In this document: positions 1 to 9,715 of the stretch, one piece after another | Position numbering within the stretch: the stretch's first letter is position 1 | Layout: each line of letters starts with the position of its first letter | Source of the DNA: a virus | Taxonomy: Duplodnaviria > Heunggongvirae > Uroviricota > Caudoviricetes | Direction: 5' to 3' (one strand) | IMG/VR virus record: IMGVR_UViG_2713897054_000020 | DNA length: 9,715 nucleotides | The notes under the pieces: generated by a model | The model's input: only the letters and a program-made list of their open reading frames with translations | Told to the model about the DNA's origin: nothing | Databases searched by the model: none | Made by a program: the position numbers and the translations under genes

Positions 1-282
1 TTATCGCCGTAACCGCTCCGGCTTCTTCCAGTGGTACGTAATTTTTTCTTTCTCCCGATACAGTTCAACGCGGCGATTGTAGGCCAGCATTTCCAGAACG
101 CGGATCCGTATGTCGCGCATATCCACGCCGTTAAGCTCAATACCGTCACGGCGCATCACCTCAGCAACCACACGCGCATAATTTTCGGCGGTCACGCTGT
201 CCGGCTGCGTGGCCTGTTCGTCAGCCTGCTGGCTGATTCCGGCAACGCGACGGATTAATCGCAGTAGTTCGGCTTCTGTCAT
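1..282 (-). CDS. hypothetical protein (93 aa), gene immediately beyond cos-1
   Basis: Complete minus-strand ORF: ATG at 282-280 preceded by a G-rich SD-like stretch, stop TAA at 3-1 at the window edge. Co-oriented with the rpp-like gene. No motif recognised. Confidence 0.45.
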   Translation of the reverse strand: MTEAELLRLIRRVAGISQQADEQATQPDSVTAENYARVVAEVMRRDGIELNGVDMRDIRIRVLEMLAYNRRVELYREKEKITYHWKKPERLRR

Positions 283-317
283 TGTGCCCCCATCGTTCTG
301 ATAGTCTGGTGTCGTCG

Positions 318-520
318 GGTCCTTCCTGGAATTATGGCCCGTTACGGGGCGGCGACCTCGCGGTTTTTATCTGTTTATGAAAATTTTCCGGCAAAAGTCA
401 GATCCGTTCTTCTTCTCTGTAACAGACTGTTTAAAAATGAAAATATTAAAAAAAGAAAGGATCTGACACGAGGCATTTTAGCCAGAAAATGTCATTATCA
501 GATCCTTTCTCATTTTTGTT
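318..520 (+). other. lambda-type cohesive-end site (cos-1): cosN core plus cosB-like R-site array
   Basis: 339-363 CCGTTACGGGGCGGCGACCTCGCGG matches the lambda cosN region as I recall it (12-nt cohesive end GGGCGGCGACCT = 347-358), followed by TTTATGAAAATTTTCCGG as in lambda. Downstream are three copies of an 8-mer, TCAGATCC at 398-405, inverted GGATCTGA at 459-466 and TCAGATCC at 498-505, with an A-rich tract between them (about 430-455), mirroring the lambda R3-I1-R2-R1 layout. Confidence 0.75.
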
Positions 521-537
521 CAATAATTGCGCGTCTG

Positions 538-1080
538 TTACTCGCCTTTCTTCTGTAGTAACTTCTCCGGTACGTCTCCGGTAGTTTCCATCAGGTAATC
601 AGCCAGTATCTGCGGGAGGTTGTCAGCAACTCCTGCGCAAGCATTACAGGCTTTAACCACTTCCTTTTTAAGTCCATCCAGCATAGCGGGGGTCATCTGT
701 GGGAAGCTCCTTTGCATAGTAAGCGGGAGGCTGTCCATGATTGATGAAATCTGACTCGCCAGTTTTGAAAGCGCGTACATGCAAAACTCTGTATCAATCA
801 CGTCACCGCGATCGCGCTCGTTTTTAAGTTCCTGCGCCTCTGCCTGTGCTGTCAGTAATCTGATCCTGACTCGTAAAAGTTCATCATCATCAATCTCACC
901 TTTGCCGTTTGTAAGCTGGCTAATTGCATTGTTAACCCTATTGTCTATCACGCTGGCAACATCATAAAACGCCTCACGGCCTTTACGCTCAACGGGAGTT
1001 ACTCCCCACTTGTCGAACGCTGTCGCACTTACACGGCAGCTTTTAGCCATGTTTTTTTTGTTCATCAGGTGCGATTTCAT
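538..1080 (-). CDS. small terminase (lambda Nu1) homologue; likely Rpp-type packaging-redirection protein of cos-type PICIs
   Basis: 180-aa ORF. The C-terminal two thirds align with lambda Nu1 (RLLTAQAEAQELKNERD...DTEFCMYALSKLASQISSIMDSLPLTMQRSFP versus Nu1 RLTRAQADAQELKNARD...ETAFCTFVLSRIAGEIASILDGLPLSVQRRFP). The N-terminal DNA-binding region is diverged (NKKNMAKSCRVSATAFDKW versus NKKQLADIFGASIRTIQNW). Flanked by cos sites. The start could be the ATG at 1080 or the in-frame ATG at codon 6 or 11. Confidence 0.85.
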   Translation of the reverse strand: MKSHLMNKKNMAKSCRVSATAFDKWGVTPVERKGREAFYDVASVIDNRVNNAISQLTNGKGEIDDDELLRVRIRLLTAQAEAQELKNERDRGDVIDTEFCMYALSKLASQISSIMDSLPLTMQRSFPQMTPAMLDGLKKEVVKACNACAGVADNLPQILADYLMETTGDVPEKLLQKKGE

Positions 1081-1187
1081 TAATACACCAACTTAATTAC
1101 TGCTTCAGGTTGGTGTATTGCTTGCATCTTTCCCTTTTTATTCATAAAGATAGAGCAAACAACAAAACCACCACCACCACCCTGAAA

Positions 1188-1254
1188 AAGCTCATAAATA
1201 GCGAAAAACCGCGAGGTCGCCGCCCCGTAACGGTCCATATGCCGGAAAGGACCC
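1188..1254 (-). other. second cos-like site (cos-2), inverted relative to cos-1, upstream of the rpp-like gene
   Basis: 1209-1233 CCGCGAGGTCGCCGCCCCGTAACGG is the exact reverse complement of the cos-1 cosN 25-mer. About 65 bp is shared with cos-1 at roughly 85 percent identity, including the flank TTTTTCGCTATTTATGA on the minus strand, which matches lambda. Read on the minus strand the order is cosN, a cosB-like region, then the terminase-homologue gene, i.e. the lambda arrangement. Confidence 0.65.
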
Positions 1255-1256
1255 GT

Positions 1257-1279
1257 AAAAAAAGCCGGATTTCTCCGGC
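1257..1279 (-). terminator. rho-independent terminator after the capsid operon
   Basis: Stem GCCGGA (1264-1269) pairs with TCCGGC (1274-1279) around a 4-nt loop. An A7 run at 1257-1263 gives a U7 tail on the minus-strand transcript. Lies directly after the stop of the 137-aa gene (1285). Confidence 0.6.
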
Positions 1280-1284
1280 CTGTC

Positions 1285-1698
1285 TCAGATGGTTTTCAGT
1301 ATGCGATCGATGTCGCCGTCATCGCCCGGGTTTCTGCCATCGTATGCCATGCCAGCTGATACGGCTTGCGGGCTGTGCATGTCCATAAAGTTTTCAAAGG
1401 CTGCGGTAAGCTCCGGCGCAACCCTCGGACGTTCCTGCTCTATGGTCATGCTAAGGATGCTTTTAGCCGTACCAACATCGATACAAGGCACGTTTGCCAT
1501 TGCACGTAACAGCGGCTGATAGTCGCCAGATTCATCAAGCGCCATAATCGCATCAGCGCGCGGCTTGTCCTGCTCTTCCAGTTTGTTAAGTTGATATATG
1601 GCCTCGTAGGTTGATAACCCTCTGTCAGCCATTGCCCGCGCTTCGGCTTTAAATTTACTCGCCAGCGGTAGCGTCATGATGCTTTCATTCGTTGCCAT
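1285..1698 (-). CDS. hypothetical protein (137 aa), last gene of the capsid operon; possibly an assembly or scaffold-type factor
   Basis: Minus-strand ORF, ATG at 1698-1696, 12-nt gap after the gpD-like gene with a G-rich SD. Acidic, Ala-rich, predicted helical. No motif recognised; the scaffold suggestion rests on position only. Confidence 0.55.
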   Translation of the reverse strand: MATNESIMTLPLASKFKAEARAMADRGLSTYEAIYQLNKLEEQDKPRADAIMALDESGDYQPLLRAMANVPCIDVGTAKSILSMTIEQERPRVAPELTAAFENFMDMHSPQAVSAGMAYDGRNPGDDGDIDRILKTI

Positions 1699-1710
1699 CG
1701 TTCCCCCTGC

Positions 1711-2046
1711 TTATCGGGCCAGCGGCTGAACGGATACGCCAGAACCCGCAAAGGCGGCGCATTTTTTCGCATCGGTGTCGACGCTCTCAGGCCAGTTAAC
1801 GGCGGCAATATTGAATATCCCCGTCTTGTAACACTGTGCTGATTTCTGCTTTGACGTGTCCACAGGATACGAAGTCAGATAAACAGCCTTGCCAGATTCC
1901 TGACCATCCCACGGCTTAAACTCGCCATTGTCCGCCAGCATCAGCGGGGTAAATTCCTGAATAACGCCAGCATCAGCGGCAAAATGTACCAGCGTCGTGG
2001 CGACCTGCTGACTGCCTGCGAATAACTCAATGTATGGAGTGTCCAT
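1711..2046 (-). CDS. head decoration protein, lambda gpD homologue
   Basis: 111 aa, about the size of gpD (110 aa). Blocks TPLMLADNGEFKPWDG and WPESVDTDAKKCAAFAGSGVSV align with gpD TPLMLDTSSRKLVAWDG and [30 protein letters not shown] upstream of ATG 2046-2044. Confidence 0.85.
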   Translation of the reverse strand: MDTPYIELFAGSQQVATTLVHFAADAGVIQEFTPLMLADNGEFKPWDGQESGKAVYLTSYPVDTSKQKSAQCYKTGIFNIAAVNWPESVDTDAKKCAAFAGSGVSVQPLAR

Positions 2047-2057
2047 AGAATCCCCCG

Positions 2058-3113
2058 TTAACCAATTTTGACGGTAACAAATTTGCGAATATCTGCCGGT
2101 ACCGGCTGCGGTGCGCTGTGTGTCTGCACGTACTCAATCGCCGGATCGCCGTCCTCAATCCAGTTTTTCGGGTAGTACATGTTTTGCGTTGCGCCCGTTC
2201 TGACCGCTTCCTGATCCATAATCGCACCATAGGCCACCAGGCCTTTATTGTTGGTGTTACCCAGGACCAGTAAATCAGGCTCAAGGAAATATTTTTCGGT
2301 GCCGTCGCTGTCAGCGTATTTGCCGGAATAGACGATAAGGGCAATATCGCCCAGATAGCCTTTAAAGCTCACCACTTCGCCCAGGTTTTTACAGGCCAGT
2401 TCTGCGGCGGATTCTGAACCACGGGAAAGATCGTACAGCTCACGGAATTTTTTAAAGCTGCGTAACGTGCGCCATACCTCAGCGCCCATAATCATGACGT
2501 TTGCGGGGCAACCAGCCTGATCAGCATAAAGCTCGATGTCATAGATTGGGTCGTGCATCTCTTTATCCTGCTCGGACCATTTTTTACCCTTGGCCTGCTC
2601 TATGATGCAGTTTTCCGGTATTTTCCAGTCTATTTCATAGCGTTCTATGCCTTCGCCCTCAATAATGTTTTTTCCGGTCGTTATCGCATTCACCGCTAGC
2701 CATTCCACGCGCGCTTTAATGGCGTTTACCTGGCGGCGCATGTTGCCAGTAATCAGGCGCATACGTCGGTAGGTAGGGTCGTTAAGCTGTGCCGGATCTT
2801 CTCCAGCCATGCGCATGATGGTTTTTGTTGGATCGATTTCGTGCTTTGGCTTCATGTAGCCAGGTTTAATCGTGCTGGTTTCGTATCCTTTATCGCGCTG
2901 TACCTGGCTGCCAACCATAGGCGAACAAAACGCCGACATGGTGACTTCTTCAATGTCCAGGGTATCCAGCATGATGTTTTGGGTGCTGAATGTCGCCACG
3001 TTCGGGAAAAACAGCGTGGTAAACAGCGGACTGAATTTAAATTCCGCAATATCCCCGCGATTCAGGTACGCAAAAAGCTGGTTAGTGTTAAGTGCCGTTG
3101 CTTTGCCTGCCAT
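2058..3113 (-). CDS. major capsid protein, lambda gpE family
   Basis: 351 aa versus gpE 341 aa. Conserved blocks run across the whole length: EFKFSPLF, PGYMKPKHEIDP, EDPAQLNDPTYRRMR, KGYLGDIALIVYSGKY, LVLGNTNNKGLVAYGAIMD and YPKNWIEDGDPA, against gpE KFKFDPLF, PGYVKPKHEVNP, EDPQNLADPAYRRRR, KGMYGDVAIVVYSGQY, MVLGNTQARGLRTYGCIQD and YPKNWVTTGDPA. The start overlaps the upstream stop (TAATG). Confidence 0.9.
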   Translation of the reverse strand: MAGKATALNTNQLFAYLNRGDIAEFKFSPLFTTLFFPNVATFSTQNIMLDTLDIEEVTMSAFCSPMVGSQVQRDKGYETSTIKPGYMKPKHEIDPTKTIMRMAGEDPAQLNDPTYRRMRLITGNMRRQVNAIKARVEWLAVNAITTGKNIIEGEGIERYEIDWKIPENCIIEQAKGKKWSEQDKEMHDPIYDIELYADQAGCPANVMIMGAEVWRTLRSFKKFRELYDLSRGSESAAELACKNLGEVVSFKGYLGDIALIVYSGKYADSDGTEKYFLEPDLLVLGNTNNKGLVAYGAIMDQEAVRTGATQNMYYPKNWIEDGDPAIEYVQTHSAPQPVPADIRKFVTVKIG

Positions 3114-3319
3114 TATTCACCCCCATAATTTTTATGCATCCCAAGCGCCGCAAGTAAATAAGAGCGCACAAGTGAACCTATCGACGGCTCCGGCGTCATC
3201 AGCGGATCCAGTCCAGCCGCTACGCCAGCCTCATAGTTTTTTTTGTGGCGCTGCTTGAGCACCTCCACGATTTCGGGGCTTATGTACACCGAAACACCGC
3301 CTTTTTTCTCTTCTGCCAT
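3113..3319 (-). CDS. hypothetical protein (68 aa), first gene of the capsid operon
   Basis: Minus-strand ORF with SD AAGAGGAA upstream of ATG 3319-3317. Its stop overlaps the start of the gpE-like gene by one nucleotide, which implies translational coupling. No motif recognised. Confidence 0.5.
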   Translation of the reverse strand: MAEEKKGGVSVYISPEIVEVLKQRHKKNYEAGVAAGLDPLMTPEPSIGSLVRSYLLAALGMHKNYGGE

Positions 3320-3352
3320 AGTCAGAAATTCCTCTTTGACTTAAAAAATCAC

Positions 3353-3403
3353 AACTGGATGTTCATCCAGTTATGATTATAATCATGATTGCATTTTGCG
3401 CAA
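3353..3403 (-). promoter_or_regulatory. putative promoter and operator of the capsid operon
   Basis: Minus-strand -35 TTGCGC (3403-3398), 16-nt spacer, -10 TATAAT (3381-3376). The -10 lies inside a perfect 14-bp palindrome ATGATTATAATCAT (3373-3386). A perfect 20-bp palindrome AACTGGATG-TT-CATCCAGTT (3353-3372) covers the predicted start site and early leader. Confidence 0.4.
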
Positions 3404-3480
3404 TAAAATTGAGTTATGTTGCAAATTATGAAATGATTTACAGCAACAGTAGTCACCATGCTGTTAACCTCGTAAGCAAA

Positions 3481-3520
3481 AGCCCGATAAGCTTCCTCCT
3501 GTACTTATCGGGCTTTTTTT
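3481..3520 (+). terminator. strong intrinsic terminator, plus-strand oriented and possibly bidirectional
   Basis: Stem AGCCCGATAAG (3481-3491) pairs with CTTATCGGGCT (3504-3514) around a 12-nt loop CTTCCTCCTGTA, followed by a T7 run (3514-3520). On the minus strand it is followed by only UUUUGCUU. Confidence 0.55.
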
Positions 3521-3524
3521 GGGT

Positions 3525-3548
3525 ACAAAAAGCCGGATTTTCTCCGGC
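3525..3548 (-). terminator. rho-independent terminator after ssb
   Basis: Stem GCCGGA (3532-3537) pairs with TCCGGC (3543-3548), with an A-run at 3527-3531 giving a U-tail on the minus strand. Almost identical in sequence to the terminator at 1257-1279. Lies directly after the SSB stop (3557). Confidence 0.6.
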
Positions 3549-3556
3549 CTGTGCGT

Positions 3557-3967
3557 TCAGAACGGAATATCATCACCGTAGGGGTCATCGTCTCCCGCTG
3601 GTGGCTGATTACCCTGTGCGCCTGTGGTTTTGCGTCTGTTCCCGCCAGGACGTGCCGCACGGGCACTGATTACGCTGTCTGCAATAACCTGATAACCCTG
3701 CCGCGTTTCCCCGTTCTGTCCGGTCCACTGGCTTATCTGCATCACGCCAGATATGCTGGCAACGTCGCCTTTTTGATGTTTAGCCAGGAAGTCGGCCTGC
3801 TTACCAAATGCCATCACCGATAGCCATAACGTAGCCGTTCCGTCATCTGCCTGGCTGCACGGAAGGGGGACCGCCATACGAGCCAGCGTCATTGGTGTGC
3901 CCTTGCTGGTCTGTTTTACCTGCGGGTCGTCCACCAGCCGCCCGTAAGCGGCTATCTGTGCCGTCAT
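3557..3967 (-). CDS. ssb: single-stranded DNA-binding protein
   Basis: 136 aa. OB-fold core blocks GRLVDDPQ and WLSVMAFGKQADFLAKHQKGDVASISG parallel E. coli SSB GNLGQDPE and [28 protein letters not shown]. Gly/Pro-rich linker and an acidic C-terminal tail ending DDIPF, as in SSB. The ATG overlaps the upstream stop (ATGA). Confidence 0.85.
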   Translation of the reverse strand: MTAQIAAYGRLVDDPQVKQTSKGTPMTLARMAVPLPCSQADDGTATLWLSVMAFGKQADFLAKHQKGDVASISGVMQISQWTGQNGETRQGYQVIADSVISARAARPGGNRRKTTGAQGNQPPAGDDDPYGDDIPF

Positions 3968-4233
3968 ACTGCCCCCTCTCCGGTTTTAACGTTGATGGTT
4001 GTTACCTGTTCCGCTTCGGCAATCTCCCGTTCTGTCAGCGTGGCAAAGTTTGCCGCTGCTGTGGTCATGAATGCGCTTATCAGGTCGGGATGTTCCTTCG
4101 CGTATCCTTCCCCCGCGTGGCGGTCTATTACCCTGATTGCTACCTTTAAGGCGTGCTCTGTCATGTCTAACGCTTTATATTTTGGCTCTGTTCTGTCTCT
4201 GCGCATTTTGGTTATCTCCTCACTCATGCTCAC
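3964..4233 (-). CDS. hypothetical protein (89 aa) between the origin and ssb
   Basis: ORF translationally coupled to ssb through an ATGA overlap. The start is either GTG at 4233 (SD GAGG 6 nt upstream) or ATG at 4227. No motif recognised. Confidence 0.5.
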   Translation of the reverse strand: MSMSEEITKMRRDRTEPKYKALDMTEHALKVAIRVIDRHAGEGYAKEHPDLISAFMTTAAANFATLTEREIAEAEQVTTINVKTGEGAV

Positions 4234-4420
4234 TTTTGCGCCTCACTTTTTAAAGAGTCTCGCTTCGTCTCACTTGATATTTTTGATGTTTTTATGTGCA
4301 TGTTTCATAAGGATTTTTTTACTCCTCACTTTTTGGGGTATATATACGTTGAAAAGTGAGGAGTTCAGGGGGTTTTTCGTTCAATTACTCATTGTCCTCA
4401 CTTTTGCGCCTCACTTTTTA
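4229..4420. repeat. putative replication origin: iteron array with an AT-rich inverted-repeat core
   Basis: Two perfect 24-bp direct repeats CTCACTTTTGCGCCTCACTTTTTA at 4229-4252 and 4397-4420. The sub-motif CTCACTT(TT) occurs at least six times on the plus strand and once inverted. A 12-bp inverted repeat CTCCTCACTTTT (4322-4333) / AAAAGTGAGGAG (4351-4362) flanks the AT-rich spacer TGGGGTATATATACGTTG. Sits immediately 3' of the replication helicase gene. Confidence 0.6.
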
Positions 4421-5827
4421 CAGAGGGCCTACATCATCACCGTCGATATAAATAACCCCGTCTTTTTCCAGCTTGCGTAGCCAGCGGCTGAAGTTTTTCA
4501 TTTCGTACCCCAGCTTTTTCATATCGTCACGTAACAGCGGGATCGTGCACTTGTCGCCGTGCTGTGTGCGTGACCGGATACATCCCCATAGCGCAGCATG
4601 ATTCTCCGTCTTGTTGCCAGCCTCTTCGATGCGCTCCAGTTCAACGGGAGGACGCGGCTTATCCACCACCACCAGCGACGTGATTAACTCCCCGTCAGCG
4701 TCGGTAAAAAGCTCCACCACCCGCAAATCATAGGCAGCCTCTTTGAGTTCCTCCGCGTCCTTCATTTTGGTGCATGAGATAACCAGCGCTTCGCTTCCTG
4801 CGTCCTCCCTGCGTATCCGGTATTCAGCGTCCAGTGATGCACGAAATGCACTGGAACCACGCGCCCCCTTTGTTTCATCCTTGCCGGAATGGTGAACCAC
4901 CAGCACCGTAGCCCCTGTGCGCCGTTTAAGCTCGTCACAACCACGGATAAATGCCCCCATGTCGCGGGAGTCATTTTCATCATTGCCGCCAAAGCAACGC
5001 GCCAGCGTGTCCAGAATAATCATGCGAACAGGTTTACCCGTTTCCCTCTCCACCTGACTGGCAGCAATAACCAGTTCATCAACATCAAGCGGGACAGCCG
5101 GAAAGATGGGACGGTTTACCAGATACAGATTTTTCACCTGCTCACCGTGCACAACCTCCCAGGCTTTTACACGACGCGGAACGCCGATACCGCCTTCACC
5201 AACCACATAGAGAACAGCGCCATGCGCCACCCTGCGGCCTCCCCACTGGCGGCCCGTGGAAACGTGACACGCCCACGATCCGGCAAGGAATGATTTATAG
5301 GAACCGCTCGCCCCGTATATGCTGCAAAGCGACGATGCCGGAATAATCCCCTTTACCACGTAATCAAGCTGTGTGTCGTATCCGGTAGATCCAACGCTCA
5401 TCGGTAGCGTGGTTTTTCGCTGGGGAATTTTTTTCATGACCAGGCTTTCCCCGCGTTCCCATGCCTCCCTAAGCCGTGGAAGCTGGTCGCTCCATTCCTC
5501 CAGCAATTCGAAATTTTCAGAAAGTAGCCGCGCCTCCTGGACTCCGGCGATCGCCAGTTTCGTGGCGATGGTTAACAGCTGCGGCTCTTCAATATTTCCG
5601 GCGCGTATCACCGTCGCCCTGTATCGCCCATCATCAACAATCTGGAGGTTATCCAGTTCGCTTAACTGATAACGCCCCAGATAAACGGGAGGGACTGGAT
5701 CGCCTGCTTTTTTGGCCTGTGCAATGATGTAATGCTCTGCGAATGAATGAGCATCAATACCCGCAAAAATAATCGCATCGGTGTATTTATCTTTCGGTAA
5801 TAGTTTTACGTTCGGTGCCAGTTTCAT
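4418..5827 (-). CDS. replication initiator/helicase, RepA/DnaB-like RecA-fold ATPase (AAA_25-type)
   Basis: 469 aa. P-loop-like GASGSYKS, Walker B-like VRMIILDTLARCFGG, and a helicase H4-type motif ATVLVVHHSGKD. An N-terminal domain of about 170 aa and a C-terminal domain of about 70 aa are unassigned. SD AGGGGT; the ATG overlaps the upstream stop (ATGA). Confidence 0.85.
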   Translation of the reverse strand: MKLAPNVKLLPKDKYTDAIIFAGIDAHSFAEHYIIAQAKKAGDPVPPVYLGRYQLSELDNLQIVDDGRYRATVIRAGNIEEPQLLTIATKLAIAGVQEARLLSENFELLEEWSDQLPRLREAWERGESLVMKKIPQRKTTLPMSVGSTGYDTQLDYVVKGIIPASSLCSIYGASGSYKSFLAGSWACHVSTGRQWGGRRVAHGAVLYVVGEGGIGVPRRVKAWEVVHGEQVKNLYLVNRPIFPAVPLDVDELVIAASQVERETGKPVRMIILDTLARCFGGNDENDSRDMGAFIRGCDELKRRTGATVLVVHHSGKDETKGARGSSAFRASLDAEYRIRREDAGSEALVISCTKMKDAEELKEAAYDLRVVELFTDADGELITSLVVVDKPRPPVELERIEEAGNKTENHAALWGCIRSRTQHGDKCTIPLLRDDMKKLGYEMKNFSRWLRKLEKDGVIYIDGDDVGPL

Positions 5828-6123
5828 TTTTTACCCCTGAATCCGTTAATCATTGTTTTCAGCTTCTGGATGTTTGCCCGTGCCCTGGCGTTGCTGGTGG
5901 GCACGTTATGCGGCGCGGTCTGTACCAGAGAAAAATCACGCCGGAACTGATAAACAGGCATCACGCAATCATATTCGTAACCTTCACGGCGGTAAGTTAC
6001 GCACCGTCCCGCCACGCCCTTAATCATTACCGTACCGCCGTACTGGTCGCGGTAAATATCACCGCGCGTAAATTTAGGGTGAGTGTTGCCACTGGCAGTT
6101 AAGCCAGAATATTTAAGCTTCAT
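5824..6123 (-). CDS. hypothetical protein (99 aa), basic, coupled to the replication gene
   Basis: SD GGAGAA 8 nt upstream of ATG 6123-6121. Its stop TGA overlaps the rep ATG. Basic C-terminal tail. No motif recognised. Confidence 0.55.
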   Translation of the reverse strand: MKLKYSGLTASGNTHPKFTRGDIYRDQYGGTVMIKGVAGRCVTYRREGYEYDCVMPVYQFRRDFSLVQTAPHNVPTSNARARANIQKLKTMINGFRGKK

Positions 6124-6128
6124 TATTT

Positions 6129-6362
6129 TTATTCTCCGGTGTGGGGCGCTTTATACTGGTCGTGTAATGTCTCTATTTCCTGCAACTCATTTATTACAGG
6201 CTCAAGAAGCGTTATTAATGCCGTGGCAATTCTTGATTTTTGTTTGTCGCGTTCATTGTCGCCAAGTGTTTCAAGCCATATGCGCAATATTTCCATCATA
6301 TTTTCACTGTGAGAAAGTGCAAGAAATACGCGATCTGTTGTTTCGTGGTAAATATCACGCAT
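6129..6362 (-). CDS. hypothetical protein (77 aa), acidic
   Basis: Tightly packed between neighbouring genes (1-nt and 5-nt gaps), SD GGGGA upstream. No motif recognised. Confidence 0.5.
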   Translation of the reverse strand: MRDIYHETTDRVFLALSHSENMMEILRIWLETLGDNERDKQKSRIATALITLLEPVINELQEIETLHDQYKAPHTGE

Positions 6363-6363
6363 A

Positions 6364-6858
6364 TTAATCCCCGTCCGTCGCTTTTCTTAAAATAACCTCT
6401 GTCACGAAATCAGCATAGTTAGCGGCAATATCAAGAATATTTAGCCCTGTATCTCTGTGCTCATCAGTGCAAAGAAAGAAAAAAGCCACCCGCATAATTT
6501 CAGATATTGACGAAAGCGCATCAGCCGCATCATCAGGAACGCCGGAAAATTCCTGTTTCAGGGAATTAAAACGATCATCACGCATAACCCCCCCATTTTC
6601 ACAATCAGCAATCAGGATAGCTTTGGCCTCATTCAGAGCCATATCAGCACTAAGTTGCATAACCGCCAGCGAATGAGGAACGAAAGCCCCTGCATATTCT
6701 GTTTCACTGGTGGCGTGCTTATGCGCCATGTCAGCAATAACAGAAATATCAATCAGCGCGTGCATCAGCGTAGTGAGCGCGGCGGCTGCTGCGTCCGGTG
6801 TGGTTTTATTGTGCATAGGTTTCTCCCTGGCGAATACGGGCGGCAAATACAGCAACAC
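6364..6858 (-). CDS. hypothetical protein (164 aa as drawn; about 150 aa if translation starts at ATG 6816)
   Basis: First gene of the leftward operon. The internal ATG at 6816-6814 has a better SD (AGGGAG, 6-nt spacing) than the first ATG at 6858. Acidic, Ala-rich. No motif recognised. Confidence 0.55.
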   Translation of the reverse strand: MLLYLPPVFAREKPMHNKTTPDAAAAALTTLMHALIDISVIADMAHKHATSETEYAGAFVPHSLAVMQLSADMALNEAKAILIADCENGGVMRDDRFNSLKQEFSGVPDDAADALSSISEIMRVAFFFLCTDEHRDTGLNILDIAANYADFVTEVILRKATDGD

Positions 6859-7095
6859 AACCGGACGGGCAACGGCTACGCGCTTCGCGTTCCGTCCAGG
6901 CGGTTACGTGGATGATTTGAGATTCTCCGGCACTCAGTGCCAGAAAACGCCACACAAAGGCCGTTTGTGTGTGTACAAGGTGTGGTATATGATTTACAGC
7001 AACCATAACGGCTCCTAGTTTACGTTGTTGGTTAGAAGCCCCGTTACTGCTCCTACAGTGCGGGGTTTCGTCGTTTCTACACCTTGCCTTAATAA

Positions 7096-7148
7096 GGTGT
7101 TGAACACCAATTTAAATCGAGGTGTTAAACACGTCAAGTGTTGAACAC
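7096..7148. promoter_or_regulatory. operator array: three copies of a palindromic site GTGTT(G/A)AACAC
   Basis: GTGTTGAACAC at 7097-7107, GTGTTAAACAC at 7122-7132 and GTGTTGAACAC at 7138-7148. The third overlaps a putative plus-strand -35 TTGAAC (7141-7146); a -10 candidate CATACT lies at 7164-7169. The array sits between the divergent leftward operon and the RHH gene. Confidence 0.55.
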
Positions 7149-7198
7149 TTATTTTTTTTCCTGCATACTGCATTTGTTTTTTATGAGGGGTGCTCAAC

Positions 7199-7378
7199 AT
7201 GGCGACAAAAGCAGTAAACGCAAAATCACAAACAGTTGCGGCAAGGGTTCCACATGAAGTTATGAACAATGTTGAGGCGGTAAAAATGCCCGGCGAAAGT
7301 ACAGGGCAGTTTGTTACAGCTGCATTAAAGCGGGAAGTTGAATACCGCCAGCGCCGCAAGACCAAAGAATCAGAATAA
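7199..7378 (+). CDS. small ribbon-helix-helix (Arc/CopG-like) DNA-binding protein, putative repressor
   Basis: ATG at 7199 with SD GAGGGG 8 nt upstream (the track start at 7190 is a GTG inside the SD). The N-terminal pattern QTVAARVPHEVMNNVEA followed by GESTGQFVTAALKREVE fits a beta-strand/helix/helix RHH fold. Lies directly downstream of the operator array. Confidence 0.6.
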   Translation: MATKAVNAKSQTVAARVPHEVMNNVEAVKMPGESTGQFVTAALKREVEYRQRRKTKESE

Positions 7379-7435
7379 TCACCATCAGCGCCGTGGTGTG
7401 AGGAACTCCGGCGCATTGCTTTACAGGAACACACA

Positions 7436-7639
7436 ATGACCAACAAAGAATCAACCAATACACCATCGCAAAAAACGAACAGAGAGCACGAAAATATGGC
7501 GCTCGAGCATGAATCAGAAAGATTCGCACCATGCGCTTTTGTCCTTGATGAGTTTCTAAAAAAATATTCACGTTCTGAACGGATGAAAATGGCAGCACAA
7601 TACGGCCCCAACAAGCAAGATAATTGCCCACCAGCCTGA
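7436..7639 (+). CDS. hypothetical small protein (67 aa), uncertain
   Basis: ORF downstream of the RHH gene on the same strand with a weak AGGAA SD, followed by a plus-strand terminator-like hairpin. Polar, low-complexity N-terminus. Could instead be untranslated. Confidence 0.35.
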   Translation: MTNKESTNTPSQKTNREHENMALEHESERFAPCAFVLDEFLKKYSRSERMKMAAQYGPNKQDNCPPA

Positions 7640-7709
7640 TCGCGGTTATCATGCCCGGGCTTATGATTGTTGACACATACGGCGCAGCGGGTTAATTGTT
7701 CAGAAAGGT

Positions 7710-7735
7710 GGCTCCATTTCGGGGCCGCTTTTTTT
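7710..7735 (+). terminator. putative intrinsic terminator of the RHH operon
   Basis: Stem GGCTCC (7710-7715) pairs with GGGGCC (7721-7726) with one G-U pair, then GC and a T7 run (7729-7735). Confidence 0.4.
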
Positions 7736-7760
7736 ATGTTCATCATTTGCCCTATATATG

Positions 7761-7967
7761 TTAAGCGGTCGTTCCGCGCGCTTTTTGTTCGCGTTCTTTC
7801 ATCCATGCGATTACGTCTTCCTCATACCATCCGCGACGGCGCAAACCGACACGAAAACCCTGCGGGAATTCTCCGGCGTTGATCATGCTTTGCAGCGTGC
7901 TGTCTGCCTTAATGTGGATAAGTTTTTTTACTTCCTGGCGAAAGATGACTTTTTTGATTGCTTCCAT
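7761..7967 (-). CDS. alpA: AlpA-family (excisionase-like HTH) transcriptional regulator
   Basis: 68 aa. SD GAGGT 8 nt upstream of ATG 7967-7965. Sequence block STLQSMINAGEFPQGFRVGLRRRGWYEEDVIAWM follows the AlpA/Xis MerR-like HTH pattern (S.ST, G.FP, G.R, W, DV, W). Confidence 0.8.
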   Translation of the reverse strand: MEAIKKVIFRQEVKKLIHIKADSTLQSMINAGEFPQGFRVGLRRRGWYEEDVIAWMKEREQKARGTTA

Positions 7968-7985
7968 CGTGATTTACCTCATTAA

Positions 7986-8013
7986 TCCGGTGTATTCCGG
8001 TGTATTCCGGTGA
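7986..8013. repeat. tandem direct repeat (TCCGGTGTAT x2 plus a partial third copy) immediately upstream of alpA
   Basis: TCCGGTGTAT at 7986-7995 and 7996-8005, then TCCGGTGA at 8006-8013. Lies between the alpA SD and its presumed promoter. A palindrome ACCGTTT-TT-AAACGGT is at 8055-8070. Confidence 0.5.
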
Positions 8014-8108
8014 GAAATACGGTAAATCATCGGATGCAGGGAAAAACAGTACTCACCGTTTTTAAACGGTATACACAGTTTTTTATATTGATGATTTGAA
8101 AGGGATTT

Positions 8109-8133
8109 ATAAAAAAAGCGGCATTTCTGCCGC
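8109..8133 (-). terminator. rho-independent terminator
   Basis: Stem GCGGCA (8118-8123) pairs with TGCCGC (8128-8133) around loop TTTC, with an A9 run at 8109-8117 giving a U-tail on the minus strand. Lies directly after the stop of the 83-aa ORF (8145). Confidence 0.6.
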
Positions 8134-8144
8134 TTTCAGGATTG

Positions 8145-8396
8145 TTACCGCCATTTTTTTGGCCTGCCTCCGGTCTTCATGGATGCCGGACGTACAACCT
8201 TATCAATACTTACAGCCAGATTTCTGGAAGCCCCACGGGATACCAGGAAATCTACTACCTGTTTTTTTGATGGGGCCGTCGTTCTGTCCTCCGGATCGTA
8301 GGTTGACCAAAATTCATGCTGAACCATCAGGGCCAGTTGCAGCCCGTCGCAATTGCATCTGAAATTTGTTTGCATCTTAACAGTTTCATTTTTCAA
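8145..8396 (-). CDS. hypothetical small protein between int and alpA (possible excision or regulatory factor); start uncertain
   Basis: Minus-strand ORF followed immediately by a strong terminator. The track start is a TTG at 8396; the first ATG is at 8375 and lacks a clear SD. Basic C-terminus (GGRPKKWR). Confidence 0.4.
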   Translation of the reverse strand: MKNETVKMQTNFRCNCDGLQLALMVQHEFWSTYDPEDRTTAPSKKQVVDFLVSRGASRNLAVSIDKVVRPASMKTGGRPKKWR

Positions 8397-8473
8397 GGCC
8401 TCGTCGTTAAATGTGATGCAATTATACGACGGTTTTAAATGGTTTTCGTAGTTTTTACTGGTTTTCTGTACAG

Positions 8474-9715
8474 CTAAACGGCTCGGATACCCCTTTTACC
8501 ACTGGCGAGGGTTACGCCCGTCGCCGCAGCCTCGACAAATTCGCCCCACCAGCGCATAAGCACGATGCGTTTTTCTATGTAGTTGCTCCGGTTGTATGCC
8601 CGTCTGACTTCGTTGGTGTCGACGTGGGCAAGTGCGGCCTCTATTACGTCTGGCTCAAAGCCTTCTTCGTTCGCTGCTGTGCTGAATATGGCGCGTAATC
8701 CATGAGACACCAGCACGCCAGCGAATCCCATGCGTCGTAATGCTGCGTTAGCGGTCTGGCTGTTCATCGGCTGCTGTGGGTCTTTCAGACTCGGGAAAAC
8801 ATAATCGCGGTGGTGGCTGATTGGTTTCATAGCCTCCAGCACTGCCATAGCCTGGTCACAAAGCGGGATAACGTGGTCGCGGCGCATCTTCATGCGTCCG
8901 GCGGGTATGGTCCAGCGTTGCGCTTCCATGTCGATTTCTTCCCAGCGTGCCGACGATGCTTCAACGGGACGGGTTACGGTCAGTAACTGCCATTCAATCA
9001 GTAATCTGGTCTGCCGTTCTGTTGCCGATACTGATAAAGCCTGCATAAGCTCCGGCAGCTGTTCGGGGCGGATTGTTGGCATATGTTTTTTTACAGGGGA
9101 GGGGAACGCCTTACGCACATTCATAGCCGGATTGGCATCAATCATCCCACTATTGGCGGCGTAATCCATTACCTCATTTATACGCTGTAAAACTCGCTTG
9201 AGCGTTTCCAGGTTGCCACGTTCCTTGATGGGGGTAAGCACCTCAACGAACCTGCGAGCGGTCAGGGTGTCTATTGGCGTGTTGCCGATGAACGGGAATA
9301 CATATTTTTCCAGCGATCGCCAGATGTCTTTAATCGTATTGGGGGCCAGATTCTGGCTGATTTTCACCTGGTACCATGCTGTTGCCACATTTTCGAACGT
9401 GTTCCCTTGTCTTCGGGCCTCTGTCTCTCTTTTTTGCCTCTCGTGGTCCTGCGGGTCAGTTCCGGCACGAATTAACGCCCTGTACTCGCTACGGCGTTTT
9501 CTGGCATCAGCCAGGGAAACATCATCAAGCGATCCAAAACTCAGCAATATTCTTTTTTTGTCCGATGGTCGGTAGTAGGAAAATCTCCAGAGTTTTGATC
9601 CGGACGGTTTGATCAGGAGAAAAAGCCCTCCGCCGTCCTGTAGGGTGTATTCCTTTTCTGCTGGTCTGGCTGCTTTGATCTGTACTGTGGTTAATGGGGG
9701 TGTTTTTCTCGCCAT
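8474..9715 (-). CDS. int: tyrosine site-specific integrase, P4/CP4-57 family
   Basis: 413 aa. The N-terminal arm-binding region LTTVQIKAARPAEKEYTLQDGGGLFLLIKPSGSKLWRFSYY matches the P4-type integrase pattern (DGGGLYL..KP.GSK.WRF.Y). The C-terminal catalytic region carries HGLRA, HVIPLC and a late RRAYNRSNY segment that probably holds the catalytic Tyr. The ATG is the last three bases of the window, so the promoter and attachment site lie outside it. Confidence 0.9.
   Translation of the reverse strand: MARKTPPLTTVQIKAARPAEKEYTLQDGGGLFLLIKPSGSKLWRFSYYRPSDKKRILLSFGSLDDVSLADARKRRSEYRALIRAGTDPQDHERQKRETEARRQGNTFENVATAWYQVKISQNLAPNTIKDIWRSLEKYVFPFIGNTPIDTLTARRFVEVLTPIKERGNLETLKRVLQRINEVMDYAANSGMIDANPAMNVRKAFPSPVKKHMPTIRPEQLPELMQALSVSATERQTRLLIEWQLLTVTRPVEASSARWEEIDMEAQRWTIPAGRMKMRRDHVIPLCDQAMAVLEAMKPISHHRDYVFPSLKDPQQPMNSQTANAALRRMGFAGVLVSHGLRAIFSTAANEEGFEPDVIEAALAHVDTNEVRRAYNRSNYIEKRIVLMRWWGEFVEAAATGVTLASGKRGIRAV

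Follow-up and report, generated by a model that had tools for sequence, protein, structure and literature searches.

Two convergent lambda-type cos sites with different cosB flanks bracket a small terminase gene in an Escherichia coli phage satellite

We analyzed a 9,715-nucleotide stretch of viral DNA (IMG/VR record IMGVR_UViG_2713897054_000020, hereafter the window), which is a phage-inducible chromosomal island (PICI) of the EcCICFT073 family, an E. coli phage satellite. Two lambda-type cos sites whose cosB sides point towards each other flank a satellite small terminase, and sequence comparison makes it fairly probable that this module would serve as a dual-specificity packaging signal. 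The two-cos arrangement itself is not new, having been known from EcCICFT073 since 2018 and 2019. Our additions to that core finding are the mapping of the cosB classes and an inversion polymorphism of the segment between the sites, for which no earlier description was found in the literature searched.

Results

Two complete cos sites in inverted orientation

A preliminary description of this DNA had proposed that inverted copies of cosN bracket a gene, and this was borne out. Read directly, the perfect inverted repeat spans 30 bp (339-368 and 1204-1233) and lies inside imperfect arms of about 76 bp. A repeat search returned the arms as 333-391 / 1181-1239 (59 nt, 86%) and 316-332 / 1239-1255 (17 nt, 82%); a 1-nt indel shifts the two pairs relative to each other. 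The 29-mer CGTTACGGGGCGGCGACCTCGCGGTTTTT had two exact occurrences, at 340-368 on the plus strand and at 1204-1232 on the minus strand, and 0 of 200 shuffles matched it even when 3 mismatches were allowed; the inverted repeat is far beyond chance. The 25-bp core reported earlier (339-363 and 1209-1233) is present, but it sits within this longer 30-bp perfect repeat. Both copies contain the 12-nt lambda cohesive-end sequence GGGCGGCGACCT, identical in phage 434 and lambda (Table 1).

Each copy belongs to a complete cos site composed of cosQ, cosN, I2 and cosB. At both sites cosN matches lambda and has partial symmetry around it, the cosQ heptamer GGGTCCT precedes the nick by the distance seen in phages (1 nt less at the proximal site), and cosB has three parts, R3 near +50, an inverted R2 near +108 and R1 near +151 (R1 being displaced at the proximal site). 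The cosB flanks differ, as had been suspected.

Table 1. Features of the two-cos module. Offsets in brackets are counted from the nick.
Feature	Position	Strand	Basis or remark
Conserved 93-aa hypothetical gene, distal flank of module	1..282	-	ORF; RefSeq hypothetical protein
Distal cosQ heptamer GGGTCCT	317..323	+	Offset from nick equals annotated cosQ of phage 434
Distal copy of perfect 30-bp cosN core	339..368	+	Contains GGGCGGCGACCT at 347-358, the lambda/434 cohesive end
Distal I2-like spacer, cosN to R3, containing TTTATGAAAATTTTCCGG	359..398	+	Aligned with lambda-type, Gifsy-1 and PhiR5_1 cos
Distal R3 box CAGATCCGTTCT	399..410 (+53..+64)	+	Position equals annotated R3 of phage 434 (50-65)
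Distal R2 box AGAAAGGATCTG, inverted relative to R3 and R1	454..465 (+108..+119)	+	Phage 434 R2 annotated at 108-123; inverted-repeat pairs I2, I3
Distal R1 box CAGATCCTTTCT	499..510 (+153..+164)	+	Phage 434 R1 annotated at 151-166
Small-terminase homologue, Nu1 family, N15-like	538..1080	-	Likely true start ATG at 1065; Pfam Phage_Nu1 4.9e-23
Proximal R1-like box GTTGGTGT; one inverted-repeat arm	1085..1092 (+134..+141)	-	Variable among relatives
Proximal R2-like box ACACCAACC, inverted; other inverted-repeat arm	1108..1116 (+110..+118)	-	In 30/30 terminase-type proximal cosB classified
Proximal R3-like box GGTGGTGGTGGTGGTT, the (ACC)5 run on the plus strand	1166..1181 (+45..+60)	-	Position matches N15 R3
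Proximal copy of perfect 30-bp cosN core	1204..1233	-	Cohesive-end sequence at 1214-1225, minus strand
Proximal cosQ heptamer GGGTCCT	1248..1254	-	1 nt nearer the nick through a 1-nt deletion
Terminator-like hairpin and T-run between upstream gene and proximal cosQ	1262..1281	-	Consensus scan only
Conserved 137-aa hypothetical gene, proximal flank of module	1285..1698	-	ORF; anchor used to fetch 80 related loci

Judged by its sequence, the distal site (316-536, plus strand) is a complete phage cos, copied near-verbatim. The lambda-style R-site repeats that had been noticed after it are real and could be located as CAGATCCGTTCT, the inverted AGAAAGGATCTG and CAGATCCTTTCT, all three at lambda coordinates. 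These boxes are identical to those found in Gifsy-1 and in an E. coli prophage upstream of Nu1/TerL, and for R3 the identity holds in Gifsy-1 and the prophage of E. coli strain 2D; they typify a class of E. coli lambdoid prophages. Counted from the distal nick, the terS stop codon (538-540) occupies +192..+194, the place of a phage Nu1 start (+190); the distal cos is cut off where Nu1 would begin in a phage.

The proximal site runs from 1254 down to about 1081 on the minus strand and is co-oriented with the terminase gene, as cos and Nu1 are in lambda. An (ACC)5 run (1167-1181) and a 9-bp inverted repeat had been reported there in place of R sites. Both elements exist, but the arms are 10 bp each (1083-1092 and 1109-1118), and the opposition to R sites did not hold: the elements fall on or close to the R3, R2 and R1 positions of lambda and have in common a box akin to N15 R3. 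The N15 box is found at bp 48-59 and reads GAGGTTGTTGTT (PMC4669245). Judged by sequence, the two proximal elements probably represent R boxes as well, variants of the N15/Monarch boxes. The GGTGGTGGTT portion of the R3-like box is retained in most relatives and its 5' G-rich portion is polymorphic. All of the terminase-type proximal cosB sequences classified (30/30) carry the R2-like box ACACCAACC; the R1-like box lies ~20 bp closer than lambda R1 and is degenerate in some relatives. Searched by blastn against phage records, the proximal cosB was found in no phage at the DNA level, the matches being to cosQ-cosN-I2 only, to about +50.

A small terminase gene between the sites

The gene between the cos sites is, by sequence, a full-length Nu1-type small terminase closest to N15 gp1. 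It scored 82 bits against Pfam Phage_Nu1 (cutoff 30), shared 46% identity with N15 gp1 and 41% with PhiR5_1 Nu1, in each case over the entire length, and includes a C-terminal segment that is, by alignment, putatively large-terminase-binding. The label "rpp-like" given to it at first had to be dropped, as similarity to RppA or RppC was absent. BLASTP against RppA returned E = 1.2, and the protein measures 175-180 aa compared with 139-154 aa for RppA/B/C. RppC identity was likewise rejected, there being no PDB match to RppC even at E <= 10, whereas RppA matches 6HLK at 5e-31; the PDB sequence search with the homologue yielded nothing useful. A consensus scan upstream of the gene gave no sigma-70 consensus promoter, which we regard as uninformative rather than negative.

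Element identity and the EcCICFT073 precedent

The window has the hallmarks of a PICI, namely an integrase, an AlpA-type regulator, a replication gene and a packaging module, in a mostly unidirectional layout of ~10 kb with a specific attachment site. RM7190 carries an identical locus beside tRNA-Pro/yejM, and its annotation together with synteny to CFT073 supports the assignment. The gene order is common to the window and EcCICFT073: capsid gene, decoration gene, 137-aa gene, cos, specificity gene, inverted cos and 93-aa gene. This last gene, for which Pfam gave no match, lies next to the module in 63 IMG/VR loci as well as in EcCICFT073. A large terminase gene is absent from the two-cos module; phages carry cos, Nu1 and large terminase in succession.

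In EcCICFT073, two cos sites with lambda cosQ/cosN and differing cosB were published and tested in 2018 and 2019 (PMC6092414, PMC6739421). The site names are reversed, published cos1 being the proximal site (cos-2 of the preliminary description) and published cos2 the distal site (its cos-1). As in the window, the EcCICFT073 pair lies in inverted arms, there of 77 nt; neither cos orientation nor inversion is mentioned in the main text of these papers (PMC6092414, PMC6739421). The distal flank of the window is almost the same as the published cos.2 flank; the window has a distal cosB of the Gifsy-1 class and EcCICFT073 one of the PhiR12 class, its cos2 being 98.4% identical to the PhiR12 cos located between Rz and Nu1. 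The elements also differ in the gene between the sites, a 180-aa N15-like Nu1 with a C-terminal terminase-binding-like region in the window and a 144-aa RppA in EcCICFT073.

Each cloned EcCICFT073 site supports lambda- and phi80-mediated plasmid transfer; deletion of cos1 lowers transfer, deletion of cos2 raises it and the double deletion abolishes it. RppA acts on the cosB of cos1 only, not on that of cos2, and interference is lost when rppA alone is deleted (PMC6092414, PMC6739421). A satellite factor that affects only the gene-proximal cosB fits the earlier suggestion that the two sites are recognized by different terminase complexes. The same experiments bear on another early idea, that of a decoy titrating helper terminase; in such a scheme the distal phage-type cos would soak up helper small terminase after island replication and aid interference. 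The distal site does carry a full helper-class R box set and should become multicopy once the island replicates. In EcCICFT073, by contrast, interference maps to rppA, transfer rises on deletion of the distal site, and the cloned site undergoes productive packaging and is no dead end; some otherwise intact relatives are missing the distal site. We consider a decoy role highly improbable.

Conservation of the paired sites

A census of IMG/VR loci anchored on the 137-aa gene (80 loci fetched, 63 modules counted) showed two convergent cosN in 50/63 modules and a direct orientation in 0/63. The distal site was missing in 8/63, where the terminase gene was followed immediately by the flanking gene. 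Absence of the second copy from relatives had been named beforehand as a check, and by this measure the copy is dispensable. Nine modules contained no gene and had two phage-type cosB back to back, an arrangement whose sequence fits dual specificity without any satellite factor. Distal classes vary: the allele in Nissle is similar to PhiR5_1, the N15 R3 box occurs in another allele, and the same specificity gene occurs with various distal classes. Among modules with a distal site we saw no decayed copies; cosQ, cosN and three R boxes were in place at exact spacing. In several relatives the cosQ-side flanks have been homogenised between the copies.

These counts have to be weighed against the possibility that the distal cos arose as a by-product when islands recombined with helper phages at the conserved cosQ-cosN-I2 sequence, and is functionless, neutral to mildly harmful, and repeatedly gained and lost. 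Its absence from the eight modules agrees with such an origin and counts against dual specificity, as does the rise in EcCICFT073 transfer once the equivalent site is deleted, meaning that with lambda and phi80 helpers the site is a cost and not a benefit; alleles as close to phage cos as the PhiR12-like one suggest recent capture. A functionless by-product would, however, leave unexplained that the site is intact in 50 modules with its exact spacing, that the pair is always inverted and never direct, which suggests selection on the layout, and that the gene-less modules retain two phage-type sites. We judge the by-product explanation unlikely, though it is the strongest of the alternatives.

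Natural inversion of the segment between the sites

The inverted repeats had also been proposed to support inversion of the segment between them, and comparison of complete E. coli genomes bore this out for all three cassette types. Flipped segments were found for the terminase type (5 vs 491), the RppA type (15/~83) and the no-gene type (3 vs 43), counts that are in many cases clonal, that place the inverted state in a small minority, and that compare genomes with one another and not cells within cultures. Two of the terminase-type genomes were read at base level, and in both the crossover fell within the shared core. At least two independent inversions have occurred in the terminase type, as integration sites and distal cosB differ, and one RppA element, at the same site and with the same protein accession, occurs in both orientations. 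An assembly artefact was judged unlikely: the genomes are complete and come from different projects, the two terminase-type cases that were read differ in integration site and distal cosB class, and ordinary-length reads should span a 30-bp exact repeat. On this comparative evidence, the shared core of ~30 bp lets the cassette flip, and has done so repeatedly in nature.

The flip could arise by homologous recombination, or through terminase cutting both inverted cosN during helper growth. Such cutting would release a fragment with identical 12-nt overhangs, which could re-anneal either way; short-homology recombination could yield the same product. It is conceivable, if quite improbable, that the module forms an invertible cassette free of any recombinase, with the terminase cutting site as its crossover; a flip of the cassette would reverse packaging polarity and set the specificity gene with or against the upstream operon, giving subpopulations that differ in packaging. 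We give slightly less credence still to the cos pair and cassette as an invertible switch in which a flip would alter either packaging polarity or terminase/rpp expression relative to the upstream operon. The finding of both orientations in nature, with junctions in the core and recurrent events, speaks for a switch, and the terminator-like hairpin upstream together with the absent consensus promoter hints at orientation-dependent expression. Against a switch, annotation and Pfam revealed no dedicated invertase in the window, where the sole recombinase is the integrase (8474-9715) and the segment itself holds the terminase homologue only. The inverted minority is small and partly clonal, two intact cos sites are present in either state so that a flip may be neutral, and the homogenised cosQ-side flanks require ordinary recombination or gene conversion, not cosN cutting.

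Discussion

Dual specificity remains our preferred explanation of the module. The satellite terminase would bind its own proximal cosB, recruit the helper large terminase and package towards lower coordinates; the C-terminal segment that it retains binds large terminase in lambda Nu1 and may do so here. At the distal site, the unmodified terminase of a helper of the matching class could initiate packaging that runs the other way. With both sites, the island would have two ways of entering capsids and could exploit a broader range of helpers. Counting against this explanation, besides the distal-site deletion result and the modules lacking that site, are the displaced R1-like box, degenerate in some relatives, and the missing consensus promoter. 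The class of cosB does not affect termination (PMC4669245). Because termination should need only cosQ, cosN and I2 in the right polarity, a direct second site would be expected to truncate genomes and an inverted one would not. For the window and its relatives, sequence analysis establishes the anatomy, homologies, conservation and inversions. Site function and the selective response of the proximal site to a satellite factor have been demonstrated in the sister element EcCICFT073; which protein binds which site here, and the selective reason for the pair, we infer. In-situ (lateral) packaging of host DNA by two outward routes was set aside, as it would require another cos in the correct orientation no farther away than a capsid can package.

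Each site can now be assigned to a recognisable packaging-specificity class, and the distal sites closely reproduce cos regions of actual phages, including EcCICFT073 cos2, which previously had no recognised phage cosB. The sequences suggest that helper range may be set by a swappable two-site cassette. Such a cassette bears on the spread of islands carrying virulence or defence genes in E. coli, including O157:H7 and Nissle 1917, and is relevant to the design of PICI-based delivery vectors.

Packaging specificity in lambda-like phages depends on the R boxes and the recognition helix of the small terminase (Feiss et al. 2015, PMC4669245). Lambda, 21, N15/Monarch and Gifsy-1 share with the window cosQ, cosN, I2 and a tripartite cosB with inverted R2 at the same coordinates. 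They have a single cos, whereas the window has two convergent sites of different classes. Satellite-encoded small terminases are familiar from pac-type SaPIs, in which the satellite protein provides DNA recognition and the large terminase comes from the helper (summarised in 10.1101/2022.09.08.507074). Those islands package by the headful pac mechanism, with a small terminase of an unrelated family; the window is cos-type, with a Nu1-family protein paired with a second, helper-type site. Murialdo and Feiss (2022, PMC9026076) proposed a satellite-specific recognition box, R3-PICI, 48-65 bp from the nick, and the GGTGGTGG run at +45..+60 of the window is comparable to it. That proposal concerns Rpp-type sites with a single box and does not discuss a second site; the proximal site of the window adds R2-like and R1-like boxes. 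Finally, the window resembles Mu G, P1 C and Salmonella Hin in having a short segment bounded by inverted repeats and found in both orientations. Unlike these, its segment has no dedicated invertase and its crossover region is a terminase cutting site, and the natural inversions indicate that such a site can be the crossover of a DNA flip.

Identity and gene content of the element

All 9,715 bases of the window were 100% identical to a locus of E. coli O91 RM7190, where the element is integrated beside tRNA-Pro and yejM. The main genes all lie on the minus strand, and their order is that of EcCICFT073, the model Gram-negative phage-inducible chromosomal island (PICI), except that rppA stands there in place of the terminase gene of the window. 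This shared order identifies the window as an EcCICFT073-family PICI. No portal, protease or scaffold genes were recognised in the island despite its gpD-like and gpE-like genes; capsid genes of this kind are frequent in these islands and dispensable for transfer (preprint 10.1101/2022.07.18.500453). A promoter scan found no sigma-70 consensus promoter upstream of the terminase gene. A 52-aa reading frame spanning the proximal cosN and cosB, whose counterpart in one inverted genome (L087:1834-1992) is annotated as 'hypothetical protein', is probably not a gene.

Features of the island and its two cos sites (+n, position counted from the nick)
Feature	Position	Strand	Remark
Integrase	8474-9715	-	
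HTH regulator		-	
RepA-type helicase		-	
SSB		-	
Lambda gpE-like capsid protein	2058-3113	-	Pfam 4.6e-51
gpD-like decoration protein	1711-2046	-	Pfam 1.3e-17
137-aa gene	1285-1698	-	
Terminator-like hairpin and T-run	1262-1281	-	between 137-aa gene and proximal cosQ
52-aa reading frame	1080-1238	-	
Gene annotated 'terminase small subunit'	538-1080	-	
93-aa gene	1-282	-	
Inverted arms	333-391 / 1181-1239		59 nt, 86%
Further inverted arms	316-332 / 1239-1255		
Perfect repeat	339-368 / 1204-1233		30 bp
Cohesive-end sequence GGGCGGCGACCT	347-358 / 1214-1225	+ / -	as in lambda
Proximal site	1254 down to ~1081	-	putative R-like boxes
Proximal R3-like, (ACC)5 run, GGTGGTGGTGGTGGTT on packaging strand	+45..+60		lambda R3 position
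Proximal R2-like, arm of 10-bp inverted repeat, ACACCAACC	+110..+118		lambda R2 position, inverted
Proximal R1-like, other arm, GTTGGTGT	+134..+141		~20 bp nearer than lambda R1, just before gene
Distal cosQ			same offset from nick as phage 434 cosQ (annotated 47964-47970 of 47993)
Distal R3, CAGATCCGTTCT	+53..+64		phage 434 annotated R3: 50-65
Distal R2 (inverted), AGAAAGGATCTG	+108..+119		phage 434 annotated R2: 108-123
Distal R1, CAGATCCTTTCT	+153..+164		phage 434 annotated R1: 151-166

Two inverted cos sites of different class

The preliminary description had placed an inverted pair of identical cosN around the terminase-homologue gene, and this was correct. A repeat search of the window returned two pairs of inverted arms, and direct reading gave the perfect repeat. 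A 29-mer across cosN occurs exactly twice, once on each strand, and 200 shuffles with up to three mismatches permitted gave 0 matches.

The R boxes of the distal site, near the 93-aa gene, are those of Gifsy-1 and not those of lambda. The same three boxes follow a lambda cosN in a prophage of E. coli strain 2D, and the Nu1 and large terminase genes of that prophage come shortly after them. In the window, the stop codon of the terminase gene falls at +192..+194 of the distal site, and a phage Nu1 would start at +190; the phage cos was thus retained up to where the phage gene would begin.

At the proximal site, the (ACC)5 run and inverted repeat had been thought to stand instead of R sites. They sit at or near the R3, R2 and R1 positions, and the common proximal box (GGTTGGTGT / GGTGGTGGT) differs from the N15/Monarch box GGTTGTTGT by 1-2 bases, so that, judged by position and motif, these features are most likely R sites with a different specificity. 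ACACCAACC was found in all terminase-type proximal sites classified. Most relatives retain GGTGGTGGTT next to a G-rich 5' part that is polymorphic, and some have a degenerate R1-like arm. The (ACC)5/G-rich tract (window 1166-1181) varies at the same position in L010, L025, L019 and L085 (GGGTGGTGGTGGTGG, GGGGGGTGGTGGTGG, GGGGGGGGGGGTGGG, GGGTGCTGGTGGTGG), and slippage here, in what may be the R3 box, might adjust how the site is recognised.

The resemblance to the N15/Monarch box is in step with the N15-like terminase encoded next to it. This gene had been called rpp-like (Rpp, redirecting phage packaging), but an Rpp identity is ruled out by a BLASTP comparison with RppA (E = 1.2), a match to Pfam Phage_Nu1, and full-length alignments with phage small terminases: 46% identity to N15 gp1, the phage protein closest to it, 41% to PhiR5_1 Nu1 and 34% to Gifsy-1 Nu1. 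In PDB sequence searches RppA retrieves the RppC structure 6HLK at 5e-31; with the window protein, neither an Rpp nor a Nu1 chain came up at a cutoff as loose as E <= 10. It has a short linker in common with N15 gp1, and the putative recognition helices are similar (VSATAFDKWG and ISVQAFDKWG in N15). The protein also keeps the C-terminal segment through which lambda Nu1 binds the large terminase; Murialdo and Feiss (PMC9026076) argue that this segment is missing from Rpps. The island would provide its own small terminase, not an adaptor.

Modular combinations among relatives

We fetched 80 IMG/VR loci using the 137-aa gene as anchor, 63 of which held the whole module. Two convergent cosN, cosB sides inward, were present in 50/63, and none of the 63 modules had two sites in direct orientation. 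The terminase gene lies between convergent sites in 22 modules (distal cosB Gifsy-1-class in 10, 21/PhiR5-class in 11 and unclassified in 1) and RppA in 19 (11 PhiR12-class, 8 N15/Monarch-class), while nine have no gene and carry PhiR12-class and N15/Monarch-class cosB back to back. Eight of 63, of terminase type, have the proximal site only, and 5/63 a single site with a variant cosN. Window 1-1700 is colinear in 491 complete E. coli genomes. No-gene modules (L063, L075, L076, L077 and L065, L067, L072, L074; ~3977-4512) hold 512 bp in either orientation. The single-cos relatives L015, L016, L017, L020 and L086 (~3940-4310) have a different cosN (GGGCGGGAGCGG…) with PhiR12-like boxes, followed by a reading frame whose start, VATQTEVARHLSLTDRQLRRLQ, recalls a helix-turn-helix and which runs toward the 93-aa gene homologue.

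Distal sites of sister islands also matched individual phages. The boxes in the Nissle 1917 island are CATGTCG, similar to PhiR5_1. Two loci are close to CFT073 phage 4, and another allele has GGTTGTTGT boxes, the N15 R3 sequence (bp 48-59; PMC4669245). The cosB of EcCICFT073 cos2 (L006:9515-9705) matches the cos of phage PhiR12_1 (L092:1477-1670) at 98.4% identity across 123 nt; in PhiR12 phages cos is located between Rz and Nu1. This match revises the published claim that a phage cosB is not identifiable in EcCICFT073 (Fillol-Salom papers). Two E. coli loci with SSB, ProQ/FinO and PerC genes (L093, NZ_CM143727.1; L095, NZ_CP178694.1) carry a related distal-type cosB, which in L093 adjoins a reversed small-terminase gene; they hint at similar cos modules in another island lineage.

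Natural inversion of the segment between the sites

Inversion of the inter-cos segment, previously only proposed, has occurred in complete E. coli genomes. A query made by flipping 364-1208 of the window matched five end to end in one piece, the flipped CFT073 (RppA-type) module matched 15 in one piece out of ~83 with that cos1 region, and the no-gene states of L063 and L065 had 3 and 43 genomes, many of these counts being clonal and therefore not rates. Between L063 and L065, the 512 bp separating the cores are 99.6% identical only as reverse complement (63.7% in the same orientation), and the left flank is 100% identical. In two of the five terminase-type genomes the terminase gene is on the strand opposite all its neighbours. 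Both run from the 93-aa-side cosQ flank through cosN into terminase-type cosB, and from the 137-aa-side flank into phage-type cosB; these swapped joints place the crossover within the shared core. Since the two islands differ in integration site and distal class, they represent independent events. One RppA-type inverted genome has its island at the CFT073 site and encodes RppA, under an identical protein accession, on the other strand. That the two cos and their cassette form an orientation switch is improbable in our judgement.

The flipped product would be expected if the short inverted repeats recombined with each other. It would also be expected if terminase cut both cosN: by the end chemistry of lambda, the excised fragment would bear the same 5' GGGCGGCGACCT overhang at both ends and could therefore re-anneal either way. 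Several relatives have two copies whose cosQ-side flanks have become alike, which points to gene conversion or to repeated exchange of one arm with the other. Because cutting at cosN cannot homogenise these flanks, ordinary recombination or gene conversion acts at least sometimes. The same flank (CCTGGAATTATGG type) is on both cos of L002 (3316-3340 / 4233-4257), and the proximal flanks of L018, L021, L025, L037, L045, L046 and L054 share it likewise.

Function and comparison with EcCICFT073

We mapped the published site names onto the window through the supplementary sequences of the papers. Published cos.1 leads into rppA and has the position and orientation of the proximal site; cos.2 starts TCGTCGGGTCCTTCCTGGAATTATGGCCCGTTACGGGG, the flank of the distal site. 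The CFT073 pair is likewise inverted (arms 77 nt, 82%). Orientation or inversion is not mentioned in the main text of either Fillol-Salom paper or of the 2022 Murialdo and Feiss review (PMC9026076), and the main text of the review does not mention a second cos site. Fillol-Salom et al. found that either EcCICFT073 site, when cloned, let lambda and phi80 transfer a plasmid. Their 2019 paper (PMC6739421) showed that RppA binds the small terminase of the phage and, by means of cosB swaps, that of the two sites only cos1 has a cosB which the complex recognises.

The module most likely acts as a packaging signal with dual specificity. The island's own small terminase, together with the large terminase of the helper, would use the proximal site, and unmodified terminase from helpers with a matching cosB class would use the distal one. 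For initiation, lambda-like terminases tell one cosB class from another by a factor of >10^3; for termination, any cos of the right polarity that has cosQ, cosN and I2 is enough (PMC4669245). Packaging would stop prematurely at a second site placed in direct orientation, which would explain the strict inverted layout.

Deletion of cos1 in EcCICFT073 lowered island transfer, deletion of cos2 raised it, and double deletion abolished it (Fillol-Salom et al.). By analogy, the increase, seen with lambda and phi80, would argue against a benefit of the distal site, as does its absence from 8/63 relatives. Both observations favour a distal cos that is a by-product of recombination, which we regard as possible but unlikely. 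A decoy role, suggested earlier, is very improbable in our judgement; interference in EcCICFT073 maps to rppA, which counts against it.

No account of how both cosB flanks map to classes, of their modular combinations or of the natural inversions was found in the literature library searched; these results bear on a question left open by the field. The two-cos arrangement was confirmed, and its core had already been described for EcCICFT073, the sister of the window element, which is itself a variant with a true small terminase in place of Rpp.

Follow-up and report, generated by a model that had tools for sequence, protein, structure and literature searches.

The DNA analysed here, referred to as the window, is a stretch of 9715 bp that carries at 317-510 a complete lambdoid packaging site, with its elements in the order cosQ-cosN-I2-R3-I1-R2-R1 (Table 1). 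Judged from its sequence, the site has a cosB of the lambdoid kind that belongs to the Gifsy-1 specificity class, and it is located inside a satellite. We think it probable that the site is an exchangeable phage-type cosB cassette, and that helper phages of the Gifsy-1 class would use it to package the island directly.

Anatomy of the packaging site

The 8-mer TCAGATCC is present in exactly three copies in the whole window, at 398-405 (+), 459-466 (-) and 498-505 (+). The expectation is 0.13 copies, and none of 200 dinucleotide-preserving shuffles reached three. The leading T of this 8-mer is specific to the island element in the window, and hence the conserved core is really (C)AGATCC. Upstream of the array, the spacing between cosQ and cosN (317-358) equals that of lambda and of phage L017, and a second copy of the cosN 12-mer GGGCGGCGACCT is found inverted at 1214-1225.

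Between R3 and R2, the element TAACAGACTGTTT (420-432, or bp 74-86 counted from the first cohesive-end base) occupies the position of lambda I1 and has the same two mismatches as lambda I1, both sequences conforming to TAAC(N4)(C/A)TGTTT at these bp. Phages of the L008 type have a perfect YAANNNNTTGATW at the I1-like position. The IHF motif matched 81 times in the window where 91 matches were expected and is too degenerate to be informative, leaving only the positional correspondence of I1 and I2 as usable evidence.

Table 1. Features of the two cos sites and the adjoining genes (bp numbers are counted from the first cohesive-end base)
Feature	Position	Strand	Basis or remark
c1504-like 93-aa ORF, left flank of cos	1-282	-	cosB-independent anchor of the survey
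cosQ, GGGTCCT	317-323	+	read from sequence; left flank is that of published EcCICFT073 cos2
cosN cohesive-end 12-mer, GGGCGGCGACCT	347-358	+	identical to lambda, by alignment
I2-like element, GAAAATTTTCATA	376-388	-	sequence and position (bp 30-42) identical to lambda
R3, AGTCAGATCCGTTCTT; core CAGATCC 399-405 (bp 53-59)	396-411	+	repeat scan and lambda alignment
I1-like A/T-rich bend region	420-448	+	position of lambda I1; putative IHF site, by inference only
R2, + strand AGAAAGGATCTGACAC; core 459-465 (bp 113-119)	454-469	- (inverted)	repeat scan and lambda alignment
R1, TTATCAGATCCTTTCT; core 499-505 (bp 153-159)	495-510	+	repeat scan and lambda alignment
PICI TerS, 180 aa	538-1080	-	stop codon 32 nt after R1; converges on cosB
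Second cos, position of published cos1	1156-1254	-	upstream of terS, same strand
N15-like R3 region of second cos, GGGTGGTGGTGGTGGTTTTGTTGTTTG	1156-1182	-	
cosN of second cos	1214-1225	-	
cosQ of second cos	1248-1254	-	

An ORF of 74 aa that overlaps the site (334-558, +) has no family match, spans cosN and cosB, and was rejected as spurious. A promoter and terminator scan of 250-1300 gave weak consensus matches only and did not suggest an alternative function for the region. In the same scan, the cosN dyad was called as a 'terminator'.

Comparison with lambda cos

Lambda 1-800 was aligned to the window, and the two are colinear from cosN through R1. R3 is CAGATCCGTTCTTCTTCTCT in the window and CGTTTCCGTTCTTCTTCGTC in lambda, the bottom strand at R2 gives CAGATCCTTTCT and CGTTTCCTTTCT, respectively, and R1 is CAGATCCTTTCTCATTTTTG and CGTTTCCTTTCTCTGTTTTTG. 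The replacement of GTT by AGA is common to all three R sites and the flanks are otherwise lambda-like. Counted from the first cohesive-end base, the lambda cores are at 53-59, 114-120 and 155-161 (see Table 1 for the window); the spacing of R3 from cosN is exactly that of lambda, and R2 and R1 are shifted by 1-2 bp.

A preliminary description of this DNA had drawn attention to the three 8-mers, to their direct-inverted-direct layout around an A-rich bend region, and to a core other than CGTTTCC, which it gave as the lambda R core; it had also reported that the extended R3 and R1 sites are lambda-like outside the core and had suggested a direct alignment with lambda cos as a check. The repeat scan and the shuffles confirmed the 8-mers, and the alignment bore out the layout, the stated lambda core, the variant core, and the likeness of the extended sites, which includes R2.

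The site therefore matches lambda cosB in architecture, cosN sequence, the distance from cosN to R3, the placing of I2 and of the I1-like element and the sequences around the R cores, but differs from it by three bp in each R core, which in R3 amounts to GTT to AGA at bp 54-56. These bp are within the segment that decides discrimination between lambda and 21 (PMC4669245, PMC9026076), and bp 56 is a documented contact for this discrimination (PMC4669245). Because the changes are at bp 54-56 and include this known specificity contact, a lambda-class TerS would probably be unable to use an AGATCC cosB.

The AGATCC core in phages

When 300-560 was used as a BLAST query against phage records, Gifsy-1 and SerU-LTIIb matched across the repeat region. 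The cos of these phages reads CAGATCCGTTCTTCTT ... GAAAGGATCTG ... (C/G)AGATCCTTTC, laid out as in the window. What they share with the window site is the (C)AGATCC core, the flanks of R3 (CAGATCCGTTCTTCTT), R2 (AAAGGATCTG) and R1 (AGATCCTTTC), the R3-I1-R2-R1 order and orientation, and an R3-to-R1 span of 107-108 bp. They differ from it in that a cognate terS of the Nu1 type follows R1 on the same strand in the phages, whereas in the window an N15-type terS converges on R1. Furthermore, cosN of Gifsy-1 differs from that of lambda at bp 8, 9 and 11, whereas cosN in the window is identical to that of lambda, like the cosN of E. coli members of this class.

A scan of IMG/VR with a gapped pattern recovered at least 74 AGATCC sites that were linked to a cos, and in about 50 of them a same-strand terS of the Nu1 type starts 23-49 bp after R1. 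Among the matches listed, the TerS helix of the phage sites, where it was read, conforms to D[VA]RT[VI][TS][AGT]WQ[SN]QG, and this helix is accompanied by at least five cosN variants. A lambda-type cosN is present in at least 17 of the phage sites and is exactly GGGCGGCGACCT in at least 15, together with a TerS that reads MNVNKKKLADIFGVDVRTITAWQSQG.... A search of 5426 complete E. coli genomes for the full phage module, made up of lambda cosN, AGATCC cosB and this TerS, gave 223 in which at least 80% of the query was covered. A prophage of E. coli strain 118UI (NZ_CP032515, near position 1,512,983), whose TerS has the helix DVRTITAW, is an example of the module. The sites in an island setting for which TerS could be read (15, among the matches listed) have a TerS with a DNA-binding domain of the N15 or the 21 type, and never the Gifsy-1-class helix.

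Alignment of 40 unique members of the class showed that CAGATCCGTTCTTCTT in R3, AAAGGATCTG in R2 and AGATCCTTTC in R1 are invariant; the pattern required the cores, and the invariance of the cores is thus partly a matter of ascertainment, with the flank extensions as the free evidence. Bases that were outside the pattern are also invariant in all 40, namely GTTCTTCTT after R3, AAAGG before R2 and TTTC after R1, and the spacers vary. The R sites in the window carry these flanks of the Gifsy-1 class (GTTCTTCTT at R3, TTTC at R2 and R1). Other pairs of helix and core are RTIQNWQEQG with CGTTTCC in lambda and RTIERWQSQG with CATGTCGG in the 21 type. The phage contigs, as far as their helices were read, show that the AGATCC core pairs one-to-one with one TerS helix class. 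Specificities that have been documented by experiment are those of lambda, 21 and N15 only (PMC4669245).

Identity of the island and naming of its cos sites

Two E. coli genomes carry, beside tRNA-Pro and yejM, a chromosomal island with 100% identity to the window. Read on the minus strand, this island begins with an integrase, an AlpA-like HTH protein, a RepA-family helicase and an SSB, followed by a lambda-E-like capsid protein, a gpD-like decoration protein, a 137-aa ORF and the cos at 1156-1254, and then by the 180-aa 'terminase small subunit', the cos at 317-510 and the 93-aa ORF. EcCICFT073 was located in CFT073 and has the same organisation, with rppA (144 aa) replacing the gene for the 180-aa protein. 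By this gene order, the window is an EcCICFT073-type PICI.

In the published naming (PMC6739421, Fig. S1A), cos1 is the RppA-dependent site upstream of rppA, and cos2 is inverted and adjoins c1504. The left flank of published cos2, TCGTCGGGTCCTTCCTGGAATTATGGCCCGTTACGGGGCGGCGACCT, is identical to 312-358 of the window, and because of this identity the 317-510 site can be regarded as the positional homologue of published cos2. It lies between the 3' end of terS and the c1504-like gene and is inverted relative to the cos upstream of terS. Its assignment to published cos1 was rejected, as the sequences in the supplementary figure show cos2, and the name 'cos-1' used for it in the preliminary description is misleading.

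The window site and EcCICFT073 cos2 share the slot, the inversion relative to cos1, and the left flank through cosQ and cosN. They differ in the array, which consists of three copies of ATGTCCGGTT in EcCICFT073 and three copies of AGATCC in the window. With EcCICFT073 cos1 ('R3-PICI'), the window site has in common that it is an island cos with a lambda-type cosQ and cosN. However, EcCICFT073 cos1 shares the strand of rpp, precedes this gene and contains a single CACCACCAC at bp 55-63 without R repeats or I1, whereas the window site has CAGATCC at bp 53-59, contains three repeats and lies downstream of the neighbouring gene, which converges on it, and the window has no rpp.

The 180-aa TerS and its own cos

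The 180-aa protein combines a winged-HTH N-terminus of the N15 type with a C-terminal half that is Nu1-like, and the Pfam Phage_Nu1 match extends only over residues 62-148. It is 46% identical to N15 TerS over the full length (E 8e-54), and a motif near the N-terminus is near-identical in the two (MNKKNMAKSCRVSATAFDKWGVTPVERKGREAFYDVASVIDNR in the 180-aa TerS, LNKSDMASSLGISVQAFDKWGVQPVEKRGREVFFDVRSVVDNR in N15 TerS). In the alignment, the lambda-like C-terminal tail, which is the region that binds TerL, is retained. The recognition helix VSATAFDKWG is of the N15 type and is not the D[VA]RT[VI][TS][AGT]WQ of the Gifsy-1 class.

The cos upstream of this gene aligns with N15 cos, including the R3-N15 element TTGTTGTTT. 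With a TerS of the N15 type and an N15-like cos directly upstream, the island has, on these alignments, a cognate N15-like cos-terS module of its own, and this module is separate from the 317-510 site. The latter is not followed by a cognate terS on the same strand; the terS that adjoins it is convergent and of the N15 class.

An Rpp-like protein in the window was also considered and was rejected. A PDB sequence search with the 180-aa and 137-aa ORFs returned no match to Rpp or to the DNA-binding domain of Nu1, and RppA and RppC found nothing in the window by tblastn or blastp (tblastn E at least 1.5).

Survey of related islands

Related islands were collected using the 93-aa c1504-like gene as the anchor, which is independent of cosB. 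Among the 80 island loci recovered, both cos sites and the intervening protein were classified for each locus. In islands with an N15-type TerS, cos1 is GGTGGTGG..TTGTTGTT in 30 of 31 loci, with a G-run variant in the remaining one, and in islands with Rpp (144 or 146 aa) cos1 is CACCACCAC in all 14 loci. The second site is not fixed in this way. Beside the N15-type TerS, the cos2 slot contains the AGATCC class in 14 loci, a 21-like class in seven, and none in ten; beside Rpp, it contains the ATGTCCGGTT class in eight loci and an N15-like class in six. A cos2 of the island's own class was not found among the 35 classified loci, and no lambda-class cosB was seen in the cos2 slot among the 80 related islands. 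The classified loci show that the class of cos2 is independent of the DNA-binding protein of the island.

Comparison with relatives marks the boundaries of the exchanged segment. In sister island L250, identity to the window runs through cosQ and cosN to approximately bp 40 and resumes just past R1, but all three of its R sites are 21-like. In phage L017, homology to the window extends from cosQ to R1 and ends right after R1. In these comparisons, the cosB segment from approximately bp 41 to bp 165 is shown to behave as an exchangeable cassette between conserved flanks. In relative L296, a deletion extends from mid-cosN to the terS stop. As cos2 is absent altogether from about half of the island relatives, and one has this deletion, the site is dispensable.

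The second cos of EcCICFT073

The three copies of ATGTCCGGTT that make up the EcCICFT073 cos2 array were also used in a scan of IMG/VR. More than 100 contigs were found, most of them phage contigs with lambda cosN, and in the phage contigs a distinct TerS (VATQTEVARHLSLTDRQLRRLQKL...) is encoded just downstream. A prophage in CFT073, approximately 30 kb from the island, has a cosB of the ATGTCCGGTT class, and its R3, CCATGTCCGGTTTCTCT, is identical to that of cos2. The experimentally defined helper of EcCICFT073, 'phage 4', is a 21-class prophage and not this ATGTCCGGTT-class prophage, and deletion of the prophage with the cosB class that matches cos2 left transfer of the island from CFT073 unchanged. 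Assignment of EcCICFT073 cos2 to the 21 class, like phage 4, was rejected, as ATGTCCGGTT is not CATGTCGG.

In the publications on this island, Rpp dependence is assigned to cos1, which precedes rpp (PMC6739421). The cosB of cos2 did not support RppA-dependent transfer, and deletion of cos2 raised transfer mediated by lambda (PMC6739421, PMC6092414). In the two papers of Fillol-Salom and colleagues (2018 and 2019), cosB was said to be unidentifiable, or was called "completely divergent", at either cos of EcCICFT073 (PMC6092414, PMC6739421), and Murialdo & Feiss (2022), who analysed only the cos upstream of rpp, described the island cosB as being without repeated R sites (PMC9026076). In the searchable literature on island cosB, we found cos2 nowhere identified as a phage-class cosB. 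From the comparisons made here, both EcCICFT073 cosB turn out to belong to standard phage cosB classes. That cos2 is a phage cosB of a non-lambda class would explain why it behaved as Rpp-independent in the experiments and was of no use, or harmful, with lambda. A second cos that appears to be an exchangeable cassette of phage specificity contradicts the published view of the island cosB as repeat-free and unrelated to phages.

How the site may be used

The sequence of events that we favour would start when a lambdoid helper of the Gifsy-1 class replicates in a cell that carries the island. The cognate TerS for an AGATCC cosB would have to be supplied by the helper, and dimers of this TerS (helix DVRT[IV]T[AG]WQSQG) would bind R3 and R2 across the bend formed by I1 and IHF. 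Bound TerS would place the TerL of the helper on cosN, which is of the lambda type, and cutting and rightward packaging of the island concatemer from 347 would follow without the island TerS. The cos at 1156-1254 (-) would be the cognate site of the N15-type island TerS and would serve other helpers via the conserved TerL-binding tail.

The geometry of the site, which is within 2 bp of that of lambda, was counted in favour of direct packaging, as were the shared phage cosB with its one TerS helix class, the shuffling of cos2 classes between islands and the parallel case of EcCICFT073 cos2, and the Rpp-independence of published cos2 and the gain in lambda-mediated transfer on its deletion agree with it. 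The shuffling also lends indirect support to a use of the window site that would not depend on a redirecting protein of the island. Counted against direct packaging are the lack of an effect when the matched prophage of CFT073 was deleted, the absence of cos2 from about half of the relatives and the deletion in L296. There is precedent in SaPIbov5 and P4 (discussed in PMC6092414), where the satellite has a copy of the helper cos and is packaged directly by the helper terminase. In the window, however, the mimic cos is a second site beside an island-specific cos-terS module, and its class is swapped between near-identical islands.

The preliminary description had proposed instead that the variant core is a satellite device, such that the small terminase of the helper alone cannot recognise the site and a complex redirected by an Rpp-like protein can. 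The first part stands insofar as a lambda-class TerS is probably excluded, but the redirected complex found no support. The window does not contain an Rpp homologue, the gene that flanks the site encodes a full-length N15-type TerS, and the slot is that of EcCICFT073 cos2, for which RppA-dependent transfer was not seen. Nor is the core specific to satellites, as the same core, layout and spacing make up the native cosB of Gifsy-1-class phages, which have a cognate TerS. The tie to a redirecting protein is further weakened by sister PICIs that have the same N15-type TerS and a 21-like cosB or a deletion in place of this one, and by PICIs with an AGATCC cosB in which TerS has a DNA-binding domain of the 21 type. 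With cos2 swapped or absent beside the same TerS, and AGATCC also found beside a 21-type TerS, the AGATCC core is not tied to the island TerS, and it looks like a borrowed phage specificity rather than an invention of the satellite.

For the same reasons, we consider it rather unlikely that the array is read by the N15-type TerS of the island, either by itself or in a heteromer with the TerS of the helper, which would restrict use of the site to a terminase redirected by the island. A gene for a DNA-binding TerS homologue is indeed only 32 nt away, but this 180-aa TerS is also found beside a 21-like cos2 or none, AGATCC is also found beside a 21-type island TerS, and the other cos already provides the 180-aa TerS with a cognate N15-like site, this TerS and that site being almost always found together. 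The R3 in the window keeps the lambda flank CCGTTCTTCTTC, which resembles N15 R3 (GGTTGTTGTTT), and the efficiency with which the N15-specific terminase packages lambda DNA is about one half (PMC4669245); however, the helix VSATAFDKWG is unlike the one paired with AGATCC in those phage contigs where it was read. Rpp is a precedent for heteromers that are able to create a new specificity, but the homologous cos2 of EcCICFT073 is Rpp-independent.

It is quite unlikely that the array is a neutral relic, left by recombination between the island and a Gifsy-1-class phage in the shared cosQ-cosN region and with its role lost. About half of the relatives lack the site and some have lost part of it, and phage homology ends right after R1, all of which would fit a relic. 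Yet among the 13 anchored loci of the AGATCC class, which form a closely related group, all 13 keep the hexamer at all three positions, with no change in the position of I1 or in the distance from cosN to R3, and a search of 5426 E. coli genomes found the region (283-540) at a coverage of at least 80% in 384, mostly with 95-99% identity. Deletion of cos2 did not lower transfer of EcCICFT073 by lambda or phi80 (PMC6092414), but cloned EcCICFT073 cos2 conferred phage-mediated transfer on a plasmid (PMC6092414). Moreover, four different classes are found in the same slot with arrays that are complete and not decayed, a pattern that suggests recurrent selection for a functional cassette.

That the site is mainly an interference decoy, with amplified island DNA titrating the terminase of Gifsy-1-class phages so that phage yield falls and transfer is a by-product, is very unlikely as the main role: PICIs are known to interfere with helper packaging, a replicating island presents many copies of the helper's own cosB and the cos2 class in the 35 classified loci is never that of the island itself, but a complete cosQ-cosN, which a pure binding decoy would not need, is kept beside the array, although this reading overlaps with direct packaging by the helper and sequence data cannot separate the two.

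Implications for EcCICFT073-type islands

In both the window and EcCICFT073, the second cos of the island has a cosB that is complete, of an ordinary phage kind and not of the lambda class. The view of island cosB as divergent or repeat-free shaped the model in which the islands need Rpp for recognition. If direct packaging through an exchangeable cassette is correct, the class of the cassette predicts which phages mobilise which islands. The natural sets of R core and TerS helix available for comparison would be QN/E with CGTTTCC in lambda, ER/S with CATGTCGG in 21, and TA/S with CAGATCC in Gifsy-1.

More tentatively, and as a reading that we do not yet hold to be the likelier one, packaging in the EcCICFT073 family may depend on two keys. 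One would be the fixed cos1 with the island's own Rpp or TerS, and the other a hot-swappable cos2 with a cosB taken over as a whole from the lambdoid specificity class that happens to be in local circulation (AGATCC/Gifsy-1, ATGTCCGGTT, 21-like or N15-like), and never, in this sample, from the island's own class or the lambda class. If this is true, each of the two arrays, AGATCC and ATGTCCGGTT, would together with its TerS helix represent a natural specificity beyond those of lambda, 21 and N15, and the two would provide ready-made cognate pairs for dissecting the recognition of DNA by TerS, and cos2 would set the helper range of the island.

cosB of the EcCICFT073 cos2 site

The cosB of EcCICFT073 cos2, which has been termed unidentifiable in published papers on EcCICFT073, contains three copies of ATGTCCGGTT (L007:38140-38309, the locus holding EcCICFT073), one direct and two inverted. 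Many lambdoid phages, a large group with the lambda cosN and a distinct TerS (VATQTEVARHLSLTDRQLRRLQKL...), have such an array of ATGTCCGGTT as their native cosB, and a CFT073 prophage belonging to this group lies approximately 30 kb from the island (L329:1035-1190). A further locus belonging to this observation is L132.

A second island lineage, represented by L027, L032, L033, L053, L054 and L068, combines an AGATCC cosB with a 194 aa TerS whose helix, VDPRTIERWQ, is of the 21 type. Non-lambda cosN variants, e.g. GGGTACGGGTACGCG and GGGTAGCCATACGCG, also occur in this lineage.

Loss and class of the second cos

Among 80 relatives recovered using the c1504-like gene as anchor (L249-L328), approximately half have no cos in the second-cos slot. 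In one of them, L296, a clean deletion has taken out the entire cosB together with the right half of cosN (equivalent to window positions 355-535, with L296 read in the orientation of the window). The second cos could be assigned to a class in 35 islands of this survey; a lambda-class (CGTTTCC) cosB occurred in none of them, and the class never matched that of the island's own cos1 or protein. Absence of both the lambda class and the own class at this position could be a design rule, as judged from a small sample of 35 islands.

TerS, cos and further genes of the island

The features of the island are listed in the table. The 137 aa ORF had no Pfam match and no PDB sequence match, and the EcCICFT073 homologues of the gpD-like and gpE-like proteins showed no phenotype in published work.

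Features on the minus strand of the window
Feature	Position	Strand	Remarks
Full-length N15-type TerS	538-1080	-	Occupies rpp slot; 46 % identity to N15 gp1
N15-like cos	1156-1254	-	Precedes N15-type terS
Conserved 137 aa ORF	1285-1698	-	Adjoins N15-like cos
Lambda gpD decoration protein homologue	1711-2046	-	Pfam HDPD
Lambda gpE major capsid protein homologue	2058-3113	-	Pfam Phage_cap_E

Within the N15-like cos, the run GGTGGTGGTGGTGG (1169-1182) adjoins the N15-like element TTGTTGTTT. This run is the reverse complement of CACCACCACCAC, the 'R3-PICI' motif of EcCICFT073 cos1 (L007:37605-37620); the two sites share one triplet repeat, in opposite orientations.

In this EcCICFT073-type island, the rpp slot is filled by a full-length TerS. 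This N15-type TerS has kept a lambda-like TerL-binding tail and this, together with the preceding N15-like cos, suggests that the island would follow a SaPI-like strategy, 'own TerS plus helper TerL', rather than form an Rpp heterodimer.

Follow-up and report, generated by a model that had tools for sequence, protein, structure and literature searches.

Satellites of the EcCICFT073 family spread virulence and defense genes among E. coli, and for cos-packaged Gram-negative PICIs the Rpp proteins are the only characterized means of hijacking helper packaging. Rpp proteins encoded at this locus block lambda and phi80 (PMC6739421), and both cos sites of EcCICFT073 are experimentally functional (PMC6092414). 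SatelliteFinder counts the small terminase (TerS) as a core PICI component (PMC10085698). In lambda, the large terminase (TerL) is bound by the C-terminal ~40 residues of the small terminase Nu1, and in N15 the R3 site lies at bp 48 to 60 of cos (both from PMC9026076). We found no experimental work on the satellite TerS described here, or on Nu1-type TerS proteins in E. coli PICIs, in the searchable literature.

The window analyzed here, a stretch of 9,715 nucleotides, is an EcCICFT073-family PICI satellite of ~10 kb located in E. coli between tRNA-Pro/yejM and yejO. Its gene order is fully syntenic with that of EcCICFT073, running from int through an AlpA-like HTH gene, an Icd-like gene, DUF4222, a replication protein, and SSB to the head genes, with a gpE-like capsid gene, a gpD-like decoration gene, a 137-aa ORF, the packaging gene, and a 93-aa ORF in both elements. 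DNA identity between the two is 76 to 93% over most modules. The element has the features of a Gram-negative PICI. It is a small island by tRNA-Pro whose genes run mostly in one direction, it carries int, a regulator of alpA type, and a module for replication but no genes for tails or lysis, and it has two cos sites with phage-like cosQ and cosN. The packaging gene, terS, sits exactly in the rppA slot of EcCICFT073, with flanking DNA that is 92 to 93% identical, and a satellite TerS in the rppA position is an expected satellite part. The terS-plus-two-cos module, at a coverage of at least 80%, was present in 487 of 5426 complete E. coli genomes (~9%), and its carriers include O157:H7, O55:H7, and Nissle 1917.

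An initial annotation made from the sequence alone had taken the element for a satellite with no large terminase gene in the window. Synteny with EcCICFT073 and core genes on both flanks confirm the first point, and the second extends further than proposed, as neither the window nor the 8 kb to its left and right contain a large terminase or portal gene. These findings bear on another explanation of terS, namely that it is the ordinary small terminase of a decaying prophage, or that its partner terL lies just outside the window. Such an origin would suit a protein of the Nu1 family whose annotation reads merely "terminase small subunit." However, the genes in the 8-kb flanks are those of the core chromosome, none of them encoding TerL, a portal, or a tail or lysis protein, and the element has PICI organization as well as EcCICFT073 synteny. 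The terS gene is also intact and under purifying selection, its module recurs in 487 complete genomes, and relatives of TerS at 57 to 59% identity are found again in small satellites, none of them adjoining a TerL gene. We give a prophage remnant next to no chance and regard it as effectively refuted, above all by the core-gene flanks and purifying selection. H106, considered as a prophage-embedded case, was rejected as such; it is a chromosomal island near clpS/cspD.

The gene is an uninterrupted ORF in the ORF list of the window, and its product can be divided as follows.

538 to 1080, minus strand: terS, the 180-aa Nu1/N15-type small terminase of the satellite (from the ORF, Pfam, PHROG_57, alignments, dN/dS, and RefSeq)
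terS residues ~1 to 48: putative N15-type winged-HTH (wHTH) region
terS residues 72 to 127: conserved central region of oligomerization type
terS residues 128 to 166: variable C-terminal segment, aligned to the TerL-binding end of lambda Nu1
terS residues 167 to 180: extra tail

The RefSeq entry for the product is WP_047081414.1. The Pfam model Phage_Nu1 (PF07471) matches residues 62 to 148 only (E value of 4.9e-23, 82 bits against a cut-off of 30), and PHROG_57, "terminase small subunit," matches residues 1 to 173 (E value of 1.1e-52). In a relative that is 57% identical to the satellite TerS (79% over residues 1 to 48), the Pfam Nu1 model covers the N terminus too. By BLASTP, lambda Nu1 is 34% identical to the satellite protein (E value of 1e-33), and the best overall phage match is N15 gp1, at 46% identity (E value of 8e-54). 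Judged by these profile matches and alignments, the product is a Nu1-family small terminase whose family membership spans the whole protein.

A phmmer search of PDB sequences, with E values up to 10, returned chance matches only, and neither the DNA-binding domain of lambda Nu1 nor RppC was among them. An AlphaFold2 model built from a 31-sequence alignment was of low confidence (pLDDT of 55.6), and we used it solely for the order of secondary-structure elements. When this model was compared with the PDB by Foldseek, nothing was found at an E value of 0.001 or below, and there were weak matches to MerR-type wHTH folds at E values of 0.08 to 0.9. The N terminus is predicted to begin with a strand and two helices, followed by two wing strands and a further helix. 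We tentatively assign a wHTH to this region because of its sequence similarity to N15 gp1 and this predicted order, which comes from a low-confidence model with no significant fold match.

Similarity to phage small terminases is distributed unevenly along the protein. Compared with lambda Nu1, residues 1 to 48 are 31 to 40% identical with a 19-column indel, and the satellite protein lacks 17 to 19 residues of the lambda alpha3 region. The center (residues 72 to 127) is 57% identical, residues 128 to 166 are the most diverged part at 26%, and the 14-residue tail after residue 166 has no lambda counterpart. The comparison with N15 gp1 gives 60 to 62% identity in the N terminus, with one gap column and the same short linker. 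The C-terminal segment is 26 to 28% identical to those of lambda, N15, and 21. Its closest phage counterpart is the C terminus of Nu1 from the E. coli lambdoid phage PhiR5_1 (51 to 56%), and a tblastn search with the C-terminal 63 residues recovered no phage TerS above 56%. The central region is the most phage-like part of the protein, at 57 to 66% (57% for lambda and 66% for PhiR5_1). This speaks against direct capture of a helper TerL by the satellite TerS, since a center of this character could equally support mixed oligomers with a helper TerS.

The initial annotation had described a protein with a conserved terminase-interaction half and a diverged DNA-binding half, in which the C-terminal two thirds were highly similar to lambda Nu1. 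It is true that the N terminus differs from lambda's and that the center is conserved, but good conservation is confined to the middle third, and the end that would contact TerL has diverged most. Likewise, the N-terminal winged-helix region is substantially different from that of lambda, as had been stated, but it is no orphan given its likeness to N15 gp1. On this comparison, the DNA-binding half of the satellite TerS is of N15 type and not uniquely diverged. The split between the two halves had been read as the expected signature of a satellite protein, and this does not hold: an N/C split is not by itself a satellite signature, because lambda Nu1 and N15 gp1, both bona fide phage TerS proteins, split likewise (33% identity in the N terminus and 78 to 79% in the C terminus). 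Two findings named in advance as pointing to an ordinary small terminase, uniform similarity to Nu1 with conserved DNA-contact residues and a terL gene just outside the window, were not obtained in full.

Variation among the satellite relatives is also regional. Over its whole length, terS is under purifying selection, with dN/dS of 0.21 to 0.23 in comparisons with three E. coli relatives. The wHTH is the most conserved region of the satellite TerS family: 30 of 48 positions are invariant, identity is 93% within a clade and 75% between clades, and dN/dS is 0.04 to 0.12 at dS of 0.15 to 0.24. The C-terminal segment is the least conserved, with 3 of 39 positions invariant, identity of 68% within and 30% between clades, and dN/dS of 0.30. 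Its natural variants include ...VADNLPQILADYL... and ...LDENIPRMLSDYL.... Synonymous divergence is also elevated there (dS of 0.56 to 0.64; 0.06 to 0.42 in the central region), which suggests that segments of terS may have been imported from different sources. Imported segments are what would be expected if the TerS C terminus tracks the TerL proteins of different helpers.

Directly upstream of terS lies the first of two cos sites, with the following parts.

1156 to 1255, minus strand: cos1, directly upstream of terS (from sequence and conservation in six TerS-type PICIs)
~1254 to 1242, minus strand: cosQ-like sequence of cos1, GGGTCCTTTCCGG
1225 to 1214, minus strand: cohesive-end core of cosN in cos1, GGGCGGCGACCT, with bp 1 at 1225
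1181 to 1156 (bp 45 to 70), minus strand: N15-R3-like block of cos1, GGTGGTGGTGGTGGTTTTGTTGTTTG
1262 to 1281, minus strand: terminator-like hairpin and T-run that follow the 137-aa ORF and directly precede cos1 (consensus match only)

The cosN of cos1 is identical to that of lambda and not to the N15 variant, and its cosQ is near-identical to lambda's, which suggests that a lambda-type TerL could cut there. The cosB of cos1 is unlike lambda's, and cos1 contains no R2, R1, or I1 repeats. What it does contain is a block of G/T triplets that is kept in six of the six TerS-type PICIs examined and aligns with GAGGTTGTTGTTT of N15. Conservation of the TerS wHTH goes together with that of cos1 and its R3-like block in every relative examined. 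The initial annotation was therefore right that the satellite has a cos of its own. Given the satellite context, the lack of a TerL gene, and an own cos with an unlike cosB, the locus is most sensibly read as packaged with the help of a helper, with DNA recognition specific to the satellite.

We lean toward terS being the packaging-specificity factor of this EcCICFT073-family PICI, a role that we hold to be somewhat probable. From the sequence comparisons, the satellite TerS most likely binds its own cos and recruits the large terminase of the helper. The N15-type wHTH would bind the single N15-like R3 block of cos1 (GGTGGTGG...TTGTTGTT, ~45 to 70 bp from the nick site), the central Nu1-type region would oligomerize, and the variable C-terminal segment would recruit a gpA-type large terminase from a lambda-like helper. 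The helper TerL would then nick the lambda-identical cosN and package satellite concatemers into helper-made heads. Direct recruitment of TerL is favored by the full length of the 180-aa protein, which aligns through the TerL-binding region of lambda Nu1, whereas the Rpp proteins have no such region. Against it stands the low identity of the C-terminal segment, at 51 to 56% to its best phage counterpart and 26% to lambda. SaPIs rely on their own TerS together with the TerL of the helper, and the strategy proposed for the E. coli satellite would be the equivalent among cos phages, replacing the Rpp strategy at the same locus.

Alternatively, TerS might act as Rpp proteins do, without contacting TerL itself. 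It would form mixed oligomers with helper TerS through the central Nu1 region, so that recognition of the helper cosB is poisoned, the C termini of helper TerS bring TerL, and targeting of the complex to cos1 falls to the satellite wHTH. The gene occupies the exact rppA slot of an island that is otherwise 92 to 93% identical, and in the view of Murialdo and Feiss it is helper TerS that supplies the TerL-binding domain in Rpp hijacking (PMC9026076). The closeness of the central region to phage TerS (57% for lambda and 66% for PhiR5_1) and the poor conservation of the C-terminal segment relative to all sequenced phages are also consistent with this alternative. However, TerS does not resemble RppA or RppC in sequence, and Rpp makes its contact with TerS by way of the DNA-binding domain and helix alpha3 rather than the central region (PMC9026076). 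The 17 to 19 residues that the satellite TerS lacks belong to the lambda alpha3 region, the site of the TerS contact and escape residues 43 to 70 (PMC6739421). In addition, its C-terminal segment is full length and under purifying selection, which would be needless without a partner to contact. We therefore consider an Rpp-like action unlikely, if still a serious contender.

The second cos site lies on the other side of terS, in inverted orientation.

316 to 520, plus strand: cos2, inverted, immediately downstream of the terS stop codon, with full phage architecture (from repeats and alignments)
316 to 329: cosQ-like part of cos2
347 to 358: cosN core of cos2
397 to 414: R3 of cos2, followed by an A/T-rich, I1-like spacer
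450 to 467: R2 of cos2 (inverted)
498 to 516: R1 of cos2

We aligned cos2 with the cos sites of Gifsy-1, SerU-LTIIb, phage 21, lambda, and the E2348/69 prophage, and the lambdoid prophage of CFT073 served as the reference for phage-21-type cos. The R core of cos2 is CAGATCC(G/T)TTC, and exactly the same R3, R2, and R1 cores precede terS-terL in the E2348/69 prophage and in Gifsy-1. The layout and R-box cores of cos2 thus appear to belong to another lambda-like prophage group (the E2348/69 prophage and Gifsy-1 type), and cos2 is probably a packaging site for helpers with that R-box specificity, which it would allow to package the satellite with their own unmodified terminase. Among relatives, cos2 is variable: its cosN is of a different type in two of them (L018 and L019), it is truncated in a third (L020), and it is absent from prophage-embedded TerS relatives. 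The cos2-type cosB occurs in a median of one place per island-carrying genome. Most of these genomes have no second copy, so that a resident helper of that type is usually absent, and this comparison singled out no candidate helper.

With such a site at hand, TerS could in principle serve mainly in interference or defense, titrating helper TerL or forming a dead-end terminase while the satellite is packaged via cos2 and helper TerS. This fits the complete phage-type architecture of cos2, whose R-box cores match the prophage group exactly, as well as the phage-blocking activity of Rpp at the same locus and the way in which SaPIs join packaging redirection with interference (PMC6739421). A pure decoy, however, would need no conserved cognate cos, and it is cos1 with its R3-like block that is conserved with the TerS wHTH in every relative examined, while cos2 is the variable site. 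A role mainly in interference therefore seems to us quite improbable, and we retain a specificity factor acting at cos1 as the preferred reading.

Comparison with EcCICFT073 also delimits what has been exchanged at this locus, and the exchanged DNA is bounded by two arms.

316 to 391, no strand: left inverted-repeat arm, comprising cosQ-cosN and ~45 bp, the left boundary of the swapped packaging cassette
1181 to 1255, no strand: right inverted-repeat arm, the right boundary of the swapped packaging cassette

The inverted repeat formed by the arms is 59 nt long and 86% complementary. Similarity to EcCICFT073 (93%) spans 3553 down to 1184, where it ends, and resumes at 391, reaching position 1 at 92%. 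As drawn from these alignments, the DNA that has been swapped is a cassette that includes terS and ends on each side in an inverted cosQ-cosN repeat. An invertible segment was considered and rejected, as all loci examined have terS or rpp in the same orientation as the head genes.

It is possible, although we find it rather doubtful and put it forward as tentative, that these observations join into one picture. TerS-type and Rpp-type islands would then differ in the state of a single cassette that can be exchanged, made up of cosB1, a specificity gene, and cosB2 and lying within inverted cosQ-cosN repeats. The Nu1/N15-type TerS would be the ancestral or alternative form behind the Rpp hijackers, capturing helper TerL through a fast-swapping C terminus, and cos2 would be a deliberate copy of the cos of another helper group, giving two packaging routes. 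If this were true, it would settle how Rpp arose and why some PICIs have two cos sites, both of them open questions in the work of Fillol-Salom et al. (2019), and two independent packaging routes would mean a wider helper range.

More generally, a full-length Nu1-type TerS in the Rpp slot points to a second hijack route, in which the DNA-recognition domain and cos remain those of the satellite and the exchanged part is the protein end that would meet the helper large terminase. The type of TerS C terminus and the R-box type of cos2 could then serve as helper-specificity markers for sequence-based prediction of helper range.

Among known systems, RppA and RppC (Fillol-Salom et al. 2019, PMC6739421; PDB 6HLK and 6HN7) are the closest in position, being encoded in the same satellite family at the same locus: directly after cos1 and ahead of the inverted cos2, flanked by the ORFs of 137 and 93 aa. 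TerS would also share with them an N-terminal wHTH-type region paired with an island-specific cosB and the need for a lambda-like helper terminase. Alignment with Nu1 and with Rpp proteins had been proposed as a check by the initial annotation; it upheld membership of the Nu1 family but gave no similarity to Rpp, the BLASTP match of the satellite TerS to RppA having an E value of 1.2, while RppA finds RppC at 5e-31. TerS is 180 aa long and has Nu1-type central and C-terminal regions, whereas the Rpp proteins have 139 to 154 aa, a non-Nu1 oligomerization domain, and no TerL-binding C terminus (PMC9026076). At the R3 position, the TerS-type satellite has (GGT)n-TTGTTGTT and EcCICFT073 has GACACCACCACCAC.

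With lambda gpNu1, the satellite TerS shares its Pfam family, the same three-part layout, and a gene directly after cos, but terS is neither preceded by a three-R cosB nor followed by a gpA gene. The cos of N15 resembles cos1: in each, a single G/T-rich, R3-like block is set equally far from cosN, and an array of R2, R1, and IHF sites is missing (PMC9026076). N15 gp1 differs in that its C terminus is lambda-like (79%), against 28% identity for the satellite TerS, and its gene overlaps terL, which the satellite lacks.

The cf-PICIs are likewise satellites with head genes (including a major capsid protein) and a small terminase. According to the preprint describing them, they encode all proteins for capsids and DNA packaging, and the helper gives tails only (bioRxiv 10.1101/2022.09.08.507074), whereas the E. 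coli satellite has only capsid, decoration, and TerS genes. We rejected its assignment to the cf-PICIs, as it has no large terminase, portal, protease, or head-tail connectors of its own. The TerS_S proteins of SaPIs belong to an unrelated TerS family and to headful (pac) rather than cos packaging, and SaPIs use a separate protein, Ppi, to block helper TerS, with no Ppi-like gene identified in the E. coli satellite. The likeness lies in the strategy, in which a small terminase encoded by the satellite recognizes satellite DNA and uses the large terminase of the helper (PMC6739421).

Sequence comparison confirmed that the 180-aa ORF on the minus strand at 538-1080 is a genuine Nu1-family small terminase gene. 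Its product scores 82 bits against Pfam Phage_Nu1 (cut-off 30), matches PHROG_57 ("terminase small subunit") over residues 1-173 (E 1e-52), and is 34% identical to lambda Nu1 (E 1e-33) and 46% identical to N15 gp1 (E 8e-54). The gene, hereafter terS, is intact, and dN/dS values of 0.21-0.23 in comparisons with three E. coli relatives show that it is under purifying selection. Structure modeling of TerS yielded a low-confidence model (pLDDT 55.6), and no fold match was significant.

A segment 100% identical to the window is found in the chromosomes of E. coli O91 RM7190 and STEC2017-197. In the annotated genome, a yejO pseudogene lies on one side and tRNA-Pro/yejM on the other, and the flanking 8 kb on each side hold core genes. 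No large terminase, portal, tail, or lysis genes were found in the element or in these flanks. The initial annotation had noted that the large terminase gene (terL) is absent from the window, and it is absent from just outside as well. The features of the element are as follows.

Gene content of the element
8474-9715, minus strand: integrase
7761-7967, minus strand: AlpA-type HTH protein
minus strand: Icd-like protein
5824-6123, minus strand: DUF4222 protein
4418-5827, minus strand: RepA/AAA_25 helicase, 469 aa
3557-3967, minus strand: SSB
2058-3113, minus strand: lambda gpE-type major capsid protein
1711-2046, minus strand: gpD-type decoration protein
1285-1698, minus strand: 137-aa ORF, PHROG_1999
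538-1080, minus strand: terS, Nu1-family small terminase (Pfam Phage_Nu1, PHROG_57)
1-282, minus strand: 93-aa ORF

The genes are arranged as in the PICI satellite EcCICFT073 (placed at 17931-28655 of L009, the CFT073 locus), and DNA identity between the two is 76-93% over most modules. terS is a satellite-encoded small terminase gene, of a kind already known and in a known satellite family; core PICI components include a small terminase (PMC10085698). For a locus with this gene order and these flanks, we regard a prophage remnant as a very improbable reading.

The 137-aa ORF lies between the decoration gene and the cos site upstream of terS. It matches PHROG_1999, of unknown function, and its residues 45-119 align with part of the 583-position head-maturation-protease profile PHROG_53 (positions 494-567). 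In view of lambda C/Nu3, this C-terminal part of the profile may be scaffold-like. One homologue carries the RefSeq name "phage head-tail connector protein." A terminator-like hairpin with a T-run follows at 1262-1281 (minus strand), and a search between this hairpin and terS found no promoter-like site. One possibility is that transcription from the head-gene operon extends into terS by read-through or antitermination. Immediately 5' of the terS start codon, which is without an obvious Shine-Dalgarno sequence, is an 11-bp inverted repeat (AATACACCAAC ... GTTGGTGTATT, 1082-1119); it is only partially conserved in relatives and could form a hairpin that acts in translation or as a binding site.

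It had been proposed that TerS combines a half contacting the large terminase (TerL), highly similar to lambda Nu1, with a diverged DNA-binding half, and that this split is a satellite signature. The division stood in part: residues 72-127 are similar to lambda Nu1 (57% identity) and residues 1-48 differ (31-40%, with a 19-column indel), but residues 128-166 are only 26% identical, with a 14-residue tail beyond. Because TerL binding by lambda TerS was assigned to the C-terminal ~40 residues (PMC9026076), the presumptive TerL-contacting part is here the least conserved and not the most. Nor is the N-terminal region an orphan, as it is 60-62% identical to that of N15 gp1 and shares its short linker; in a relative 57% identical overall (79% over residues 1-48), the Pfam model extends over the N terminus too. 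The best phage match for the C-terminal segment is Nu1 of the E. coli lambdoid phage PhiR5_1 (51-56%); the segment is 26-28% identical to its counterparts in lambda, N15, and 21. Lambda and N15 TerS are themselves 33% identical at the N terminus and 78-79% identical at the C terminus; since these phage proteins differ likewise, the split is a general trait of modular lambda-like TerS and no mark of a satellite.

Homologues in a large protein database fell into two groups, an E. coli/Shigella clade (77-100% identity) and an Enterobacter/Citrobacter clade (57-61%). In the latter, terS again lies in small satellites, which here interrupt the capsid gene of a lambda-like prophage, and no adjoining terL was seen at the loci examined. 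Conservation by region was computed over 31 family members.

Conservation of satellite TerS by region
Winged helix-turn-helix (wHTH), residues 1-48: 30/48 invariant; identity 93% within clades, 75% between clades
Center, residues 72-127: 28/56 invariant; identity 92% and 91% within clades, 69% between clades
C-terminal segment, residues 128-166: 3/39 invariant; identity 68-69% within clades, 30% between clades

Across the family, the gradient is the reverse of the one proposed, with the wHTH largely invariant and the C-terminal segment hardly so. The satellite, helper-dependent reading of the element is broadly sound, although the conservation pattern behind it was only partly right. The C-terminal segment comes in discrete variants that distinguish even near-identical E. 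coli proteins, and its dS (0.56-0.64) is far above that of the wHTH (0.15-0.24) and exceeds that of the center (0.06-0.42) in all three comparisons. This raised dS points to diversification via mosaic exchange and not simple drift.

terS is enclosed by an inverted repeat of 59 nt, or ~76 nt with an extension, and in each arm (316-391 and 1181-1255) the lambda cosN core GGGCGGCGACCTCGCGG accompanies a cosQ-like sequence. The layout of EcCICFT073 is identical, with cos1 followed by rppA and an inverted cos2; the 144-aa protein in its slot is RppA, a redirecting phage packaging (Rpp) protein, because it retrieves RppC (PDB 6HLK) at E 5e-31. TerS showed no similarity to RppA (E 1.2), nor to RppC in a PDB sequence search. 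The DNA of the two islands is 92-93% identical from 3553 to 1184 and from 391 to 1, with nothing alignable between. Because identity stops at 1184 and resumes at 391, the islands differ by a clean swap, and cosB1, specificity gene, and cosB2 behave as an exchangeable cassette bounded by the inverted cosQ-cosN arms. The replication genes of the two islands, helicase-type in the window (469 aa, 4418-5827, minus strand) and encoding a 584-aa DNA primase family protein in EcCICFT073 (L009, 22242-23996), showed no DNA similarity, which suggests replication as a second swapped module. In EcCICFT073, both cos sites are functional, cos1 is required and RppA-specific, and cos2 deletion leads to more lambda-mediated transfer (PMC6092414; PMC6739421); how Rpp arose and why two cos sites are present were posed as open questions (PMC6739421). 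A literature search for experiments on a Nu1-type TerS in a cos PICI found none.

In the window, cos1 is on the minus strand, directly 5' of terS. After cosN it holds one G/T-triplet block, GGTGGTGGTGGTGGTTTTGTTGTTTG, at bp 45-70, and it lacks R2, R1, and an IHF array. The block is kept in all six TerS-type islands examined and can be aligned with N15 GAGGTTGTTGTTT, which falls at bp 48-60, where scanning mutagenesis placed the only R box of N15 (PMC9026076). Given its retention in six islands and its match to the N15 R-box site, the N15-type wHTH and the R3-like block are conserved jointly. TerS-type islands carry (GGT)n and then TTGTTGTT at the place of R3 (1156-1181 of the window, cos1 bp 45-70), and the Rpp-type cos1 of EcCICFT073 has GACACCACCACCAC there (L009, ~27605-27625), which approximates (GGT)n in reverse complement. 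In two close relatives, L018 (~2330-2345) and L019, cos2 has CATCACCACCAATG at equal distance. These might be related binding sites facing opposite ways.

cos2 is on the plus strand, its end 17 nt from the terS stop codon, and is a complete phage-type cos with cosQ, cosN, R3, spacer, inverted R2, and R1.

R boxes of cos2
397-414: R3
450-467, inverted: R2
498-516: R1

The R-box core, CAGATCC(G/T)TTC, is identical to that before terS-terL in the E2348/69 prophage, Gifsy-1, and the SerU-LTIIb prophage, and the boxes are unlike those of lambda, 21, and PhiR5_1. From these cores, cos2 resembles a copy of the cos of a single helper group, and it probably allows helpers with CAGATCC-type specificity to use their own terminase for packaging the island. 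A cos2-type cosB occurs at 60-80% identity in ~214 further E. coli genomes, the one inspected (E2348/69) being a prophage. No helper for the island was identified; most island-bearing genomes are without a second cos2-type cosB and usually have just the island's own copy.

Among relatives, cos2 is variable. Its cosN is of another type (GGGCGGGAGCATCGCGG) in L018 (2281, plus) and L019 (2264, plus), and in L020 (2501-2573) cos2 is cut off within cosN, just past the end of terS at its stop codon. In L019, the cosN of cos1 (3149, minus) is a variant too (GGGCGGCAGACGCGCGG). cos2 is missing from prophage-embedded relatives: the nearest non-E. coli relatives of TerS (L010-L016, 57-59% identity) are encoded by small islands that share the capsid-decoration-terS module and, as helper-embedded PICIs, interrupt the major capsid gene of lambda-like prophages; these islands have the cos upstream of terS without the inverted second cos. 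The cos2 of EcCICFT073 (L009, 28100-28300, reverse strand) has three repeats of CATGTCCGG/CCGGACATG, which are close to, though distinct from, the phage 21 R boxes (CATGTCGG) in the icd prophage of CFT073; according to the original papers on EcCICFT073, no phage cosB was identifiable. Another E. coli element, L022, with SSB and PerC genes, encodes a 169-aa DUF1441-family protein with an HTH-like N terminus (2439-2948), ~550 bp upstream of a cos2-type cosB (3501-3649) 86% identical to that of the window. This DUF1441 gene may represent a third type of gene for packaging specificity.

The best-supported mechanism, to which we give somewhat better than even chances, is one in which satellite TerS would bind the R3-like block of cos1 via its N15-type wHTH, oligomerize via its Nu1-type center, and recruit the TerL of a lambda-like helper via its variable C-terminal segment; this TerL would then cut the lambda-identical cosN and package island concatemers. 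Alternatively, and with roughly half that likelihood, TerS could act like Rpp and join helper TerS in a mixed complex via the conserved center, the helper TerS providing the TerL contact. However, Rpp touches TerS via the DNA-binding domain and helix alpha3, satellite TerS is without 17-19 residues of the alpha3/DNA-binding region, and its full-length C terminus is kept under selection. A mainly interfering role for satellite TerS seems improbable.

The value of the locus lies in a terS in the Rpp slot, within an exchangeable cassette; in a DNA-binding half and cos that are conserved while the C terminus varies; and in a second cos with the R-box cores of one specific prophage group. Rpps are 139-154 aa long and lack the TerL-binding C terminus (PMC9026076), whereas satellite TerS has 180 aa. 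SaPIs use their own TerS with helper TerL, and the mechanism proposed here would be the cos counterpart.

Follow-up and report, generated by a model that had tools for sequence, protein, structure and literature searches.

What is the role of the inverted repeat and of the run of ACC trinucleotides that lie directly upstream of the minus-strand gene 538-1080 in the viral record IMGVR_UViG_2713897054_000020? A sequence-only reading of this DNA (9,715 nucleotides, the whole of which is called the window here) had placed both elements around the ribosome-binding region of an rpp-like gene, within the flank of a site that it named cos-2, and had offered several possibilities: that the repeat folds as RNA over the translation-initiation region, that as DNA it is bound by a protein dimer, and that the run changes in length by slippage and so tunes the spacing of binding sites. 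Gram-negative phage-inducible chromosomal islands (PICIs) hijack lambda-like phages, spreading virulence and defence genes. How the Rpp-type islands redirect packaging is already known, and the DNA boxes in the cosB of PICIs have so far merely been proposed. Judging from comparison of sequences, the repeat and the run are most likely docking sites for the small terminase subunit (TerS) of the island itself, beside the cosN at which a helper phage starts packaging, and their layout is most likely an ordinary lambda-like one rather than a regulatory hairpin or a variable microsatellite.

The island and its two cos sites

The window is an E. coli PICI that shares 99.9% identity with a stretch of E. 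coli O91 RM7190 located between tRNA-Pro and yejO. All of its long open reading frames are on the minus strand, and they include the following genes:

1-282, minus strand: 93-aa protein
538-1080, minus strand: Nu1-family protein (TerS)
1285-1698, minus strand: 137-aa protein
1711-2046, minus strand: lambda D-like decoration protein
2058-3113, minus strand: lambda E-like major capsid protein
3557-3967, minus strand: SSB
4418-5827, minus strand: RepA-like helicase
8474-9715, minus strand: integrase

The Nu1-family gene is enclosed by two lambda-type cos sites that are inverted relative to each other, with one cosN at 347-358 on the plus strand and the other at 1214-1225 on the minus strand. Two cos sites were also reported for the island EcCICFT073, in which transfer requires cos1, and the cosB of cos1, which is recognised by an RppA-TerS complex, was found experimentally to determine Rpp-dependent packaging (Fillol-Salom 2018 and 2019). 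TerS-encoding E. coli PICIs were mentioned in 2018 without characterisation.

When the published cos sequences and the CFT073 genome were compared with the window, the two islands proved to be collinear, and therefore the site that had been labelled cos-2 is of the published cos1 type, matching EcCICFT073 cos1 rather than cos2 in both position and sequence. The capsid, decoration and 137-aa genes, the terminator hairpin, cosQ, cosN and bp 1-34 counted from the cohesive end are near-identical in the window and in CFT073; the divergence begins at approximately bp 35 and runs through the whole of the specificity gene. Past this point CFT073 carries its own cosB and rppA, with the ATG at bp 102, whereas the window carries a different cosB and an N15-like terS of 180 aa, with the ATG at bp 146. 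Downstream the two islands are alike again, an inverted second cos being followed by the 93-aa gene. Relative to EcCICFT073, cosB and the specificity gene have been exchanged as one unit on a common backbone. When 5426 complete E. coli genomes were compared with a query spanning cosB and cosN (window positions 1095-1235), approximately 586 of them matched it over at least 80%.

The specificity gene of the island

The gene next to the repeat starts with an ATG at 1080-1078 on the minus strand, this annotated start being backed by the conservation of M1, H4 and L5 in homologues with Leu at residue 6, and it is annotated in RefSeq as 'terminase small subunit'. Its product of 180 aa is a TerS of the Nu1/N15 gp1 family that matches Pfam Phage_Nu1 over residues 62-148 (4.9e-23). 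By tblastn it is 46% identical to N15 gp1 (residues 5-163) and 34% identical to lambda Nu1 over residues 6-166, so that among phage proteins N15 gp1 is the nearest to it. The putative recognition helix (...RVSATAFDKWG) aligns as SATAFDKWG against SVQAFDKWG in N15. Long 'viral' contigs that carry an island-type terS were considered as possible phages and rejected, being islands that lie beside other elements; the search thus yielded no phage that carries exactly this type of TerS, and N15 remains the closest.

The rpp-like label given to this gene had to be abandoned. The alignment of the island protein with lambda Nu1 and N15 gp1 is collinear through their C-termini, where the binding of TerL has been placed in lambda; Rpp proteins, by comparison, have 135-153 aa and are without the C-terminal TerL-binding region. 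The predicted structure of the island TerS is of low confidence (pLDDT 62), too low for a fold search, and therefore a sequence profile was run against PDB chains in its place. This profile, built from 16 homologues, retrieved the lambda TerS chain 6hn7_B (E 0.004) of the RppC-TerS entry 6hn7, and neither phmmer nor the profile search of PDB chains returned any Rpp chain at E up to 10. The gene at 538-1080 is a full-length terS, not an rpp. Another open reading frame, at 1080-1238 (52 aa), in which (GGT)5 would give Gly5, was also considered as a candidate and rejected; it spans cosN and has its start in the non-conserved spacer between cosQ and cosN.

Anatomy of cosB

The cosB occupies bp 13-145 (window 1081-1213), between cosN and the terS ATG, and its functional strand is the minus strand. 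In the numbering used here, bp 1 of the left end is window position 1225, so that bp n corresponds to 1226 - n. The elements of the site are listed below, starting from the gene upstream:

1262-1281, minus strand: intrinsic-terminator-like hairpin (AGGCCGGAGAAATCCGGCTT and then a T run) that ends the 137-aa gene, the T run merging into cosQ; also in CFT073
1242-1259, minus strand: cosQ-like element TTTACGGGTCCTTTCCGG, which matches the cosQ of lambda and of EcCICFT073 cos1 (PMC6739421 Fig S1A) and is collinear with CFT073
1214-1225, minus strand: cosN cohesive-end sequence GGGCGGCGACCT, the same as the lambda left end
1157-1186 (bp 40-69), minus strand: R3-position G/T block TTCAGG-(GGT)5-TTTTGTTGTTT, as far from cosN as R3 is in N15 and lambda
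1121-1156, minus strand: A/T-rich spacer between R3 and R2 with an A5 tract and the conserved block ATGAATAAAAAGGGAAAGAT, at the position of the lambda IHF site I1
1104-1120 (bp 106-122), plus strand: R2-type box TTCAGGTTGGTGTATTG, opposite in orientation to R3 and R1, holding the distal arm 1109-1119
1081-1097 (bp 129-145), minus strand: R1-type box ATTAAGTTGGTGTATTA, direct, holding the proximal arm and overlapping the Shine-Dalgarno region

In BLAST searches the cosN matches phage 21 and other lambdoid cos sites.

The inverted repeat is present as it had been described, with arms of 9 bp, TACACCAAC (1084-1092) and GTTGGTGTA (1109-1117), a spacer of 16 nt and a gap of 3 nt to the ATG. It is longer than had been noted, extending with the same spacer to 11 of 11 bp between AATACACCAAC (1082-1092) and GTTGGTGTATT (1109-1119) and leaving 1 nt before the ATG. 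The 11-bp repeat is non-random; among 2000 dinucleotide-preserving shuffles of the 133-bp cosB, one produced a perfect inverted repeat of 11 bp or more. A second inverted repeat, missed earlier, was found between 1104-1115 (TTCAGGTTGGTG) and 1175-1186 (CACCACCCTGAA) with 11 of 12 positions matching, and it connects the distal arm (1109-1119) with the start of the ACC run. These segments, at the R2 and R3 positions and in opposite orientation, are the only two sites in the window with the exact sequence TTCAGGKTGGTG, and the observed number of matches of this type was reached by none of 200 shuffles.

The (ACC)5 run is likewise present at 1167-1181, and it is the complement of the (GGT)5 in a block that reads TTCAGG-(GGT)5-TTTTGTTGTT on the functional strand, where it falls at bp 45-59. 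R3 has been assigned to bp 48-59 in N15 by block mutations and to bp 50-65 in lambda (PMC4669245, PMC9026076), and an R3-PICI was placed at bp 48-65 in a 2022 proposal by Murialdo and Feiss. By position, therefore, the run corresponds to R3, and the arms of the repeat, each oriented as expected, correspond to R2 and R1.

The three boxes resemble each other to different degrees. R2 and R1 agree at 11 of 11 positions in the arms and at 13 of 17 across the full box, their centres being 23 bp apart as against approximately 41 bp in lambda, and R3 agrees with R2, in inverted orientation, at 11 of 12 positions across TTCAGGKTGGTG. Since the tract is repetitive, R3 can be read in more than one register, and the likeness of this block to the R2/R1 box varies accordingly, from 11/12 over TTCAGGGTGGTG to approximately 10/15 over the invariant core. 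Compared with N15, the R2 box (AGGTTGGTGTATT) is identical to the R3 region of the phage (AGGTTGTTGTTTA) at 10 of 13 positions, and island bp 48-59 are identical to N15 R3 at 7 of 12 when aligned in register. A search for R-like boxes with at most three mismatches found none inside terS (538-1080), and hence no rR2-like copy; R2 and R1 are located upstream of the gene, which gives this cosB a complex, Monarch-like architecture and not the simple one of N15. Palindromic R2/R1 pairs are also a property of lambda and of the second cos of the window, and the palindrome is thus normal for such sites. The 11-bp inverted repeat would simply be R2 facing R1, and the earlier suggestion of a dimer-binding site in the DNA agrees with its arms, which appear to be copies of the N15-family TerS R box at the R2 and R1 positions. 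The segment 1081-1213 is probably the cosB of the island's own cos and a candidate binding platform for the TerS encoded next to it.

Conservation of the boxes in related loci

A closely related terS was found in 123 loci from E. coli genomes, IMG/VR and metagenomes; the scan of genome contigs gave six of them, and the diversity came from the viral and metagenome scans. Among 59 distinct upstream sequences of the E. coli type, the G/T core TGGTGGTGGTTTTGTTGTT and the R2 box are near-invariant and the flanking positions vary; within the R2 box, ACCAACCTGAA is invariant in E. coli-type loci and the remainder nearly so. The proximal arm occurs as GTTGGTGTATT (33 loci), GTGGGGATATT (50 loci) and GTTGTGGTATC (28 loci), and the inverted repeat is perfect in 33 of the 123 loci (27%), with 7-9 of 11 positions matching in nearly all others. 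As R1 is degenerate in 73% of the loci, it cannot be essential. Some irregular versions of the R3 block were also observed: L025 (IMG/VR contig 2740892112_000004) and one other locus have a deletion of 3 bp, or one GGT unit, and the IMG/VR contigs L023 and L024 have G-homopolymer-like versions of the tract that may be sequencing errors.

The G/T core and the R2 box recur upstream of TerS homologues with identities as low as 38-55%, and boxes related to the N15-type R box were found in 15 distant loci. In Kosakonia and Superficieibacter (55% protein identity), the R3 position holds GCTGGTGGTGGTGTTGTTGTT and the R2 position CAATACACCCAC, whereas R1 is absent, with an ordinary AGAGGT Shine-Dalgarno sequence in its place. 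For every TerS homologue examined that has the AFDKWG helix (N15, Pseudomonas-type and marine), the R3 position is occupied by a GGTTG(G)TTGTTGTTT block. An inverted copy of the GGTTGGTGTTT type accompanies it, either upstream of terS or inside the gene at +147 to +164, which is the published position of rR2. An inverted GGTTGGTGT-type box upstream of terS was identified in Kosakonia, Superficieibacter, L139, L142 and L154. In the last of these, a soil contig with a TerS 38% identical to that of the island, an R3-like block precedes two to three inverted copies of AATACACCAAC, and one of the inverted boxes is identical to the island R2 box at 15 of 15 positions. The rR2 copies inside N15-like terS genes have the same orientation as the island R2 box.

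An inverted GGTTG(G/T)TGTTT box at +147 to +164 within terS was observed in L004, L006, L007, L140, L148, L149, L156, L161 and L165. The presence of this internal box in N15-like, Pseudomonas-type and marine terS genes widens the published rR2 of N15 to far more distant phages. A one-to-one covariation between the recognition helix (Q or T) and the R3 unit (GTT or GGT, respectively) was considered and rejected, being contradicted by L154, which combines a VQ helix with an island-type R2 box.

Alternative explanations for the repeat and the run

If the repeat acted in the mRNA, an 11-bp stem covering the Shine-Dalgarno sequence and ending 1 nt before the AUG would throttle the translation of terS. 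Such a fold over the translation-initiation region is indeed predicted for the leader of this island, with a minimum free energy of -19.7 kcal/mol compared with -10.8 +/- 2.6 kcal/mol for shuffled sequences (z -3.4; none of 200 shuffles as good), and leaders with the perfect repeat gave -17.8 to -19.7 kcal/mol. However, the stem is kept in this clade and not elsewhere. After 25 distinct orthologous leaders were folded, most other leaders of the E. coli type had z-scores of -2.5 to +2 with the stem interrupted or absent, and those of Kosakonia and Superficieibacter had no such stem. The pair counts gave no sign of covariation: 76% of the cells were paired and one was compensatory, the observed score was equalled or bettered by 285 of 500 shuffles, and six of the 11 stem pairs depart through mismatches only; on the folding and the pair counts a conserved RNA structure was rejected. 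A scan of 250-1750 against Rfam gave sub-threshold chance matches only, the terminator lies just upstream of cosQ and no promoter was found in cosB, and complementarity is automatic for two inverted copies of one DNA box. Throttling of terS by a hairpin is therefore unlikely as the explanation of the repeat. The hairpin may reduce terS translation in the clade of this island, where it could hold alongside a role of the DNA, and it is more simply understood as a by-product of two inverted DNA boxes. Being perfect and directly upstream of the gene, the palindrome might also be taken for an operator at which a dimeric repressor or activator of the island or the helper controls a terS promoter, and some related islands have a gene for an HTH regulator immediately upstream of cos. 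Yet the promoter scan found no sigma-70-like promoter on the minus strand in 1081-1260, so that the operator would stand without a promoter on the terS strand, and the centres of the arms are 27 bp or approximately 2.6 helical turns apart, which is awkward for a simple dimer. Moreover, one arm alone is conserved, and it recurs with distant TerS genes and not with any regulator gene, making an operator a very improbable reading of the palindrome.

For the ACC run, the proposal of a contingency microsatellite, in which slippage between isolates would tune the spacing of binding sites, could draw on the five perfect units of the run, on the number of perfect units among relatives (three, four or five), on two loci that are one unit shorter and on the different lengths of the G/T block in distant families (approximately 13 nt in N15 and approximately 26 nt in the island). 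The number of units varies, yet the length of the segment does not: from TATTTATGA to TTTTGTT it measures 24 nt in 120 of the 123 loci, and the differences in unit number are due to point substitutions within the 5' part that leave the length unchanged, the core being invariant. Among approximately 30 E. coli genomes that were sampled evenly and align over cosB, none had a span difference of 3 nt, and the distance between cosN and R3 in lambda tolerates a change of just 1-2 bp. A slippage-prone tract of variable length is largely refuted by these comparisons, and hardly any weight can be given to it.

Comparison with known packaging sites

It thus seems likely that R3, R2 and R1 form the TerS-recognition part of a lambda/Monarch-like cosB with boxes of the N15 family, located in a TerS-encoding PICI. 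In the cosB of lambda, R3 (bp 50-65) is followed by I1, the site for IHF, and then by an inverted R2 and a direct R1, the ATG being at bp 191. In N15 a single R3 (GAGGTTGTTGTT, bp 48-59) is critical, and a remote inverted rR2 lies inside gene 1, while the N15-like prophages of the 'Monarch' group have N15-type R boxes in a tripartite lambda-like cosB, as summarised in PMC4669245.

As in the complex cosB (R3-I1-R2-R1) of lambda, 21 and Monarch, the boxes of the island are located between cosN and the start of terS, approximately 45-65 bp separate R3 from the cohesive end, R3 and R1 point one way and R2 the other, and R2 and R1 form an inverted repeat. With Monarch, as summarised there, the island further shares the N15-type R boxes and the lack of rR2 in terS. 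However, those elements are phages and the island is a satellite (PICI). Its cosB is more compact than that of lambda, with the ATG at bp 146 instead of bp 191, and R1 abuts the start codon; its R3 takes the form of an expanded (GGT)n/(GTT)n tract; and its recognition helix reads SATAFDKW instead of the SVQAFDKW of N15 and Monarch. The lambda-type complex cosB also contains the IHF site I1, whereas in the island no match to WATCAANNNNTTR with at most two mismatches was found in bp 70-105 of four E. coli-type sequences, by a crude consensus scan that recovers lambda I1. The simple cosB of N15 has in common with the island a G/T-rich R3 at the same coordinate and an inverted accessory copy of similar sequence, but in the island the inverted copy is upstream of the gene, a third, direct copy is added, and none is inside terS.

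The cos1/RppA system of EcCICFT073 has the same backbone, the same position of cos relative to the specificity gene, an inverted phage-like second cos downstream and a trinucleotide ACC/GGT run at the R3 coordinate. It differs in the specificity protein, an Rpp of 135-153 aa that must pair with the phage TerS in place of a full-length TerS with a Nu1-like C-terminus, and its cosB is shorter (ATG at bp 102 compared with bp 146), that of the island being tripartite. The strand of the run is also opposite, the top strand having ACCACCACC at bp 55-63 in CFT073 and (GGT)5 at bp 45-59 in the island. When CFT073 (L100 1478-1582) is placed against window 1080-1225, ACCACCACC is the reverse complement of (GGT)n in the R3 range. 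The TerS of SaPIs, which are pac-type PICIs of Gram-positive bacteria, represents the same concept of a satellite TerS that redirects the large terminase of the helper to satellite DNA; however, it belongs to an unrelated TerS family and serves headful (pac) packaging, in contrast to the cos packaging and lambda-type cohesive ends of the island.

Proposed mechanism and its meaning

The assignment of the boxes draws on their positions and orientations, their likeness to the experimentally defined R3 of N15, their patterns of conservation and the joint replacement of cosB and the specificity gene in comparison with EcCICFT073; that TerS binds them, that the large terminase is recruited and that the DNA may be bent is inferred from the biology of lambda and N15. 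By this analogy, dimers of the N15-like winged-helix TerS of the island would bind at R3 and R2 and use R1 as an accessory site. Through its lambda/N15-like C-terminus, TerS would recruit the large terminase of the helper to the lambda-identical cosN, and this recruitment would redirect packaging to the island DNA.

The result refines established cos biology and involves no new mechanism. It provides base-level, testable coordinates of R3, R2 and R1 for the family of TerS-encoding E. coli PICIs, and the island boxes are now tied to the experimentally defined R3 of N15. A more speculative and rather improbable extension is that one ancestral R3, flipped between the two types of island, is read by the Rpp-TerS heterodimer in one and by the island TerS homodimer in the other, and that the perfect R2/R1 palindrome of this clade might also limit the dosage of TerS as an mRNA hairpin. 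If the flipped R3 were true, two packaging strategies of PICIs would be linked by descent, and cross-recognition or competition between co-resident islands would be predicted.

The second cos and other repeats in the window

The other cos of the window contains the following elements:

347-510, plus strand: second cos, inverted, at the published cos2 position, with cosN at 347-358; aligned with the lambda left end
399-417 (bp 53-71), plus strand: R3' CAGATCCGTTCTTCTTCTC, lambda-like
454-466, plus strand: R2' GAAAGGATCTGAC, lambda-like
498-510, plus strand: R1', lambda-like

A scan of the whole window identified R2' and R1' as a perfect 13-bp inverted repeat. The cosB of the second cos (347-537) is unmistakably lambda-like, and the site ends at the terS stop codon. 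The equivalent cos2 of CFT073 has 21-like CATGTCCGG boxes; no phage cosB was recognisable in EcCICFT073 according to Fillol-Salom 2018 and 2019. Some related islands (L050) are without a second cos and have just 12 nt between terS and the next gene.

Two further groups of repeats were observed at a distance from the cos sites. Just downstream of the helicase gene, at 4217-4425, there are three iteron-like copies of TTTTGCGCCTCACTTTTT with a spacing of approximately 84 bp, accompanied by inverted CCTCACTTTT / AAAAGTGAGG copies, and these repeats are probably the replication origin of the island. In an intergenic regulatory region near the integrase end, three tandem 10-bp repeats of the form TA(A/T)TCCGGTG are located at 7983-8012, bracketed by a 14-bp imperfect inverted repeat (7970-7983 / 8016-8029), and the tandem repeats within 7970-8029 may constitute an operator array.

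Follow-up and report, generated by a model that had tools for sequence, protein, structure and literature searches.

Capsid genes are reported to be the commonest phage late genes in Gram-negative PICIs, and one was recorded in 21 of the 29 reference GN-PICIs (PMC10111431). Genetic data are available for EcCICFT073, the prototype of these islands. Deletion of its coat gene c1499 or its decoration gene c1500 changed neither transfer by the resident prophage nor interference with lambda (PMC6092414; Fillol-Salom et al. 2018), and replacement of c1499 by cat left an island that lambda, phi80 and the CFT073 prophage still transferred, reaching about 1e6/ml at most. With lambda, the only helper for which a small-capsid test was reported, all packaged DNA was phage-sized, and according to reviews the capsids of EcCICFT073 particles are full-size. 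When the post-ori genes of the island were expressed singly, only rppA inhibited plaquing of lambda, and deletion of rppA brought lambda titres back nearly to the level seen on island-free cells.

The cf-PICIs (EcCIEDL933 type) encode a full set of HNH, terS, terL, portal, protease, coat and head-tail connector genes on an E. coli PICI backbone and form their own small capsids. SaPIbov5, a cos-packaged satellite, carries Ccm, a diverged homologue of the helper major capsid protein that alters capsid size; Ccm is needed for small capsids, blocks the helper and comes without decoration or scaffold genes of its own. SaPI1 encodes CpmB, a short protein that redirects capsid size, has a C-terminal motif in common with the 80alpha scaffold and binds coat protein in the same way (PMC5644958).

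A known capsid cassette in another island

We analyzed a window of 9,715 nucleotides, the whole of IMG/VR virus record IMGVR_UViG_2713897054_000020. Four tightly packed ORFs of 68, 351, 111 and 137 aa occupy positions 1285-3319 on the minus strand, exactly where a preliminary description of this DNA had placed a four-gene operon with homologues of the lambda head genes E and D. The first two ORFs overlap by 1 nt, and the remaining intergenic gaps measure 11 and 12 nt (Table 1). This cassette is almost certainly c1498-c1501 of EcCICFT073, which has already been described (PMC6092414): the genes, their order, their lengths and the upstream control region are the same, and the two islands also have the downstream cos and a 93-aa ORF in common. 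Amino acid identities are 96% for the coat, 99% for the decoration protein, 98% for the 137-aa protein and 68% for the 68-aa protein. Alignment error is excluded because the nucleotide identity of 92.9%, upstream control region included, spans 2.4 kb. The arrangement is already catalogued: it is known from publications on a satellite family that has been studied well. Outside the cassette the island is different. Its integrase is only 25% identical to that of EcCICFT073, it is inserted at tRNA-Pro/yejM and not at ycfD-phoQ, it has a RepA-type helicase replicon in place of a primase, it has no perC, and a full-length Nu1-type terS stands in the slot of rppA.

Table 1. Features of the capsid cassette and its surroundings (positions in the 9,715-nt window).
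Feature	Position	Strand	Evidence
68-aa ORF, c1498 orthologue, first gene of the operon	3113..3319	-	phrog_3255
351-aa major capsid protein, lambda gpE family, c1499 orthologue	2058..3113	-	Pfam PF03864
111-aa head decoration protein, gpD/SHP family, c1500 orthologue	1711..2046	-	Pfam PF02924
137-aa truncated Nu3-type scaffold homologue, c1501 orthologue	1285..1698	-	phrog_53 C-terminus, tblastn, blastp, hhalign
Terminator-like hairpin directly 3' of ssb	3527..3552	-	direct-repeat family D1
Intrinsic-terminator-like hairpin and T-run closing the operon, immediately before cos	1262..1281	-	dG -15.9, z -3.2
Conserved region with a predicted regulatory role, upstream of the 68-aa ORF	3347..3404	-	sequence and hairpin prediction
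180-aa full-length Nu1-type small terminase, in the EcCICFT073 rppA slot	538..1080	-	Pfam Phage_Nu1 E 4.9e-23; phrog_57 E 1.1e-52
cosN (GGGCGGCGACCT) in the orientation of the genes, upstream of the Nu1-like gene	1214..1225	-	
Second cosN, inverted, downstream of the Nu1-like gene	347..358	+	exact sequence

The cassette is a single operon that lies between two copies of one terminator hairpin and has its own conserved promoter-like region. The hairpin behind ssb, which forms the upstream boundary of the block shared with EcCICFT073 (CFT073 homology begins at window position ~3553), is 81% identical without gaps to the cassette-closing hairpin at 1258-1283. Upstream of the 68-aa ORF, a -35-like TTGCGC (3403-3398) and a perfect -10 TATAAT (3381-3376) are separated by a 16-nt spacer that holds the dyad ATTGCx-N5-TGCAAT. 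A hairpin with a 14-bp stem and a T-run (3378-3347; dG -19.8 kcal/mol, z -5.9) overlaps the -10 and is kept in all 82 related loci, where substitutions in the stem preserve pairing. We infer from these signals that the region is a promoter with an operator.

The element that carries the cassette is a PICI of E. coli of about 10.4 kb, a size derived from a candidate 16-bp direct repeat, and it sits beside tRNA-Pro between yejO and yejM. As proposed in the preliminary description, its gene set is that of a helper-dependent satellite. A 413-aa tyrosine integrase lies at one end, followed in our inventory by a regulator with weak AlpA/HTH_17 matches (E 0.003-0.006; annotated in RefSeq as an HTH regulator), a RepA-type helicase with an AAA_25 domain (E 2.8e-43), three 18-nt iterons at 4234-4419, an SSB gene, the Nu1 homologue and two exact cosN sequences. 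Over 178 aa, C-terminal region included, the Nu1-type protein has 34% identity with lambda Nu1; it shows no similarity to RppA. A 59-nt inverted repeat has the cosN upstream of this gene as one of its arms, and the pair of cosN sites matches the cos1/cos2 layout described in EcCICFT073. Pfam and PHROGs searches of all window ORFs detected no portal, protease or large terminase, and the same genes are absent from the chromosomal flanks, which in a 100%-identical genome consist of yejO at one end and tRNA-Pro/yejM at the opposite end; their claimed absence therefore also holds just outside the window. Lysis, tail, head-completion and connector genes were likewise found neither among the window ORFs nor in the flanks.

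These features place the island with the classical Gram-negative PICIs of the EcCICFT073 type, for which a terminal integrase, insertion at a specific site in the chromosome, a length of about 10-12 kb, an alpA-type regulator, a rep gene with an iteron origin, mostly unidirectional genes, and a helper cos with a Nu1-type terS in the absence of lysis, tail, portal and terL genes are all characteristic. Helper-phage induction, replication and high-frequency transfer have been shown experimentally only for EcCICFT073 and relatives. Unlike a cf-PICI, the island has no terL, portal, protease or head-tail adaptor/connector, although it has the E. coli PICI backbone and an island-encoded capsid protein in common with that class. 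P4-like satellites are represented by no Pfam or PHROG match to Sid, Psu, Delta or the alpha primase-helicase in any ORF. The satellite gene set, together with a coat-then-decoration order that is the reverse of the C/Nu3-D-E order of lambda and phage 21, bears out the view that the cassette is not a prophage remnant.

An old lineage of lambdoid head proteins

Profile searches upheld the proposed family assignments of the two larger head proteins. The 351-aa protein matches Pfam Phage_cap_E (PF03864) over the whole model (E 4.6e-51; 174 bits against a gathering cutoff of 22.9 bits; profile positions 14-328 of 329). Alignment with lambda gpE gave 43% identity over 328 aa. Its best structural match is PDB 3BQW (E 1.5e-231), the crystal structure of a near-identical coat protein, and lambda capsid structures (7VI9 and others) follow at E 3e-81. 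The 111-aa protein matches Pfam HDPD (PF02924; E 1.3e-17; 64.5 bits, gathering cutoff 29.1 bits), is 36% identical to lambda gpD and has phage 21 SHP (1TD0/1TD3) as its best PDB match (E 1.5e-13). A search of NCBIfam gave no match for any cassette protein.

The preliminary description listed a scaffold among the missing genes. This is wrong because the 137-aa ORF, judged by its sequence, is itself a homologue of the Nu3/gpC scaffold found in phage-21-type lambdoid phages, to whose C-terminal part it corresponds. It matches the C-terminus of phrog_53 (E 1.6e-8), the phage 21 scaffolding protein in blastp (E 4e-11) and a Nu3/gpC scaffold profile in hhalign (probability 95.8%, E 7e-9, 97 columns). 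In tblastn against phage genomes the best match has an E-value of 3e-5, and 19 of the 20 matches listed, including every significant one, fall in Nu3/scaffold regions, the 20th being Gifsy-1 gpC (E 0.3). The protein contains two 'IMxL...A' repeats and the conserved C-terminal tail F-E-x-F-M-x-x-H-S-P (FENFMDMHSP, compared with FEHFMANHSP in phage-21-type Nu3/gpC), and it is without the first ~65 residues that precede the homologous part in the phage 21 scaffold. Its putative role is that of an internal scaffold while the procapsid is assembled. Protein searches, both word-indexed and exhaustive, returned almost only close E. coli relatives; beyond these, the exhaustive one yielded a distant relative of 134 aa and a Nu3-like protein of 195 aa. 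What linked the protein to scaffolds was tblastn against phage genomes, together with profile comparison. Our literature search found no paper that reports Nu3-type scaffold homology for the 137-aa PICI protein. Some orthologues are named 'phage head-tail connector protein' in RefSeq, an assignment that we do not adopt; the name is probably an echo of the old term 'head-tail preconnector' for lambda C/Nu3. An AlphaFold2 model of the protein is all helical, with a pLDDT of 44, which is too low for a fold search.

The suggestion that both small flanking ORFs encode partner factors is thus half right. The 68-aa protein matches only phrog_3255 (E 8.5e-46), a group to which no function is assigned. 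This protein has no Pfam match and occurs as two alleles that are ~68% identical. Its AlphaFold2 model (pLDDT 71) has two helices, and Foldseek and PDB-profile searches gave nothing significant, the top match being the TraM DNA-binding domain at E 0.9. The sequence pattern resembles that of a ribbon-helix-helix protein, a resemblance that is unproven as an assignment. Lambda gpW is of equal length, but no similarity to it was found.

Compared with the head modules of lambda and phage 21, the cassette has homologous coat, decoration and scaffold-tail sequences and an identical cosN. The identities amount to only 36-46%, however, the gene order is E-D-Nu3-like, the scaffold is a free-standing protein of 137 aa without a protease domain or a nested-gene arrangement, and portal, protease, W, FI and FII are missing. 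The CFT073 prophage at icd, by its position there only a probable helper, has an identical cosN, while its E, D and C/Nu3 tail are 44%, 44% and 37% identical to the satellite proteins. Among 50,697 phage records the best coats are no more than 44-46% identical to the satellite coat, and on this sequence evidence the satellite coat gene was not copied recently from a helper. Together with the decoration and scaffold-like proteins, the coat forms an old, PICI-specific lineage of the lambda/phage-21-type head module.

Distribution and selection

The cassette is widespread and intact: 594 of 5,426 complete E. coli genomes contain at least 80% of it at at least 90% identity. A scan of genomic contigs with the coat protein returned nothing, and related loci were taken from IMG/VR. 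The islands that contain it in 80 such loci are mosaics, with three or more types of integrase and with RepA-helicase or primase replicons, accompanied by either the Nu1-like gene or rppA, so that cassette and control region are retained across islands in which other modules have been exchanged. All 82 copies of the coat gene and all 79 of the decoration gene are intact, as are 80 of the 82 copies of the 68-aa gene. For the 137-aa gene, 71 of 73 full-length copies are intact and four loci have an internal deletion; as it is lost or frameshifted in 6 of ~77 loci, the scaffold-like component is not always needed. Values of dN/dS are 0.13 for the coat, 0.10 for the decoration protein, 0.28 for the 137-aa protein and 0.24 for the 68-aa protein, comparable to those of the island terS and ssb (0.17). 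Purifying selection acts on all four cassette genes.

Possible functions of the cassette

Any shell that the island builds must use a helper core, because the island is without portal, protease, large terminase, head-completion and tail genes. We tentatively propose that island shell subunits supplement or replace the helper coat on such cores. A shell of island proteins would be nucleated on the portal/protease core of the helper, filled by its gpA-type large terminase, which the Nu1-like small terminase of the island would steer to the island cos, and completed with helper connectors and tails. Packaging would then depend less on the amount or compatibility of the helper coat, and the benefit would be conditional. 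This conditional benefit is our proposed reason why no phenotype was seen when lambda, phi80 or the CFT073 prophage served as helper in the laboratory. Against the proposal count the silent knockouts of the near-identical orthologues, the phage-sized DNA packaged with lambda, the failure of every singly expressed post-ori gene but rppA to inhibit lambda, and the occasional loss of the scaffold-like gene. Whether the coats co-assemble at 44% identity is uncertain. The account as a whole, cassette identity and mechanism together, is in our estimate as apt to be right as wrong.

The preliminary description envisaged that the capsid genes redirect helper assembly towards small capsids. With lambda this is not supported: only phage-sized DNA was packaged, and the c1499 and c1500 deletions, which concern orthologues 96-99% identical to the present genes, had no effect and left interference unrelieved. 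We considered whether the marker 'c1501::tetA' had disrupted the scaffold-like gene in the small-capsid test and rejected this: the primers place the insertion just after the c1501 stop codon, so the cassette was intact in the tetA-marked island. Redirection with helpers other than lambda, giving a shell for one 10.4-kb genome, is unlikely, the more so as reviews assign full-size capsids to EcCICFT073; the restriction of the reported test to lambda leaves room for it. Either the coat would act like Ccm, or the 137-aa protein would act like CpmB, its scaffold-type tail competing with the helper scaffold/protease for coat and so yielding a smaller shell. The Ccm parallel consists in a cos-packaged satellite with a diverged coat homologue, but c1499, the orthologue of the present coat gene, gave neither small capsids nor a helper block when the helper was lambda, and the present coat gene is accompanied by decoration and scaffold genes. 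As for CpmB, both are short satellite proteins that end like a scaffold, the 137-aa protein having kept the phage-21-type Nu3/gpC tail; the two are unrelated in sequence, and size redirection, shown for CpmB, is putative here.

Two further readings seem to us less probable again. The first regards coat, decoration and Nu3-like scaffold as a self-consistent shell-building kit for island-specific, possibly smaller shells on portals taken from natural phage-21-type helpers and not from lambda, in which the Nu3-like protein would outcompete the helper scaffold/protease by means of the C-terminal tail that they have in common; we think this improbable. Equally doubtful is a role in defence, in which the three head proteins would be dominant-negative subunits that poison head assembly of lambdoid phages other than the helper. 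PICIs often carry anti-phage functions, including interference at the assembly step, according to one report (PMC11364771), and PICI-borne systems that inhibit tail assembly would be analogous. An identity of ~44% would be divergent enough for defective mixed assemblies, and protection of the host would be in keeping with purifying selection on genes that show no transfer phenotype. Against this stand the single-gene expression and deletion results that assign the effect on lambda plaquing and titres to rppA. That the cassette is a neutral remnant, either of an ancestor that once formed capsids or of a head module captured from a prophage, as the incomplete gene set and the silent knockouts could suggest, is strongly disfavoured and very improbable in view of the intact coat and decoration genes, dN/dS values of 0.10-0.13 for these two at a dS of 0.2-0.4, which speaks against an artefact of recent spread, and retention of cassette and control region in so many genomes and across exchanged modules.

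The island shell-subunit proposal and its rivals all address the same puzzle, namely that capsid genes are common in Gram-negative PICIs and that purifying selection on this cassette is clear, although the knockouts have no phenotype. Since the 137-aa gene encodes a Nu3-type scaffold homologue, a system of three components may have escaped experiments in which genes were deleted or expressed one at a time. The functional question is sharpened further by the age of the head proteins, whose lineage is island-specific and was not copied from helper genes; together with the scaffold homologue, this indicates work on the whole cassette with natural helpers. If the three proteins were indeed a shell-building kit, capsid piracy would have a third grade, a hybrid placed between the classical PICIs, which steal everything, and the cf-PICIs, which steal only tails.

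Organization of the capsid cassette

The minus strand encodes every long ORF of the window, and four of these form an operon with the same extent (1285-3319) as given in the preliminary description. As claimed there, two of these genes encode members of the lambda gpE and gpD families, with Pfam profile matches well beyond chance: the 351-aa coat protein matched the whole Phage_cap_E model (E 4.6e-51) and shares 43% identity with lambda gpE across 328 residues, and the 111-aa decoration protein matched the gpD family (E 1.3e-17) and is 36% identical to gpD. The coat also matches PDB 3BQW, a 'putative capsid protein of prophage' of 351 aa, at E 1.5e-231, and the best solved relative of the decoration protein is SHP of phage 21. 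The family of the 68-aa protein was found only in E. coli and Salmonella, falls in a PHROG of unknown function, and has no similarity to gpW, a protein of the same length. An AF2 model of moderate confidence (pLDDT 71) has two helices after an extended segment; a ribbon-helix-helix fold, prompted by this model and the sequence pattern, received no significant Foldseek or PDB-profile support.

Upstream of the 68-aa ORF, a dyad, a TATAAT, a hairpin with T-run and a ribosome-binding site follow each other in this order in 82/82 loci, some positions of the stem being altered on both sides with pairing kept. The region may function as operator, attenuator or antitermination target. A near-identical terminator hairpin, AGGCCGGAGAAA(A)TCCGGCTTTTT, occurs twice, and the pair encloses the cassette and its control region, resembling cassette boundaries.

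Features of the island (window coordinates unless stated otherwise)
Feature	Position	Strand	Remarks
68-aa ORF	3113-3319	-	first of four ORFs
351-aa ORF	2058-3113	-	coat; one-base overlap with 68-aa ORF
111-aa ORF	1711-2046	-	decoration; 11-nt gap after 351-aa ORF
137-aa ORF	1285-1698	-	scaffold-like; 12-nt gap after 111-aa ORF
G+C-rich hairpin and T-run	1262-1281		directly past 137-aa ORF
Terminator hairpin pair	3527-3552; 1258-1283		just past ssb; just past 137-aa gene
Dyad ATTGCx-N5-TGCAAT	within 3347-3404	-	in spacer of promoter-like region
Perfect TATAAT	3381-3376	-	-10-like
14-bp-stem hairpin and T-run	3378-3347	-	overlaps TATAAT; dG -19.8, z -5.9
Strong ribosome-binding site			upstream of 68-aa ORF; last of conserved series
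Nu1-type terS	538-1080	-	full-length
59-nt inverted repeat	333-391; 1181-1239		86% complementary; exact cosN in each arm
Three 18-nt iterons	4234-4419		spacing 83-85 bp; probable origin
164-aa ORF	6364-6858	-	
16-bp direct repeat	7343-7358; 17789-17804 (L001, RM7190 chromosomal locus)		candidate att core

The 137-aa protein and the lineage of the head genes

The preliminary description had counted a scaffold among the missing genes. This is wrong, because the 137-aa protein is related to Nu3, the scaffold part of the lambdoid protease-scaffold gene (C/Nu3), and is, judging from sequence comparisons, a truncated Nu3-type scaffold homologue. It has no match in Pfam or NCBIfam and matches the C-terminal end of the lambda-type head protease PHROG (positions 494-567 of 583, E 1.6e-8). 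When 50,697 phage records were searched by tblastn, 19 of the 20 matches listed fell within the protease-scaffold gene of phage-21-type lambdoids, in its Nu3/scaffold part, at 36-39% identity over residues 49-131 (best E 3e-5); the 20th, a Gifsy-1 gpC homologue (E 0.3), was not significant. Pairwise comparison with the phage 21 scaffolding protein gave E 4e-11, and in a profile-profile comparison the 137-aa family aligned with a Nu3 family at 95.8% probability over 97 columns. In the alignment, the Nu3 'IMxL...A' repeat occurs twice in the 137-aa protein, and the C-terminal tail is conserved (FENFMDMHSPQAV, compared with FEHFMANHSPAAV in phage 21). The protease domain is absent, as are the ~65 residues that precede the aligned region in the phage 21 scaffold. 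Much of Nu3 is reported to be disordered; the all-helical, low-confidence AF2 model of the 137-aa protein (pLDDT 44) would fit such disorder and proves nothing. RefSeq labels some orthologues (for example at 1501-1914 of the related locus L004) as 'phage head-tail connector protein' and others as 'hypothetical protein'; the former name seems to come from the old 'head-tail preconnector' label of lambda C/Nu3 and to be misleading. No paper linking Nu3 to PICIs was found in the literature searched.

In lambda and phage 21 the order is C/Nu3-D-E, which the island order E-D-Nu3-like exactly reverses, so that the inversion of coat and decoration genes noted earlier was borne out. Identity between the island coat and its nearest phage counterparts (Gifsy-1, PhiR12-type phages, phage 21, lambda) is a mere 44-46%. 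The CFT073 prophage at icd, taken to be the helper from its position alone, has a phage-21-type head module and a cosN identical to the island's, and its proteins are 44% (E), 44% (D) and 37% (protease-scaffold tail) identical to the island proteins. These low identities argue that the island head genes are not a recent copy of helper genes, and point to an old, island-specific lineage of three proteins kept as a set.

Island setting, packaging genes and published genetics

In the chromosome of E. coli O91 RM7190, part of which is 100% identical to the window, the element sits between yejO and tRNA-Pro/yejM. With these genes as its boundaries, no portal, protease or large terminase gene lies just outside the window; their reported absence thus extends to the chromosomal flanks, and connectors and tails are also missing from the island. 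The satellite diagnosis was likewise right: a tyrosine integrase, an AlpA-like HTH protein, a RepA-type AAA_25 protein, SSB, iterons, a Nu1-type small terminase (terS) and cosN are all present, together with DUF4222, and outside the cassette the element has the typical make-up of a Gram-negative PICI (GN-PICI). The direct repeat AAACGTATAACTAAAA occurs once on each side and, as att core, would delimit an island of ~10.4 kb; the copy on the right is located between int and tRNA-Pro, outside the tRNA itself. The iterons (TTTTGCGCCTCACTTTTT) extend from the start of an 89-aa ORF as far as the replication gene's stop codon. Equivalents of two separate 73-aa ORFs of EcCICFT073, the prototype GN-PICI, are joined end to end in the 164-aa ORF (residues 15-90, 55% identical; residues 92-164, 78% identical), reflecting either fusion in this island or splitting in EcCICFT073.

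The island terS shares 34% identity with lambda Nu1 across 178 aa and keeps the C-terminal region, the part that in lambda binds gpA. Two exact lambda cosN (GGGCGGCGACCT) in inverted orientation flank the gene, and these paired arms match cos1/cos2 of EcCICFT073, where a shorter RppA (11160-11594 of its locus, L003) fills the slot of the Nu1-type gene. Between the two proteins no similarity was detectable. Among 80 IMG/VR contigs, most of island size, the Nu1-type gene was found in 37 related loci and rppA in 19. With either gene in the one slot, the two packaging strategies appear to be interchangeable cassettes beside the same capsid module.

EcCICFT073 has the four cassette genes with identical lengths and order (c1498, c1499, c1500 and c1501; 68%, 96%, 99% and 98% identity, respectively). 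At the nucleotide level the match starts right after ssb (92.9% over 2.4 kb), so the upstream control region is also common to both. The arrangement is already catalogued and genetically tested. Fillol-Salom et al. (2018, PMC6092414) designated the product of c1499 a putative capsid protein and that of c1500 a head decoration protein, and deletion of either left transfer and lambda interference unchanged. The capsid homologue is noted explicitly in a review (PMC6893505), and a later survey found a capsid gene in 21/29 reference GN-PICIs (PMC10111431). In a 2019 follow-up, rppA (c1503) was the interference and packaging-redirection gene of EcCICFT073, and, of the post-ori genes expressed singly, none but rppA inhibited lambda (PMC6739421).

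Conservation and possible roles of the cassette

With the 2,035-bp cassette as query and at least 80% coverage counted as presence, we found it in 594 of 5,426 complete E. coli genomes, nearly always at 90-99% identity. Its partners among the IMG/VR contigs include at least three integrase types, RepA-helicase or primase replicons, and the Nu1-type gene or rppA. The coat gene was intact in 82/82 copies (dN/dS 0.13), the decoration gene in 79/79 (0.10), the 68-aa ORF in 80/82 (0.24) and the 137-aa ORF, the least constrained of the four, in 71/73 full-length copies (0.28), four further loci being internally deleted; for comparison, island terS was intact in 37/37 (0.17) and ssb in 43/45 (0.17). 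Only the last ~18-27 codons of the Nu3-like gene remain in L008, L045, L053 and L057, and it is frameshifted in L019 and L049; all six islands retain intact coat and decoration genes and a Nu1-type terS.

We tentatively favour a role in which island-made shell subunits from the cassette join procapsids nucleated by the helper. Such a shell would have to start on a helper portal/protease core and be completed by helper parts; a helper gpA-type terminase would fill it, steered to the island cos by the Nu1-like protein. The small-capsid interpretation offered earlier seems unlikely, even when moved to other helpers with the Nu3-like protein as a CpmB-style competitor. CpmB does carry its helper scaffold's C-terminal motif and bind coat in the same mode (PMC5644958), but for lambda published data contradict size redirection, all packaged DNA being phage-sized (PMC6092414). 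We considered whether the c1501::tetA marker had broken the 137-aa gene in that experiment; the primers place the insertion just past the stop codon, which left the cassette intact. Dominant-negative interference against competing phages seems somewhat less probable still. A neutral remnant is very unlikely given the distribution, intactness and dN/dS of the cassette. Under the favoured addition of island-made subunits, the advantage would be conditional, and invisible when lambda, phi80 or the CFT073 prophage is used in the cross. The new content is modest: the assignment of the 137-aa gene to the Nu3 type, the analysis of selection and a control region that is conserved.

Follow-up and report, generated by a model that had tools for sequence, protein, structure and literature searches.

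The window, by which we mean the whole stretch of 9,715 nt analyzed here, is a phage-inducible chromosomal island (PICI) of Escherichia coli of the EcCICFT073 type. Our definition of a PICI comprised an integrase, an alpA-like regulator, a primase/helicase with an adjacent origin, a co-oriented late module, a size of ~10 kb, and a tRNA/att neighbor; the family, including int, the alpA-like regulator, the primase/helicase, and the late module, has been described previously (PMC6092414, PMC6739421). The gene content, gene order, size, and att context of the window are those of EcCICFT073-type Gram-negative islands. The island measures ~9.7 kb and lies between tRNA-Pro/yejM and yejO, with every gene on the minus strand:

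8474–9715, minus strand: integrase
7761–7967, minus strand: AlpA-like HTH protein
between the AlpA-like gene and DUF4222 in gene order, minus strand: Icd-like gene
listed with the RepA-type helicase, minus strand: DUF4222 gene
4418–5827, minus strand: RepA-type helicase
4217–4419: iteron-rich, origin-like stretch
3557–3967, minus strand: SSB gene
237-bp gap from the SSB gene to the late module: contains 3353–3403
3335..3331, minus strand: Shine-Dalgarno sequence AGAGG of the 68-aa gene
3113–3319, minus strand: 68-aa ORF, first gene of the late operon (ATG at 3319..3317)
2058–3113, minus strand: gpE-type major capsid protein
1711–2046, minus strand: gpD-type decoration protein
1285–1698, minus strand: 137-aa scaffold-like ORF, 3′ of the decoration gene
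538–1080, minus strand: Nu1-like/Rpp gene

The origin-like stretch holds at least six CCTCACTTTT-type iterons in both orientations, just 3′ of the RepA-type helicase gene, which is where the replication origin of a PICI would be expected. The 137-aa ORF matches the C-terminal part of phrog_53, a head-maturation-protease family (positions 494–567 of 583, E = 1.6e-8), suggesting a remnant of a Nu3-like scaffold. Between a 93-aa ORF and the Nu1-like gene, positions 397–516 contain three copies of TCAGATCC(G/T)TTCT (397–414 direct, 450–467 inverted, and 498–516 direct), possibly packaging-protein (cos-region) sites; spurious Rfam hairpin matches came from this stretch.

EcCICFT073 itself, located in CFT073 at NC_004431.1 1377930–1388654, has the same gene order as the window, with the capsid gene annotated as c1499, the decoration gene as c1500, and Rpp as c1503 (PMC6092414, PMC6739421). 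The 601 bases around the palindromes discussed below match E. coli O91 RM7190 at 100%, and the intergenic block is present in 620 of 5426 complete E. coli genomes (~11%), mostly at 80–90% identity. In EcCICFT073, O157:H7, and strain 042, a gene for a PerC-family regulator, in some cases with small ORFs, lies between ssb and the promoter block (spans 19960–20208 in L268, 3823–4095 in L003, and 2123–2395 in L007). The window has no counterpart of this gene, and homology to those islands therefore stops at window position ~3548.

The putative late promoter and its surroundings

The intergenic block contains the following elements:

3548..3527, minus strand: terminator-like hairpin
3478–3520, plus strand: terminator (stem 3478–3491/3504–3517, T7 at 3514–3520)
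3418–3434: second, degenerate copy of the ATTGCA-N5-TGCAAT type, over the candidate rightward promoter
3409–3437, plus strand: candidate rightward promoter, TTGAGT (3409–3414)-17-AATGAT (3432–3437)
3388–3404: palindrome ATTGCAttttgCGCAAT, consensus ATTGCA-N5-TGCAAT, overlapping the late −35 and spacer
3403..3398, minus strand: −35-like hexamer TTGCGC, 16 bp from the −10
3373–3386, both strands: perfect 14-bp palindrome ATGATTATAATCAT
3374–3385: its 12-bp core TGATTATAATCA
3381..3376, minus strand: −10 hexamer TATAAT, at the center of the 14-bp palindrome
3368–3372, minus strand: predicted start zone, inferred from the −10 position (5–8 nt downstream of it)
3353–3372: predicted LexA (SOS) box AACTGGATGTTCATCCAGTT, CTG-N10-CAG, heterology index (HI) 6.81
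3347–3378, minus strand: extended inverted repeat with 15-nt arms and one G·U/mismatch, terminator-like if transcribed from upstream
3348..3343, minus strand: T run after the extended repeat

Read along the minus strand, the order is TTGCGC, 16 bp, TATAAT, an inverted repeat of the LexA type, a T run, AGAGG, and the ATG at 3319. The preliminary description had placed a promoter of the capsid operon at 3353–3403; sequence and comparison both support this prediction, and the segment is likely the sigma-70 promoter of the leftward late operon. The arrangement TTG-N19-TATAAT occurs once in the window (0.10 expected), and two of the three TATAAT hexamers in the window belong to the 14-bp palindrome. 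The −10 fits the consensus at six of six positions and the spacer is 16 bp, but the −35 matches at only three of six, because of which the promoter falls below the threshold of a promoter scanner in the window. The scanner does call the homologous promoter in a Salmonella island (L091, TTGCGA-16-TATAAT, 10/12) and in a divergent E. coli lineage (L186, TTGCAA-16-TAAAAT, 9/12). Among relatives, the −35 takes the forms TTGCAC, TTGCAA, and TTGCGA, with TTGC conserved, and the −10 TATAAT is invariant across the main E. coli and Salmonella lineages. Two terminator-like hairpins, one minus-oriented (3548..3527) and one plus-oriented (3478–3520), separate the SSB gene from the promoter block; the late operon would thus be isolated from the replication module and need a promoter of its own. 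A 36-aa ORF (3461..3351, minus strand) was rejected, its ATG being missing in most relatives.

The 14-bp palindrome does present TATAAT on both strands, as had been described (plus strand 3378–3383, minus strand 3381..3376). Its length alone is not unusual: when the window was resampled 300 times under a first-order Markov model, 156 of the resamples had a longest perfect palindrome of 14 bp or more. The 14-mer derives its meaning from the conservation of its 12-bp core rather than from its length. We aligned 59 distinct sequences, drawn from genomes of E. coli and from contigs in IMG/VR. Of 48 distinct aligned segments of relatives, 46 have the core unchanged; in the main lineage it never varies, and the positions on either side change independently. 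The palindromes, which had been thought nested, are not: the 20-mer at 3353–3372 adjoins the 14-mer at 3373–3386, and it is an imperfect inverted repeat with 15-nt arms (3347–3361 and 3364–3378, 93%) that reaches into the first 6 bases of the 14-mer.

The symmetry of the −10 could, in principle, make this a bidirectional promoter, with transcription from the plus-strand TATAAT running rightward into the 3478–3520 terminator and yielding a short RNA; LexA would then sit on the −35 region of the rightward promoter. The presence of TATAAT on both strands, the invariance of both halves of the core, and the retention of a plus-oriented terminator in every lineage despite differing stem sequence are all compatible with such an arrangement. 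Nevertheless, we consider it unlikely. First, the plus-strand −35 is poor (TGGATG or CTGGAT). Second, in the L005/L186 lineage, a single −10 change gives TAAAAT on the operon strand, where A2 and T6 are kept, but TTTAAT on the other strand, where the key A2 is lost; the hexamer is thus retained on the operon strand only, which favors its leftward use. Third, there is a better rightward candidate, TTGAGT-17-AATGAT (3409–3437), whose offset is constant across all lineages and which would account for the plus-strand terminator.

This candidate and the strong terminator would delimit a small divergent transcription unit (3409–3523, plus strand) with a predicted RNA of ~80 nt. Every lineage examined, Salmonella and a lineage that lacks the LexA-type box among them, preserves the offset of its promoter and the orientation of its terminator, and the sequences of the RNA body and the terminator stem differ between lineages. 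No target of the putative RNA was found within the island above shuffled controls.

Both the leftward and the rightward promoters are overlapped by further symmetric elements. Two palindromes of the form (A/G)TTGCA-N5-TG(C/A)AAT, 30 bp apart at −27 and −56, are conserved in the alignments, and L189 has two good copies 32 bp apart. Their conservation makes at least one more regulator likely, and they may be bound by a factor encoded by the helper or by the island; no ATTGCA-N5-TGCAAT sites were found in the CFT073 helper prophage. The TTGCA motifs resemble CytR- or CRP-type sites, a reading that we did not adopt. A tentative and, in our judgment, somewhat doubtful extension is that the 237-bp spacer is a two-input switch, in which a LexA-gated late promoter and the divergent promoter at 3409–3437, both overlapped by these operators, integrate the SOS response and a helper-specific cue. 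The divergent promoter would make the ~80-nt RNA, terminated at ~3520 and with a lineage-variable body, and the operators would serve a dimeric regulator encoded by the island or helper. A switch of this kind would be new for Gram-negative PICIs.

A predicted LexA box over the start zone

The 20-bp repeat had been called a perfect palindrome. It is instead built as 9 + 2 + 9, with arms at 3353–3361 and 3364–3372 around a TT that is not self-complementary. It does lie over the predicted leftward start, and sequence and comparison support its proposed role as an operator for a dimeric repressor. The suggestion that a helper-encoded factor provides the induction cue fares less well, as the repeat matches the LexA box of the host, both in its HI of 6.81 and in variation that follows the LexA matrix. 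Its central 16-mer, CTGGATGTTCATCCAG at 3355–3370, is a CTG-N10-CAG dyad, the element that LexA binds as a dimer (PMC2994835). From 4 bp downstream of the conserved −10, the box extends over about −3 to +17 of the predicted promoter, a placement that would occlude RNA polymerase; genes under tight LexA control typically have boxes that overlap the start site (PMC8072944).

To score the site, we solved an additive, positional HI matrix from 140 published pairs of 20-mers and HI values (PSOSP Table S1, PMC12527982). The fit is exact (rmse 1e-5), and the matrix reproduces the values of recA (4.31), sulA (4.65), umuDC (2.77), uvrB (6.11), ruvA (9.19), and polB (12.09). The window value of 6.81 falls in the range of the uvrA, uvrB, and lexA boxes, and in the same table, which lists 368 CTG-N10-CAG 20-mers of E. 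coli K-12, just 14 have a lower one. The Mean-Shift low-HI class reaches 13.6 there (PMC12527982). Two CFT073 stretches of 40–45 kb served as background and positive control for the box scan, which recovered the umuDC box (HI 2.77) at 39 bp upstream of umuD. Over the 30 kb that surround EcCICFT073, no site other than the box at the late promoter has an HI of 14 or less, and this box is identical to that of the window (AACTGGATGAACATCCAGTT in operon orientation). Lewis et al. reportedly set, in 1994, an HI limit of 12.6 for LexA-binding sites; the window (6.81) and its relatives (5.41–9.61) lie within the binding range. At the base composition of the window, sites with an HI of 6.82 or less are expected ~4e-4 times per 9715 nt and 3e-5 times per 237-nt spacer. 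Thus, the 20-mer is most likely a host LexA box, to judge by this quantitative match, and LexA would be predicted to bind it.

It is true that about half of all random sequences the size of the window should contain a perfect 14-bp palindrome, and one could regard the palindromes as functionless chance features of an AT-rich spacer. The LexA-box expectation of just 4e-4 and the conservation of the block across E. coli and Salmonella islands contradict this reading, which we consider exceedingly improbable.

The box is found at a fixed offset, 13 nt from the start of the core TGATTATAATCA, in 81 related loci that include EcCICFT073 and Salmonella islands, with a median HI of 7.6 (5.41–9.61). 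Across the E. coli and Salmonella islands, the promoter block is better conserved than the coding sequence next to it. In two Salmonella islands, GACTGGATGAAAATCCAGTA (HI 7.98) is retained together with the core and the upstream blocks; their homologs of the 68-aa protein are 53–55% identical, and their 5′ leader differs. Ten distinct substitutions occur in the 20-mer, none of them in CTG or CAG, so that variation is confined to positions of low information. The mean HI change of the ten is +0.44, against +1.40 for random non-fatal changes; random draws give P ~6.5e-5 for this pattern, an approximate value because the draws treat substitutions as independent. Two substitutions that break the 9-bp stem, G to A at position 9 and C to A at position 15, move the site toward the LexA consensus.

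Some relatives have the promoter block without the box, namely one lineage (L005, L006, L107, L186–L188, and L190) and also L189. In L053/L108 (IMG/VR contig 2529293138_000005), a 1-nt insertion in the box gives CTGGATGAACAATCCAG, a CTG-N11-CAG form that should abolish LexA binding and keep the hairpin, and this natural variant should be useful as a test. The box is therefore dispensable for the operon, an option rather than a requirement. In a wider taxonomic sampling of genome contigs, a protein scan gave 0 matches and a pattern scan gave 12 chance matches in unrelated taxa.

A palindrome over a predicted start could also serve some dimeric regulator besides LexA, encoded by the helper or by the island, and the island has further conserved palindromes for which a separate regulator is likely. 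One candidate would be an autoregulator encoded by the 68-aa ORF; in the AF2 model of this protein, an extended N-terminal segment is followed by two helices, a layout that may be compatible with a ribbon-helix-helix protein. The model is of moderate quality (pLDDT 73), however; a fold search of the PDB gave no match at E ≤ 0.001, and the protein has no Pfam match. Moreover, the 20-mer motif has no second copy in the island, and no similarity to the phage records searched was found. On the LexA matrix, the site scores like genuine SOS boxes and varies in line with the matrix. We regard a non-LexA operator as quite improbable.

The repeat might also act mainly as RNA. The 3378..3347 hairpin with its U run could be an intrinsic terminator or attenuator, shielding the late operon from read-through that comes from the replication module, perhaps with relief by an antiterminator; alternatively, the 9-bp stem would form a stabilizing stem-loop at the 5′ terminus of the late mRNA. 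The extended repeat is called terminator-like by a scanner in the window and in EcCICFT073, and the hairpin folds at −17.7 kcal/mol (z = −6.1) with U's after it. Its outer stem pairs vary among U-A, U·G, C-G, and G-C, with “further pair types” above 495 of 500 shuffles. But the covariation is mixed in this stem, which has 14 pairs, only 4 of them G-C, next to the U run. The inner 8 pairs never vary among 16 distinct sequences and are thus uninformative either way, and pair 3373/3352 is unpaired in 9 of the 16. Six of the ten substitutions in the 20-mer break pairs of the 9-bp stem without compensation, whereas none of the ten conflicts with the LexA matrix. The block is already preceded by two terminators, and the T run is conserved even in the lineage that lacks the hairpin. 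Further, the predicted start lies inside the extended stem, so that RNA initiated at this promoter could not form the extended hairpin. These last two features, the T run without a hairpin and the start within the stem, lead us to rank an RNA role as secondary, and a main role in RNA seems unlikely. The few compensatory or G·U changes in the outer pairs leave an added function as terminator or 5′ stem possible.

The lambdoid PR′ region, with its Q-utilisation site and tR′, similarly combines a strong promoter with an immediate hairpin and T run upstream of head genes. Here, however, the hairpin would end at about +27 and could not fully form from the predicted start, it is absent in one lineage, and no sequence similarity to a deposited phage, including lambdoid late-promoter regions, was found; on these grounds, we set a PR′-type arrangement aside. 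A search of 3320–3556 by blastn against 50,697 phage records gave only chance matches, which also led us to reject Q-type antitermination and a borrowed phage late promoter. Rfam gave no match at E ≤ 1 in the region, and Esr41 was dismissed because it lies in a different O-island.

Proposed SOS control of a satellite late operon

Taken together with its LexA-like box, 3353–3403 is, we think with fair assurance, a LexA-gated promoter of the capsid/decoration/packaging-interference operon that would be derepressed by the SOS response. In undamaged cells, a LexA dimer on CTG-N10-CAG, at about −3 to +17, would block initiation. During SOS, RecA-stimulated self-cleavage of LexA would free the late promoter. 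SOS induces lambdoid helper prophages as well, such that expression of the capsid-homolog, decoration, and Rpp-type genes would coincide with induction of the helper; the satellite would probably turn on its capsid and packaging genes by the same signal that wakes the helper phage. The fit of the 20-mer to the LexA box and matrix makes SOS the most likely cue, in preference to a helper protein. Release of LexA alone, however, may not be the whole switch, since published work stresses helper-dependent induction through AlpA and reports alpA to be SOS-independent (PMC6092414).

The box itself resembles validated chromosomal sites. Those of ruvAB (CGCTGGATATCTATCCAGCA, HI 9.19) and uvrB (AACTGTTTTTTTATCCAGTA, HI 6.11) in PSOSP Table S1 have the same CTG-N10-CAG dyad, of the CTGG...CCAG type in which G is tolerated at position 6 and C at 15, and the HI of the window lies between the two. 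Unlike them, the window box is on a mobile island, precedes homologs of structural genes rather than repair genes, and is embedded in a longer inverted repeat.

Among mobile elements, several relatives in logic can be named. Coliphage 186 tum and the Gifsy antirepressors are LexA-controlled switch genes; here, by contrast, the gated genes are late/morphogenetic homologs, not an antirepressor. In these as in colicin operons, a mobile element without a cleavable repressor of its own senses DNA damage through a LexA box at a strong promoter. There are two overlapping boxes in colicin operons (PMC2994835) and one here, and the product of the former is a toxin rather than late/morphogenetic homologs. 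A parallel in arrangement is with the SaPIs of Staphylococcus aureus, whose operon I, for packaging and interference, is LexA-controlled (Ubeda et al. 2007, as cited in PMC5052747). In both cases, a satellite operon for packaging or capsid interference would be under the SOS repressor of the host, and excision and replication would be on a separate, helper-dependent switch (Stl in SaPIs, AlpA here). The control was demonstrated experimentally in SaPIs, whereas ours is a prediction from sequence. The Gram-positive LexA motif and the genes of operon I are unrelated to those here, so that any likeness would be convergent.

A LexA-repressed satellite promoter is thus already known in kind, and the case of a Gram-negative PICI is new in the searchable literature. 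That literature treats helper-dependent AlpA induction only and is silent on transcription of the late module, including the packaging-redirection gene Rpp. In four sources on these islands (PMC6092414, PMC6739421, PMC10530653, and the cf-PICI preprint), LexA appears only in reference lists or is absent, and a full-text search of largely open-access literature found nothing relevant on LexA/SOS-box control in Gram-negative PICIs. If our proposal is correct, Gram-negative PICIs read the SOS signal of the host directly, and the logic of SaPIs, with one switch for excision and replication and LexA for packaging and interference, is repeated as convergent regulation between Gram-positive and Gram-negative satellites. 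Such control would bear on experiments in which mitomycin C is always used, on the basal cost that the island imposes, and on delivery vehicles engineered from PICIs.

Separately, a second, weaker LexA-like box, TACTGGTTTTCTGTACAGCT (HI 10.33), is present at 8456–8475, immediately behind the stop codon of the integrase gene. The TATAAT at 8426..8421 (minus strand), the only other operon-sense TATAAT of the island, follows 29 bp downstream of the box, and the two precede an 83-aa ORF and the alpA-like gene. This box is absent from EcCICFT073, whose integrase differs, and is present in the E. coli Nissle island (L004).

What the first reader, a model, noticed from the sequence alone, without database searches (positions are those of the whole stretch)
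3425..3520. Module A: conserved 15-mer followed by a strong plus-strand terminator hairpin, a candidate small RNA next to the capsid promoter
ATGATTTACAGCAAC (3433-3447) is followed 33 nt later by a stem-loop that begins AGCCC and ends CGGGCTTTTTTT. No credible plus-strand protein gene ends here (the only plus ORF reads straight through the terminator), yet the T7 tail makes the terminator clearly plus-strand oriented. The 12-nt loop CTTCCTCCTGTA exposes a CCUCCU tract, which is anti-Shine-Dalgarno-like. A near-identical module occurs at 6981-7069, which argues for function rather than chance.
Basis: seen in the sequence. Interest (0 to 1): 0.65.

Follow-up and report, generated by a model that had tools for sequence, protein, structure and literature searches.

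The report
Candidate small RNA gene in PICI satellite
The hairpin is a real, plus-strand transcription terminator that, together with a conserved promoter just upstream, most likely defines an undescribed ~80-nt small RNA gene beside the capsid-operon promoter of E. coli and Salmonella phage satellites (PICIs); no transcript has been shown and its target is unknown.

Summary
The window is an E. coli phage-inducible chromosomal island (PICI) of the EcCICFT073 family. The finding lies between ssb and the capsid operon, both on the minus strand.

The sequence features are real. The hairpin at 3478-3517 plus T7 folds at -19.5 kcal/mol (z = -5). ssb has its own minus-strand terminator next door (3527-3552).

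About 75 distinct E. coli copies and four Salmonella-type copies keep one layout:
- a conserved block that reads as a sigma-70 promoter (TTGAGT-17-TGaAATGAT);
- a variable 5' hairpin;
- a terminator hairpin with a large C/U-rich loop;
- a U-tail.

In Salmonella the stem sequence is entirely different. The CCUCCU loop is kept, and a U-tail exists only on the window's plus strand. This favours an independent ~78-nt plus-strand sRNA gene (about 0.5-0.7).

The 15-mer is not a conserved RNA motif. It overlaps the predicted -10 and start site, is specific to one allele, and does not co-vary with its second copy. "Module B" is not near-identical. It looks like a separate antisense RNA over the icd start codon and SD.

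There is no Rfam match and no expression evidence. The best target lead, the orf137 translation start region, is inconclusive.

The parts
3409..3414 (+). Predicted -35 hexamer (TTGAGT) of the small-RNA promoter P1
   Evidence: Read. The TTG is kept in nearly all of 74 distinct regions that were anchored on the LexA-like box rather than on this site (TTGAGT, TTGCTT, TTGATT, TTGAAT). Inference only. The consensus scan does not list it, because the two hexamers together match 8 of 12.
3429..3437 (+). Predicted extended -10 (TG at 3429-3430, AATGAT at 3432-3437), 17-nt spacer from the -35
   Evidence: TG is present in every parsed region. The hexamer is AATGAT, AATTAT, AATAAT, AATGGT or AATGTT, always with A at position 2 and T at position 6. 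E. coli/Salmonella conservation stops just 3' of it.
3433..3447 (+).
   Evidence: It is allele-specific (type II) and has variants ACGGCAAC, CCGGCAAC, GCGGCAAC, CCGGAAAC and CCGACAAC.
3443..3520 (+). Predicted small RNA, about 78 nt. The 5' end is inferred at 6-8 nt after the -10; the 3' end is in the U-run.
   Evidence: Architecture conserved in three sequence types. No Rfam family reaches threshold. No expression data.
3445..3465 (+). 5' hairpin H1 (AACAGUA / UGCUGUU)
   Evidence: One variant changes U.G to U-A (GCTGTT to ACTGTT). Salmonella copies have a different 5-6 bp hairpin at the same place. Type I has only a weak one.
3466..3477 (+). Single-stranded linker with a conserved CCUC (AACCUCGUAAGC)
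   Evidence: (A/G)CCUC(A/G)UA(U/A)(G/A)C is kept in E. coli types I and II.
3478..3520 (+). Terminator hairpin T2: 14-bp stem, 12-nt loop CUUCCUCCUGUA (3492-3503), U7 tail (3514-3520)
   Evidence: The stem is invariant in E. coli apart from three singleton changes, all in the 5' arm. Salmonella has a wholly different stem (CCCGCCAGCCGUU / GGCGGCUGGCGGG) with loop UUAGCCUCCUCUU.
3527..3552 (-). T1, the minus-strand terminator of ssb (GCCGGAGAAAAUCCGGCUUUUU)
   Evidence: family D3; similar hairpins at 1258-1283 and 8112-8137. It begins 5 nt after the ssb stop at 3557.
3376..3403 (-). Capsid-operon promoter: -35 TTGCGC (3403 to 3398), 16-nt spacer, -10 TATAAT (3381 to 3376), inside the palindrome ATGATTATAATCAT
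   Evidence: Read. Conserved in E. coli and Salmonella. Inference.
3355..3370 (.). LexA-box-like palindrome CTGGATGTTCATCCAG (CTG-N10-CAG) just downstream of the capsid -10
   Evidence: (I25). Salmonella reads TACTGGATTTTCATCCAGT. CTGT variants occur. LexA binding was not tested.
6965..7075 (+). Module B: promoter-like TTGTGT (6965-6970)-17-TATGAT (6988-6993), then an RNA antisense to the icd start codon (7004-7006) and SD (about 7013-7017), ending at hairpin 7035-7069 plus UUUCGUCGUUUC
   Evidence: Seven hairpin pairs show compensatory changes. There are 2-5 G.U pairs on the plus strand against 0-1 on the minus strand. Folding energy is -22 to -31 kcal/mol on plus against -14 to -19 on minus.
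1701..1720 (-). Candidate target: gpD-like stop / orf137 SD, GGCCCGAUAAG-CAGGGGGAA, complementary to the sRNA 3' arm plus loop
   Evidence: One search found an 11-bp helix. An adjacent 9-bp helix with a 2-nt bulge was read by eye. Weakened.

Best explanation
Positions 3409-3520 carry an independent plus-strand small-RNA gene of the PICI. It is divergent, back-to-back, from the capsid-operon promoter and convergent with ssb.

A sigma-70 promoter (TTGAGT-17-TGaAATGAT) would start transcription near 3443. The hairpin plus U7 tail would end it at about 3520. The product is an RNA of about 78 nt: a short 5' hairpin, an A-rich linker with CCUC, and a terminator whose unusually large loop exposes a C/U-rich tract.

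Inferred mechanism (not shown): the RNA acts in trans by base-pairing through the loop, and perhaps the linker, with purine-rich Shine-Dalgarno regions. This would lower translation of island mRNAs, or of helper-phage mRNAs. Most genes of this island have G-run SDs.

The best single lead is the start region of orf137, a scaffold-like gene of the capsid operon. There, 10 nt match the 3' arm and 7-9 nt match the loop.

What is shown: the hairpin, its strand asymmetry, and conservation of the layout across sequence types. What is inferred: the promoter, the transcript, any Hfq involvement and the target.
For: - Two adjacent terminators of opposite polarity are what convergent transcription units show. 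T1 serves ssb on the minus strand; T2 has a T7 tail on the plus strand.
- The T6-7 tail travels with T2 when the downstream context changes, including a ~170-nt insertion between T2 and T1.
- Salmonella-type PICIs (L130-L133, and L138 from an unclassified sequencing-run assembly) keep the same promoter block. They have a different 5' hairpin and a terminator with a fully replaced stem. The loop is still AGCCUCCUCUU, and the U-rich tail (UUUUCUUUU) is on this strand only; the minus strand reads GGUGGUUAUGCC after the stem.
- The promoter elements are conserved in 74 distinct regions that were not selected on them. TG and the -10 positions A2 and T6 are present in every region parsed; the -35 TTG is kept in nearly all.
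- E. coli/Salmonella sequence conservation ends at the -10.
- No ORF is conserved on either strand. The minus-strand ORFs differ in frame between types.
- The region is found in 620 of 5426 complete E. coli genomes.
- Complementarity to the orf137 start region. Loop variants CCUCCUG, CCCUCUG and CCCCCUG all pair with CAGGGGG.
- All three singleton stem changes are in the 5' arm, which would not pair with that target.
Against: - There is no transcript evidence. The Hfq-CRAC list of orphan sRNAs in O157 Sakai has nothing inside Sp7 (1,594,711-1,610,171), which is the same island family.
- The promoter hexamers match 8 of 12, below the scan threshold.
- The transcribed body is poorly conserved between types, as expected for a spacer.
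- In E. coli the stem has only Watson-Crick pairs, apart from one singleton G.U variant, and folds equally well on both strands. A UUUU follows it on the minus strand, so it could also work in that direction.
- Target support is weak. About 35-40% of elements have GCG instead of GCC in the target, with no compensating change in the RNA.
- Salmonella islands have no orf137 and no comparable site.
- Once the cost of opening the terminator is counted, the net cofold energy for orf137 (-6.3 kcal/mol) is unexceptional among the 16 start regions tested (-11.2 to -0.8).
Confidence: 0.55

Rival explanations
1. T2 is only an insulator. The perfectly symmetric -10 (GATTATAATC) of the capsid promoter, and/or P1, fires divergently. 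The hairpin stops this by-product transcript before it runs antisense into ssb. The RNA itself has no function.
For: TATAAT reads on both strands at 3376-3383. The RNA body differs strongly between types I, II and III. No conserved target was found. No Hfq peak is reported in Sakai Sp7. That symmetric -10 elements give divergent transcription is my recollection of published work, not checked here.
Against: A simple insulator needs neither an 11-13 nt loop nor a C/U-rich loop, yet both survive complete replacement of the stem in Salmonella. A 5' hairpin recurs in types II and III, with different sequences (weak in type I). The CCUC linker is conserved in E. coli.
Confidence: 0.25
2. T2 is a second, back-up minus-strand or bidirectional terminator for the replication operon (ssb, perC). 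It shields the capsid promoter from read-through.
For: On the minus strand the E. coli hairpin is equally stable and is followed by UUUUGC(U/A)UA. It lies directly downstream of T1.
Against: T1 already has a GC stem plus U5. The T-run is 6-7 on the plus strand against 4 on the minus strand in all E. coli copies. The Salmonella counterpart has no U-tract on the minus strand and has U.G pairs that become A.C mismatches there.
Confidence: 0.1
3. The module is a minus-strand feature. It would be a leader with an SD-presenting loop (AGGAGG) and a small ORF (MVTTVAVNH..., 36 codons) whose first codons duplicate the icd start. That would explain the shared 15-mer.
For: On the minus strand the sequence reads GAGG-N8-ATG GTG ACT ACT GTT GCT GTA AAT CAT, and icd begins ATG GTT GCT GTA AAT CAT. 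Two 15-mer variants are synonymous in that frame.
Against: The ORF is not conserved. Type I gives a 7-codon ORF, and Salmonella uses another frame across the conserved block. The ORF runs through the capsid promoter. Two terminators lie immediately upstream and no minus-strand promoter precedes it.
Confidence: 0.04
4. The hairpin acts as a DNA-level palindrome: a protein-binding site, recombination site or packaging site.
For: It sits at a mosaic junction where downstream sequence is exchanged. The arms are perfect inverted repeats.
Against: In Salmonella the arm sequences are replaced while pairing, loop content and U-tail are kept. That fits RNA structure, not a protein recognition sequence. 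The lambdoid cos-like sites lie elsewhere, at 333-391 and 1181-1239.
Confidence: 0.04

Closest known systems
SviR, the trans-acting sRNA of the Vibrio cholerae satellite PLE (bioRxiv 10.1101/2022.04.08.487710)
   Same: A small RNA encoded by a phage satellite and conserved across the satellite family. It is reported to regulate both satellite and helper-phage genes, including a putative structural protein.
   Different: No sequence or Rfam relationship. The host, satellite family and helper differ. SviR is experimentally shown; this RNA is only predicted, and its target is unknown.
Rhizobial alpha-r14 family sRNAs with CCUCCUCC anti-SD loops (Rfam RF02344 ar14)
   Same: The best weak Rfam resemblance. 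The match includes a terminator hairpin whose loop carries a CCUCC tract (alignment). That these RNAs use such loops to bind SD regions is my recollection.
   Different: Score 21.0 bits against a gathering score of 58.8, so it is not a member. Unrelated taxa. The resemblance is one of working principle only.
Short prophage-encoded Hfq-binding sRNAs of EHEC (AgvB, AsxR and other EcOnc RNAs; PMC4104026)
   Same: Small, terminator-ended RNAs on mobile elements of pathogenic E. coli, with a conserved 3' part and a variable 5' part. That paper maps one interaction (AsxR-FnrS) to a terminator loop.
   Different: AgvB model score is 18 bits against a gathering score of 56. Those RNAs lie at the lambdoid PR' moron site. 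No EcOnc entry lies in Sakai Sp7.
P1/P7 C4, P4 CI and IsrK immunity RNAs next to icd-like genes (from my own knowledge)
   Same: Small RNAs of phages and satellites associated with icd-like genes. Regulator and target share repeated sequence.
   Different: Those RNAs are on the same strand as icd and are processed from the operon leader. Here both candidate RNAs are on the opposite strand with their own terminators. No C4 or IsrK hit appears even at E <= 10 on the short stretches.
Phage cis-antisense RNAs such as lambda oop and P22 sar (from my own knowledge)
   Same: Size of about 70-80 nt, own promoter, intrinsic terminator, located in a regulatory region. Module B fits this type: it is antisense to the icd SD and AUG.
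   Different: Module A is not antisense to any conserved gene, so it would have to act in trans.

Membership tests
Intrinsic (Rho-independent) terminator, plus strand | Stable GC-containing stem-loop | tested here: met
   -19.5 kcal/mol, z = -5.05. Salmonella counterpart -31.7 kcal/mol (L131) and -34.7 (L138).
Intrinsic (Rho-independent) terminator, plus strand | U-tract directly 3' of the stem on the transcribed strand | tested here: met
   T5-T7 in the 43 distinct E. coli and Salmonella-type copies (nearly all T6 or T7). Salmonella has UUUUCUUU(U) on this strand only.
Intrinsic (Rho-independent) terminator, plus strand | Termination in vivo | not testable with these tools
   Needs Term-seq or 3' RACE.
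Trans-acting base-pairing sRNA (Hfq type) | Own promoter | tested here: inconclusive
   TTGAGT-17-TGaAATGAT is conserved but falls below the consensus-scan threshold. No TSS data.
Trans-acting base-pairing sRNA (Hfq type) | Detected transcript or Hfq association | tested here: inconclusive
   Not in the Hfq-CRAC orphan sRNA table for Sakai, which has no entry in Sp7. That is one study, uninduced cultures, and a thresholded list.
Trans-acting base-pairing sRNA (Hfq type) | Conserved seed with a complementary target | tested here: inconclusive
   orf137 start region, 10 + 9 bp. There is no compensation for the GCC/GCG polymorphism, the site is absent in Salmonella, and the net energy is ordinary.
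Any Rfam 15 family (ar14, AgvB, RybB, C4, IsrK and others) | Score at or above the family gathering threshold | tested here: not met
   Best hits are ar14 at 21.0 against 58.8, EF3314_EF3315 at 20.1 against 100, and AgvB at 18 against 56. Nothing in the whole-window scan.
C4 / CI / IsrK immunity RNA | Same strand as, and upstream of, the icd-like gene it controls | tested here: not met
   The module A and B hairpins have their U-tails and G.U pairs on the strand opposite to icd.
Cis-antisense RNA | Overlaps a conserved gene on the opposite strand | tested here: not met
   No conserved minus-strand ORF under 3443-3520. Met for module B, which covers the icd AUG and SD.
EcCICFT073-type PICI (the host element) | int, AlpA-like regulator, replication module (RepA-family helicase here, P4-type primase in CFT073) with ori iterons, packaging module, about 10 kb, at a tRNA | tested here: met
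   Annotation of the same island in STEC2017-197 beside tRNA-Pro. Same gene order as CFT073. Iterons at 4234-4419. Nu1-like TerS, and an AlpA hit that is weak (17.9 bits, below Pfam's 21-bit cut-off). Rpp in CFT073 matches RppC 6HLK.
LexA (SOS) box at the capsid promoter | CTG-N10-CAG palindrome close to TACTG(TA)5CAGTA, overlapping the promoter | tested here: met
   CTGGATGTTCATCCAG at 3355-3370. Salmonella reads TACTGGATTTTCATCCAGT (14 of 20 to consensus by my count). Conserved in 74 regions. LexA binding is not testable here.

The most novel reading that the evidence does not exclude
The island encodes a riboregulator whose terminator loop (C/U-rich) and 3' arm pair with the G-run Shine-Dalgarno regions of its own morphogenesis genes. 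The clearest case is the scaffold-like orf137 at the gpD-stop/SD junction. It might also pair with a helper transcript: a 14-bp match lies 36-49 nt into lambda Q. Together with the LexA-like box, the RNA would time satellite capsid production or interfere with helper late-gene expression. A second RNA, module B, would silence the icd-like gene. This would make RNA control a general layer of PICI biology.
Probability: 0.15. Interest if true: 0.7.

Novelty: new member of a known kind. Interest (0 to 1): 0.45.

Why it matters
Gram-negative PICIs are described as controlled by AlpA and by helper-phage induction. The papers I read on EcCICFT073 mention no small RNA, no terminator at this position and no LexA control of the capsid operon.

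If real, a conserved sRNA gene beside a LexA-boxed capsid promoter would add a post-transcriptional layer to satellite-helper conflict. It is present in about 11% of complete E. coli genomes, including CFT073, Nissle 1917 and O157:H7. So far only the Vibrio PLE (SviR) has such a layer reported.

The idea is cheap to test: a Northern blot, or re-mapping of existing stranded RNA-seq. These islands are also being engineered as delivery vehicles, so an unannotated regulator next to the packaging operon matters in practice.

Tried and rejected
- **Rfam.** Whole window at E <= 1 and both modules at E <= 10 gave only sub-threshold chance-level hits.
- **15-mer as a co-varying regulator/target pair.** Rejected. 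Type I elements lack it. Several type II elements have no second copy. Where both copies exist their variants do not match (L111, L103, L021).
- **Minus-strand small ORF.** Rejected because the frames are not conserved.
- **Plus-strand small ORFs.** Rejected by reading: MLLTS in the window, a 19-codon ORF in type I that is absent in O157.
- **Known EHEC sRNAs.** Esr41 is in SpLE1. The Pas sRNAs are in lambdoid prophages. No EcOnc entry lies in Sp7.
- **Searches for more distant relatives.**
  - The capsid-protein scan of genome contigs found nothing.
  - The viral and metagenome scans added no new sequence type.
- **Alignment.** MAFFT could not align the Salmonella hairpin in register. No formal pair-count or covariance model was made for module A; the stem comparison was done by eye and with RNAfold.
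- **Target prediction.**
  - Full-length duplex energies were dominated by non-specific GC-rich pairing.
  - Cofold net energies did not single out any start region.
  - The lambda scan gave one 14-bp helix in Q, roughly what chance allows.
- **Locus-tag literature search.** It gave nothing relevant.

Full report
**Context**

The window is a complete phage-inducible chromosomal island (PICI). The 301 bases tested around the finding are 100% identical to E. coli STEC2017-197. There the island lies between yejO and tRNA-Pro and is annotated, all on the minus strand, as:
- integrase, an HTH regulator and an Icd-like protein;
- a RepA-family helicase and SSB;
- a 68-aa protein, a major capsid protein, a head decoration protein, a 137-aa protein, TerS and a 93-aa protein.

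CFT073 carries the same gene order. That island is EcCICFT073, the prototype Gram-negative PICI. O157:H7 carries it too, where it is prophage-like element Sp7 of strain Sakai.

The finding lies in the 237-nt gap between ssb (3557-3967) and the first capsid-operon gene (3113-3319).

**The observation**

- The hairpin is far more stable than shuffled sequence (-19.5 against -7.8 +/- 2.3 kcal/mol).
- The second "module" shares only the 15-mer exactly. The rest aligns at 44 of 78 columns.
- An exact 15-mer repeat arises in about 4% of simulated windows.

**Anatomy of the gap**

Immediately after ssb comes T1 (3527-3552). On the minus strand it reads GCCGGAGAAAAUCCGGCUUUUU, and similar hairpins close other minus-strand units at 1258-1283 and 8112-8137.

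The left side of the gap holds the capsid promoter on the minus strand. It is TTGCGC-16-TATAAT, set inside a 14-bp palindrome. It is followed by CTGGATGTTCATCCAG (3355-3370), which fits the LexA box pattern CTG-N10-CAG.

Between that promoter and T2, on the plus strand, lies TTGAGT (3409-3414), a 17-nt spacer, and TG-A-AATGAT (3429-3437). This is a plausible extended -10 promoter. A start near 3443 would give an RNA of about 78 nt ending in the U-run. The 15-mer therefore mostly covers the -10, the discriminator and the first transcribed bases.

**Comparative evidence**

The region occurs in 620 of 5426 complete E. coli genomes. DNA-pattern scans of viral and metagenome contigs recovered many copies. 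They reduce to 43 distinct sequences of the promoter-to-terminator stretch and 74 distinct regulatory regions.

In E. coli there are two alleles of the 5' part:
- type I: ...ATGATTATCCCGATCATGTGTGTCAGTGCAC...;
- type II: the window's allele.

The T2 stem is invariant except for three singleton changes, all in the 5' arm. The loop varies but stays pyrimidine-rich and ends in UG plus two bases: CCACCUCUGAC, AACCCUCUGAC, AUGCCUCCUGUA, CCCCCUGUGAC.

The T6-7 run is kept even in elements where about 170 nt are inserted between T2 and T1.

The promoter elements are conserved in regions that were selected on the LexA-like box, not on the promoter.

The most informative copies come from four Salmonella-type loci: two S. 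enterica assemblies, one assembly whose organism was not shown, and one unclassified sequencing run. A fifth locus (L133) repeats one of them. They were reached through the 53-55% identical homologues of the 68-aa protein:
- The block from the LexA-like box to AATGATT is about 80% identical to E. coli.
- Downstream of it the sequence is unrelated, but it again forms a 5' hairpin and a terminator.
- The terminator has a completely different stem (CCCGCCAGCCGUU / GGCGGCUGGCGGG, extended by AACCA/UGGUU).
- Its loop is 13 nt, UUAGCCUCCUCUU, and a UUUUCUUUU tail follows.
- On the opposite strand that hairpin is followed by GGUGGUUAUGCC, and its two U.G pairs become mismatches.

So the layout, the loop content and the polarity are conserved while the stem sequence is not. 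No ORF on either strand is conserved across the three types.

**Interpretation**

The simplest reading is a plus-strand small-RNA gene, convergent with ssb and divergent from the capsid promoter. I put its existence at about 0.6-0.7. I put the full statement, including action in trans by base pairing, at 0.55 or lower.

The main rival is that T2 merely stops divergent by-product transcription from the symmetric -10 or from P1. I give that 0.25. The poor conservation of the RNA body favours it. The conserved large C/U-rich loop argues against it.

A back-up minus-strand terminator role is possible for the E. coli version, but the Salmonella version does not fit.

**Function**

Most genes of the island have G-run SDs, read from the start regions printed: GGGGG upstream of MCP, gpD-like, orf137, orf93 and ssb, and GGGG upstream of repA.

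The longest helix between the predicted RNA and the island's minus-strand transcripts is the 3' arm CUUAUCGGGCU against GGCCCGAUAAG at 1710-1720. That is the stop codon of the gpD-like gene. Directly next to it the loop UUCCUCCUG can pair with CAGGGGGAA, the SD of orf137. Loop variants CCCUCUG and CCCCCUG also fit CAGGGGG.

orf137 matches the C-terminal, scaffold-like part of head maturation proteases (phrog_53).

Four results argue against this target:
- A third or more of elements carry GCG for GCC in the site without compensation.
- Salmonella islands lack orf137 and lack any comparable site.
- An 11-bp perfect helix also occurs inside int.
- Cofold net energies do not single out orf137.

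A scan of lambda found a 14-bp helix in Q, about what chance allows. The target is therefore open.

**Module B**

The second copy of the 15-mer lies at the start of the icd-like gene: ATG GTT GCT GTA AAT CAT on the minus strand.

Across 30 distinct sequences this region has three conserved features:
- a promoter-like -10 on the plus strand, in most copies with an upstream TG (TGgTATGAT or TGgTATAAT);
- a segment antisense to the icd AUG and SD;
- a hairpin with 7 pairs showing compensatory changes, 2-5 G.U pairs on the plus strand, and tails such as GGGGCUUUGCUUUUUU.

It folds 5-12 kcal/mol better on the plus strand. It looks like a cis-antisense RNA to icd. It is a separate unit from module A, which it resembles in architecture and in the promoter/start region. 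It has no Rfam match.

**Known families**

No Rfam family reaches threshold. The closest in working principle are:
- sRNAs with anti-SD loops (ar14 type);
- short prophage sRNAs of EHEC;
- among satellites, SviR of the Vibrio PLE.

The C4/CI/IsrK immunity RNAs that accompany icd-like genes are on the other strand and do not match.

The PICI papers I read do not mention an sRNA, this terminator, or LexA control in Gram-negative PICIs.

**Verdict**

This is a real, conserved, plus-strand terminator, and probably an undescribed small RNA gene of a widespread satellite family. It is of a known kind and has not been detected experimentally. Interest is moderate.

Noticed in passing
window 333-391 (+) and 1181-1239 (-): Two lambdoid cos-like sites lie in inverted orientation and flank the Nu1-like terS gene (538-1080). 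Both contain GGGCGGCGACCT, which I recall as the lambda cohesive end. The arms are 59 nt and 86% complementary. The copy tested (1181-1239) is about 85% identical to the phage 21 cos/terminase-IHF region. In CFT073 an Rpp gene sits in place of terS.
   Followed up: partly
window 3355-3370: A LexA-box-like palindrome, CTGGATGTTCATCCAG, lies just downstream of the capsid-operon -10. It is conserved in E. coli and Salmonella PICIs (TACTGGATTTTCATCCAGT). This suggests SOS control of the capsid operon, as is known for SaPI operon I. The Gram-negative PICI papers I read do not mention it.
   Followed up: partly
window 6965-7075 (+): A probable cis-antisense RNA covers the start codon and SD of the icd-like gene. 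It has its own promoter-like -10, and a terminator hairpin with 7 compensatory pairs and plus-strand G.U pairs. No Rfam family matches.
   Followed up: partly
window 7096-7150: Three copies of the palindrome GTGTT(G/A)AACAC lie around the icd-operon promoter (TTGACG-17-TAAATT, 7137 to 7109), between icd and the divergent YlcI/YnfO-family gene. This looks like an operator array.
   Followed up: no
window 1285-1698 (-): orf137 matches the C-terminal part of head maturation proteases (phrog_53, residues 494-567 of 583). With its lambda E-like capsid and gpD-like decoration genes, the island may therefore also encode a scaffold-like protein.
   Followed up: partly
window, start regions of MCP, gpD-like, orf137, orf93, ssb, repA: The Shine-Dalgarno sequences of the island are mostly G-runs (GGGGG or GGGG) rather than AGGAGG.
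   Followed up: no
L010 5540-5715 and similar loci (L023, L024, L039, L120, L124): Some islands carry a ~170-nt insertion between T2 and T1. It has its own small hairpin plus T-run (GCGCGGAAAAAAGCGCATTTTT on the minus strand) and a CATCATCATCATGAGCG tract. Its function is unknown.
   Followed up: no
L121 and L260 (IMG/VR contigs): These are natural variants in which the T2 hairpin is collapsed by a deletion (GCCCGATAAGACCCTCCGGGC). They may be natural loss-of-function alleles, or assembly errors.
   Followed up: no
window 4234-4419: Three 18-nt iterons (TTTTGCGCCTCACTTTTT, spacing 83-85 nt) lie downstream of the RepA-family helicase gene. This is the likely ori.
   Followed up: no
L341 (lambda) 43921-43934: A 14-bp helix with one G.U pair forms between the invariant 3' arm plus U-tail of the predicted RNA (UUAUCGGGCUUUUU) and codons 12-16 of lambda Q. 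This is roughly what chance allows.
   Followed up: no

Follow-up and report, generated by a model that had tools for sequence, protein, structure and literature searches.

Where does a phage satellite of Escherichia coli begin to replicate, and which part of its own initiator would recognize that site? These questions arise from a gap between two genes in a 9,715 nt stretch of viral DNA (the whole of which is termed the window), where short repeats lie directly downstream of a helicase gene. The original prediction, made from the sequence alone, read this gap as a satellite replication origin. We followed up this reading by examining the repeats, the helicase that precedes them and the equivalent loci of related islands.

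The window is a phage-inducible chromosomal island

The window is a phage satellite, namely a Gram-negative phage-inducible chromosomal island (PICI) of the EcCICFT073 family of E. coli. Its genes, most of which lie on the minus strand, run in the order int, AlpA-like, Icd-like, DUF4222, rep, a gap, a small gene, ssb, capsid, decoration and small terminase (TerS), and this order is that of EcCICFT073 in strain CFT073, the prototype Gram-negative PICI. An integrase, AlpA, a one-directional operon, a size of ~10 kb, an attachment site and synteny with EcCICFT073 together provide the context of a PICI. The genes of most concern here are as follows.

8474-9715: integrase, first in the order of island genes
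7761-7967: AlpA-like regulator
5824-6123: DUF4222 gene
4418-5827, minus strand: rep, encoding a 469-aa RepA-family (AAA_25, RecA-fold) helicase, the predicted initiator
3964-4233, minus strand: small downstream gene of the phrog_1231 family
3557-3967: ssb, following the small phrog_1231 gene

The island also encodes a lambda-E-like capsid protein, a decoration protein and a Nu1-like TerS. Between the decoration gene and TerS, a minus-strand gene (1285-1698) encodes a 137-aa protein that matches the C-terminal part of the phrog_53 head-maturation protease (E = 2e-8) and appears to resemble a lambda Nu3-like scaffold. If so, the island would carry capsid, decoration, scaffold-like and TerS genes, and no portal or large terminase. 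Elsewhere, a 263-aa minus-strand reading frame at 7015-7806 is probably spurious. RefSeq annotates two short plus-strand genes there (7190-7378, YlcI/YnfO family; 7436-7639, hypothetical), and this stretch would therefore be transcribed against the rest of the island.

Positions 4100-4520 are 100% identical to a chromosomal island adjoining tRNA-Pro in E. coli O91 strain RM7190 (locus L001, 18.4 kb, comprising the whole island and its flanks). Despite this identity the window is not an exact copy, because its coordinates are offset by one base from those of L001 between the TerS gene and the next gene (window 1080-1285). Related sequence was found in 871 of 5426 complete E. coli genomes, some of which have up to 4-6 places that match the region (for example NZ_CP077491, with 5). 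If incompatibility is avoided, islands that share a genome would be predicted to differ in iteron class.

A single repeat cluster fills the gap after rep

Two identical 24-bp direct repeats built from a 9-mer, the second overlapping the rep stop codon, had been the basis for proposing an origin, and all of these elements were confirmed. The sequence CTCACTTTTGCGCCTCACTTTTTA is identical at 4229-4252 and 4397-4420, an offset of 168 bp, and its second copy runs into the TAA stop codon at 4418-4420. The 9-mer CTCACTTTT occurs in six perfect copies, all inside 4229-4418, at positions 4229, 4242, 4325, 4352 (inverted), 4397 and 4410. Degenerate copies lie in the rep-distal part of the cluster at 4219 (CTCACTCAT), 4259 (CTCGCTTCG) and 4269 (CTCACTTGA), and a further one is present at ~4388.

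This clustering is not expected by chance. Neither the rest of the window nor the 18.4-kb L001 locus contains another copy of the 9-mer outside the cluster; the number of copies expected by chance in L001 is 0.14, and the observed count was matched in none of 200 shuffles. Similarly, 8 occurrences of the 5-bp core CTCAC/GTGAG fall within 205 bp, and the other 9.5 kb contains 11 (binomial p = 2e-9). Its density in the cluster is ~34 times that of the remainder of the window, and outside 4216-4420 it occurs at background density. The parts of the predicted origin are listed below.

4216-4420, minus strand: whole predicted origin, intergenic from the rep stop codon to the small downstream gene; the only iteron cluster of the island
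4388-4420, minus strand: rep-proximal iteron array, with direct copies at 4410-4418 and 4397-4405 and a degenerate copy at ~4388-4393
4321-4364, no strand assigned: palindrome, with opposed iterons at 4325-4333 and 4352-4360 and 12-bp arms around GGGGTATATATACGTTG
4275-4320, no strand assigned: AT-rich stretch, T-rich on the plus strand, between the palindrome and the distal array
4219-4277, minus strand: rep-distal iteron array, with perfect copies at 4229-4237 and 4242-4250 and a spacing of 10-17 bp

On the gene strand the rep-proximal copies read AAAAGTGAG(G), and the last of them abuts the rep stop codon. Within any one origin, the two terminal double units tend to share a 4-bp spacer between their iterons, yet islands differ from one another in this spacer (GCGC/GCGC in the window, ACTA/ACTA in L003). 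Such matching suggests either homogenisation of the two origin ends or a functional 24-bp double site.

An AT-rich core had also been placed between 12-bp inverted repeats. The arms are indeed perfectly complementary (CTCCTCACTTTT at 4322-4333 and AAAAGTGAGGAG at 4352-4363), but the AT-rich sequence lies beside them and not inside: the 18 bp that separate the arms reach just 61% AT, and the highest AT content, 78%, is found at 4275-4320, between the distal array and the inverted repeat. No indels were seen in this stretch in the five E. coli variants with full coverage of it, and we predict that it is the DNA-unwinding element. The hairpin formed by the palindrome is retained in the centroid fold and conserved in six E. 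coli variants, and the palindrome is a candidate loading site for two opposed helicase rings. We considered the palindrome as an intrinsic terminator for rep and rejected this role, because an A-run and not a U-run comes next on the gene strand. Scans for other signals revealed no minus-strand terminator, no sigma-70-like promoter on either strand of 4100-4550 and no DnaA box within 4216-4420.

Whether the first 24-bp repeat overlaps the downstream gene, as had been proposed, depends on the start codon of that gene. The overlap exists only if translation begins at GTG 4233, and it is lost if a likelier ATG is used. In all phrog_1231 relatives the gene starts at the position corresponding to window 4215 (4215-4213). 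This island has ATA there in place of the canonical ATG, and the RefSeq annotation nevertheless begins at it. The start is more likely ATG 4227 or ATG 4206, the latter being preceded by GAGGAG. Alternatively, the small gene may be poorly translated.

The cluster occupies the position of the EcCICFT073 origin

The closest known system is EcCICFT073 itself (Fillol-Salom et al., 2018; PMC6092414). According to that report, pri-rep together with its 3′ region supported plasmid replication, deletion of the ori lowered replication, and Gram-negative PICI origins consist of two iteron sets flanking an AT-rich region. Induction by a helper phage has likewise been shown for EcCICFT073. The window matches this description in that the array begins at the rep stop codon and fills the gap to the next gene, and in that two iteron sets (the proximal copies at 4388-4420 plus the palindrome, and the distal copies at 4219-4277) surround the AT-rich sequence at 4275-4320. 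Island family, gene order, the location directly 3′ of the initiator gene and unidirectional transcription through the region are also shared with EcCICFT073.

Iteron origins located 3′ of a PICI initiator are already known from the literature; the island described here is a further member, with a RepA-type initiator and its own iteron. EcCICFT073 uses a D5-type primase-helicase, whereas the window encodes a 469-aa RepA-type superfamily-4 helicase with a predicted winged helix and no primase domain. Likewise, the iteron is GGTAGAYAG there and AAAAGTGAG(G) here. 

Rep joins a RecA-fold helicase core to a predicted winged helix

The helicase core of Rep matches Pfam AAA_25 (E = 3e-43) and has intact Walker motifs (Walker A, GASGSYKS; Walker B, MIILD). 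Residues 153-323 match RSF1010 RepA (PDB 1g8y; E = 0.01), the sole match among solved structures, and no D5 domains were found in a domain search. Rep is also without the zinc ribbon and Toprim primase borne by longer relatives. Many of the relatives in other genera are ~680 aa in length and carry these domains ahead of the same core, in place of the N-terminal domain of Rep. This domain (aa 1-135; window 5423-5827) has an alpha/beta fold with a pLDDT of ~90 and gave no family match. It exists in two allelic forms, ~43% identical, that are shuffled independently of the C-terminal domain, and is possibly a degenerate Toprim or a primase-recruiting domain.

The C-terminal domain is encoded immediately next to the repeats.

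4421-4615, minus strand: part of rep coding for the predicted C-terminal winged helix (aa 405-469)

In an AlphaFold model based on 24 homologues, residues 405-469 have a pLDDT of 87-92 and form helices at 408-422, 429-438 and 446-455 followed by a beta hairpin, an arrangement predicted to be a winged helix. The recognition helix of this fold would be the third, FSRWLRKLEK (446-455), which is directly preceded and capped by Asn445 (codon 4493-4495). When a single-sequence model of residues 405-469 was used for a fold search, the top matches were winged-helix domains only (TM ~0.6, with weak E values of ~0.05), including the MCM8 winged helix, MepR, IdeR/DtxR and the archaeal MCM C-terminus. Full-length Rep returned only generic RecA-fold and alpha/beta matches, because its core was poorly modelled.

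Initiator and repeats are exchanged as a cassette

Comparison of syntenic E. coli islands revealed that the initiator and the intergenic region are swapped as a unit, and that the flanking genes are kept, with DUF4222 on the upstream side and the small gene plus ssb on the downstream side. In a distant search, homology ended at window ~4210-4215. Each initiator class carries its own dense repeat set.

RepA helicase: C(T/C)CACTTTT (window, L002-L006)
DUF927 protein with a Cch-type HTH: TGCGGGTTA, at least 12 copies (L007)
D5-type primase-helicase: GGTAGAYAG (L008, L009, CFT073)
D5-type primase-helicase: GGTGAACA, nine copies in the slot (L010)

The slots of the syntenic PICIs lie at L007:3753-4122, L008:3780-4066, L010:3747-4033 and L013:23997-24284. 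The L010 repeat GGTGAACA is the type 1 repeat of phage P4, as given, together with ori and crr, in the annotated P4 record. The small gene and ssb are 85-92% conserved beside unrelated iterons and so do not set iteron specificity. An identical DUF4222 protein (WP_000770163.1) accompanies CTCAC, CCCAC and GGTAGAYAG arrays. Hence, one island slot takes initiator-plus-origin cassettes of at least three helicase-initiator domain classes. This three-way exchange is a new detail, as far as the literature searched shows.

Iteron sequence covaries with a residue of the Rep C-terminal domain

Within the RepA-type class, the repeats of six E. coli variants change in concert. The window and L002 have CTCAC in all copies, and L003-L006 have CCCAC in all copies. 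The only column of the Rep alignment that separates these groups is residue 445, which is Asn in the former and His in the latter. This split does not follow simple ancestry. Over residues 1-410 the Rep proteins of L006 and the window share 98-99% identity, yet L006 carries H445 with CCCAC. Conversely, the N-domain of the L002 Rep is 43% identical to that of the window, yet this protein carries N445 with CTCAC.

We extended the comparison to other genera by taking one genome per species, which gave 80 loci from ~20 genera, and by scanning the 342 bp after each stop codon. Among loci of the Enterobacterales that carry a dominant repeat, the base most often found after AGTG tracks the residue equivalent to Asn445, located before Phe in the motif K-x-F-x-R-W, in 68 of 68 cases, such that Asn is paired with A, His or Lys with G, and Ser with C. 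No exceptions to this rule were found among loci with at least three copies, and the residue has switched at least nine times on the helicase-core tree. Fewer than three copies of the dominant AGTGNNN word are present in the first 342 bp at 24 of 79 cross-genus loci, some of which are decayed elements or have the array elsewhere. A fifth class, with Gly at this position, was noticed afterwards and fetched as an out-of-sample case; its repeat is AAGTGCGCG and its layout is the same.

The layout itself is kept in E. coli, Xenorhabdus, Serratia, Pectobacterium, Morganella and Kosakonia while the repeat sequence changes. Two or three direct copies at +3, +16 and +25 from the stop codon are followed by an inverted pair at ~+57 and ~+88, then by an AT-rich stretch, and then by a further three to five copies in direct orientation between +144 and +194. 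The members of the inverted pair are ~30 bp apart in the mapped cross-genus loci. The other window genes compared (small gene, SSB, DUF4222, capsid and TerS) are missing at 78-80 of the 80 loci from other genera. Across genera the repeat array travels with the helicase core and the C-terminal domain of Rep; the N-terminal domain differs.

These comparisons support the view that the repeats behave as initiator-specific iterons, which covary with the C-terminal domain of Rep and with no other nearby feature. The covariation predicts that this domain binds the 9-mer, as the original prediction had suggested. As far as sequence comparison can establish, the covariation shows that this domain and the repeats form a unit. 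However, the C-terminal codons of rep and the iterons adjoin one another on the DNA, and recombination tracts will therefore carry both. The covariation thus partly reflects linkage and does not by itself establish a contact between residue 445 and a base. In addition, the classes differ at other residues of the helix region (R-K-S/G versus M-K-N/H, for example), and specificity may not depend on residue 445 alone.

A tentative proposal, to which we give somewhat less than even odds, is that origin choice in this widespread family of helicase-initiators is largely set by the N-cap residue of the recognition helix, with Asn reading A, His or Lys reading G, and Ser or Gly reading C at the fifth position of AGTGN. 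Such a one-residue rule predicts that Rep prefers AAAAGTGAGG over AAAAGTGGGG and that this preference is swapped in an N445H variant. The correspondence between residue and base is also a new detail, to the extent that the literature searched covers it.

Alternative roles for the repeats

The repeats could serve as operators for the small gene, ssb and capsid operon, at which a regulator, possibly Rep, controls transcription and not replication. The array does lie directly upstream of the next gene, its distal copies reach the ribosome-binding region, and the motif GTGAGG resembles a Shine-Dalgarno sequence, but 170 bp separate that gene from half of the array, which adjoins the rep stop codon. 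Moreover, the same array follows rep in other genera despite unrelated downstream genes, and no sigma-70-like promoter was found from 4100 to 4550. We consider a purely regulatory function unlikely on these grounds. Autoregulation by an initiator through its own binding sites is common among iteron replicons. A regulatory side role is compatible with origin function, and the repeats may have a secondary role of this type.

The presence of a single cluster bears on a second alternative, which is that the repeats form a cis-acting replication enhancer like P4 crr, where Rep would bind while initiation takes place at a second site in the island. In P4, crr with its type 1 repeats lies directly 3′ of the alpha gene, and the annotated ori is 4.5 kb away. 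However, the island and its flanks hold no second cluster and no further CTCACTTTT, and the core stays at background outside 4216-4420, which renders an auxiliary site of this sort very unlikely. Parts expected at a melting site, namely an AT-rich stretch and an inverted pair of iterons, are also present in the region, and the equivalent EcCICFT073 region works as an ori (PMC6092414).

Least probable, and in our view hardly worth entertaining, is that the repeats are a packaging signal or sites for the DUF4222 or small downstream protein: a Nu1-like TerS is among the island's products and the cosB site of lambda is made up of repeated Nu1 sites, but the repeat sequence tracks the predicted Rep winged helix, and the DUF4222 protein, small protein, SSB and TerS were each rejected as the repeat-binding factor, being conserved beside unrelated arrays or, like the capsid gene, missing from nearly all other-genus loci that keep the array.

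The reading of the gap as a satellite origin is thus upheld by its location in the slot of the mapped EcCICFT073 ori, by the concerted change of the repeats, by their covariation with Rep and by the layout kept across genera. We conclude that 4216-4420 is very probably the replication origin of this EcCICFT073-family island.

Relation to other replication systems

The origin and its initiator resemble those of the S. aureus pathogenicity islands (Ubeda et al., 2007; Qiao et al., 2022; PMC9371898). SaPI Rep has a C-terminal winged helix and no loader, and 6-12 iterons with an AT-rich centre come right after rep (PMC9371898). Both systems feature a helicase-initiator, for which self-loading and a C-terminal winged helix that reads iterons are described in SaPIs and predicted here, and short iterons that follow the rep reading frame, surround an AT-rich centre and include opposite orientations on either side. 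However, the SaPI motor is an AAA+ helicase of 3′-5′ polarity that is not homologous to the RecA-fold AAA_25 core of the island Rep, in which no SaPI-type AAA+ (superfamily 3/MCM-like) core is found. Most copies in the island are direct, with a single inverted pair. Because the motors belong to different superfamilies, the likeness to SaPIs is one of function and not of family membership.

Phage P4 is another satellite of enterobacterial phages whose initiator-helicase binds short repeats through its C-terminal domain and whose iteron region lies directly 3′ of the initiator gene. P4 differs in having two separate cis sites (ori and crr), whereas this island has one cluster, and its alpha protein is a D5/superfamily-3 primase-helicase. 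The island does not belong with P4 ori/crr, as Rep has no D5 domains, the cluster is single and the P4 repeat TGTTCACC is absent from the window.

The helicase core of Rep is homologous to RepA of the IncQ plasmid RSF1010. RSF1010 RepA and T7 gp4, whose cores are of this kind, move 5′-3′. In RSF1010 three proteins share the work of replication: RepC binds the iterons, RepA is the helicase and RepB′ is the primase. The island, by contrast, encodes no primase and is predicted to combine iteron reading and helicase activity in a single protein. Classical iteron plasmids of the pPS10, RK2 and F type rely on a two-winged-helix initiator without a helicase, on DnaA boxes and on the loading of host DnaB. 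The island falls outside this group, its initiator having its own helicase core and 4216-4420 having no DnaA box.

A model for initiation and its implications

From these features we infer a pathway in which Rep binds, melts and loads itself onto the origin. On induction of the island, the 469-aa Rep would be made, consisting of a RepA/DnaB-like (superfamily 4) helicase motor and the C-terminal winged helix. The winged helix would read AAAAGTGAG(G), with Asn445 reading the A at the fifth position of GTGAG. Rep assembled on the two direct arrays and the central inverted pair would then melt the adjacent AT-rich stretch and load itself as a ring helicase on the single strands, with neither a DnaA box nor a separate loader. 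Since Rep is without a primase domain, host primase is a likely source of primers, although priming by the host is our guess.

The general design of such origins was already known, and the gain is in detail rather than in principle. An origin can now be placed for a satellite family found in about one-sixth of complete E. coli genomes, including many Shiga-toxin-producing strains. In this island the iteron sequence is predictable from a single amino acid of its helicase. If the one-residue rule is true, a single substitution with a concerted change of the iterons would create a new replicon that does not cross-react with the old. Several related islands could then share one cell, and the design of orthogonal origins would follow a simple rule. 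The correspondence between residue and base therefore offers a testable prediction on the evolution of replicon specificity and on the compatibility of co-resident satellites.

Follow-up and report, generated by a model that had tools for sequence, protein, structure and literature searches.

Introduction

In the cis-antisense systems typified by sar of phage P22 (immI) and by SymR-SymE, an RNA of ∼70-80 nt is made from the strand opposite its target, from a promoter in or near the 5′ end of the target gene; the RNA has an intrinsic terminator of its own and is fully complementary to the ribosome-binding site (RBS) and start codon of the target. Its transcription converges with that from a strong regulated promoter, and the small protein that is targeted has a harmful or regulatory action. 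The antisense RNAs of plasmid copy control (CopA/CopT-tap-repA of plasmid R1 and RNAI of IncB/IncI plasmids) are directed against a leader and a first small ORF that is translationally coupled to the rep gene, and in these RNAs one stem-loop presents the pairing sequence while a further hairpin acts as terminator.

The silencing of phage-inducible islands of Gram-negative bacteria, and the restraint of their toxic early genes, are only partly understood. The accessible literature on these islands describes activation by AlpA and, for some of the islands, RNAs of the C4/CI type, but no antisense RNA at the 5′ end of icd, and no description of the RNA proposed here was found in the literature on Icd-like proteins, PICI antisense RNA, EcCIEDL933 or C4/icd. 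Satellites of this group are known to carry C4/isrK RNAs (PMC10111431).

The window considered here, a stretch of 9,715 nt, is by its gene content (integrase, AlpA-like protein, RepA helicase, SSB and a late module) a phage satellite of E. coli, ∼10 kb in length and PICI/P4-like in type. A first-pass annotation had drawn attention to two places in it, modules A and B, at which the same 15-mer precedes a hairpin, and had read them as paralogous elements, one upstream of each leftward operon. We describe here the comparative evidence on module B, which points to a candidate antisense RNA gene of the general kind outlined above, and the evidence on its relationship to module A.

Results

Gene layout and the start of the replication operon

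Two E. coli chromosomes, those of O91 RM7190 and STEC2017-197, contain loci with 100% identity to the window, and the STEC2017-197 copy adjoins tRNA-Pro and yejM. Sequence similar to positions 6940-7130 is present in 1360 of 5426 complete E. coli genomes, or about a quarter. The features of the window are collected in Table 1. Three small proteins are encoded between the Icd-like gene (icd below) and the RepA-family helicase in leftward order, and the late module, also on the minus strand, consists of a 68-aa protein, a lambda E-type major capsid protein, a D-type decoration protein and a Nu1-like small terminase. Iterons at 4229-4425 look like an origin and lie away from the module B hairpin.

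Table 1. Positions of genes, signals and predicted RNA features in the window.
Feature	Position	Strand	Remarks
Integrase	8474-9715	minus	
AlpA-like HTH protein	7761-7967	minus	
YlcI/YnfO small gene	7199-7378		divergent from the early operon
Presumed operators, three GTGTT(G/A)AACAC palindromes	7096-7108, 7121-7132, 7137-7149		flank and overlap the operon promoter
Operon promoter, TTGACG (7137..7132)-17-TAAATT (7114..7109)	within 7096..7149	minus	from promoter scan
Icd-like (host cell division inhibitor-like) gene, 66 aa	6806..7006	minus	first gene of the leftward replication operon
RepA-family helicase	4418-5827	minus	
SSB	3557-3967	minus	
Predicted cis-antisense RNA, ∼80 nt	6999..7083	plus	complementary to icd 5′ UTR, Shine-Dalgarno sequence, start codon and first 2-3 codons
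Putative antisense promoter, −35 TTGTGT (6965-6970), −10 TATGAT (6988-6993)	6965..6993	plus	
15-mer, copy B	6989..7003	plus	on the minus strand, icd codons 2-6 (VAVNH)
5′ stem-loop of the predicted RNA	7001..7033	plus	loop 7011-7022 carries GCUCCUAG, complement of the icd Shine-Dalgarno sequence
Terminator hairpin	7035..7069	plus	14-bp stem with one bulge, loop CUCCUA
U-rich tail UUUCGUCGUUUCUA, interrupted	7067..7080	plus	weakest tail among the variants
Module A	3431..3525	plus	15-mer 3433-3447; hairpin 3478-3517, stem AAAAGCCCGATAAG, then seven T

The Icd-like protein matches NCBIfam NF033153 at 64.6 bits (cut-off 25) over residues 17-60, and residues 2-6, which the 15-mer encodes, fall outside this domain match. 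The gene is annotated by PGAP at the identical RefSeq locus; a tblastn search of phage genomes with the protein gave one weak match, and none in P1 or P4. The icd ATG (7006..7004) stands 5 nt downstream of a Shine-Dalgarno (SD) sequence, AGGAG (7016..7012), and the icd stop codon overlaps the start of the next gene. The operon promoter in Table 1 was the only promoter called by the scan in the region, and a scan also reported a terminator-like hairpin with a T-run within icd (6971..6942). In relatives that retain the RNA block described below, unrelated sequence stands in place of the promoter/operator region. One further ORF on the minus strand (7015-7806, 263 aa) spans the hairpin; it was set aside, having no family match, crossing the promoter and operators, and being unannotated in the identical RefSeq locus.

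The position of the operon promoter bears directly on the placement of module B, which had been described as lying upstream of the replication operon. Because that promoter maps at 7137..7109 on the minus strand, the hairpin belongs to the 5′ UTR of the operon, at about +33 to +67 of the transcript (about +33 to +110 for module B as a whole), and the 15-mer lies inside the first gene. The shorter copy of the 15-mer core, TACAGCAACA, is found at 6848-6857 rather than at 6866-6875, and is there another V-A-V inside the Icd-like protein.

A strand-specific hairpin with a U-rich tail

The arms of the module B stem lie where they had been reported (GAAGCCCCG at 7035-7043 and CGGGGTTTC at 7061-7069, with CTCCT at 7050), but the gap between the 15-mer and the stem measures 31 nt, not 33, and the supposed 17-nt loop is mostly paired, so that the structure is the 14-bp stem with one bulge and a 6-nt loop given in Table 1. 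In every relative the hairpin is kept at ∼31 nt before the icd ATG, while its sequence falls into several unrelated classes, all of which still pair.

The pairing is consistently better on the plus strand, that is, antisense to icd. Folding of 28 distinct variants gave the plus strand the greater stability in 26 of them, by a mean of 6.7 kcal/mol. When the E. coli-type sequences were aligned (MAFFT, 23 variants), 98.3% of the stem cells were paired on the plus strand as against 84.2% on the minus strand, with 42 G·U pairs on the former and none on the latter and with compensatory changes at five pairs, and these values for pairing and compensation were reached by none of 500 shuffles. The sequences of other genera (n = 34) gave a similar result, with 96.4% of cells paired on the antisense strand versus 83.7% on the other, 56 G·U pairs versus 0, compensatory changes in 9 of the 13 stem pairs and better antisense pairing in 33 of the 34 sequences, although this second alignment (A2) was fitted to a plus-orientation model and so leans to the plus strand, unlike A1 and the raw variant folds, which were not so fitted. 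Taken together, 55 of 57 distinct copies from more than 10 genera pair better on the plus strand and none pairs worse, and the G·U pairs total 98 against 0.

The nucleotides that follow the hairpin show the same polarity. The 10 nt immediately 3′ of it contain a mean of 5.3-5.9 T on the plus strand versus 1.1-1.3 on the other strand (5.3 versus 1.1 in the E. coli-type set). Tails such as TTTGCTTTTTT or GTTGTTTTTTT occur in other variants, and in the window copy the U-tract is interrupted (UUUCGUCGUUUCU). A covarying stem of 13-15 bp followed by a T-rich tail, on the strand opposite icd, is found in 57 distinct copies. On these comparative data the plus-strand hairpin at 7035-7069 is a conserved RNA structure, and the U-rich tail after it gives it the features of an intrinsic terminator of rightward transcription.

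Upstream of the hairpin on the plus strand there is a second predicted element. Segment 6999-7080 folds into two stem-loops (z = −4.3), with the anti-SD sequence in the loop of the first, and all but one of 37 copies have a plus-strand G·U in the closing stem that RNAalifold predicts for that 5′ stem-loop (GCCA/UGGU). Block 6999-7083 would include the complements of both AGGAG (7012-7016) and ATG (7004-7006), given the predicted position of the 5′ end. No Rfam family matched the predicted module B RNA in the whole window, in a permissive scan of 6900-7200 or in 11 related loci. In particular, neither C4 (RF01695) nor isrK (RF01394) had a match in the window at E≤1 or in 6900-7200 at E≤10, while the positive controls, both in P4, were recovered (C4, 74.9 bits; isrK, 60.8 bits) and a C4 RNA was found at 71.5 bits in one relative, L171. 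This relative has a block of the module B type before its first icd-like gene and the C4 RNA before a second icd-like copy. Judged by covariance search and by strand, the predicted module B RNA is not a member of the C4/isrK family.

Extent and distribution of the conserved block

A covariance model of the plus-strand segment, R1, was searched against loci around RepA-helicase homologues, with one genome per species. The predicted RNA of the window scores 92.8 bits with R1, and 36 further copies were found at 46-75 bits in Xenorhabdus, Citrobacter, Pantoea, Kosakonia, Kluyvera, Leclercia, Enterobacter, Rosenbergiella, Superficieibacter and Phytobacter. Every one of these copies is oriented antisense to the operon and precedes the helicase gene by 1.1-1.5 kb; R1 had no match in P4. 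Across 27 diverse copies, identity is 0.5-0.76 from ∼7075 to ∼6954 and low across the operator region. At the other end the conservation enters the coding sequence: the first 14 codons (consensus MADTQHTQTRPKFT) are common at the nucleotide level to Icd-like proteins and to primase zinc-ribbon proteins of Xenorhabdus, which then diverge, and what they share extends as far as +42, where the −35 position of the putative antisense promoter has its outer edge. The comparison shows that, at the level of sequence, the region from the tail back to about icd codon 14 behaves as one conserved block, while the operators and the body of the protein are swapped freely among relatives.

The plus-strand promoter suggested in the first-pass annotation lies within this block. 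Both hexamers are at the positions reported, with a 17-nt spacer; they match the consensus at only 8 of 12 positions, however, and the promoter scan made no call. In the comparison across other genera a −10-like hexamer (TATGAT, TATGCT or TAGACT) occupies +14..+19 of the first ORF, and of the 33 listed homologues 31 retain its T1, A2 and T6, the exceptions being L026, which is frameshifted, and L035, in which no start codon was located. These three bases are kept despite His-to-Ser and other codon changes. The −35 element, at +42..+37, is weak (TTGTGT or TGTAAA, 3/6 consensus). Within the E. coli-type set the core of icd is so nearly invariant that a synonymous-site test of the antisense promoter has no power, and the conservation of the first 14 codons could come in part from protein function or from a recombination junction. 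From its limits on the two sides, we take the block to have the extent of a small gene, from a putative −35 to a terminator tail, with ∼80 transcribed nt predicted.

Module A and the shared 15-mer

Module A is bounded on one side by the replication operon's terminator and on the other by the late promoter, the −35 of which lies downstream of it. Its stem is invariant in 30 E. coli-type variants apart from single substitutions in L201 and L235 and a truncated hairpin in L200, the L201 substitution giving a G·U on the plus strand, and it has a conserved CCUCAUAUGC linker. The 15-mer ATGATTTACAGCAAC does occur exactly in both modules (3433-3447 and 6989-7003), and in both of them the distance from its start to AGCCC is 48 nt (3433 to 3481 and 6989 to 7037), as the reported likeness in spacing implied. 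The reported likeness in stem ends does not extend to the family, for neither the stem ends nor the CUCCU loop motif are conserved among the module B variants; a role for CUCCU as a shared functional motif was rejected on the ground that other hairpin classes of module B lack it.

Relatives were gathered through the Icd-like protein and the 68-aa late protein, which gave 160 viral contigs and 21 distinct elements that hold both regions. A search for the 15-mer across related elements had been set beforehand as the test that could refute the pairing of the modules, and the 15-mer often proved to be at one site only: allowing at most one mismatch, 4 of the 21 elements have it at both sites, 11 at B only, 1 at A only and 5 at neither, so that co-occurrence from these counts has a one-sided Fisher p of ∼0.55. 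Module A has a ∼40-nt segment with two alleles, of which one carries the 15-mer, and AATCAT alone is common to all. In module B, change at a synonymous site (GCT/GCC) is common among relatives, and distant copies encode MAGTQH or MAVRQH instead. Gene conversion between the modules was considered and dismissed, as the GCT/GCC state of B does not follow the state of A in the same element. A 36-aa ORF in module A (3349-3459, MVTTVAVNH...) with the N-terminal words of the Icd-like protein was likewise discarded: other alleles shift the frame of AATCAT and encode unrelated short peptides.

Outside the 15-mer, A and B are ∼30% identical by a position-by-position count. R1 reaches only 9.4 bits on module A (E = 1.4, filters off), and R2, a covariance model of module A, matches module A and not module B; a search with R2 for module A homologues in other genera found none. 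An exact 15-mer direct repeat of some kind is present in ∼5% of random windows generated by a first-order Markov model, and the repeat alone is therefore weak, borderline evidence. By these sequence comparisons module A is not homologous to module B, and the identity of the 15-mers is an isolated match; its occurrence beside a similar-looking hairpin was coincidental. Module A may encode a small RNA of its own or may act as a terminator in both directions.

Discussion

We found that module B combines a plus-strand terminator hairpin, conserved as an RNA structure, with a conserved block that extends into the first codons of the opposing gene, and we consider it probable that a gene for a small antisense RNA here overlies the beginning of the early (replication) operon, with a promoter and a transcript that we infer from the comparison of relatives. 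The predicted RNA probably keeps the replication operon of the satellite off. The 15-mer to which attention had been drawn would, as a part of this same explanation and with comparable confidence, have no function of its own: its B copy is codons 2-6 of icd on one strand, and on the other it takes in the greater part of the putative −10 together with the discriminator and the point at which the antisense RNA is predicted to begin, and so corresponds to the −10 to +1 region of the putative promoter. The suggestion of a pair of related small RNAs thus survives in one half, since the comparative data for module B agree well with a small RNA read from the plus strand between a promoter and a terminator belonging to it; the pairing with module A does not survive.

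Beyond the existence of a conserved plus-strand block that bears a terminator, every step of the mechanism that follows is inferred. A weak sigma-70 promoter within icd codons 5-14, with its −10 at 6988-6993, would start an RNA of ∼80 nt near 7000, the 5′ stem-loop of which would present the anti-SD sequence, while the RNA as a whole would be complementary to the icd leader, RBS and AUG. Pairing with the mRNA would block translation of icd, and the duplex would be a substrate for RNase III. Because icd is the first gene and is translationally coupled to the next, its stop overlapping the following start, expression of the downstream helicase and SSB should also be lowered through lost coupling and premature termination. 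The expected outcome is a quiescent island in which the toxic Icd-like protein is kept off. After induction, strong transcription from the operon promoter would override the antisense promoter through convergent transcription and titration.

An antisense RNA gene at the head of the early operon would represent a concrete and easily tested control point, and it would explain why unrelated first genes have the same 14 codons. One could envision a wider role, in which the cassette is the main determinant of quiescence or immunity in a large family of Gram-negative satellites, replacing the sense-strand RNA known as CI in P4 and C4 in P1, with the interchangeable hairpin classes as specificity groups, some of which could also act in trans; we regard this as speculative and rather doubtful. 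Its members would be PICI-like or P4-like elements, encoding either a RepA-type helicase or a P4-type primase, from Escherichia, Xenorhabdus, Citrobacter, Pantoea, Kosakonia, Kluyvera and others. If action in trans were true, the loop of the window copy, CUCCUACAGUG, would act on the C4-type icd RBSs of co-resident elements.

What is solid in the evidence concerns the terminator, and one might accept this much and stop there, reading the hairpin as an insulating terminator that protects the operator and ylcI region from stray antisense or read-in transcription and needs neither a dedicated promoter nor a regulatory RNA. The weakness of the putative promoter by consensus, and its absence from the calls of the scan, would agree with this. 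Such an insulator, however, should have no need of a conserved block that continues for ∼75 nt past the hairpin, within the gene and as far as the −35 position, nor of critical −10 bases that are retained across different codons, nor of a conserved 5′ stem-loop displaying an anti-SD, and there is no plus-strand gene upstream that needs termination; we hold this reading to be unlikely, though not strikingly so. The hairpin could instead act in the sense leader of icd on the minus strand, as a 5′ stabiliser, a processing site, an attenuator or the target of a co-resident immunity RNA of the C4/CI type. It does lie near the start of the operon transcript, its sense loop ACUGUAGGAGC repeats the context of the icd SD and matches the RBS of the C4-controlled second icd copy in L171, being complementary to UCCUACAGUG of that C4, and leader RNA sites are in use in P4-type satellites (PMC10111431). 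Against this, 14-16% of the stem cells on the sense strand are A·C mismatches and none is a G·U, nearly all sequences pair better on the other strand, and a T-run 3′ of the hairpin is absent on the sense strand; the loop motif, moreover, is limited to one hairpin class, and the 11-nt match is near chance level. A role in the sense leader is thus quite improbable.

We give still less credence to two further explanations. One is the original proposal, that A and B are paralogous regulatory units upstream of the leftward operons, sharing the input of one protein that binds the 15-mer or encoding two related small RNAs. What speaks for it is the exact 15-mer at the same 48-nt distance from an AGCCC stem, and the fact that both plus-strand segments fold as a 5′ stem-loop followed by a terminator-like hairpin. 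The two sites vary independently in relatives, however, no similarity extends past the 15-mer and neither covariance model recovers the other module, B forms part of its operon while A is upstream of a promoter, and the B copy of the 15-mer is coding sequence drifting at a synonymous site; given also how often random windows contain such a repeat, a paralogous pair with a shared regulatory input is very improbable. The other is that the inverted repeat works as DNA, whether as a protein-binding palindrome, a cruciform or a single-strand signal for the initiation of replication, and a long inverted repeat next to the operator region of a replicating element might well raise this thought. From one variant to another, however, the stem keeps its pairing but not its sequence, which can be entirely different, and this speaks against recognition of a specific sequence; an asymmetry confined to G·T would not be expected if duplex DNA were recognized, and origin-like iterons are found elsewhere in the window. 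We attach hardly any weight to action at the level of DNA.

The antisense RNA gene that we favor for module B can be set beside the known systems. In design it would come closest to the cis-antisense regulators P22 sar and SymR and to the RNAs of plasmid copy control, and in logic and position it would resemble C4 of P1 and CI of P4. With sar and SymR the predicted RNA would have in common its short length, its origin on the opposite strand from a promoter in or near the 5′ end of the target, a terminator, complementarity to the RBS and start codon, convergence with a strong regulated promoter and a small protein, harmful or regulatory, as its target; unlike them, it has no Rfam match, its target is the first gene of a satellite replication operon, and genera differ in the downstream protein to which the cassette is fused. 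Like the copy-control RNAs, it would be directed at a leader and first ORF, with a presenting stem-loop and a terminator hairpin, but its carrier is an integrated, helper-dependent satellite rather than a plasmid, and the first ORF is Icd-like, not a leader peptide. As in C4-icd-ant of P1/P7 and CI-seqA/seqC of P4, an RNA acting against the RBS of the first small ORF of an early operon (icd or kil) would govern the genes downstream; C4 and CI are excised from the sense leader and pair through short loops, whereas the predicted module B RNA would come from the opposite strand and pair along its full length.

Discussion

We found window positions 6940-7130 matched in 1360 of 5426 complete E. coli genomes, and because the breakpoints of these matches recur at about 7023, 7041, 7065, 7077 and 7100, the comparison argues that leader, hairpin and operators are exchanged separately, as individual pieces of a mosaic. 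Within the coding sequence of icd, the Icd-like first gene of the leftward replication operon, lies a terminator-like hairpin that does not vary across any of the E. coli-type copies and that shares positions with the antisense promoter's putative -35; it could serve as a stop for the operon transcript if icd is not translated. The first 14 codons of the first gene (MADTQHTQTRPKFT), conserved at the nucleotide level to +42, are common to two kinds of protein, leading into Icd-like proteins in enterobacterial elements and into a primase zinc-ribbon protein (…GKHGACPICGGTDRFHF…) in Xenorhabdus elements.

Some relatives carry a second icd-like gene. The related locus L171 has a tandem pair (regions 333-529, 677-764 and 817-986), the first copy preceded by the antisense block (75.3 bits with R1, our covariance model of the predicted plus-strand cis-antisense RNA over the icd start) and the second by a genuine C4 RNA as defined in Rfam (71.5 bits), and in L242, an O157 relative, a second Icd-like gene is also present, though partial. 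On the plus strand, the window's hairpin contains CUCCUACAGUGC (7050-7061). This motif and the loop through which the L171 C4 RNA recognises its target (UUCCUACAGUGCC) have 11 nt in common, and the motif could also base-pair with ACUGUAGGAGCC, the RBS region of the icd copy under C4 control. These matches may represent cross-talk between elements, or else they may have arisen by chance.

Module A (3431-3525, plus strand), a hairpin region between the replication-operon terminator and the late promoter, is organised like a small RNA gene. Its 5' 40 nt occur in two alleles (...TTTACAGCAACAGTAGTCACCATGCTGTT... vs ...TTATCCCGATCATGTGTGTCAGTGCACC...), both followed by an invariant CCUC(A/G)UA(U/A)GCAAAAGCCCGAUAAG...U7. 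The paired arms stay constant in all three variants of the stem, the exceptions being single substitutions (L201 and L235) and one truncated hairpin (L200). We did not find homologues of module A beyond E. coli-type elements. Its CCUCGUAA could pair with the ribosome-binding region UUAUGAGG (7183-7190) of the YlcI-like gene.

The interval that separates the helicase gene from the gene that follows (window 4229-4425) contains three copies of TTTTGCGCCTCACTTTTT, spaced 83-85 nt apart. It also has a 29-nt repeat, with a spacing of 168 nt, and at 4321-4364 an inverted repeat of 22 nt; these are probably the iterons of the replication origin. The Nu1-like small terminase gene (538-1080) is flanked by a 59-nt inverted repeat, 86% complementary (333-391 and 1181-1239), which may mark an invertible or mobile cassette or a cos-related structure. 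Hairpins that resemble one another also mark the ends of transcription units, apparently as reused terminator cassettes.

Coordinates of promoter, hairpin and repeat features
Feature	Sequence	Position	Strand	Context
Late (packaging) operon promoter	TTGCGC-16-TATAAT	window 3403..3376	minus	
Palindrome, 15-bp arms	AATCATAACTGGATG/CATCCAGTTGTGATT	window 3347-3378		overlaps late promoter (region 3347-3403)
Terminator-like hairpin	CACACAAA-CGGCC-TTTGTGTG then GCGTTTTCTG	window 6942-6971	minus	within icd coding sequence
Shared 14-codon head		~3921-3962 in L007, L004, L012 and other Xenorhabdus loci; equivalent position in L030, L040, L002		
L171 segments		~720-735 and 797-810		compared with window 7050-7061 (plus)
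Similar-hairpin family	AAAAAGCCGGA(T)TTTCTCCGGC…	window 1250-1283, 3527-3552, 8104-8137		transcription-unit ends

The palindrome at the late promoter is kept in relatives, and in one of them (L162) both arms are changed in a matching way (AATCAGGACTGGAT...ATCCAGTCCTGATT). Its core is CTG-N10-CAG, spaced as in a LexA box. Because LexA controls the packaging operons of SaPIs, the palindrome may be an SOS-box-like operator.

Follow-up and report, generated by a model that had tools for sequence, protein, structure and literature searches.

A candidate autoregulated ribbon-helix-helix repressor with allelic operator classes at the divergent early promoters of a cos-type satellite

This study focused on the region between two divergent promoters of a small integrated satellite and on the 59-aa protein encoded beside it, within a window of 9,715 nt (the whole stretch of DNA that was analysed). 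The favoured reading, to which a probability of about 0.78 is given, is that the protein is an autoregulated ribbon-helix-helix (RHH) repressor that silences the early operon of the satellite, and that protein and operators together form allelic 'immunity' classes. The argument is built on the sites, their overlaps with promoters, the predicted fold of the protein and the co-variation of protein and sites across related loci, and from these we infer binding, the direction of the regulation (repression) and how repression may be relieved. The module is an uncharacterised example of a textbook RHH repressor with palindromic operators, and reveals no new regulatory principle. It is a candidate for how satellites stay silent, it offers a natural table of residue against base for the RHH family that could be used in studying or engineering RHH specificity, and it could help in interpreting co-resident satellites and in designing PICI-based delivery vectors.

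The satellite and its divergent early promoters

The 9.7-kb window is an almost complete integrated satellite. A segment lying by tRNA-Pro and yejM in E. coli O91 RM7190 and STEC2017-197 is essentially identical to it (100.0%, with a single-base length difference), and matches to the region are found in about 1560 of 5426 complete E. coli genomes. The minus strand of the window carries an integrase gene (8474-9715), a gene for an AlpA-like HTH regulator (7761-7967), which converges on the RHH gene and points the same way as the leftward operon, and an Icd-like (cell-division-inhibitor-like) gene (6806-7006), the first of the leftward operon, which runs on into a gene for a RepA-type helicase (4418-5827). 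Altogether, the minus strand after the Icd-like gene includes small ORFs and genes for a DUF4222 protein, the RepA-type helicase, an SSB, homologues of the lambda E capsid and lambda D decoration proteins, and a Nu1-like small terminase. EcCICFT073 is the model cos-type PICI of Gram-negative bacteria, and its capsid and decoration homologues have been described (PMC6092414). The gene order of the window agrees with it, and the window belongs to the EcCICFT073 type as defined here by an integrase, AlpA, small early genes, a primase or helicase, an SSB, E- and D-like proteins and a Nu1-like protein, in about 10 kb with a tRNA or chromosomal att; from this shared gene order, the cos-type satellite named in the original prediction can be specified as one of the EcCICFT073 kind. 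A long AT-rich inverted repeat occurs at 384-489, in the interval that separates the small-terminase gene from the last ORF (1-282). It gave spurious microRNA and XIST matches in Rfam, and its position suggests a terminator or a piece of the cos/packaging region.

Three palindromic sites lie upstream of the RHH gene. O1 (7096..7108, GGTGTTGAACACC) is a perfect 13-bp palindrome with the core GTGTTGAACAC at 7097-7107, O2 (7121..7132, GGTGTTAAACAC) has the core GTGTTAAACAC at 7122-7132, and O3 (7138..7148) is again GTGTTGAACAC. Their start-to-start distances are 25 bp and then 16 bp. With no more than one mismatch allowed, the 9715-bp window holds no further copy of the pattern; the number of matches expected by chance is 0.30, and the observed count was reached in none of 200 dinucleotide shuffles. 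At two mismatches a single extra match appears in the region (GTGCTCAACAT, 7190..7200), a weak operator-like sequence over the RHH start codon, which is no more than chance gives and is of doubtful significance.

A promoter scan placed a leftward sigma-70-like promoter at 7109..7137 on the minus strand (TTGACG at 7137-7132, a spacer of 17 bp, and TAAATT at 7114-7109), facing the Icd-like gene and the RepA-helicase operon. Back to back with it, a rightward promoter for the RHH gene was recognised by eye at 7141..7169 on the plus strand (TTGAAC at 7141-7146, 17 bp, and CATACT at 7164-7169). This second promoter is the weaker of the two, scoring 8/12 and so falling under the threshold of the scan, and is backed by a TATACT that is conserved at the same spot in relatives. 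O2 is in the spacer between the leftward -35 and -10, O1 is directly 3' of the leftward -10 and so covers the leftward transcription start, and O3 overlaps the TTGAAC of the RHH gene. It had been predicted that three sites, spaced 25 and 16 bp apart and one of them over the putative -35 of the RHH gene, would lie in the divergent region that controls the replication operon, and the positions bear this out, with both back-to-back promoters overlapped.

It is proposed that a dimer of the RHH protein recognises the GTGTT(G/A)AACAC palindromes. With O2 in the leftward spacer and O1 right after the -10, occupancy of the two sites should exclude RNA polymerase, and the Icd-like/replication operon would then be silent. 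Negative autoregulation would come from O3, which covers the -35 of the RHH gene itself, and in most relatives a site after the -10 would do the same job. The protein might instead bind the palindromes in some role other than that of a maintenance repressor, being Cro-like, an activator or a post-induction timer (e.g., by late shut-off of the early operon, or by stimulation of one promoter). This is unlikely, as O1 and O2 are at the core of the leftward promoter (spacer and start site), positions that are typical of repression, the gene is divergent from a lytic-type operon, as is the case with Stl/Rpr and CI, and the self-overlapping site (O3, or the site after the -10 in relatives) fits a steady-state autoregulated repressor.

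A predicted RHH protein and its co-variation with the operators

The RHH gene (7199..7378, plus strand) starts with an ATG at 7199, with GAGGGG 8 nt upstream, and specifies a 59-aa protein of the YlcI/YnfO family. Residues 9-50 match NCBIfam YlcI_YnfO_N (NF041551) with 59.6 bits, where the cutoff is 30 (E 2.2e-16), and PGAP assigns the same YlcI/YnfO name. Among 5.8 billion proteins there are 61 homologous clusters, and all organism names given by the sources are Enterobacterales. A tblastn search of 50,697 phage records returned one weak relative only, in the 16.5-kb vB_KppS-Ant, the size of which suggests a satellite and not a full phage; at such similarity, then, the 59-aa protein is not one that helper phages commonly carry.

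The fold is predicted to be that of a ribbon-helix-helix DNA-binding protein. In the AlphaFold monomer (pLDDT 83) an extended N-terminus is followed by two helices, which in this model gives the RHH strand-helix-helix topology of about 45 residues. The inter-helix turn is G32-E33-S34, in keeping with the G-x-S/T/N turn that is the defining motif of the RHH family, and aligns with G30-R31-S32 of Arc. The hhalign probability against Arc is 5%, a marginal similarity, with a sensible register in which T12, A14 and R16 fall on Q9, N11 and R13, the base-contacting residues of Arc, and RVPHEV falls on RWPREV. Palindromic sites are also consistent with a two-fold symmetric binder. No RHH family of Pfam (CopG/RHH_1, Arc or others) matched the 59-aa protein at E<=1, and so the assignment rests on the predicted fold and the motifs; it is on the predicted fold that the small RHH protein of the original prediction finds support. 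Searches with Foldseek and with a PDB sequence profile found no relative. The sole Pfam match of the protein, Med10, was below threshold and was discarded.

An alignment of 50 homologues showed M1, T3, N7, S10, H19, E33, S34, Q37, F38 and E46 to be invariant. The NAKS, RVPH and GES segments are kept, most of their positions in 50/50 sequences and the rest in at least 90%; within R16-V17-P18-H19 and the turn G32-E33-S34, it is H19, E33 and S34 that are found in 50/50, the others being at 90% or above. The sole hypervariable block is residues 11-15, which read QTVAA in the window protein.

Related loci were gathered from E. coli (four), EcCICFT073, other genomes (31) and IMG/VR contigs (80), and the comparison set consisted of 113 loci, 33 from complete or draft genomes and 80 from IMG/VR. 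The sites occur at near-fixed offsets from the ATG, about -102 (O1), -77 (O2) and -32, and these positions are conserved across Escherichia, Xenorhabdus, Proteus and Pectobacterium. The -102 site is present in nearly all relatives. An O3-type site (-61) was seen in the GTGTTGAACAC class only, and most relatives have a full fourth site right after the -10 and some 32 bp upstream of the ATG, which is missing from the window. The operator sequence varies between loci, and within a locus every copy changes in concert.

About 12 operator types were found in the 113 loci, each with one set of residues 11-15, and no locus whose upstream region is intact departs from this pairing. Proteins with QT[VIL]AA at these positions go with the operator GTGTTGAACAC, [KR]KLEA with GTGTCAGCCAC, Q[AS]LK[AS] with GTGTGGCCCAC (a class that includes EcCICFT073), QK[LV]Q[AT] with GTGGACTCCAC, QKIQA with CTGGATTCCAG, QKMSA with CTGGCACCCAG, KR[FI]D[VA] with GTGTCGGACAC, KKIDV with GTGTCAGACAC, QSVTA with GTGTCTTACAC and QKTSV with GTGnnGGACAC, and a Klebsiella variant has the operator GTGCACCCCCAC. 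The leftward -35 next to O2 (mostly CGTCAA, in some loci TTCAA or CTCAA) and the rightward TATACT are independent of operator class. Less than 110 bp separates the operators from the variable codons, so the two are co-inherited and their association does not by itself prove contact. The concerted change of the 3-4 copies in each locus, together with the confinement of the variation to the strand predicted to face the DNA, is the stronger evidence. The co-variation of positions 11-15 in the 113 loci points to alternate residues of the N-terminal strand as those that would read the bases, and the allelic specificity classes resemble heteroimmune repressor/operator sets. With sites on both promoters, O3 on the gene's own -35, and co-variation with the residues predicted to read DNA, the autoregulated-repressor layout that had been suggested for this region is upheld.

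These data also bear on whether the repeats could have arisen by chance or be a functionless neutral remnant. Nothing beyond the short length of the repeats speaks for such an origin, and against it stand the shuffles described above and the conservation of positions across genera with concerted change, so that it retains almost no probability; the comparative data effectively refute it.

The same RHH/operator cassette sits in otherwise very different satellites (L003, from E. coli Eco_24-2013, L004 and L005), which indicates that it is swapped between satellites as a module. L003 resembles P4 and has epsilon, a toprim primase and a gene for a P2-family capsid, and other cassette-bearing satellites carry BRO-N proteins. 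The E. coli satellite L002 has, at 3897-4337 and following the first module in tandem, a second and very divergent RHH-like gene (MSTHKNERRGNPPFQFRLDPDLREKMEK..., 18% identical), with a downstream ORF of its own and, upstream, weak repeats only.

AlpA, neighbouring genes and induction

In nearly all loci an AlpA-like gene is found downstream of the RHH gene and convergent with it, and the palindromes could conceivably be bound by this regulator, or by some other protein of the island or the host (a replication initiator, for example), with the small ORF a mere bystander. AlpA activates early genes in EcCICFT073 (PMC6092414), and repeats near replication genes can be iterons. Against AlpA, operator class and AlpA-like sequence show a double dissociation: within one operator class the identity of the AlpA-like proteins can be as low as 21-25%, and between different classes it can be 95-98% (e.g., L002 and EcCICFT073, or L016 and L031). 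Against a replication initiator, operator class is likewise uncoupled from the type of replication protein, as genes for a RepA helicase, a toprim primase or a DNA primase occur within one class, and against iterons, the origin published for PICIs lies on the downstream side of the primase gene (PMC6092414). Nor can a host factor account for about 12 element-specific variants within one host species. All such binders are very improbable, and by these sequence comparisons the RHH protein is the only consistent partner of the operators. There is no RHH-type site near alpA in the window, which argues that the RHH protein does not control alpA.

The RHH gene is followed by a 67-aa ORF (7436..7639, plus strand) that is probably co-transcribed with it. 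This ORF has no family match, toxin families included, and it is missing from most of the first 33 loci examined, including all Xenorhabdus loci, L003 and L005-L007; as it occurs in a subset of relatives only, it is not core to the module. Its HESERFAPCAF-x-L-x-x-FLK motif is common to EcCICFT073, L002 and L004. A type II toxin-antitoxin pair, in which the RHH protein would be the antitoxin to the 67-aa ORF and the palindromes would serve autoregulation of the pair and nothing else, is a most improbable alternative, since the ORF is absent in most relatives and matches no toxin, and two of the three sites are on the divergent promoter and not on the protein's own. The first 33 loci showed no conserved adjacent toxin gene.

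The RHH transcript would end at an intrinsic terminator at 7702..7735 on the plus strand (-20.4 kcal/mol, z -4.9), a hairpin followed by a U-run. The hairpin depends on G-U pairs, so that it is strong on the plus strand alone; on the minus strand it is weak (-7.3 kcal/mol), and leftward transcription from alpA should not be halted there. The interval from alpA to the operon has no strong minus-strand terminator. A terminator-like hairpin within the Icd-like ORF (6971-6951), considered as an analogue of P4 timm, was rejected because it folds like shuffled sequence (z -0.07).

In EcCICFT073, AlpA is needed for early-gene expression, the early operon being low without it, helper phages induce alpA, and overexpression of AlpA alone induces the island without a helper (PMC6092414). 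The same has been reported for EcCIMP1 (PMC11773190). Because AlpA overexpression is enough to induce EcCICFT073, the RHH protein is probably not the sole switch. EcCICFT073 itself carries the RHH/operator module, and given that AlpA is required there and is sufficient when overexpressed, it is more likely that the RHH protein is a basal silencer or immunity determinant that is overridden by AlpA-driven expression. Taking the AlpA-induction data together with the lack of a strong minus-strand terminator before the operon, the simplest combined model would have AlpA, induced by the helper, drive leftward transcription from the upstream alpA promoter across the RHH cassette and into the operon. 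Such read-through would bypass the repressed promoter and, by running antisense to the RHH gene, would oppose expression of the repressor.

The leftward transcript may be subject to a further level of control. It has a structured 5' leader (7007..7069, minus strand) with one hairpin at about 7039-7065 and a second at about 7007-7026, parted by a conserved single-stranded CUUCUAACC, and hairpin 2 encloses the Shine-Dalgarno sequence. In a hand-drawn two-hairpin model examined across 22 loci, 10 of the 14 pairs have compensatory changes and the observed score was reached in none of 500 shuffles, the RNAalifold consensus on the alignment being poor. The leader may control translation of the Icd-like gene or the stability of its RNA. 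An immunity RNA of the P4 CI type was considered and set aside: Rfam gave no match at E<=1 in the window nor at E<=10 in 6780-7220 (no C4 and no isrK), and the leader motif and hairpins have no counterpart in P4.

The RHH gene, the downstream ORF and the Icd-like gene of EcCICFT073 (L038 7243-8053, E. coli CFT073) are C_RS30120, C_RS30800 and C_RS30125, respectively. These are late-added locus tags, which suggests that the original annotation, on which the experimental papers relied, did not include the genes. Literature on YlcI/YnfO, on RHH proteins with PICIs and on EcCICFT073 yielded no description of the module and no function assigned to YlcI, and the later literature that was found treats AlpA as the sole regulator. 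Capsid-forming PICIs also carry YlcI/YnfO, listed only as 'prophage-associated protein' in a 2026 survey (PMC13612085), and the Williams-lab account of the alpA-replication zone includes Bro-N proteins and immunity RNAs, and neither an RHH protein nor operators (PMC10111431). The RHH protein probably supplies the protein repressor that published work on Gram-negative PICIs reports as not found. A wider proposal is offered tentatively, at a little short of even odds: that this also applies to some P4-like and capsid-forming satellites, that the roughly 12 alleles are heteroimmune classes which let satellites share a cell without cross-regulation, and that AlpA induces by means of transcription that runs across both the repressed promoter and the gene of the repressor, not by simple activation.

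Comparison with known regulatory systems

YlcI of DLP12 and YnfO of Qin belong to the family of the 59-aa protein (NCBIfam NF041551 / DUF3950). The K-12 YlcI (L040 4252-4446) is 23% identical to the window protein. Its gene lies immediately upstream of the Nu1-like nohD and on the other strand, in the lambdoid prophage DLP12, and not at a divergent early promoter, and no triple palindrome or comparable operator layout is obvious upstream of it. A more distant likeness is to CopG, Omega and ArtA, which share the RHH fold and the occlusion of promoters at repeated short sites. These three are regulators of plasmid copy number or partition, and Omega uses heptad direct repeats.

The CI RNA of P4 and the C4 RNA of P1/P7 confer immunity as processed antisense RNAs. 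Like them, the module lies directly upstream of an Icd/Kil-like first gene, and, as with them, expression of the early operon would be decided there; in place of an antisense RNA, the satellite has a protein and putative DNA operators. P4 has no homologue of the 59-aa protein and no divergent gene at that position, and no RNA of the C4/isrK type was found upstream of the icd/kil-like gene in the window (6780-7220). By analogy of position, the module can be seen as replacing the CI/C4 antisense-RNA immunity that precedes kil/icd.

In Gram-negative PICIs the role of a Stl/Rpr-type repressor has been reported as unassigned (PMC6092414). By analogy, the Stl/Rpr repressors of Gram-positive PICIs (SaPIs) are the closest systems in role, since the RHH gene is divergent from the excision/replication operon and its product would silence the island; the window shows the divergent arrangement, with sites over the promoters, and control of the operon would follow from them. 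Stl is a large HTH protein that helper proteins release from the DNA, and SaPIs are not known to have AlpA. By contrast, the protein described here is a 59-aa predicted RHH protein with no detected homology to Stl, and in the Gram-negative system AlpA is the known activator.

In its logic, the closest system by analogy is immI of phage P22, in which the divergent Pant and Pmnt promoters are controlled by two RHH repressors, Mnt and Arc. Shared features are a small RHH protein, symmetric operators over back-to-back promoters and autoregulation (here proposed), and the likeness to Arc extends to an alignment with the N-terminal strand and the RxP and G-x-S motifs of the 59-aa protein. The differences are that there are 3-4 separate palindromes of 11-13 bp here and one 21-bp operator in P22, and that an Icd-like gene and the replication operon of a satellite take the place held by ant in the phage.

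Follow-up and report, generated by a model that had tools for sequence, protein, structure and literature searches.

In Gram-negative phage-inducible islands (PICIs) the role of master activator falls to AlpA. The closest described systems are the PalpA promoters of EcCICFT073 and EcCIMP1, which are silent without a helper phage; lambda, phi80 and Kapi1 induce them with no need of SOS, and AlpA itself boosts them (PMC6092414, PMC11773190). An earlier note on the DNA studied here had taken alpA to be usually the first gene switched on in such islands, and these helper-induced, AlpA-autoactivated promoters agree with a role in induction. Both studies map no cis element and no start site and name no inducer (PMC6092414, PMC11773190), and the PICI literature that we searched gives no description of how helper phages turn on alpA. 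Reporter results in other PICIs were interpreted as promoter activation, and uncontrolled AlpA in EcCICFT073 leads to runaway island replication and harm to the cell (PMC6092414); such toxicity provides a rationale for tight control that is off by default. Here we describe the leader of an alpA-like gene from a satellite island of Escherichia coli, the conserved parts of which resemble, in the predicted folds, a pair of RNA hairpins more than they do simple sites of protein binding.

The window, by which we mean the whole stretch of 9,715 nt that was analysed, is 100% identical to E. coli STEC2017-197 and corresponds to a ~10-kb E. coli satellite island whose insertion adjoins tRNA-Pro in the yejO/yejM interval. 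Its gene order matches the layout of Gram-negative PICI-type satellites, with int-alpA, a variable zone, replication and late genes in succession (PMC10111431). The minus strand carries a P4-type integrase gene (8474–9715), a 76-aa ORF named orf77 (8145–8375, a PGAP CDS) between int and alpA, the alpA-like gene (7761–7967), and genes for Icd-like, RepA-type helicase, SSB, lambda E-type capsid, decoration and Nu1-like small terminase proteins. Two small plus-strand genes converge on alpA, a YlcI/YnfO-like gene (7190–7378) and a 67-aa ORF. The neighbours include P4-like types, Icd-like and Ash-like, and ori iterons lie at 4234–4417.

The alpA product, 68 aa, is provisionally assigned to a winged-HTH excisionase/regulator family, on the basis of the ORF list, PHROG and PGAP. 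It matches PHROG 66, "excisionase and transcriptional regulator", with E=1.7e-7 (PHROG 66/2790 ~1e-7), scores 17.9 bits against Pfam AlpA PF05930, under the cut-off of 21, and has no match in NCBIfam. Its PGAP name is either "AlpA family", as in some genomes, or "helix-turn-helix transcriptional regulator". The assignment rests on PHROG 66 and the PGAP naming, with Pfam below threshold, and we call the protein AlpA-like. Its close homologues number only 18, all of them from E. coli/Shigella. The gene stands two genes from the integrase, and its Shine-Dalgarno sequence (SD), GAGG at 7980–7977, lies beside the tandem repeat treated below, just as the earlier note had placed it.

The intervening gene, orf77, is kept in all three clades of the island family (A, B and C) and is found in E. 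coli only. Its AF2 model has three predicted helices (pLDDT 80) and a basic GGRPKKWR tail; the protein has no match in Pfam, PHROG or NCBIfam, and a Foldseek search of the model against the PDB returned nothing at E<1. It is a possible trans factor; the idea of an obvious repressor was dropped, as the protein has neither a family match nor a PDB fold match. In P0036, the only homologue labelled "AlpA family", a deletion has fused orf77 to alpA. Downstream of orf77 lies a strong intrinsic terminator on the minus strand, GCGGCA-GAAA-UGCCGC followed by U7 (8111–8133; inverted repeat I11 and terminator scan), which scores -10.7 kcal/mol with T7 in our own terminator scan.

Tandem Repeats Finder (TRF) detected one array in the window, at 7986–8012, with period 10, 2.7 copies, 100% matches and the consensus TCCGGTGTAT. 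Read by eye, positions 7986–8013 spell TCCGGTGTAT TCCGGTGTAT TCCGGTGA, or ~2.8 copies; read in the direction of alpA, a minus-strand gene, the array becomes CACCGGAATA x2.8 and lies just 5' of the SD GAGG. The 10-bp repeat reported in the earlier note is thus present in the window with the copy number given there, and yet this number is not a feature of the family. Six E. coli relatives have an array shorter by exactly 10 bp. In a search with 7960–8045, seven of 310 E. coli genomes, matching at an identity of at least 99%, had the third copy and 303 had 1.8 copies, the rows sampled among the latter all being 10 bp shorter. Likewise, when the set was widened to 98 leaders by relatives from Logan, metagenomes and IMG/VR, CCGGA was present twice in 93 and three times in five. 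These counts mark the third copy as a slippage duplication of recent date. Three strains with 2.8 copies carry independent point changes at 8077 and 8078, which makes the duplication a one-time event of slightly greater age, confined to one small lineage. A perfect 27-nt array of period 10 is far above chance expectation in 9.7 kb; this statistical excess reflects recent duplication, not selection, and the ancestral 1.8-copy form, with 8 matching bases, is not significant alone as a repeat. The third copy, carried by ~2% of elements, is probably a neutral, ordinary slippage polymorphism, since the extra 10 nt lengthen the loop of the hairpin described below from 22 to 32 nt and leave its predicted SD stem untouched. 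Phase variation via repeat number was rejected, there being just two alleles, at 98% and 2%.

What the related elements do keep of the repeat, beneath this rare third copy, is a core, CCGG-N6-CCGG. Across the family the conserved form is TCACCGGAATA-NN-CCGGA, in which copy 1 (TCACCGGAATA) is invariant and copy 2 retains no more than CCGGA in clades B and C. This core belongs to a set of blocks in the leader whose identities we computed on ten clade representatives. The highest value, 100%, is reached by the last of four half-sites (HS1–HS4, see below) with the T5 that follows; then come the block that contains the anti-SD arm (96%), the segment from HS2 through the loop to HS3 (95.5%), the A6-HS1 segment and the repeat core (93% each), and the stretch from the SD arm to the ATG (91%). 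The third codon positions of alpA are 66% identical, the N4 spacers between half-sites 42–66%, and both the linker between the two hairpins and the DNA upstream of the -35 element 51%. The contrast between blocks at 92–100% and linkers, spacers and third positions at 42–66% points to purifying selection on the blocks. The earlier note's view of this region as a control region of alpA is upheld in that constrained sequence (92–100%, against 51–66% in the proxies) lies directly upstream of the gene. The same contrast, drawn within one alignment, weighs against the view that the leader has no function, its repeat and palindrome having arisen through slippage and shared recent ancestry and being alike merely because the element family is young. 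In favour of that view, the third copy plainly looks like a neutral result of slippage, the 20-bp units described below resemble a tandem duplication of which one relative lost a unit, and the relatives found all come from sources of the E. coli/Shigella type; the difference between blocks and linkers nevertheless requires purifying selection, and we give this view hardly any credence.

The palindrome described in the earlier note as a 16-bp element lies at 8055–8070, at a measured 41 nt from the repeat in place of the 45 bp stated. It is not a perfect 16-mer: ACCGTTT-TT-AAACGGT has 7-bp arms and a TT centre. Nor is it the unit of conservation, as its centre, two nucleotides long in clades A and B, is one shorter in clade C, and one relative (L003; strain VG35A2) has lost it by the exact deletion of a 20-bp unit, which left a hybrid unit in place. 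By our own arithmetic ~0.6 inverted repeats with 7-bp arms at a given gap are expected in 9.7 kb, so that the palindrome is unremarkable by itself. Its significance lies in its extension to arms of 20 nt (inverted repeat I2, 8042–8061/8064–8083, 75%) and in its conservation. Indeed, it is the centre of an array of four half-sites on the minus strand, arranged as two tandem 20-bp units AAACGGT-N4-ACYGTTT (8044–8081; D4, I2 and alignments). HS1 (8081–8075) reads AAACTGT in the window and AAACGGT in relatives, HS2 (8070–8064) ACCGTTT, HS3 (8061–8055) AAACGGT and HS4 (8050–8044) ACTGTTT; HS2 and HS3 together are the palindrome. The sense order is A6 - AAAC(G)GT - N4 - ACCGTTT - AA - AAACGGT - N4 - ACTGTTT - TT. 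In about 100 sequences HS2, HS3, HS4 and the T-run show no variation, HS1 drifts at one position (G, A or T, the T being particular to the window), and the N4 spacers always measure 4 nt and are free in sequence (GTAT, GAGT, GGGT, GACT, GGTT, TATA, TCTA, GGGA).

Conserved half-sites (blocks at 93–100% identity) separated by spacers that vary in sequence (42–66%), never in length, are what a dyad operator would display. The two 20-bp units could accordingly be DNA operators bound by a dimeric protein at about +1 to +38 of PalpA, with the phased CCGG/CACCGG repeats as sites of AlpA autoregulation; the binder could be the helper's inducing factor, a protein of the host or an island-encoded repressor, for instance orf77 or some other small protein. 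We regard this as possible, with more doubt than conviction. The spacing of the units, 20 (or 19) bp, amounts to some two helical turns, and the deletion in L003 removes exactly one of them and leaves a complete hybrid unit; the fixed N4 length, the 20-bp spacing and this one-unit deletion would suit protein operators equally well as RNA. On the other side, HS1 drifts and the array persists, the gap between units shifts by 1 bp in clade C, and orf77 has no recognisable DNA-binding fold match. A relative in E. albertii, with an AlpA 57% identical, has a different int-alpA spacer that likewise contains tandem repeats of its own, a point in favour of operators, and its leader is unstructured (z=+1.3), a point against the RNA reading; the leader anatomy seen in the window is thus peculiar to its own alpA lineage, which in the databases covered occurs in E. 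coli/Shigella only.

The distribution of the motifs also speaks against operators. Across the island CACCGGAATA, at one mismatch or fewer, occurs in the array only, TTTACCGTATTT at the alpA array only, and the palindrome motif nowhere else; the divergent promoter region (7090–7150), like the other island promoters, has neither motif and contains another palindrome, GGTGTTNAACACC. The search of helper genomes proposed by the earlier note brought up neither motif in phage genomes, in a limited test: blastn of 7968–8144 against 50,697 phage records gave chance matches only, and an IMG/VR scan for AAACGGTN4ACCGTTT gave satellites and scattered single matches, with no second unit in an E. coli-like contig among the matches listed. 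Several known sites were tried on the leader and rejected. A lambda CII-type site (a TTGC-N6-TTGC analogue) would place the -10 element on the start codon, of the lambda operator only a half-site, TATCACCG, is matched, the GGA of CsrA sites is in a stem and not in a loop, boxes of the CRP, FNR, IHF and PurR/Cra types fit poorly in motif or position, integrase arm sites would be 1.7 kb from att, and ori iterons have their own place at 4234–4417.

Folded as RNA, the half-site array has a terminator- or attenuator-like layout on the sense strand: A6 (8084–8079), a hairpin of 32 nt (8078–8047) and U5 (8046–8042), as predicted by RNAfold for 8042–8084. A terminator-like scan match covers the inner stem, and the U-tract is lengthened to U7 in clade C. 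The sense hairpin has a predicted energy of -7.9 kcal/mol in the window and of -9.4 to -16.0 kcal/mol in relatives; the weaker fold in the window is due to the G-to-T change at 8077, which opens the outer stem. The antisense hairpin reaches -5.5 to -10.2 kcal/mol, and the sense form is the more stable in all nine full-length variants, since its positions that deviate from Watson-Crick pairing are G.U. Of the five such positions in L004, four are sense-strand wobbles, a pattern expected in ~0.3% of cases by chance if mismatch types are equally likely (own arithmetic). The HS1 change from G to A in clade B turns a G.U into an A-U pair, and a C-to-U change in L202 turns C-G into U.G, with pairing kept. 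The symmetry of the array is therefore not the strand-independent one of a dyad operator, its deviations being G.U-compatible on the sense strand only, and a protein-binding dyad has no cause for such asymmetry, which favours the RNA reading.

As a terminator the 5' hairpin is weak. Its d'Aubenton-Carafa score is negative to borderline (own arithmetic), the stem being long and AU/GU-rich, and the minimum-energy fold of the commonest allele, that of E. coli Nissle 1917, whose island lies in NZ_CP171242 near 1,704,280–1,704,650, has two small unit hairpins with A-U pairs that consume the U-tract. The entire 125-nt leader folds into exactly two hairpins, at -42.8 kcal/mol and z=-6.05; the absolute energies of the hairpins are unexceptional in the window, with ranks of 936/6448 and 376/6428.

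A candidate sigma-70 promoter of alpA precedes the hairpin on the minus strand (8085–8113), with a -35 element TTTATA (8113–8108), a 17-nt spacer and a -10 element CAATAT (8090–8085). A consensus promoter scan of the minus strand called no promoter; our own PWM scan placed its top site, a weak match, equally far from the ATG in each of the three clades, with -35 elements TTTATA/TTGCAA/CTGATA/CTGACA, -10 elements CAATAT/TGAGAT/CAACAT/CACGAT and the 17-nt spacer throughout. From this site we infer a transcription start predicted near 8078, which would put the first base of the hairpin at +1 and the U5-7 at about +33 to +38. The -35 element overlaps the U-tract of the orf77 terminator. The DNA upstream of the candidate promoter is unrelated between clades, and the clade alignments contain no conserved sequence upstream of the -35 element, where a classical activator would sit.

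The second predicted hairpin involves the SD itself. The repeat finder reported an inverted repeat (I6) at 7970–7983/8016–8029, in which RNAfold and RNAalifold predict a basal stem of 9 bp, 8029–8021/7978–7970, on the minus strand. The 5' or anti-SD arm (8021–8029) reads UGAUUUACC in the sense direction and lies within the invariant block TGATTTACCGTATTT. The 3' arm (7970–7978), sense GGUAAAUCA, takes in the final two G residues of the SD GAGG and the spacer to -3 of the ATG. RNAfold gives -28.5 kcal/mol (z=-3.9) for the window allele and -21.5 (z=-3.2) for the Nissle allele, and in the four alleles folded the GGU of the SD is predicted to be unpaired with a probability below 0.01. RNAalifold on 13 distinct leaders returned the 9-bp stem together with a 4-bp apical stem, CCGG:CCGG, contributed by the two conserved repeat copies (helix 2); the CCGG tetramers of the window lie at 8010–8007, 8000–7997 and 7990–7987. 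In these 13 leaders 98.3% of the cells of the 9-bp stem are paired; in the comparison with slid controls the figure is 98.8%, as opposed to 21–46% in the controls. One pair, 8027/7972, varies: it is A-U in seven leaders (clade A and L009), U-A in three (clade B), U.G in one (L012/13) and broken in two singletons. It scores 0.058 for covariation; shuffles give 0.019, and 2/500 of them reach the higher value. The remaining 12 of the 13 stem pairs show no variation and are hence mute on covariation; a single covarying pair is supportive, not conclusive. The Rfam 15 covariance models gave no match in 7900–8150 at E<=1. A long-range pairing of the repeat with the palindrome region (I1, CGGUG with CACCG) was discarded, as constrained folds are 12–16 kcal/mol worse than the local hairpins in clade A and such pairing is thus not general.

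This fold bears on the role of the repeat, for which the operator model has arguments of its own: the CCGG copies are spaced exactly 10 bp apart, and proteins of the RDF/Xis type bind phased direct repeats. The paring of the second copy to CCGGA in clades B and C counts against repeated protein sites; to judge from these alleles, a CCGG:CCGG RNA stem fits better. Pairing leaves the invariant loop bases GTATTT, TCA and AATA unexplained. Lying outside the predicted stems, they hint at sequence-specific recognition and to that extent favour a DNA-bound protein.

Fold-back of the SD may also serve a different end. In the mRNA of the IS10 transposase, read-through transcripts are translationally silent by fold-back inhibition. 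By analogy, the 5' hairpin might back up the orf77 terminator against read-through from int and orf77, and an activator-dependent promoter farther downstream (e.g. -10 TACCGT, 8023–8018) might produce the native transcripts. These would start inside the loop, without the anti-SD arm, so that only read-through RNAs would be silent and the CACCGG repeats would fall at about +1 to +20. The strong terminator at 8133–8111 does stand in tandem with a hairpin and U5, and clade C, without the first terminator, has kept the hairpin. TACCGT is invariant, matches a -10 element at the three key positions and is listed by the PWM scan in Nissle and L008, and a poor -35 element would suit a promoter that is silent without an activator. 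The -35 region needed would nevertheless fall in the least conserved linker (51% identity), the PWM scores are low (2.8–4.6) and below that of the upstream candidate, and the invariance of the whole anti-SD block would have to be explained by rare read-through transcripts only. On these grounds we hold insulation with fold-back inhibition to be unlikely.

We lean towards RNA structure as the most economical reading of the conserved leader and tentatively, at a confidence just short of even, propose a double RNA-level brake on alpA that combines an attenuator-like 5' hairpin with sequestration of the SD. According to this proposal, the weak sigma-70 promoter (-10 at 8090–8085) would start the alpA transcript at about 8078. 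The first 32 nt of the transcript would be the four half-sites folded as a hairpin and followed by U5-7, which would act as a promoter-proximal attenuator or terminator, or at least as a 5'-terminal structure, so that most transcripts would stop short of alpA. Those that continue would form the second hairpin, in which the 9-bp basal stem would bury the SD region, topped by the CCGG:CCGG stem from the conserved 1.8 repeat copies; the buried SD would keep translation of alpA off by default. The third repeat copy, a 10-bp slippage duplication, would lie within the loop of the SD hairpin. Helper-phage induction and positive autoregulation by AlpA would then have to overcome both locks.

A further step would make the alpA leader the helper sensor, with an antiterminator or an RNA-binding or remodelling factor of a lambdoid helper passing the 5' hairpin and/or opening the SD hairpin. 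We consider this extension quite improbable. If it held, PICI induction would act after initiation, by antitermination or translational activation, and not by promoter activation, and the invariant loop bases round the CCGG stem would be the recognition site. Should the RNA-level brake itself be real, two independent cis locks would keep a toxic positive-feedback regulator from leaky expression, and the hunt for the helper inducer should cover antitermination and translation besides promoter binding; should it fail, the map still supplies operator half-sites for footprinting. In either case the leader has a defined conserved anatomy, comprising a promoter candidate, the predicted 5' hairpin and U-tract, and a predicted SD hairpin with a CCGG:CCGG cap, and offers specific bases to mutate.

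When set beside the PalpA regions of PICIs, the locus shares the int - alpA position, with both genes reading inward from the att end, and a small AlpA/excisionase-like regulator; it differs in that its alpA is a distinct allele. Like the 5'-UTR hairpins that sequester an SD, as in the IS10 transposase mRNA, it has an upstream segment complementary to the SD region and a stable predicted stem, to which the alpA loop adds a conserved CCGG:CCGG stem with invariant loop bases. The late promoter PLL of P4 is activated by activators of the Ogr/Delta class from a P2-type helper. The P4 gene vis, an AlpA homologue, is the first gene behind this helper-activated late promoter and is translationally coupled to the next gene (PMC10111431). 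The island studied here resembles the PLL-vis system in its P4-like Icd-like and Ash-like neighbours, whereas its late genes are lambda-like (capsid E, decoration, Nu1) and nothing is conserved upstream of the -35 element.

The succession of a promoter and, within tens of nucleotides, a hairpin and U-tract recalls the promoter-proximal terminators under antitermination, lambda PR'-tR'/Q and Pseudomonas aeruginosa PalpB-tB, compared with which the alpA 5' hairpin is weak by terminator rules. In the PalpB-tB/AlpA system of P. aeruginosa the terminators begin 26–54 nt after the start (PMC7969949, PMC9371919). The AlpA of that species, a Q-like protein of eight helices that contacts DNA through residues numbered R128-H142, is far larger than the 68-aa product described here; being another protein class, its mechanism is not transferable to the E. 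coli type of AlpA, and the antiterminator was dropped as a model. With the tandem dyad operators of phage repressors the half-site array has in common two 18-bp inverted repeats of fixed internal spacing, two helical turns apart, over the predicted start; it departs from them in occupying one locus only in the element and in its strand-asymmetric imperfections. Seen against these systems, the alpA leader adds one more case to types of control already known: a leader hairpin, SD occlusion or, alternatively, operators.

The 5' hairpin in the alpA leader (8078-8047) carries independent point changes in its outer stem in two strains of the small lineage with 2.8 repeat copies. In the window, a sense G-to-U change at 8077 breaks one outer-stem pair, and in strain 2012EL-2448 a sense C-to-U change at the equivalent of 8078 keeps a U.G pair. 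A larger change is found in E. coli VG35A2, where an exact 20-bp deletion, equivalent to 8058-8077 and lying between CACCG direct repeats, has removed one half-site unit; the palindrome pointed out in the earlier note (8055-8070) is thereby lost and the predicted hairpin abolished (-0.4 kcal/mol). The repeat region (7990-8014) and the palindrome region (8052-8076) are themselves 72% complementary, CGGUG facing CACCG. Forcing them to pair over this distance costs 12-16 kcal/mol relative to the local hairpins in clade A, but just 2.3 kcal/mol in clade C.

Between int and alpA, all three clades carry orf77 (8145-8375, minus strand), which encodes 76 aa with 66-96% identity and has homologues only in E. 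coli among the databases searched. Its product is predicted to form three helices and has a basic tail, GGRPKKWR; no family or fold match was obtained in Pfam, PHROG and NCBIfam or with Foldseek against the PDB. Upstream of orf77 (8397-8473, minus strand), a perfect TATAAT (8426-8421) sits within an inverted repeat with 11-nt arms, CGTCGTATAAT and ATTTAACGACG, adjoined by the direct repeats GAAAACCAGTAAAAAC and GAAAACCATTTAAAAC. The alpA half-site region (8057-8083) has a counterpart of 78% similarity at 8430-8456. In one database protein, a 90-aa 'AlpA family' entry, the orf77 N-terminus is fused to the AlpA C-terminus, which implies a deletion spanning the whole control region. The entry is labelled Cooperia oncophora, a nematode. 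Its occurrence under this name probably reflects bacterial contamination.

Some relatives possess a full 491-aa Ash-domain gene directly after alpA. A 263-aa ORF of the window (7015-7806, minus strand), which overlaps the plus-strand genes, appears to be spurious or a remnant; in relatives, PGAP labels the matching stretch an 'ash family' or 'Icd-like' pseudogene. The palindrome GGTGTT(G/A)AACAC(C) occurs three times at 7090-7160 on the plus strand (~7097-7109, ~7121-7133 and ~7138-7150), adjoined by a segment (7027-7107) with one of the window's most stable predicted folds. The region is probably the operator or immunity-RNA region of the island. The three copies are followed by a T8 run, and they lie in a divergent region with the Icd-like/replication operon on one side and a YlcI-like gene on the other.

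Further repeats closely follow the RepA-type helicase gene on its downstream side. This cluster (4234-4417) comprises six or more CCTCACTTTT-type repeats, which occur in both orientations, TTGATGTTT repeated 2.8 times (4274-4297) and a very stable predicted hairpin (4321-4365), and is a candidate replication origin with iterons.

The related island of E. albertii NBRC 107761, whose AlpA is 57% identical, has an unstructured alpA leader. Its int-alpA spacer (2211-2370 of that locus) contains GGAGCCAATTT repeated four times and a unit of ~23 bp repeated three times, upstream of a good promoter (TTGACT-18-TATTCT); these tandem repeats are unrelated to those in the alpA leader of the window.
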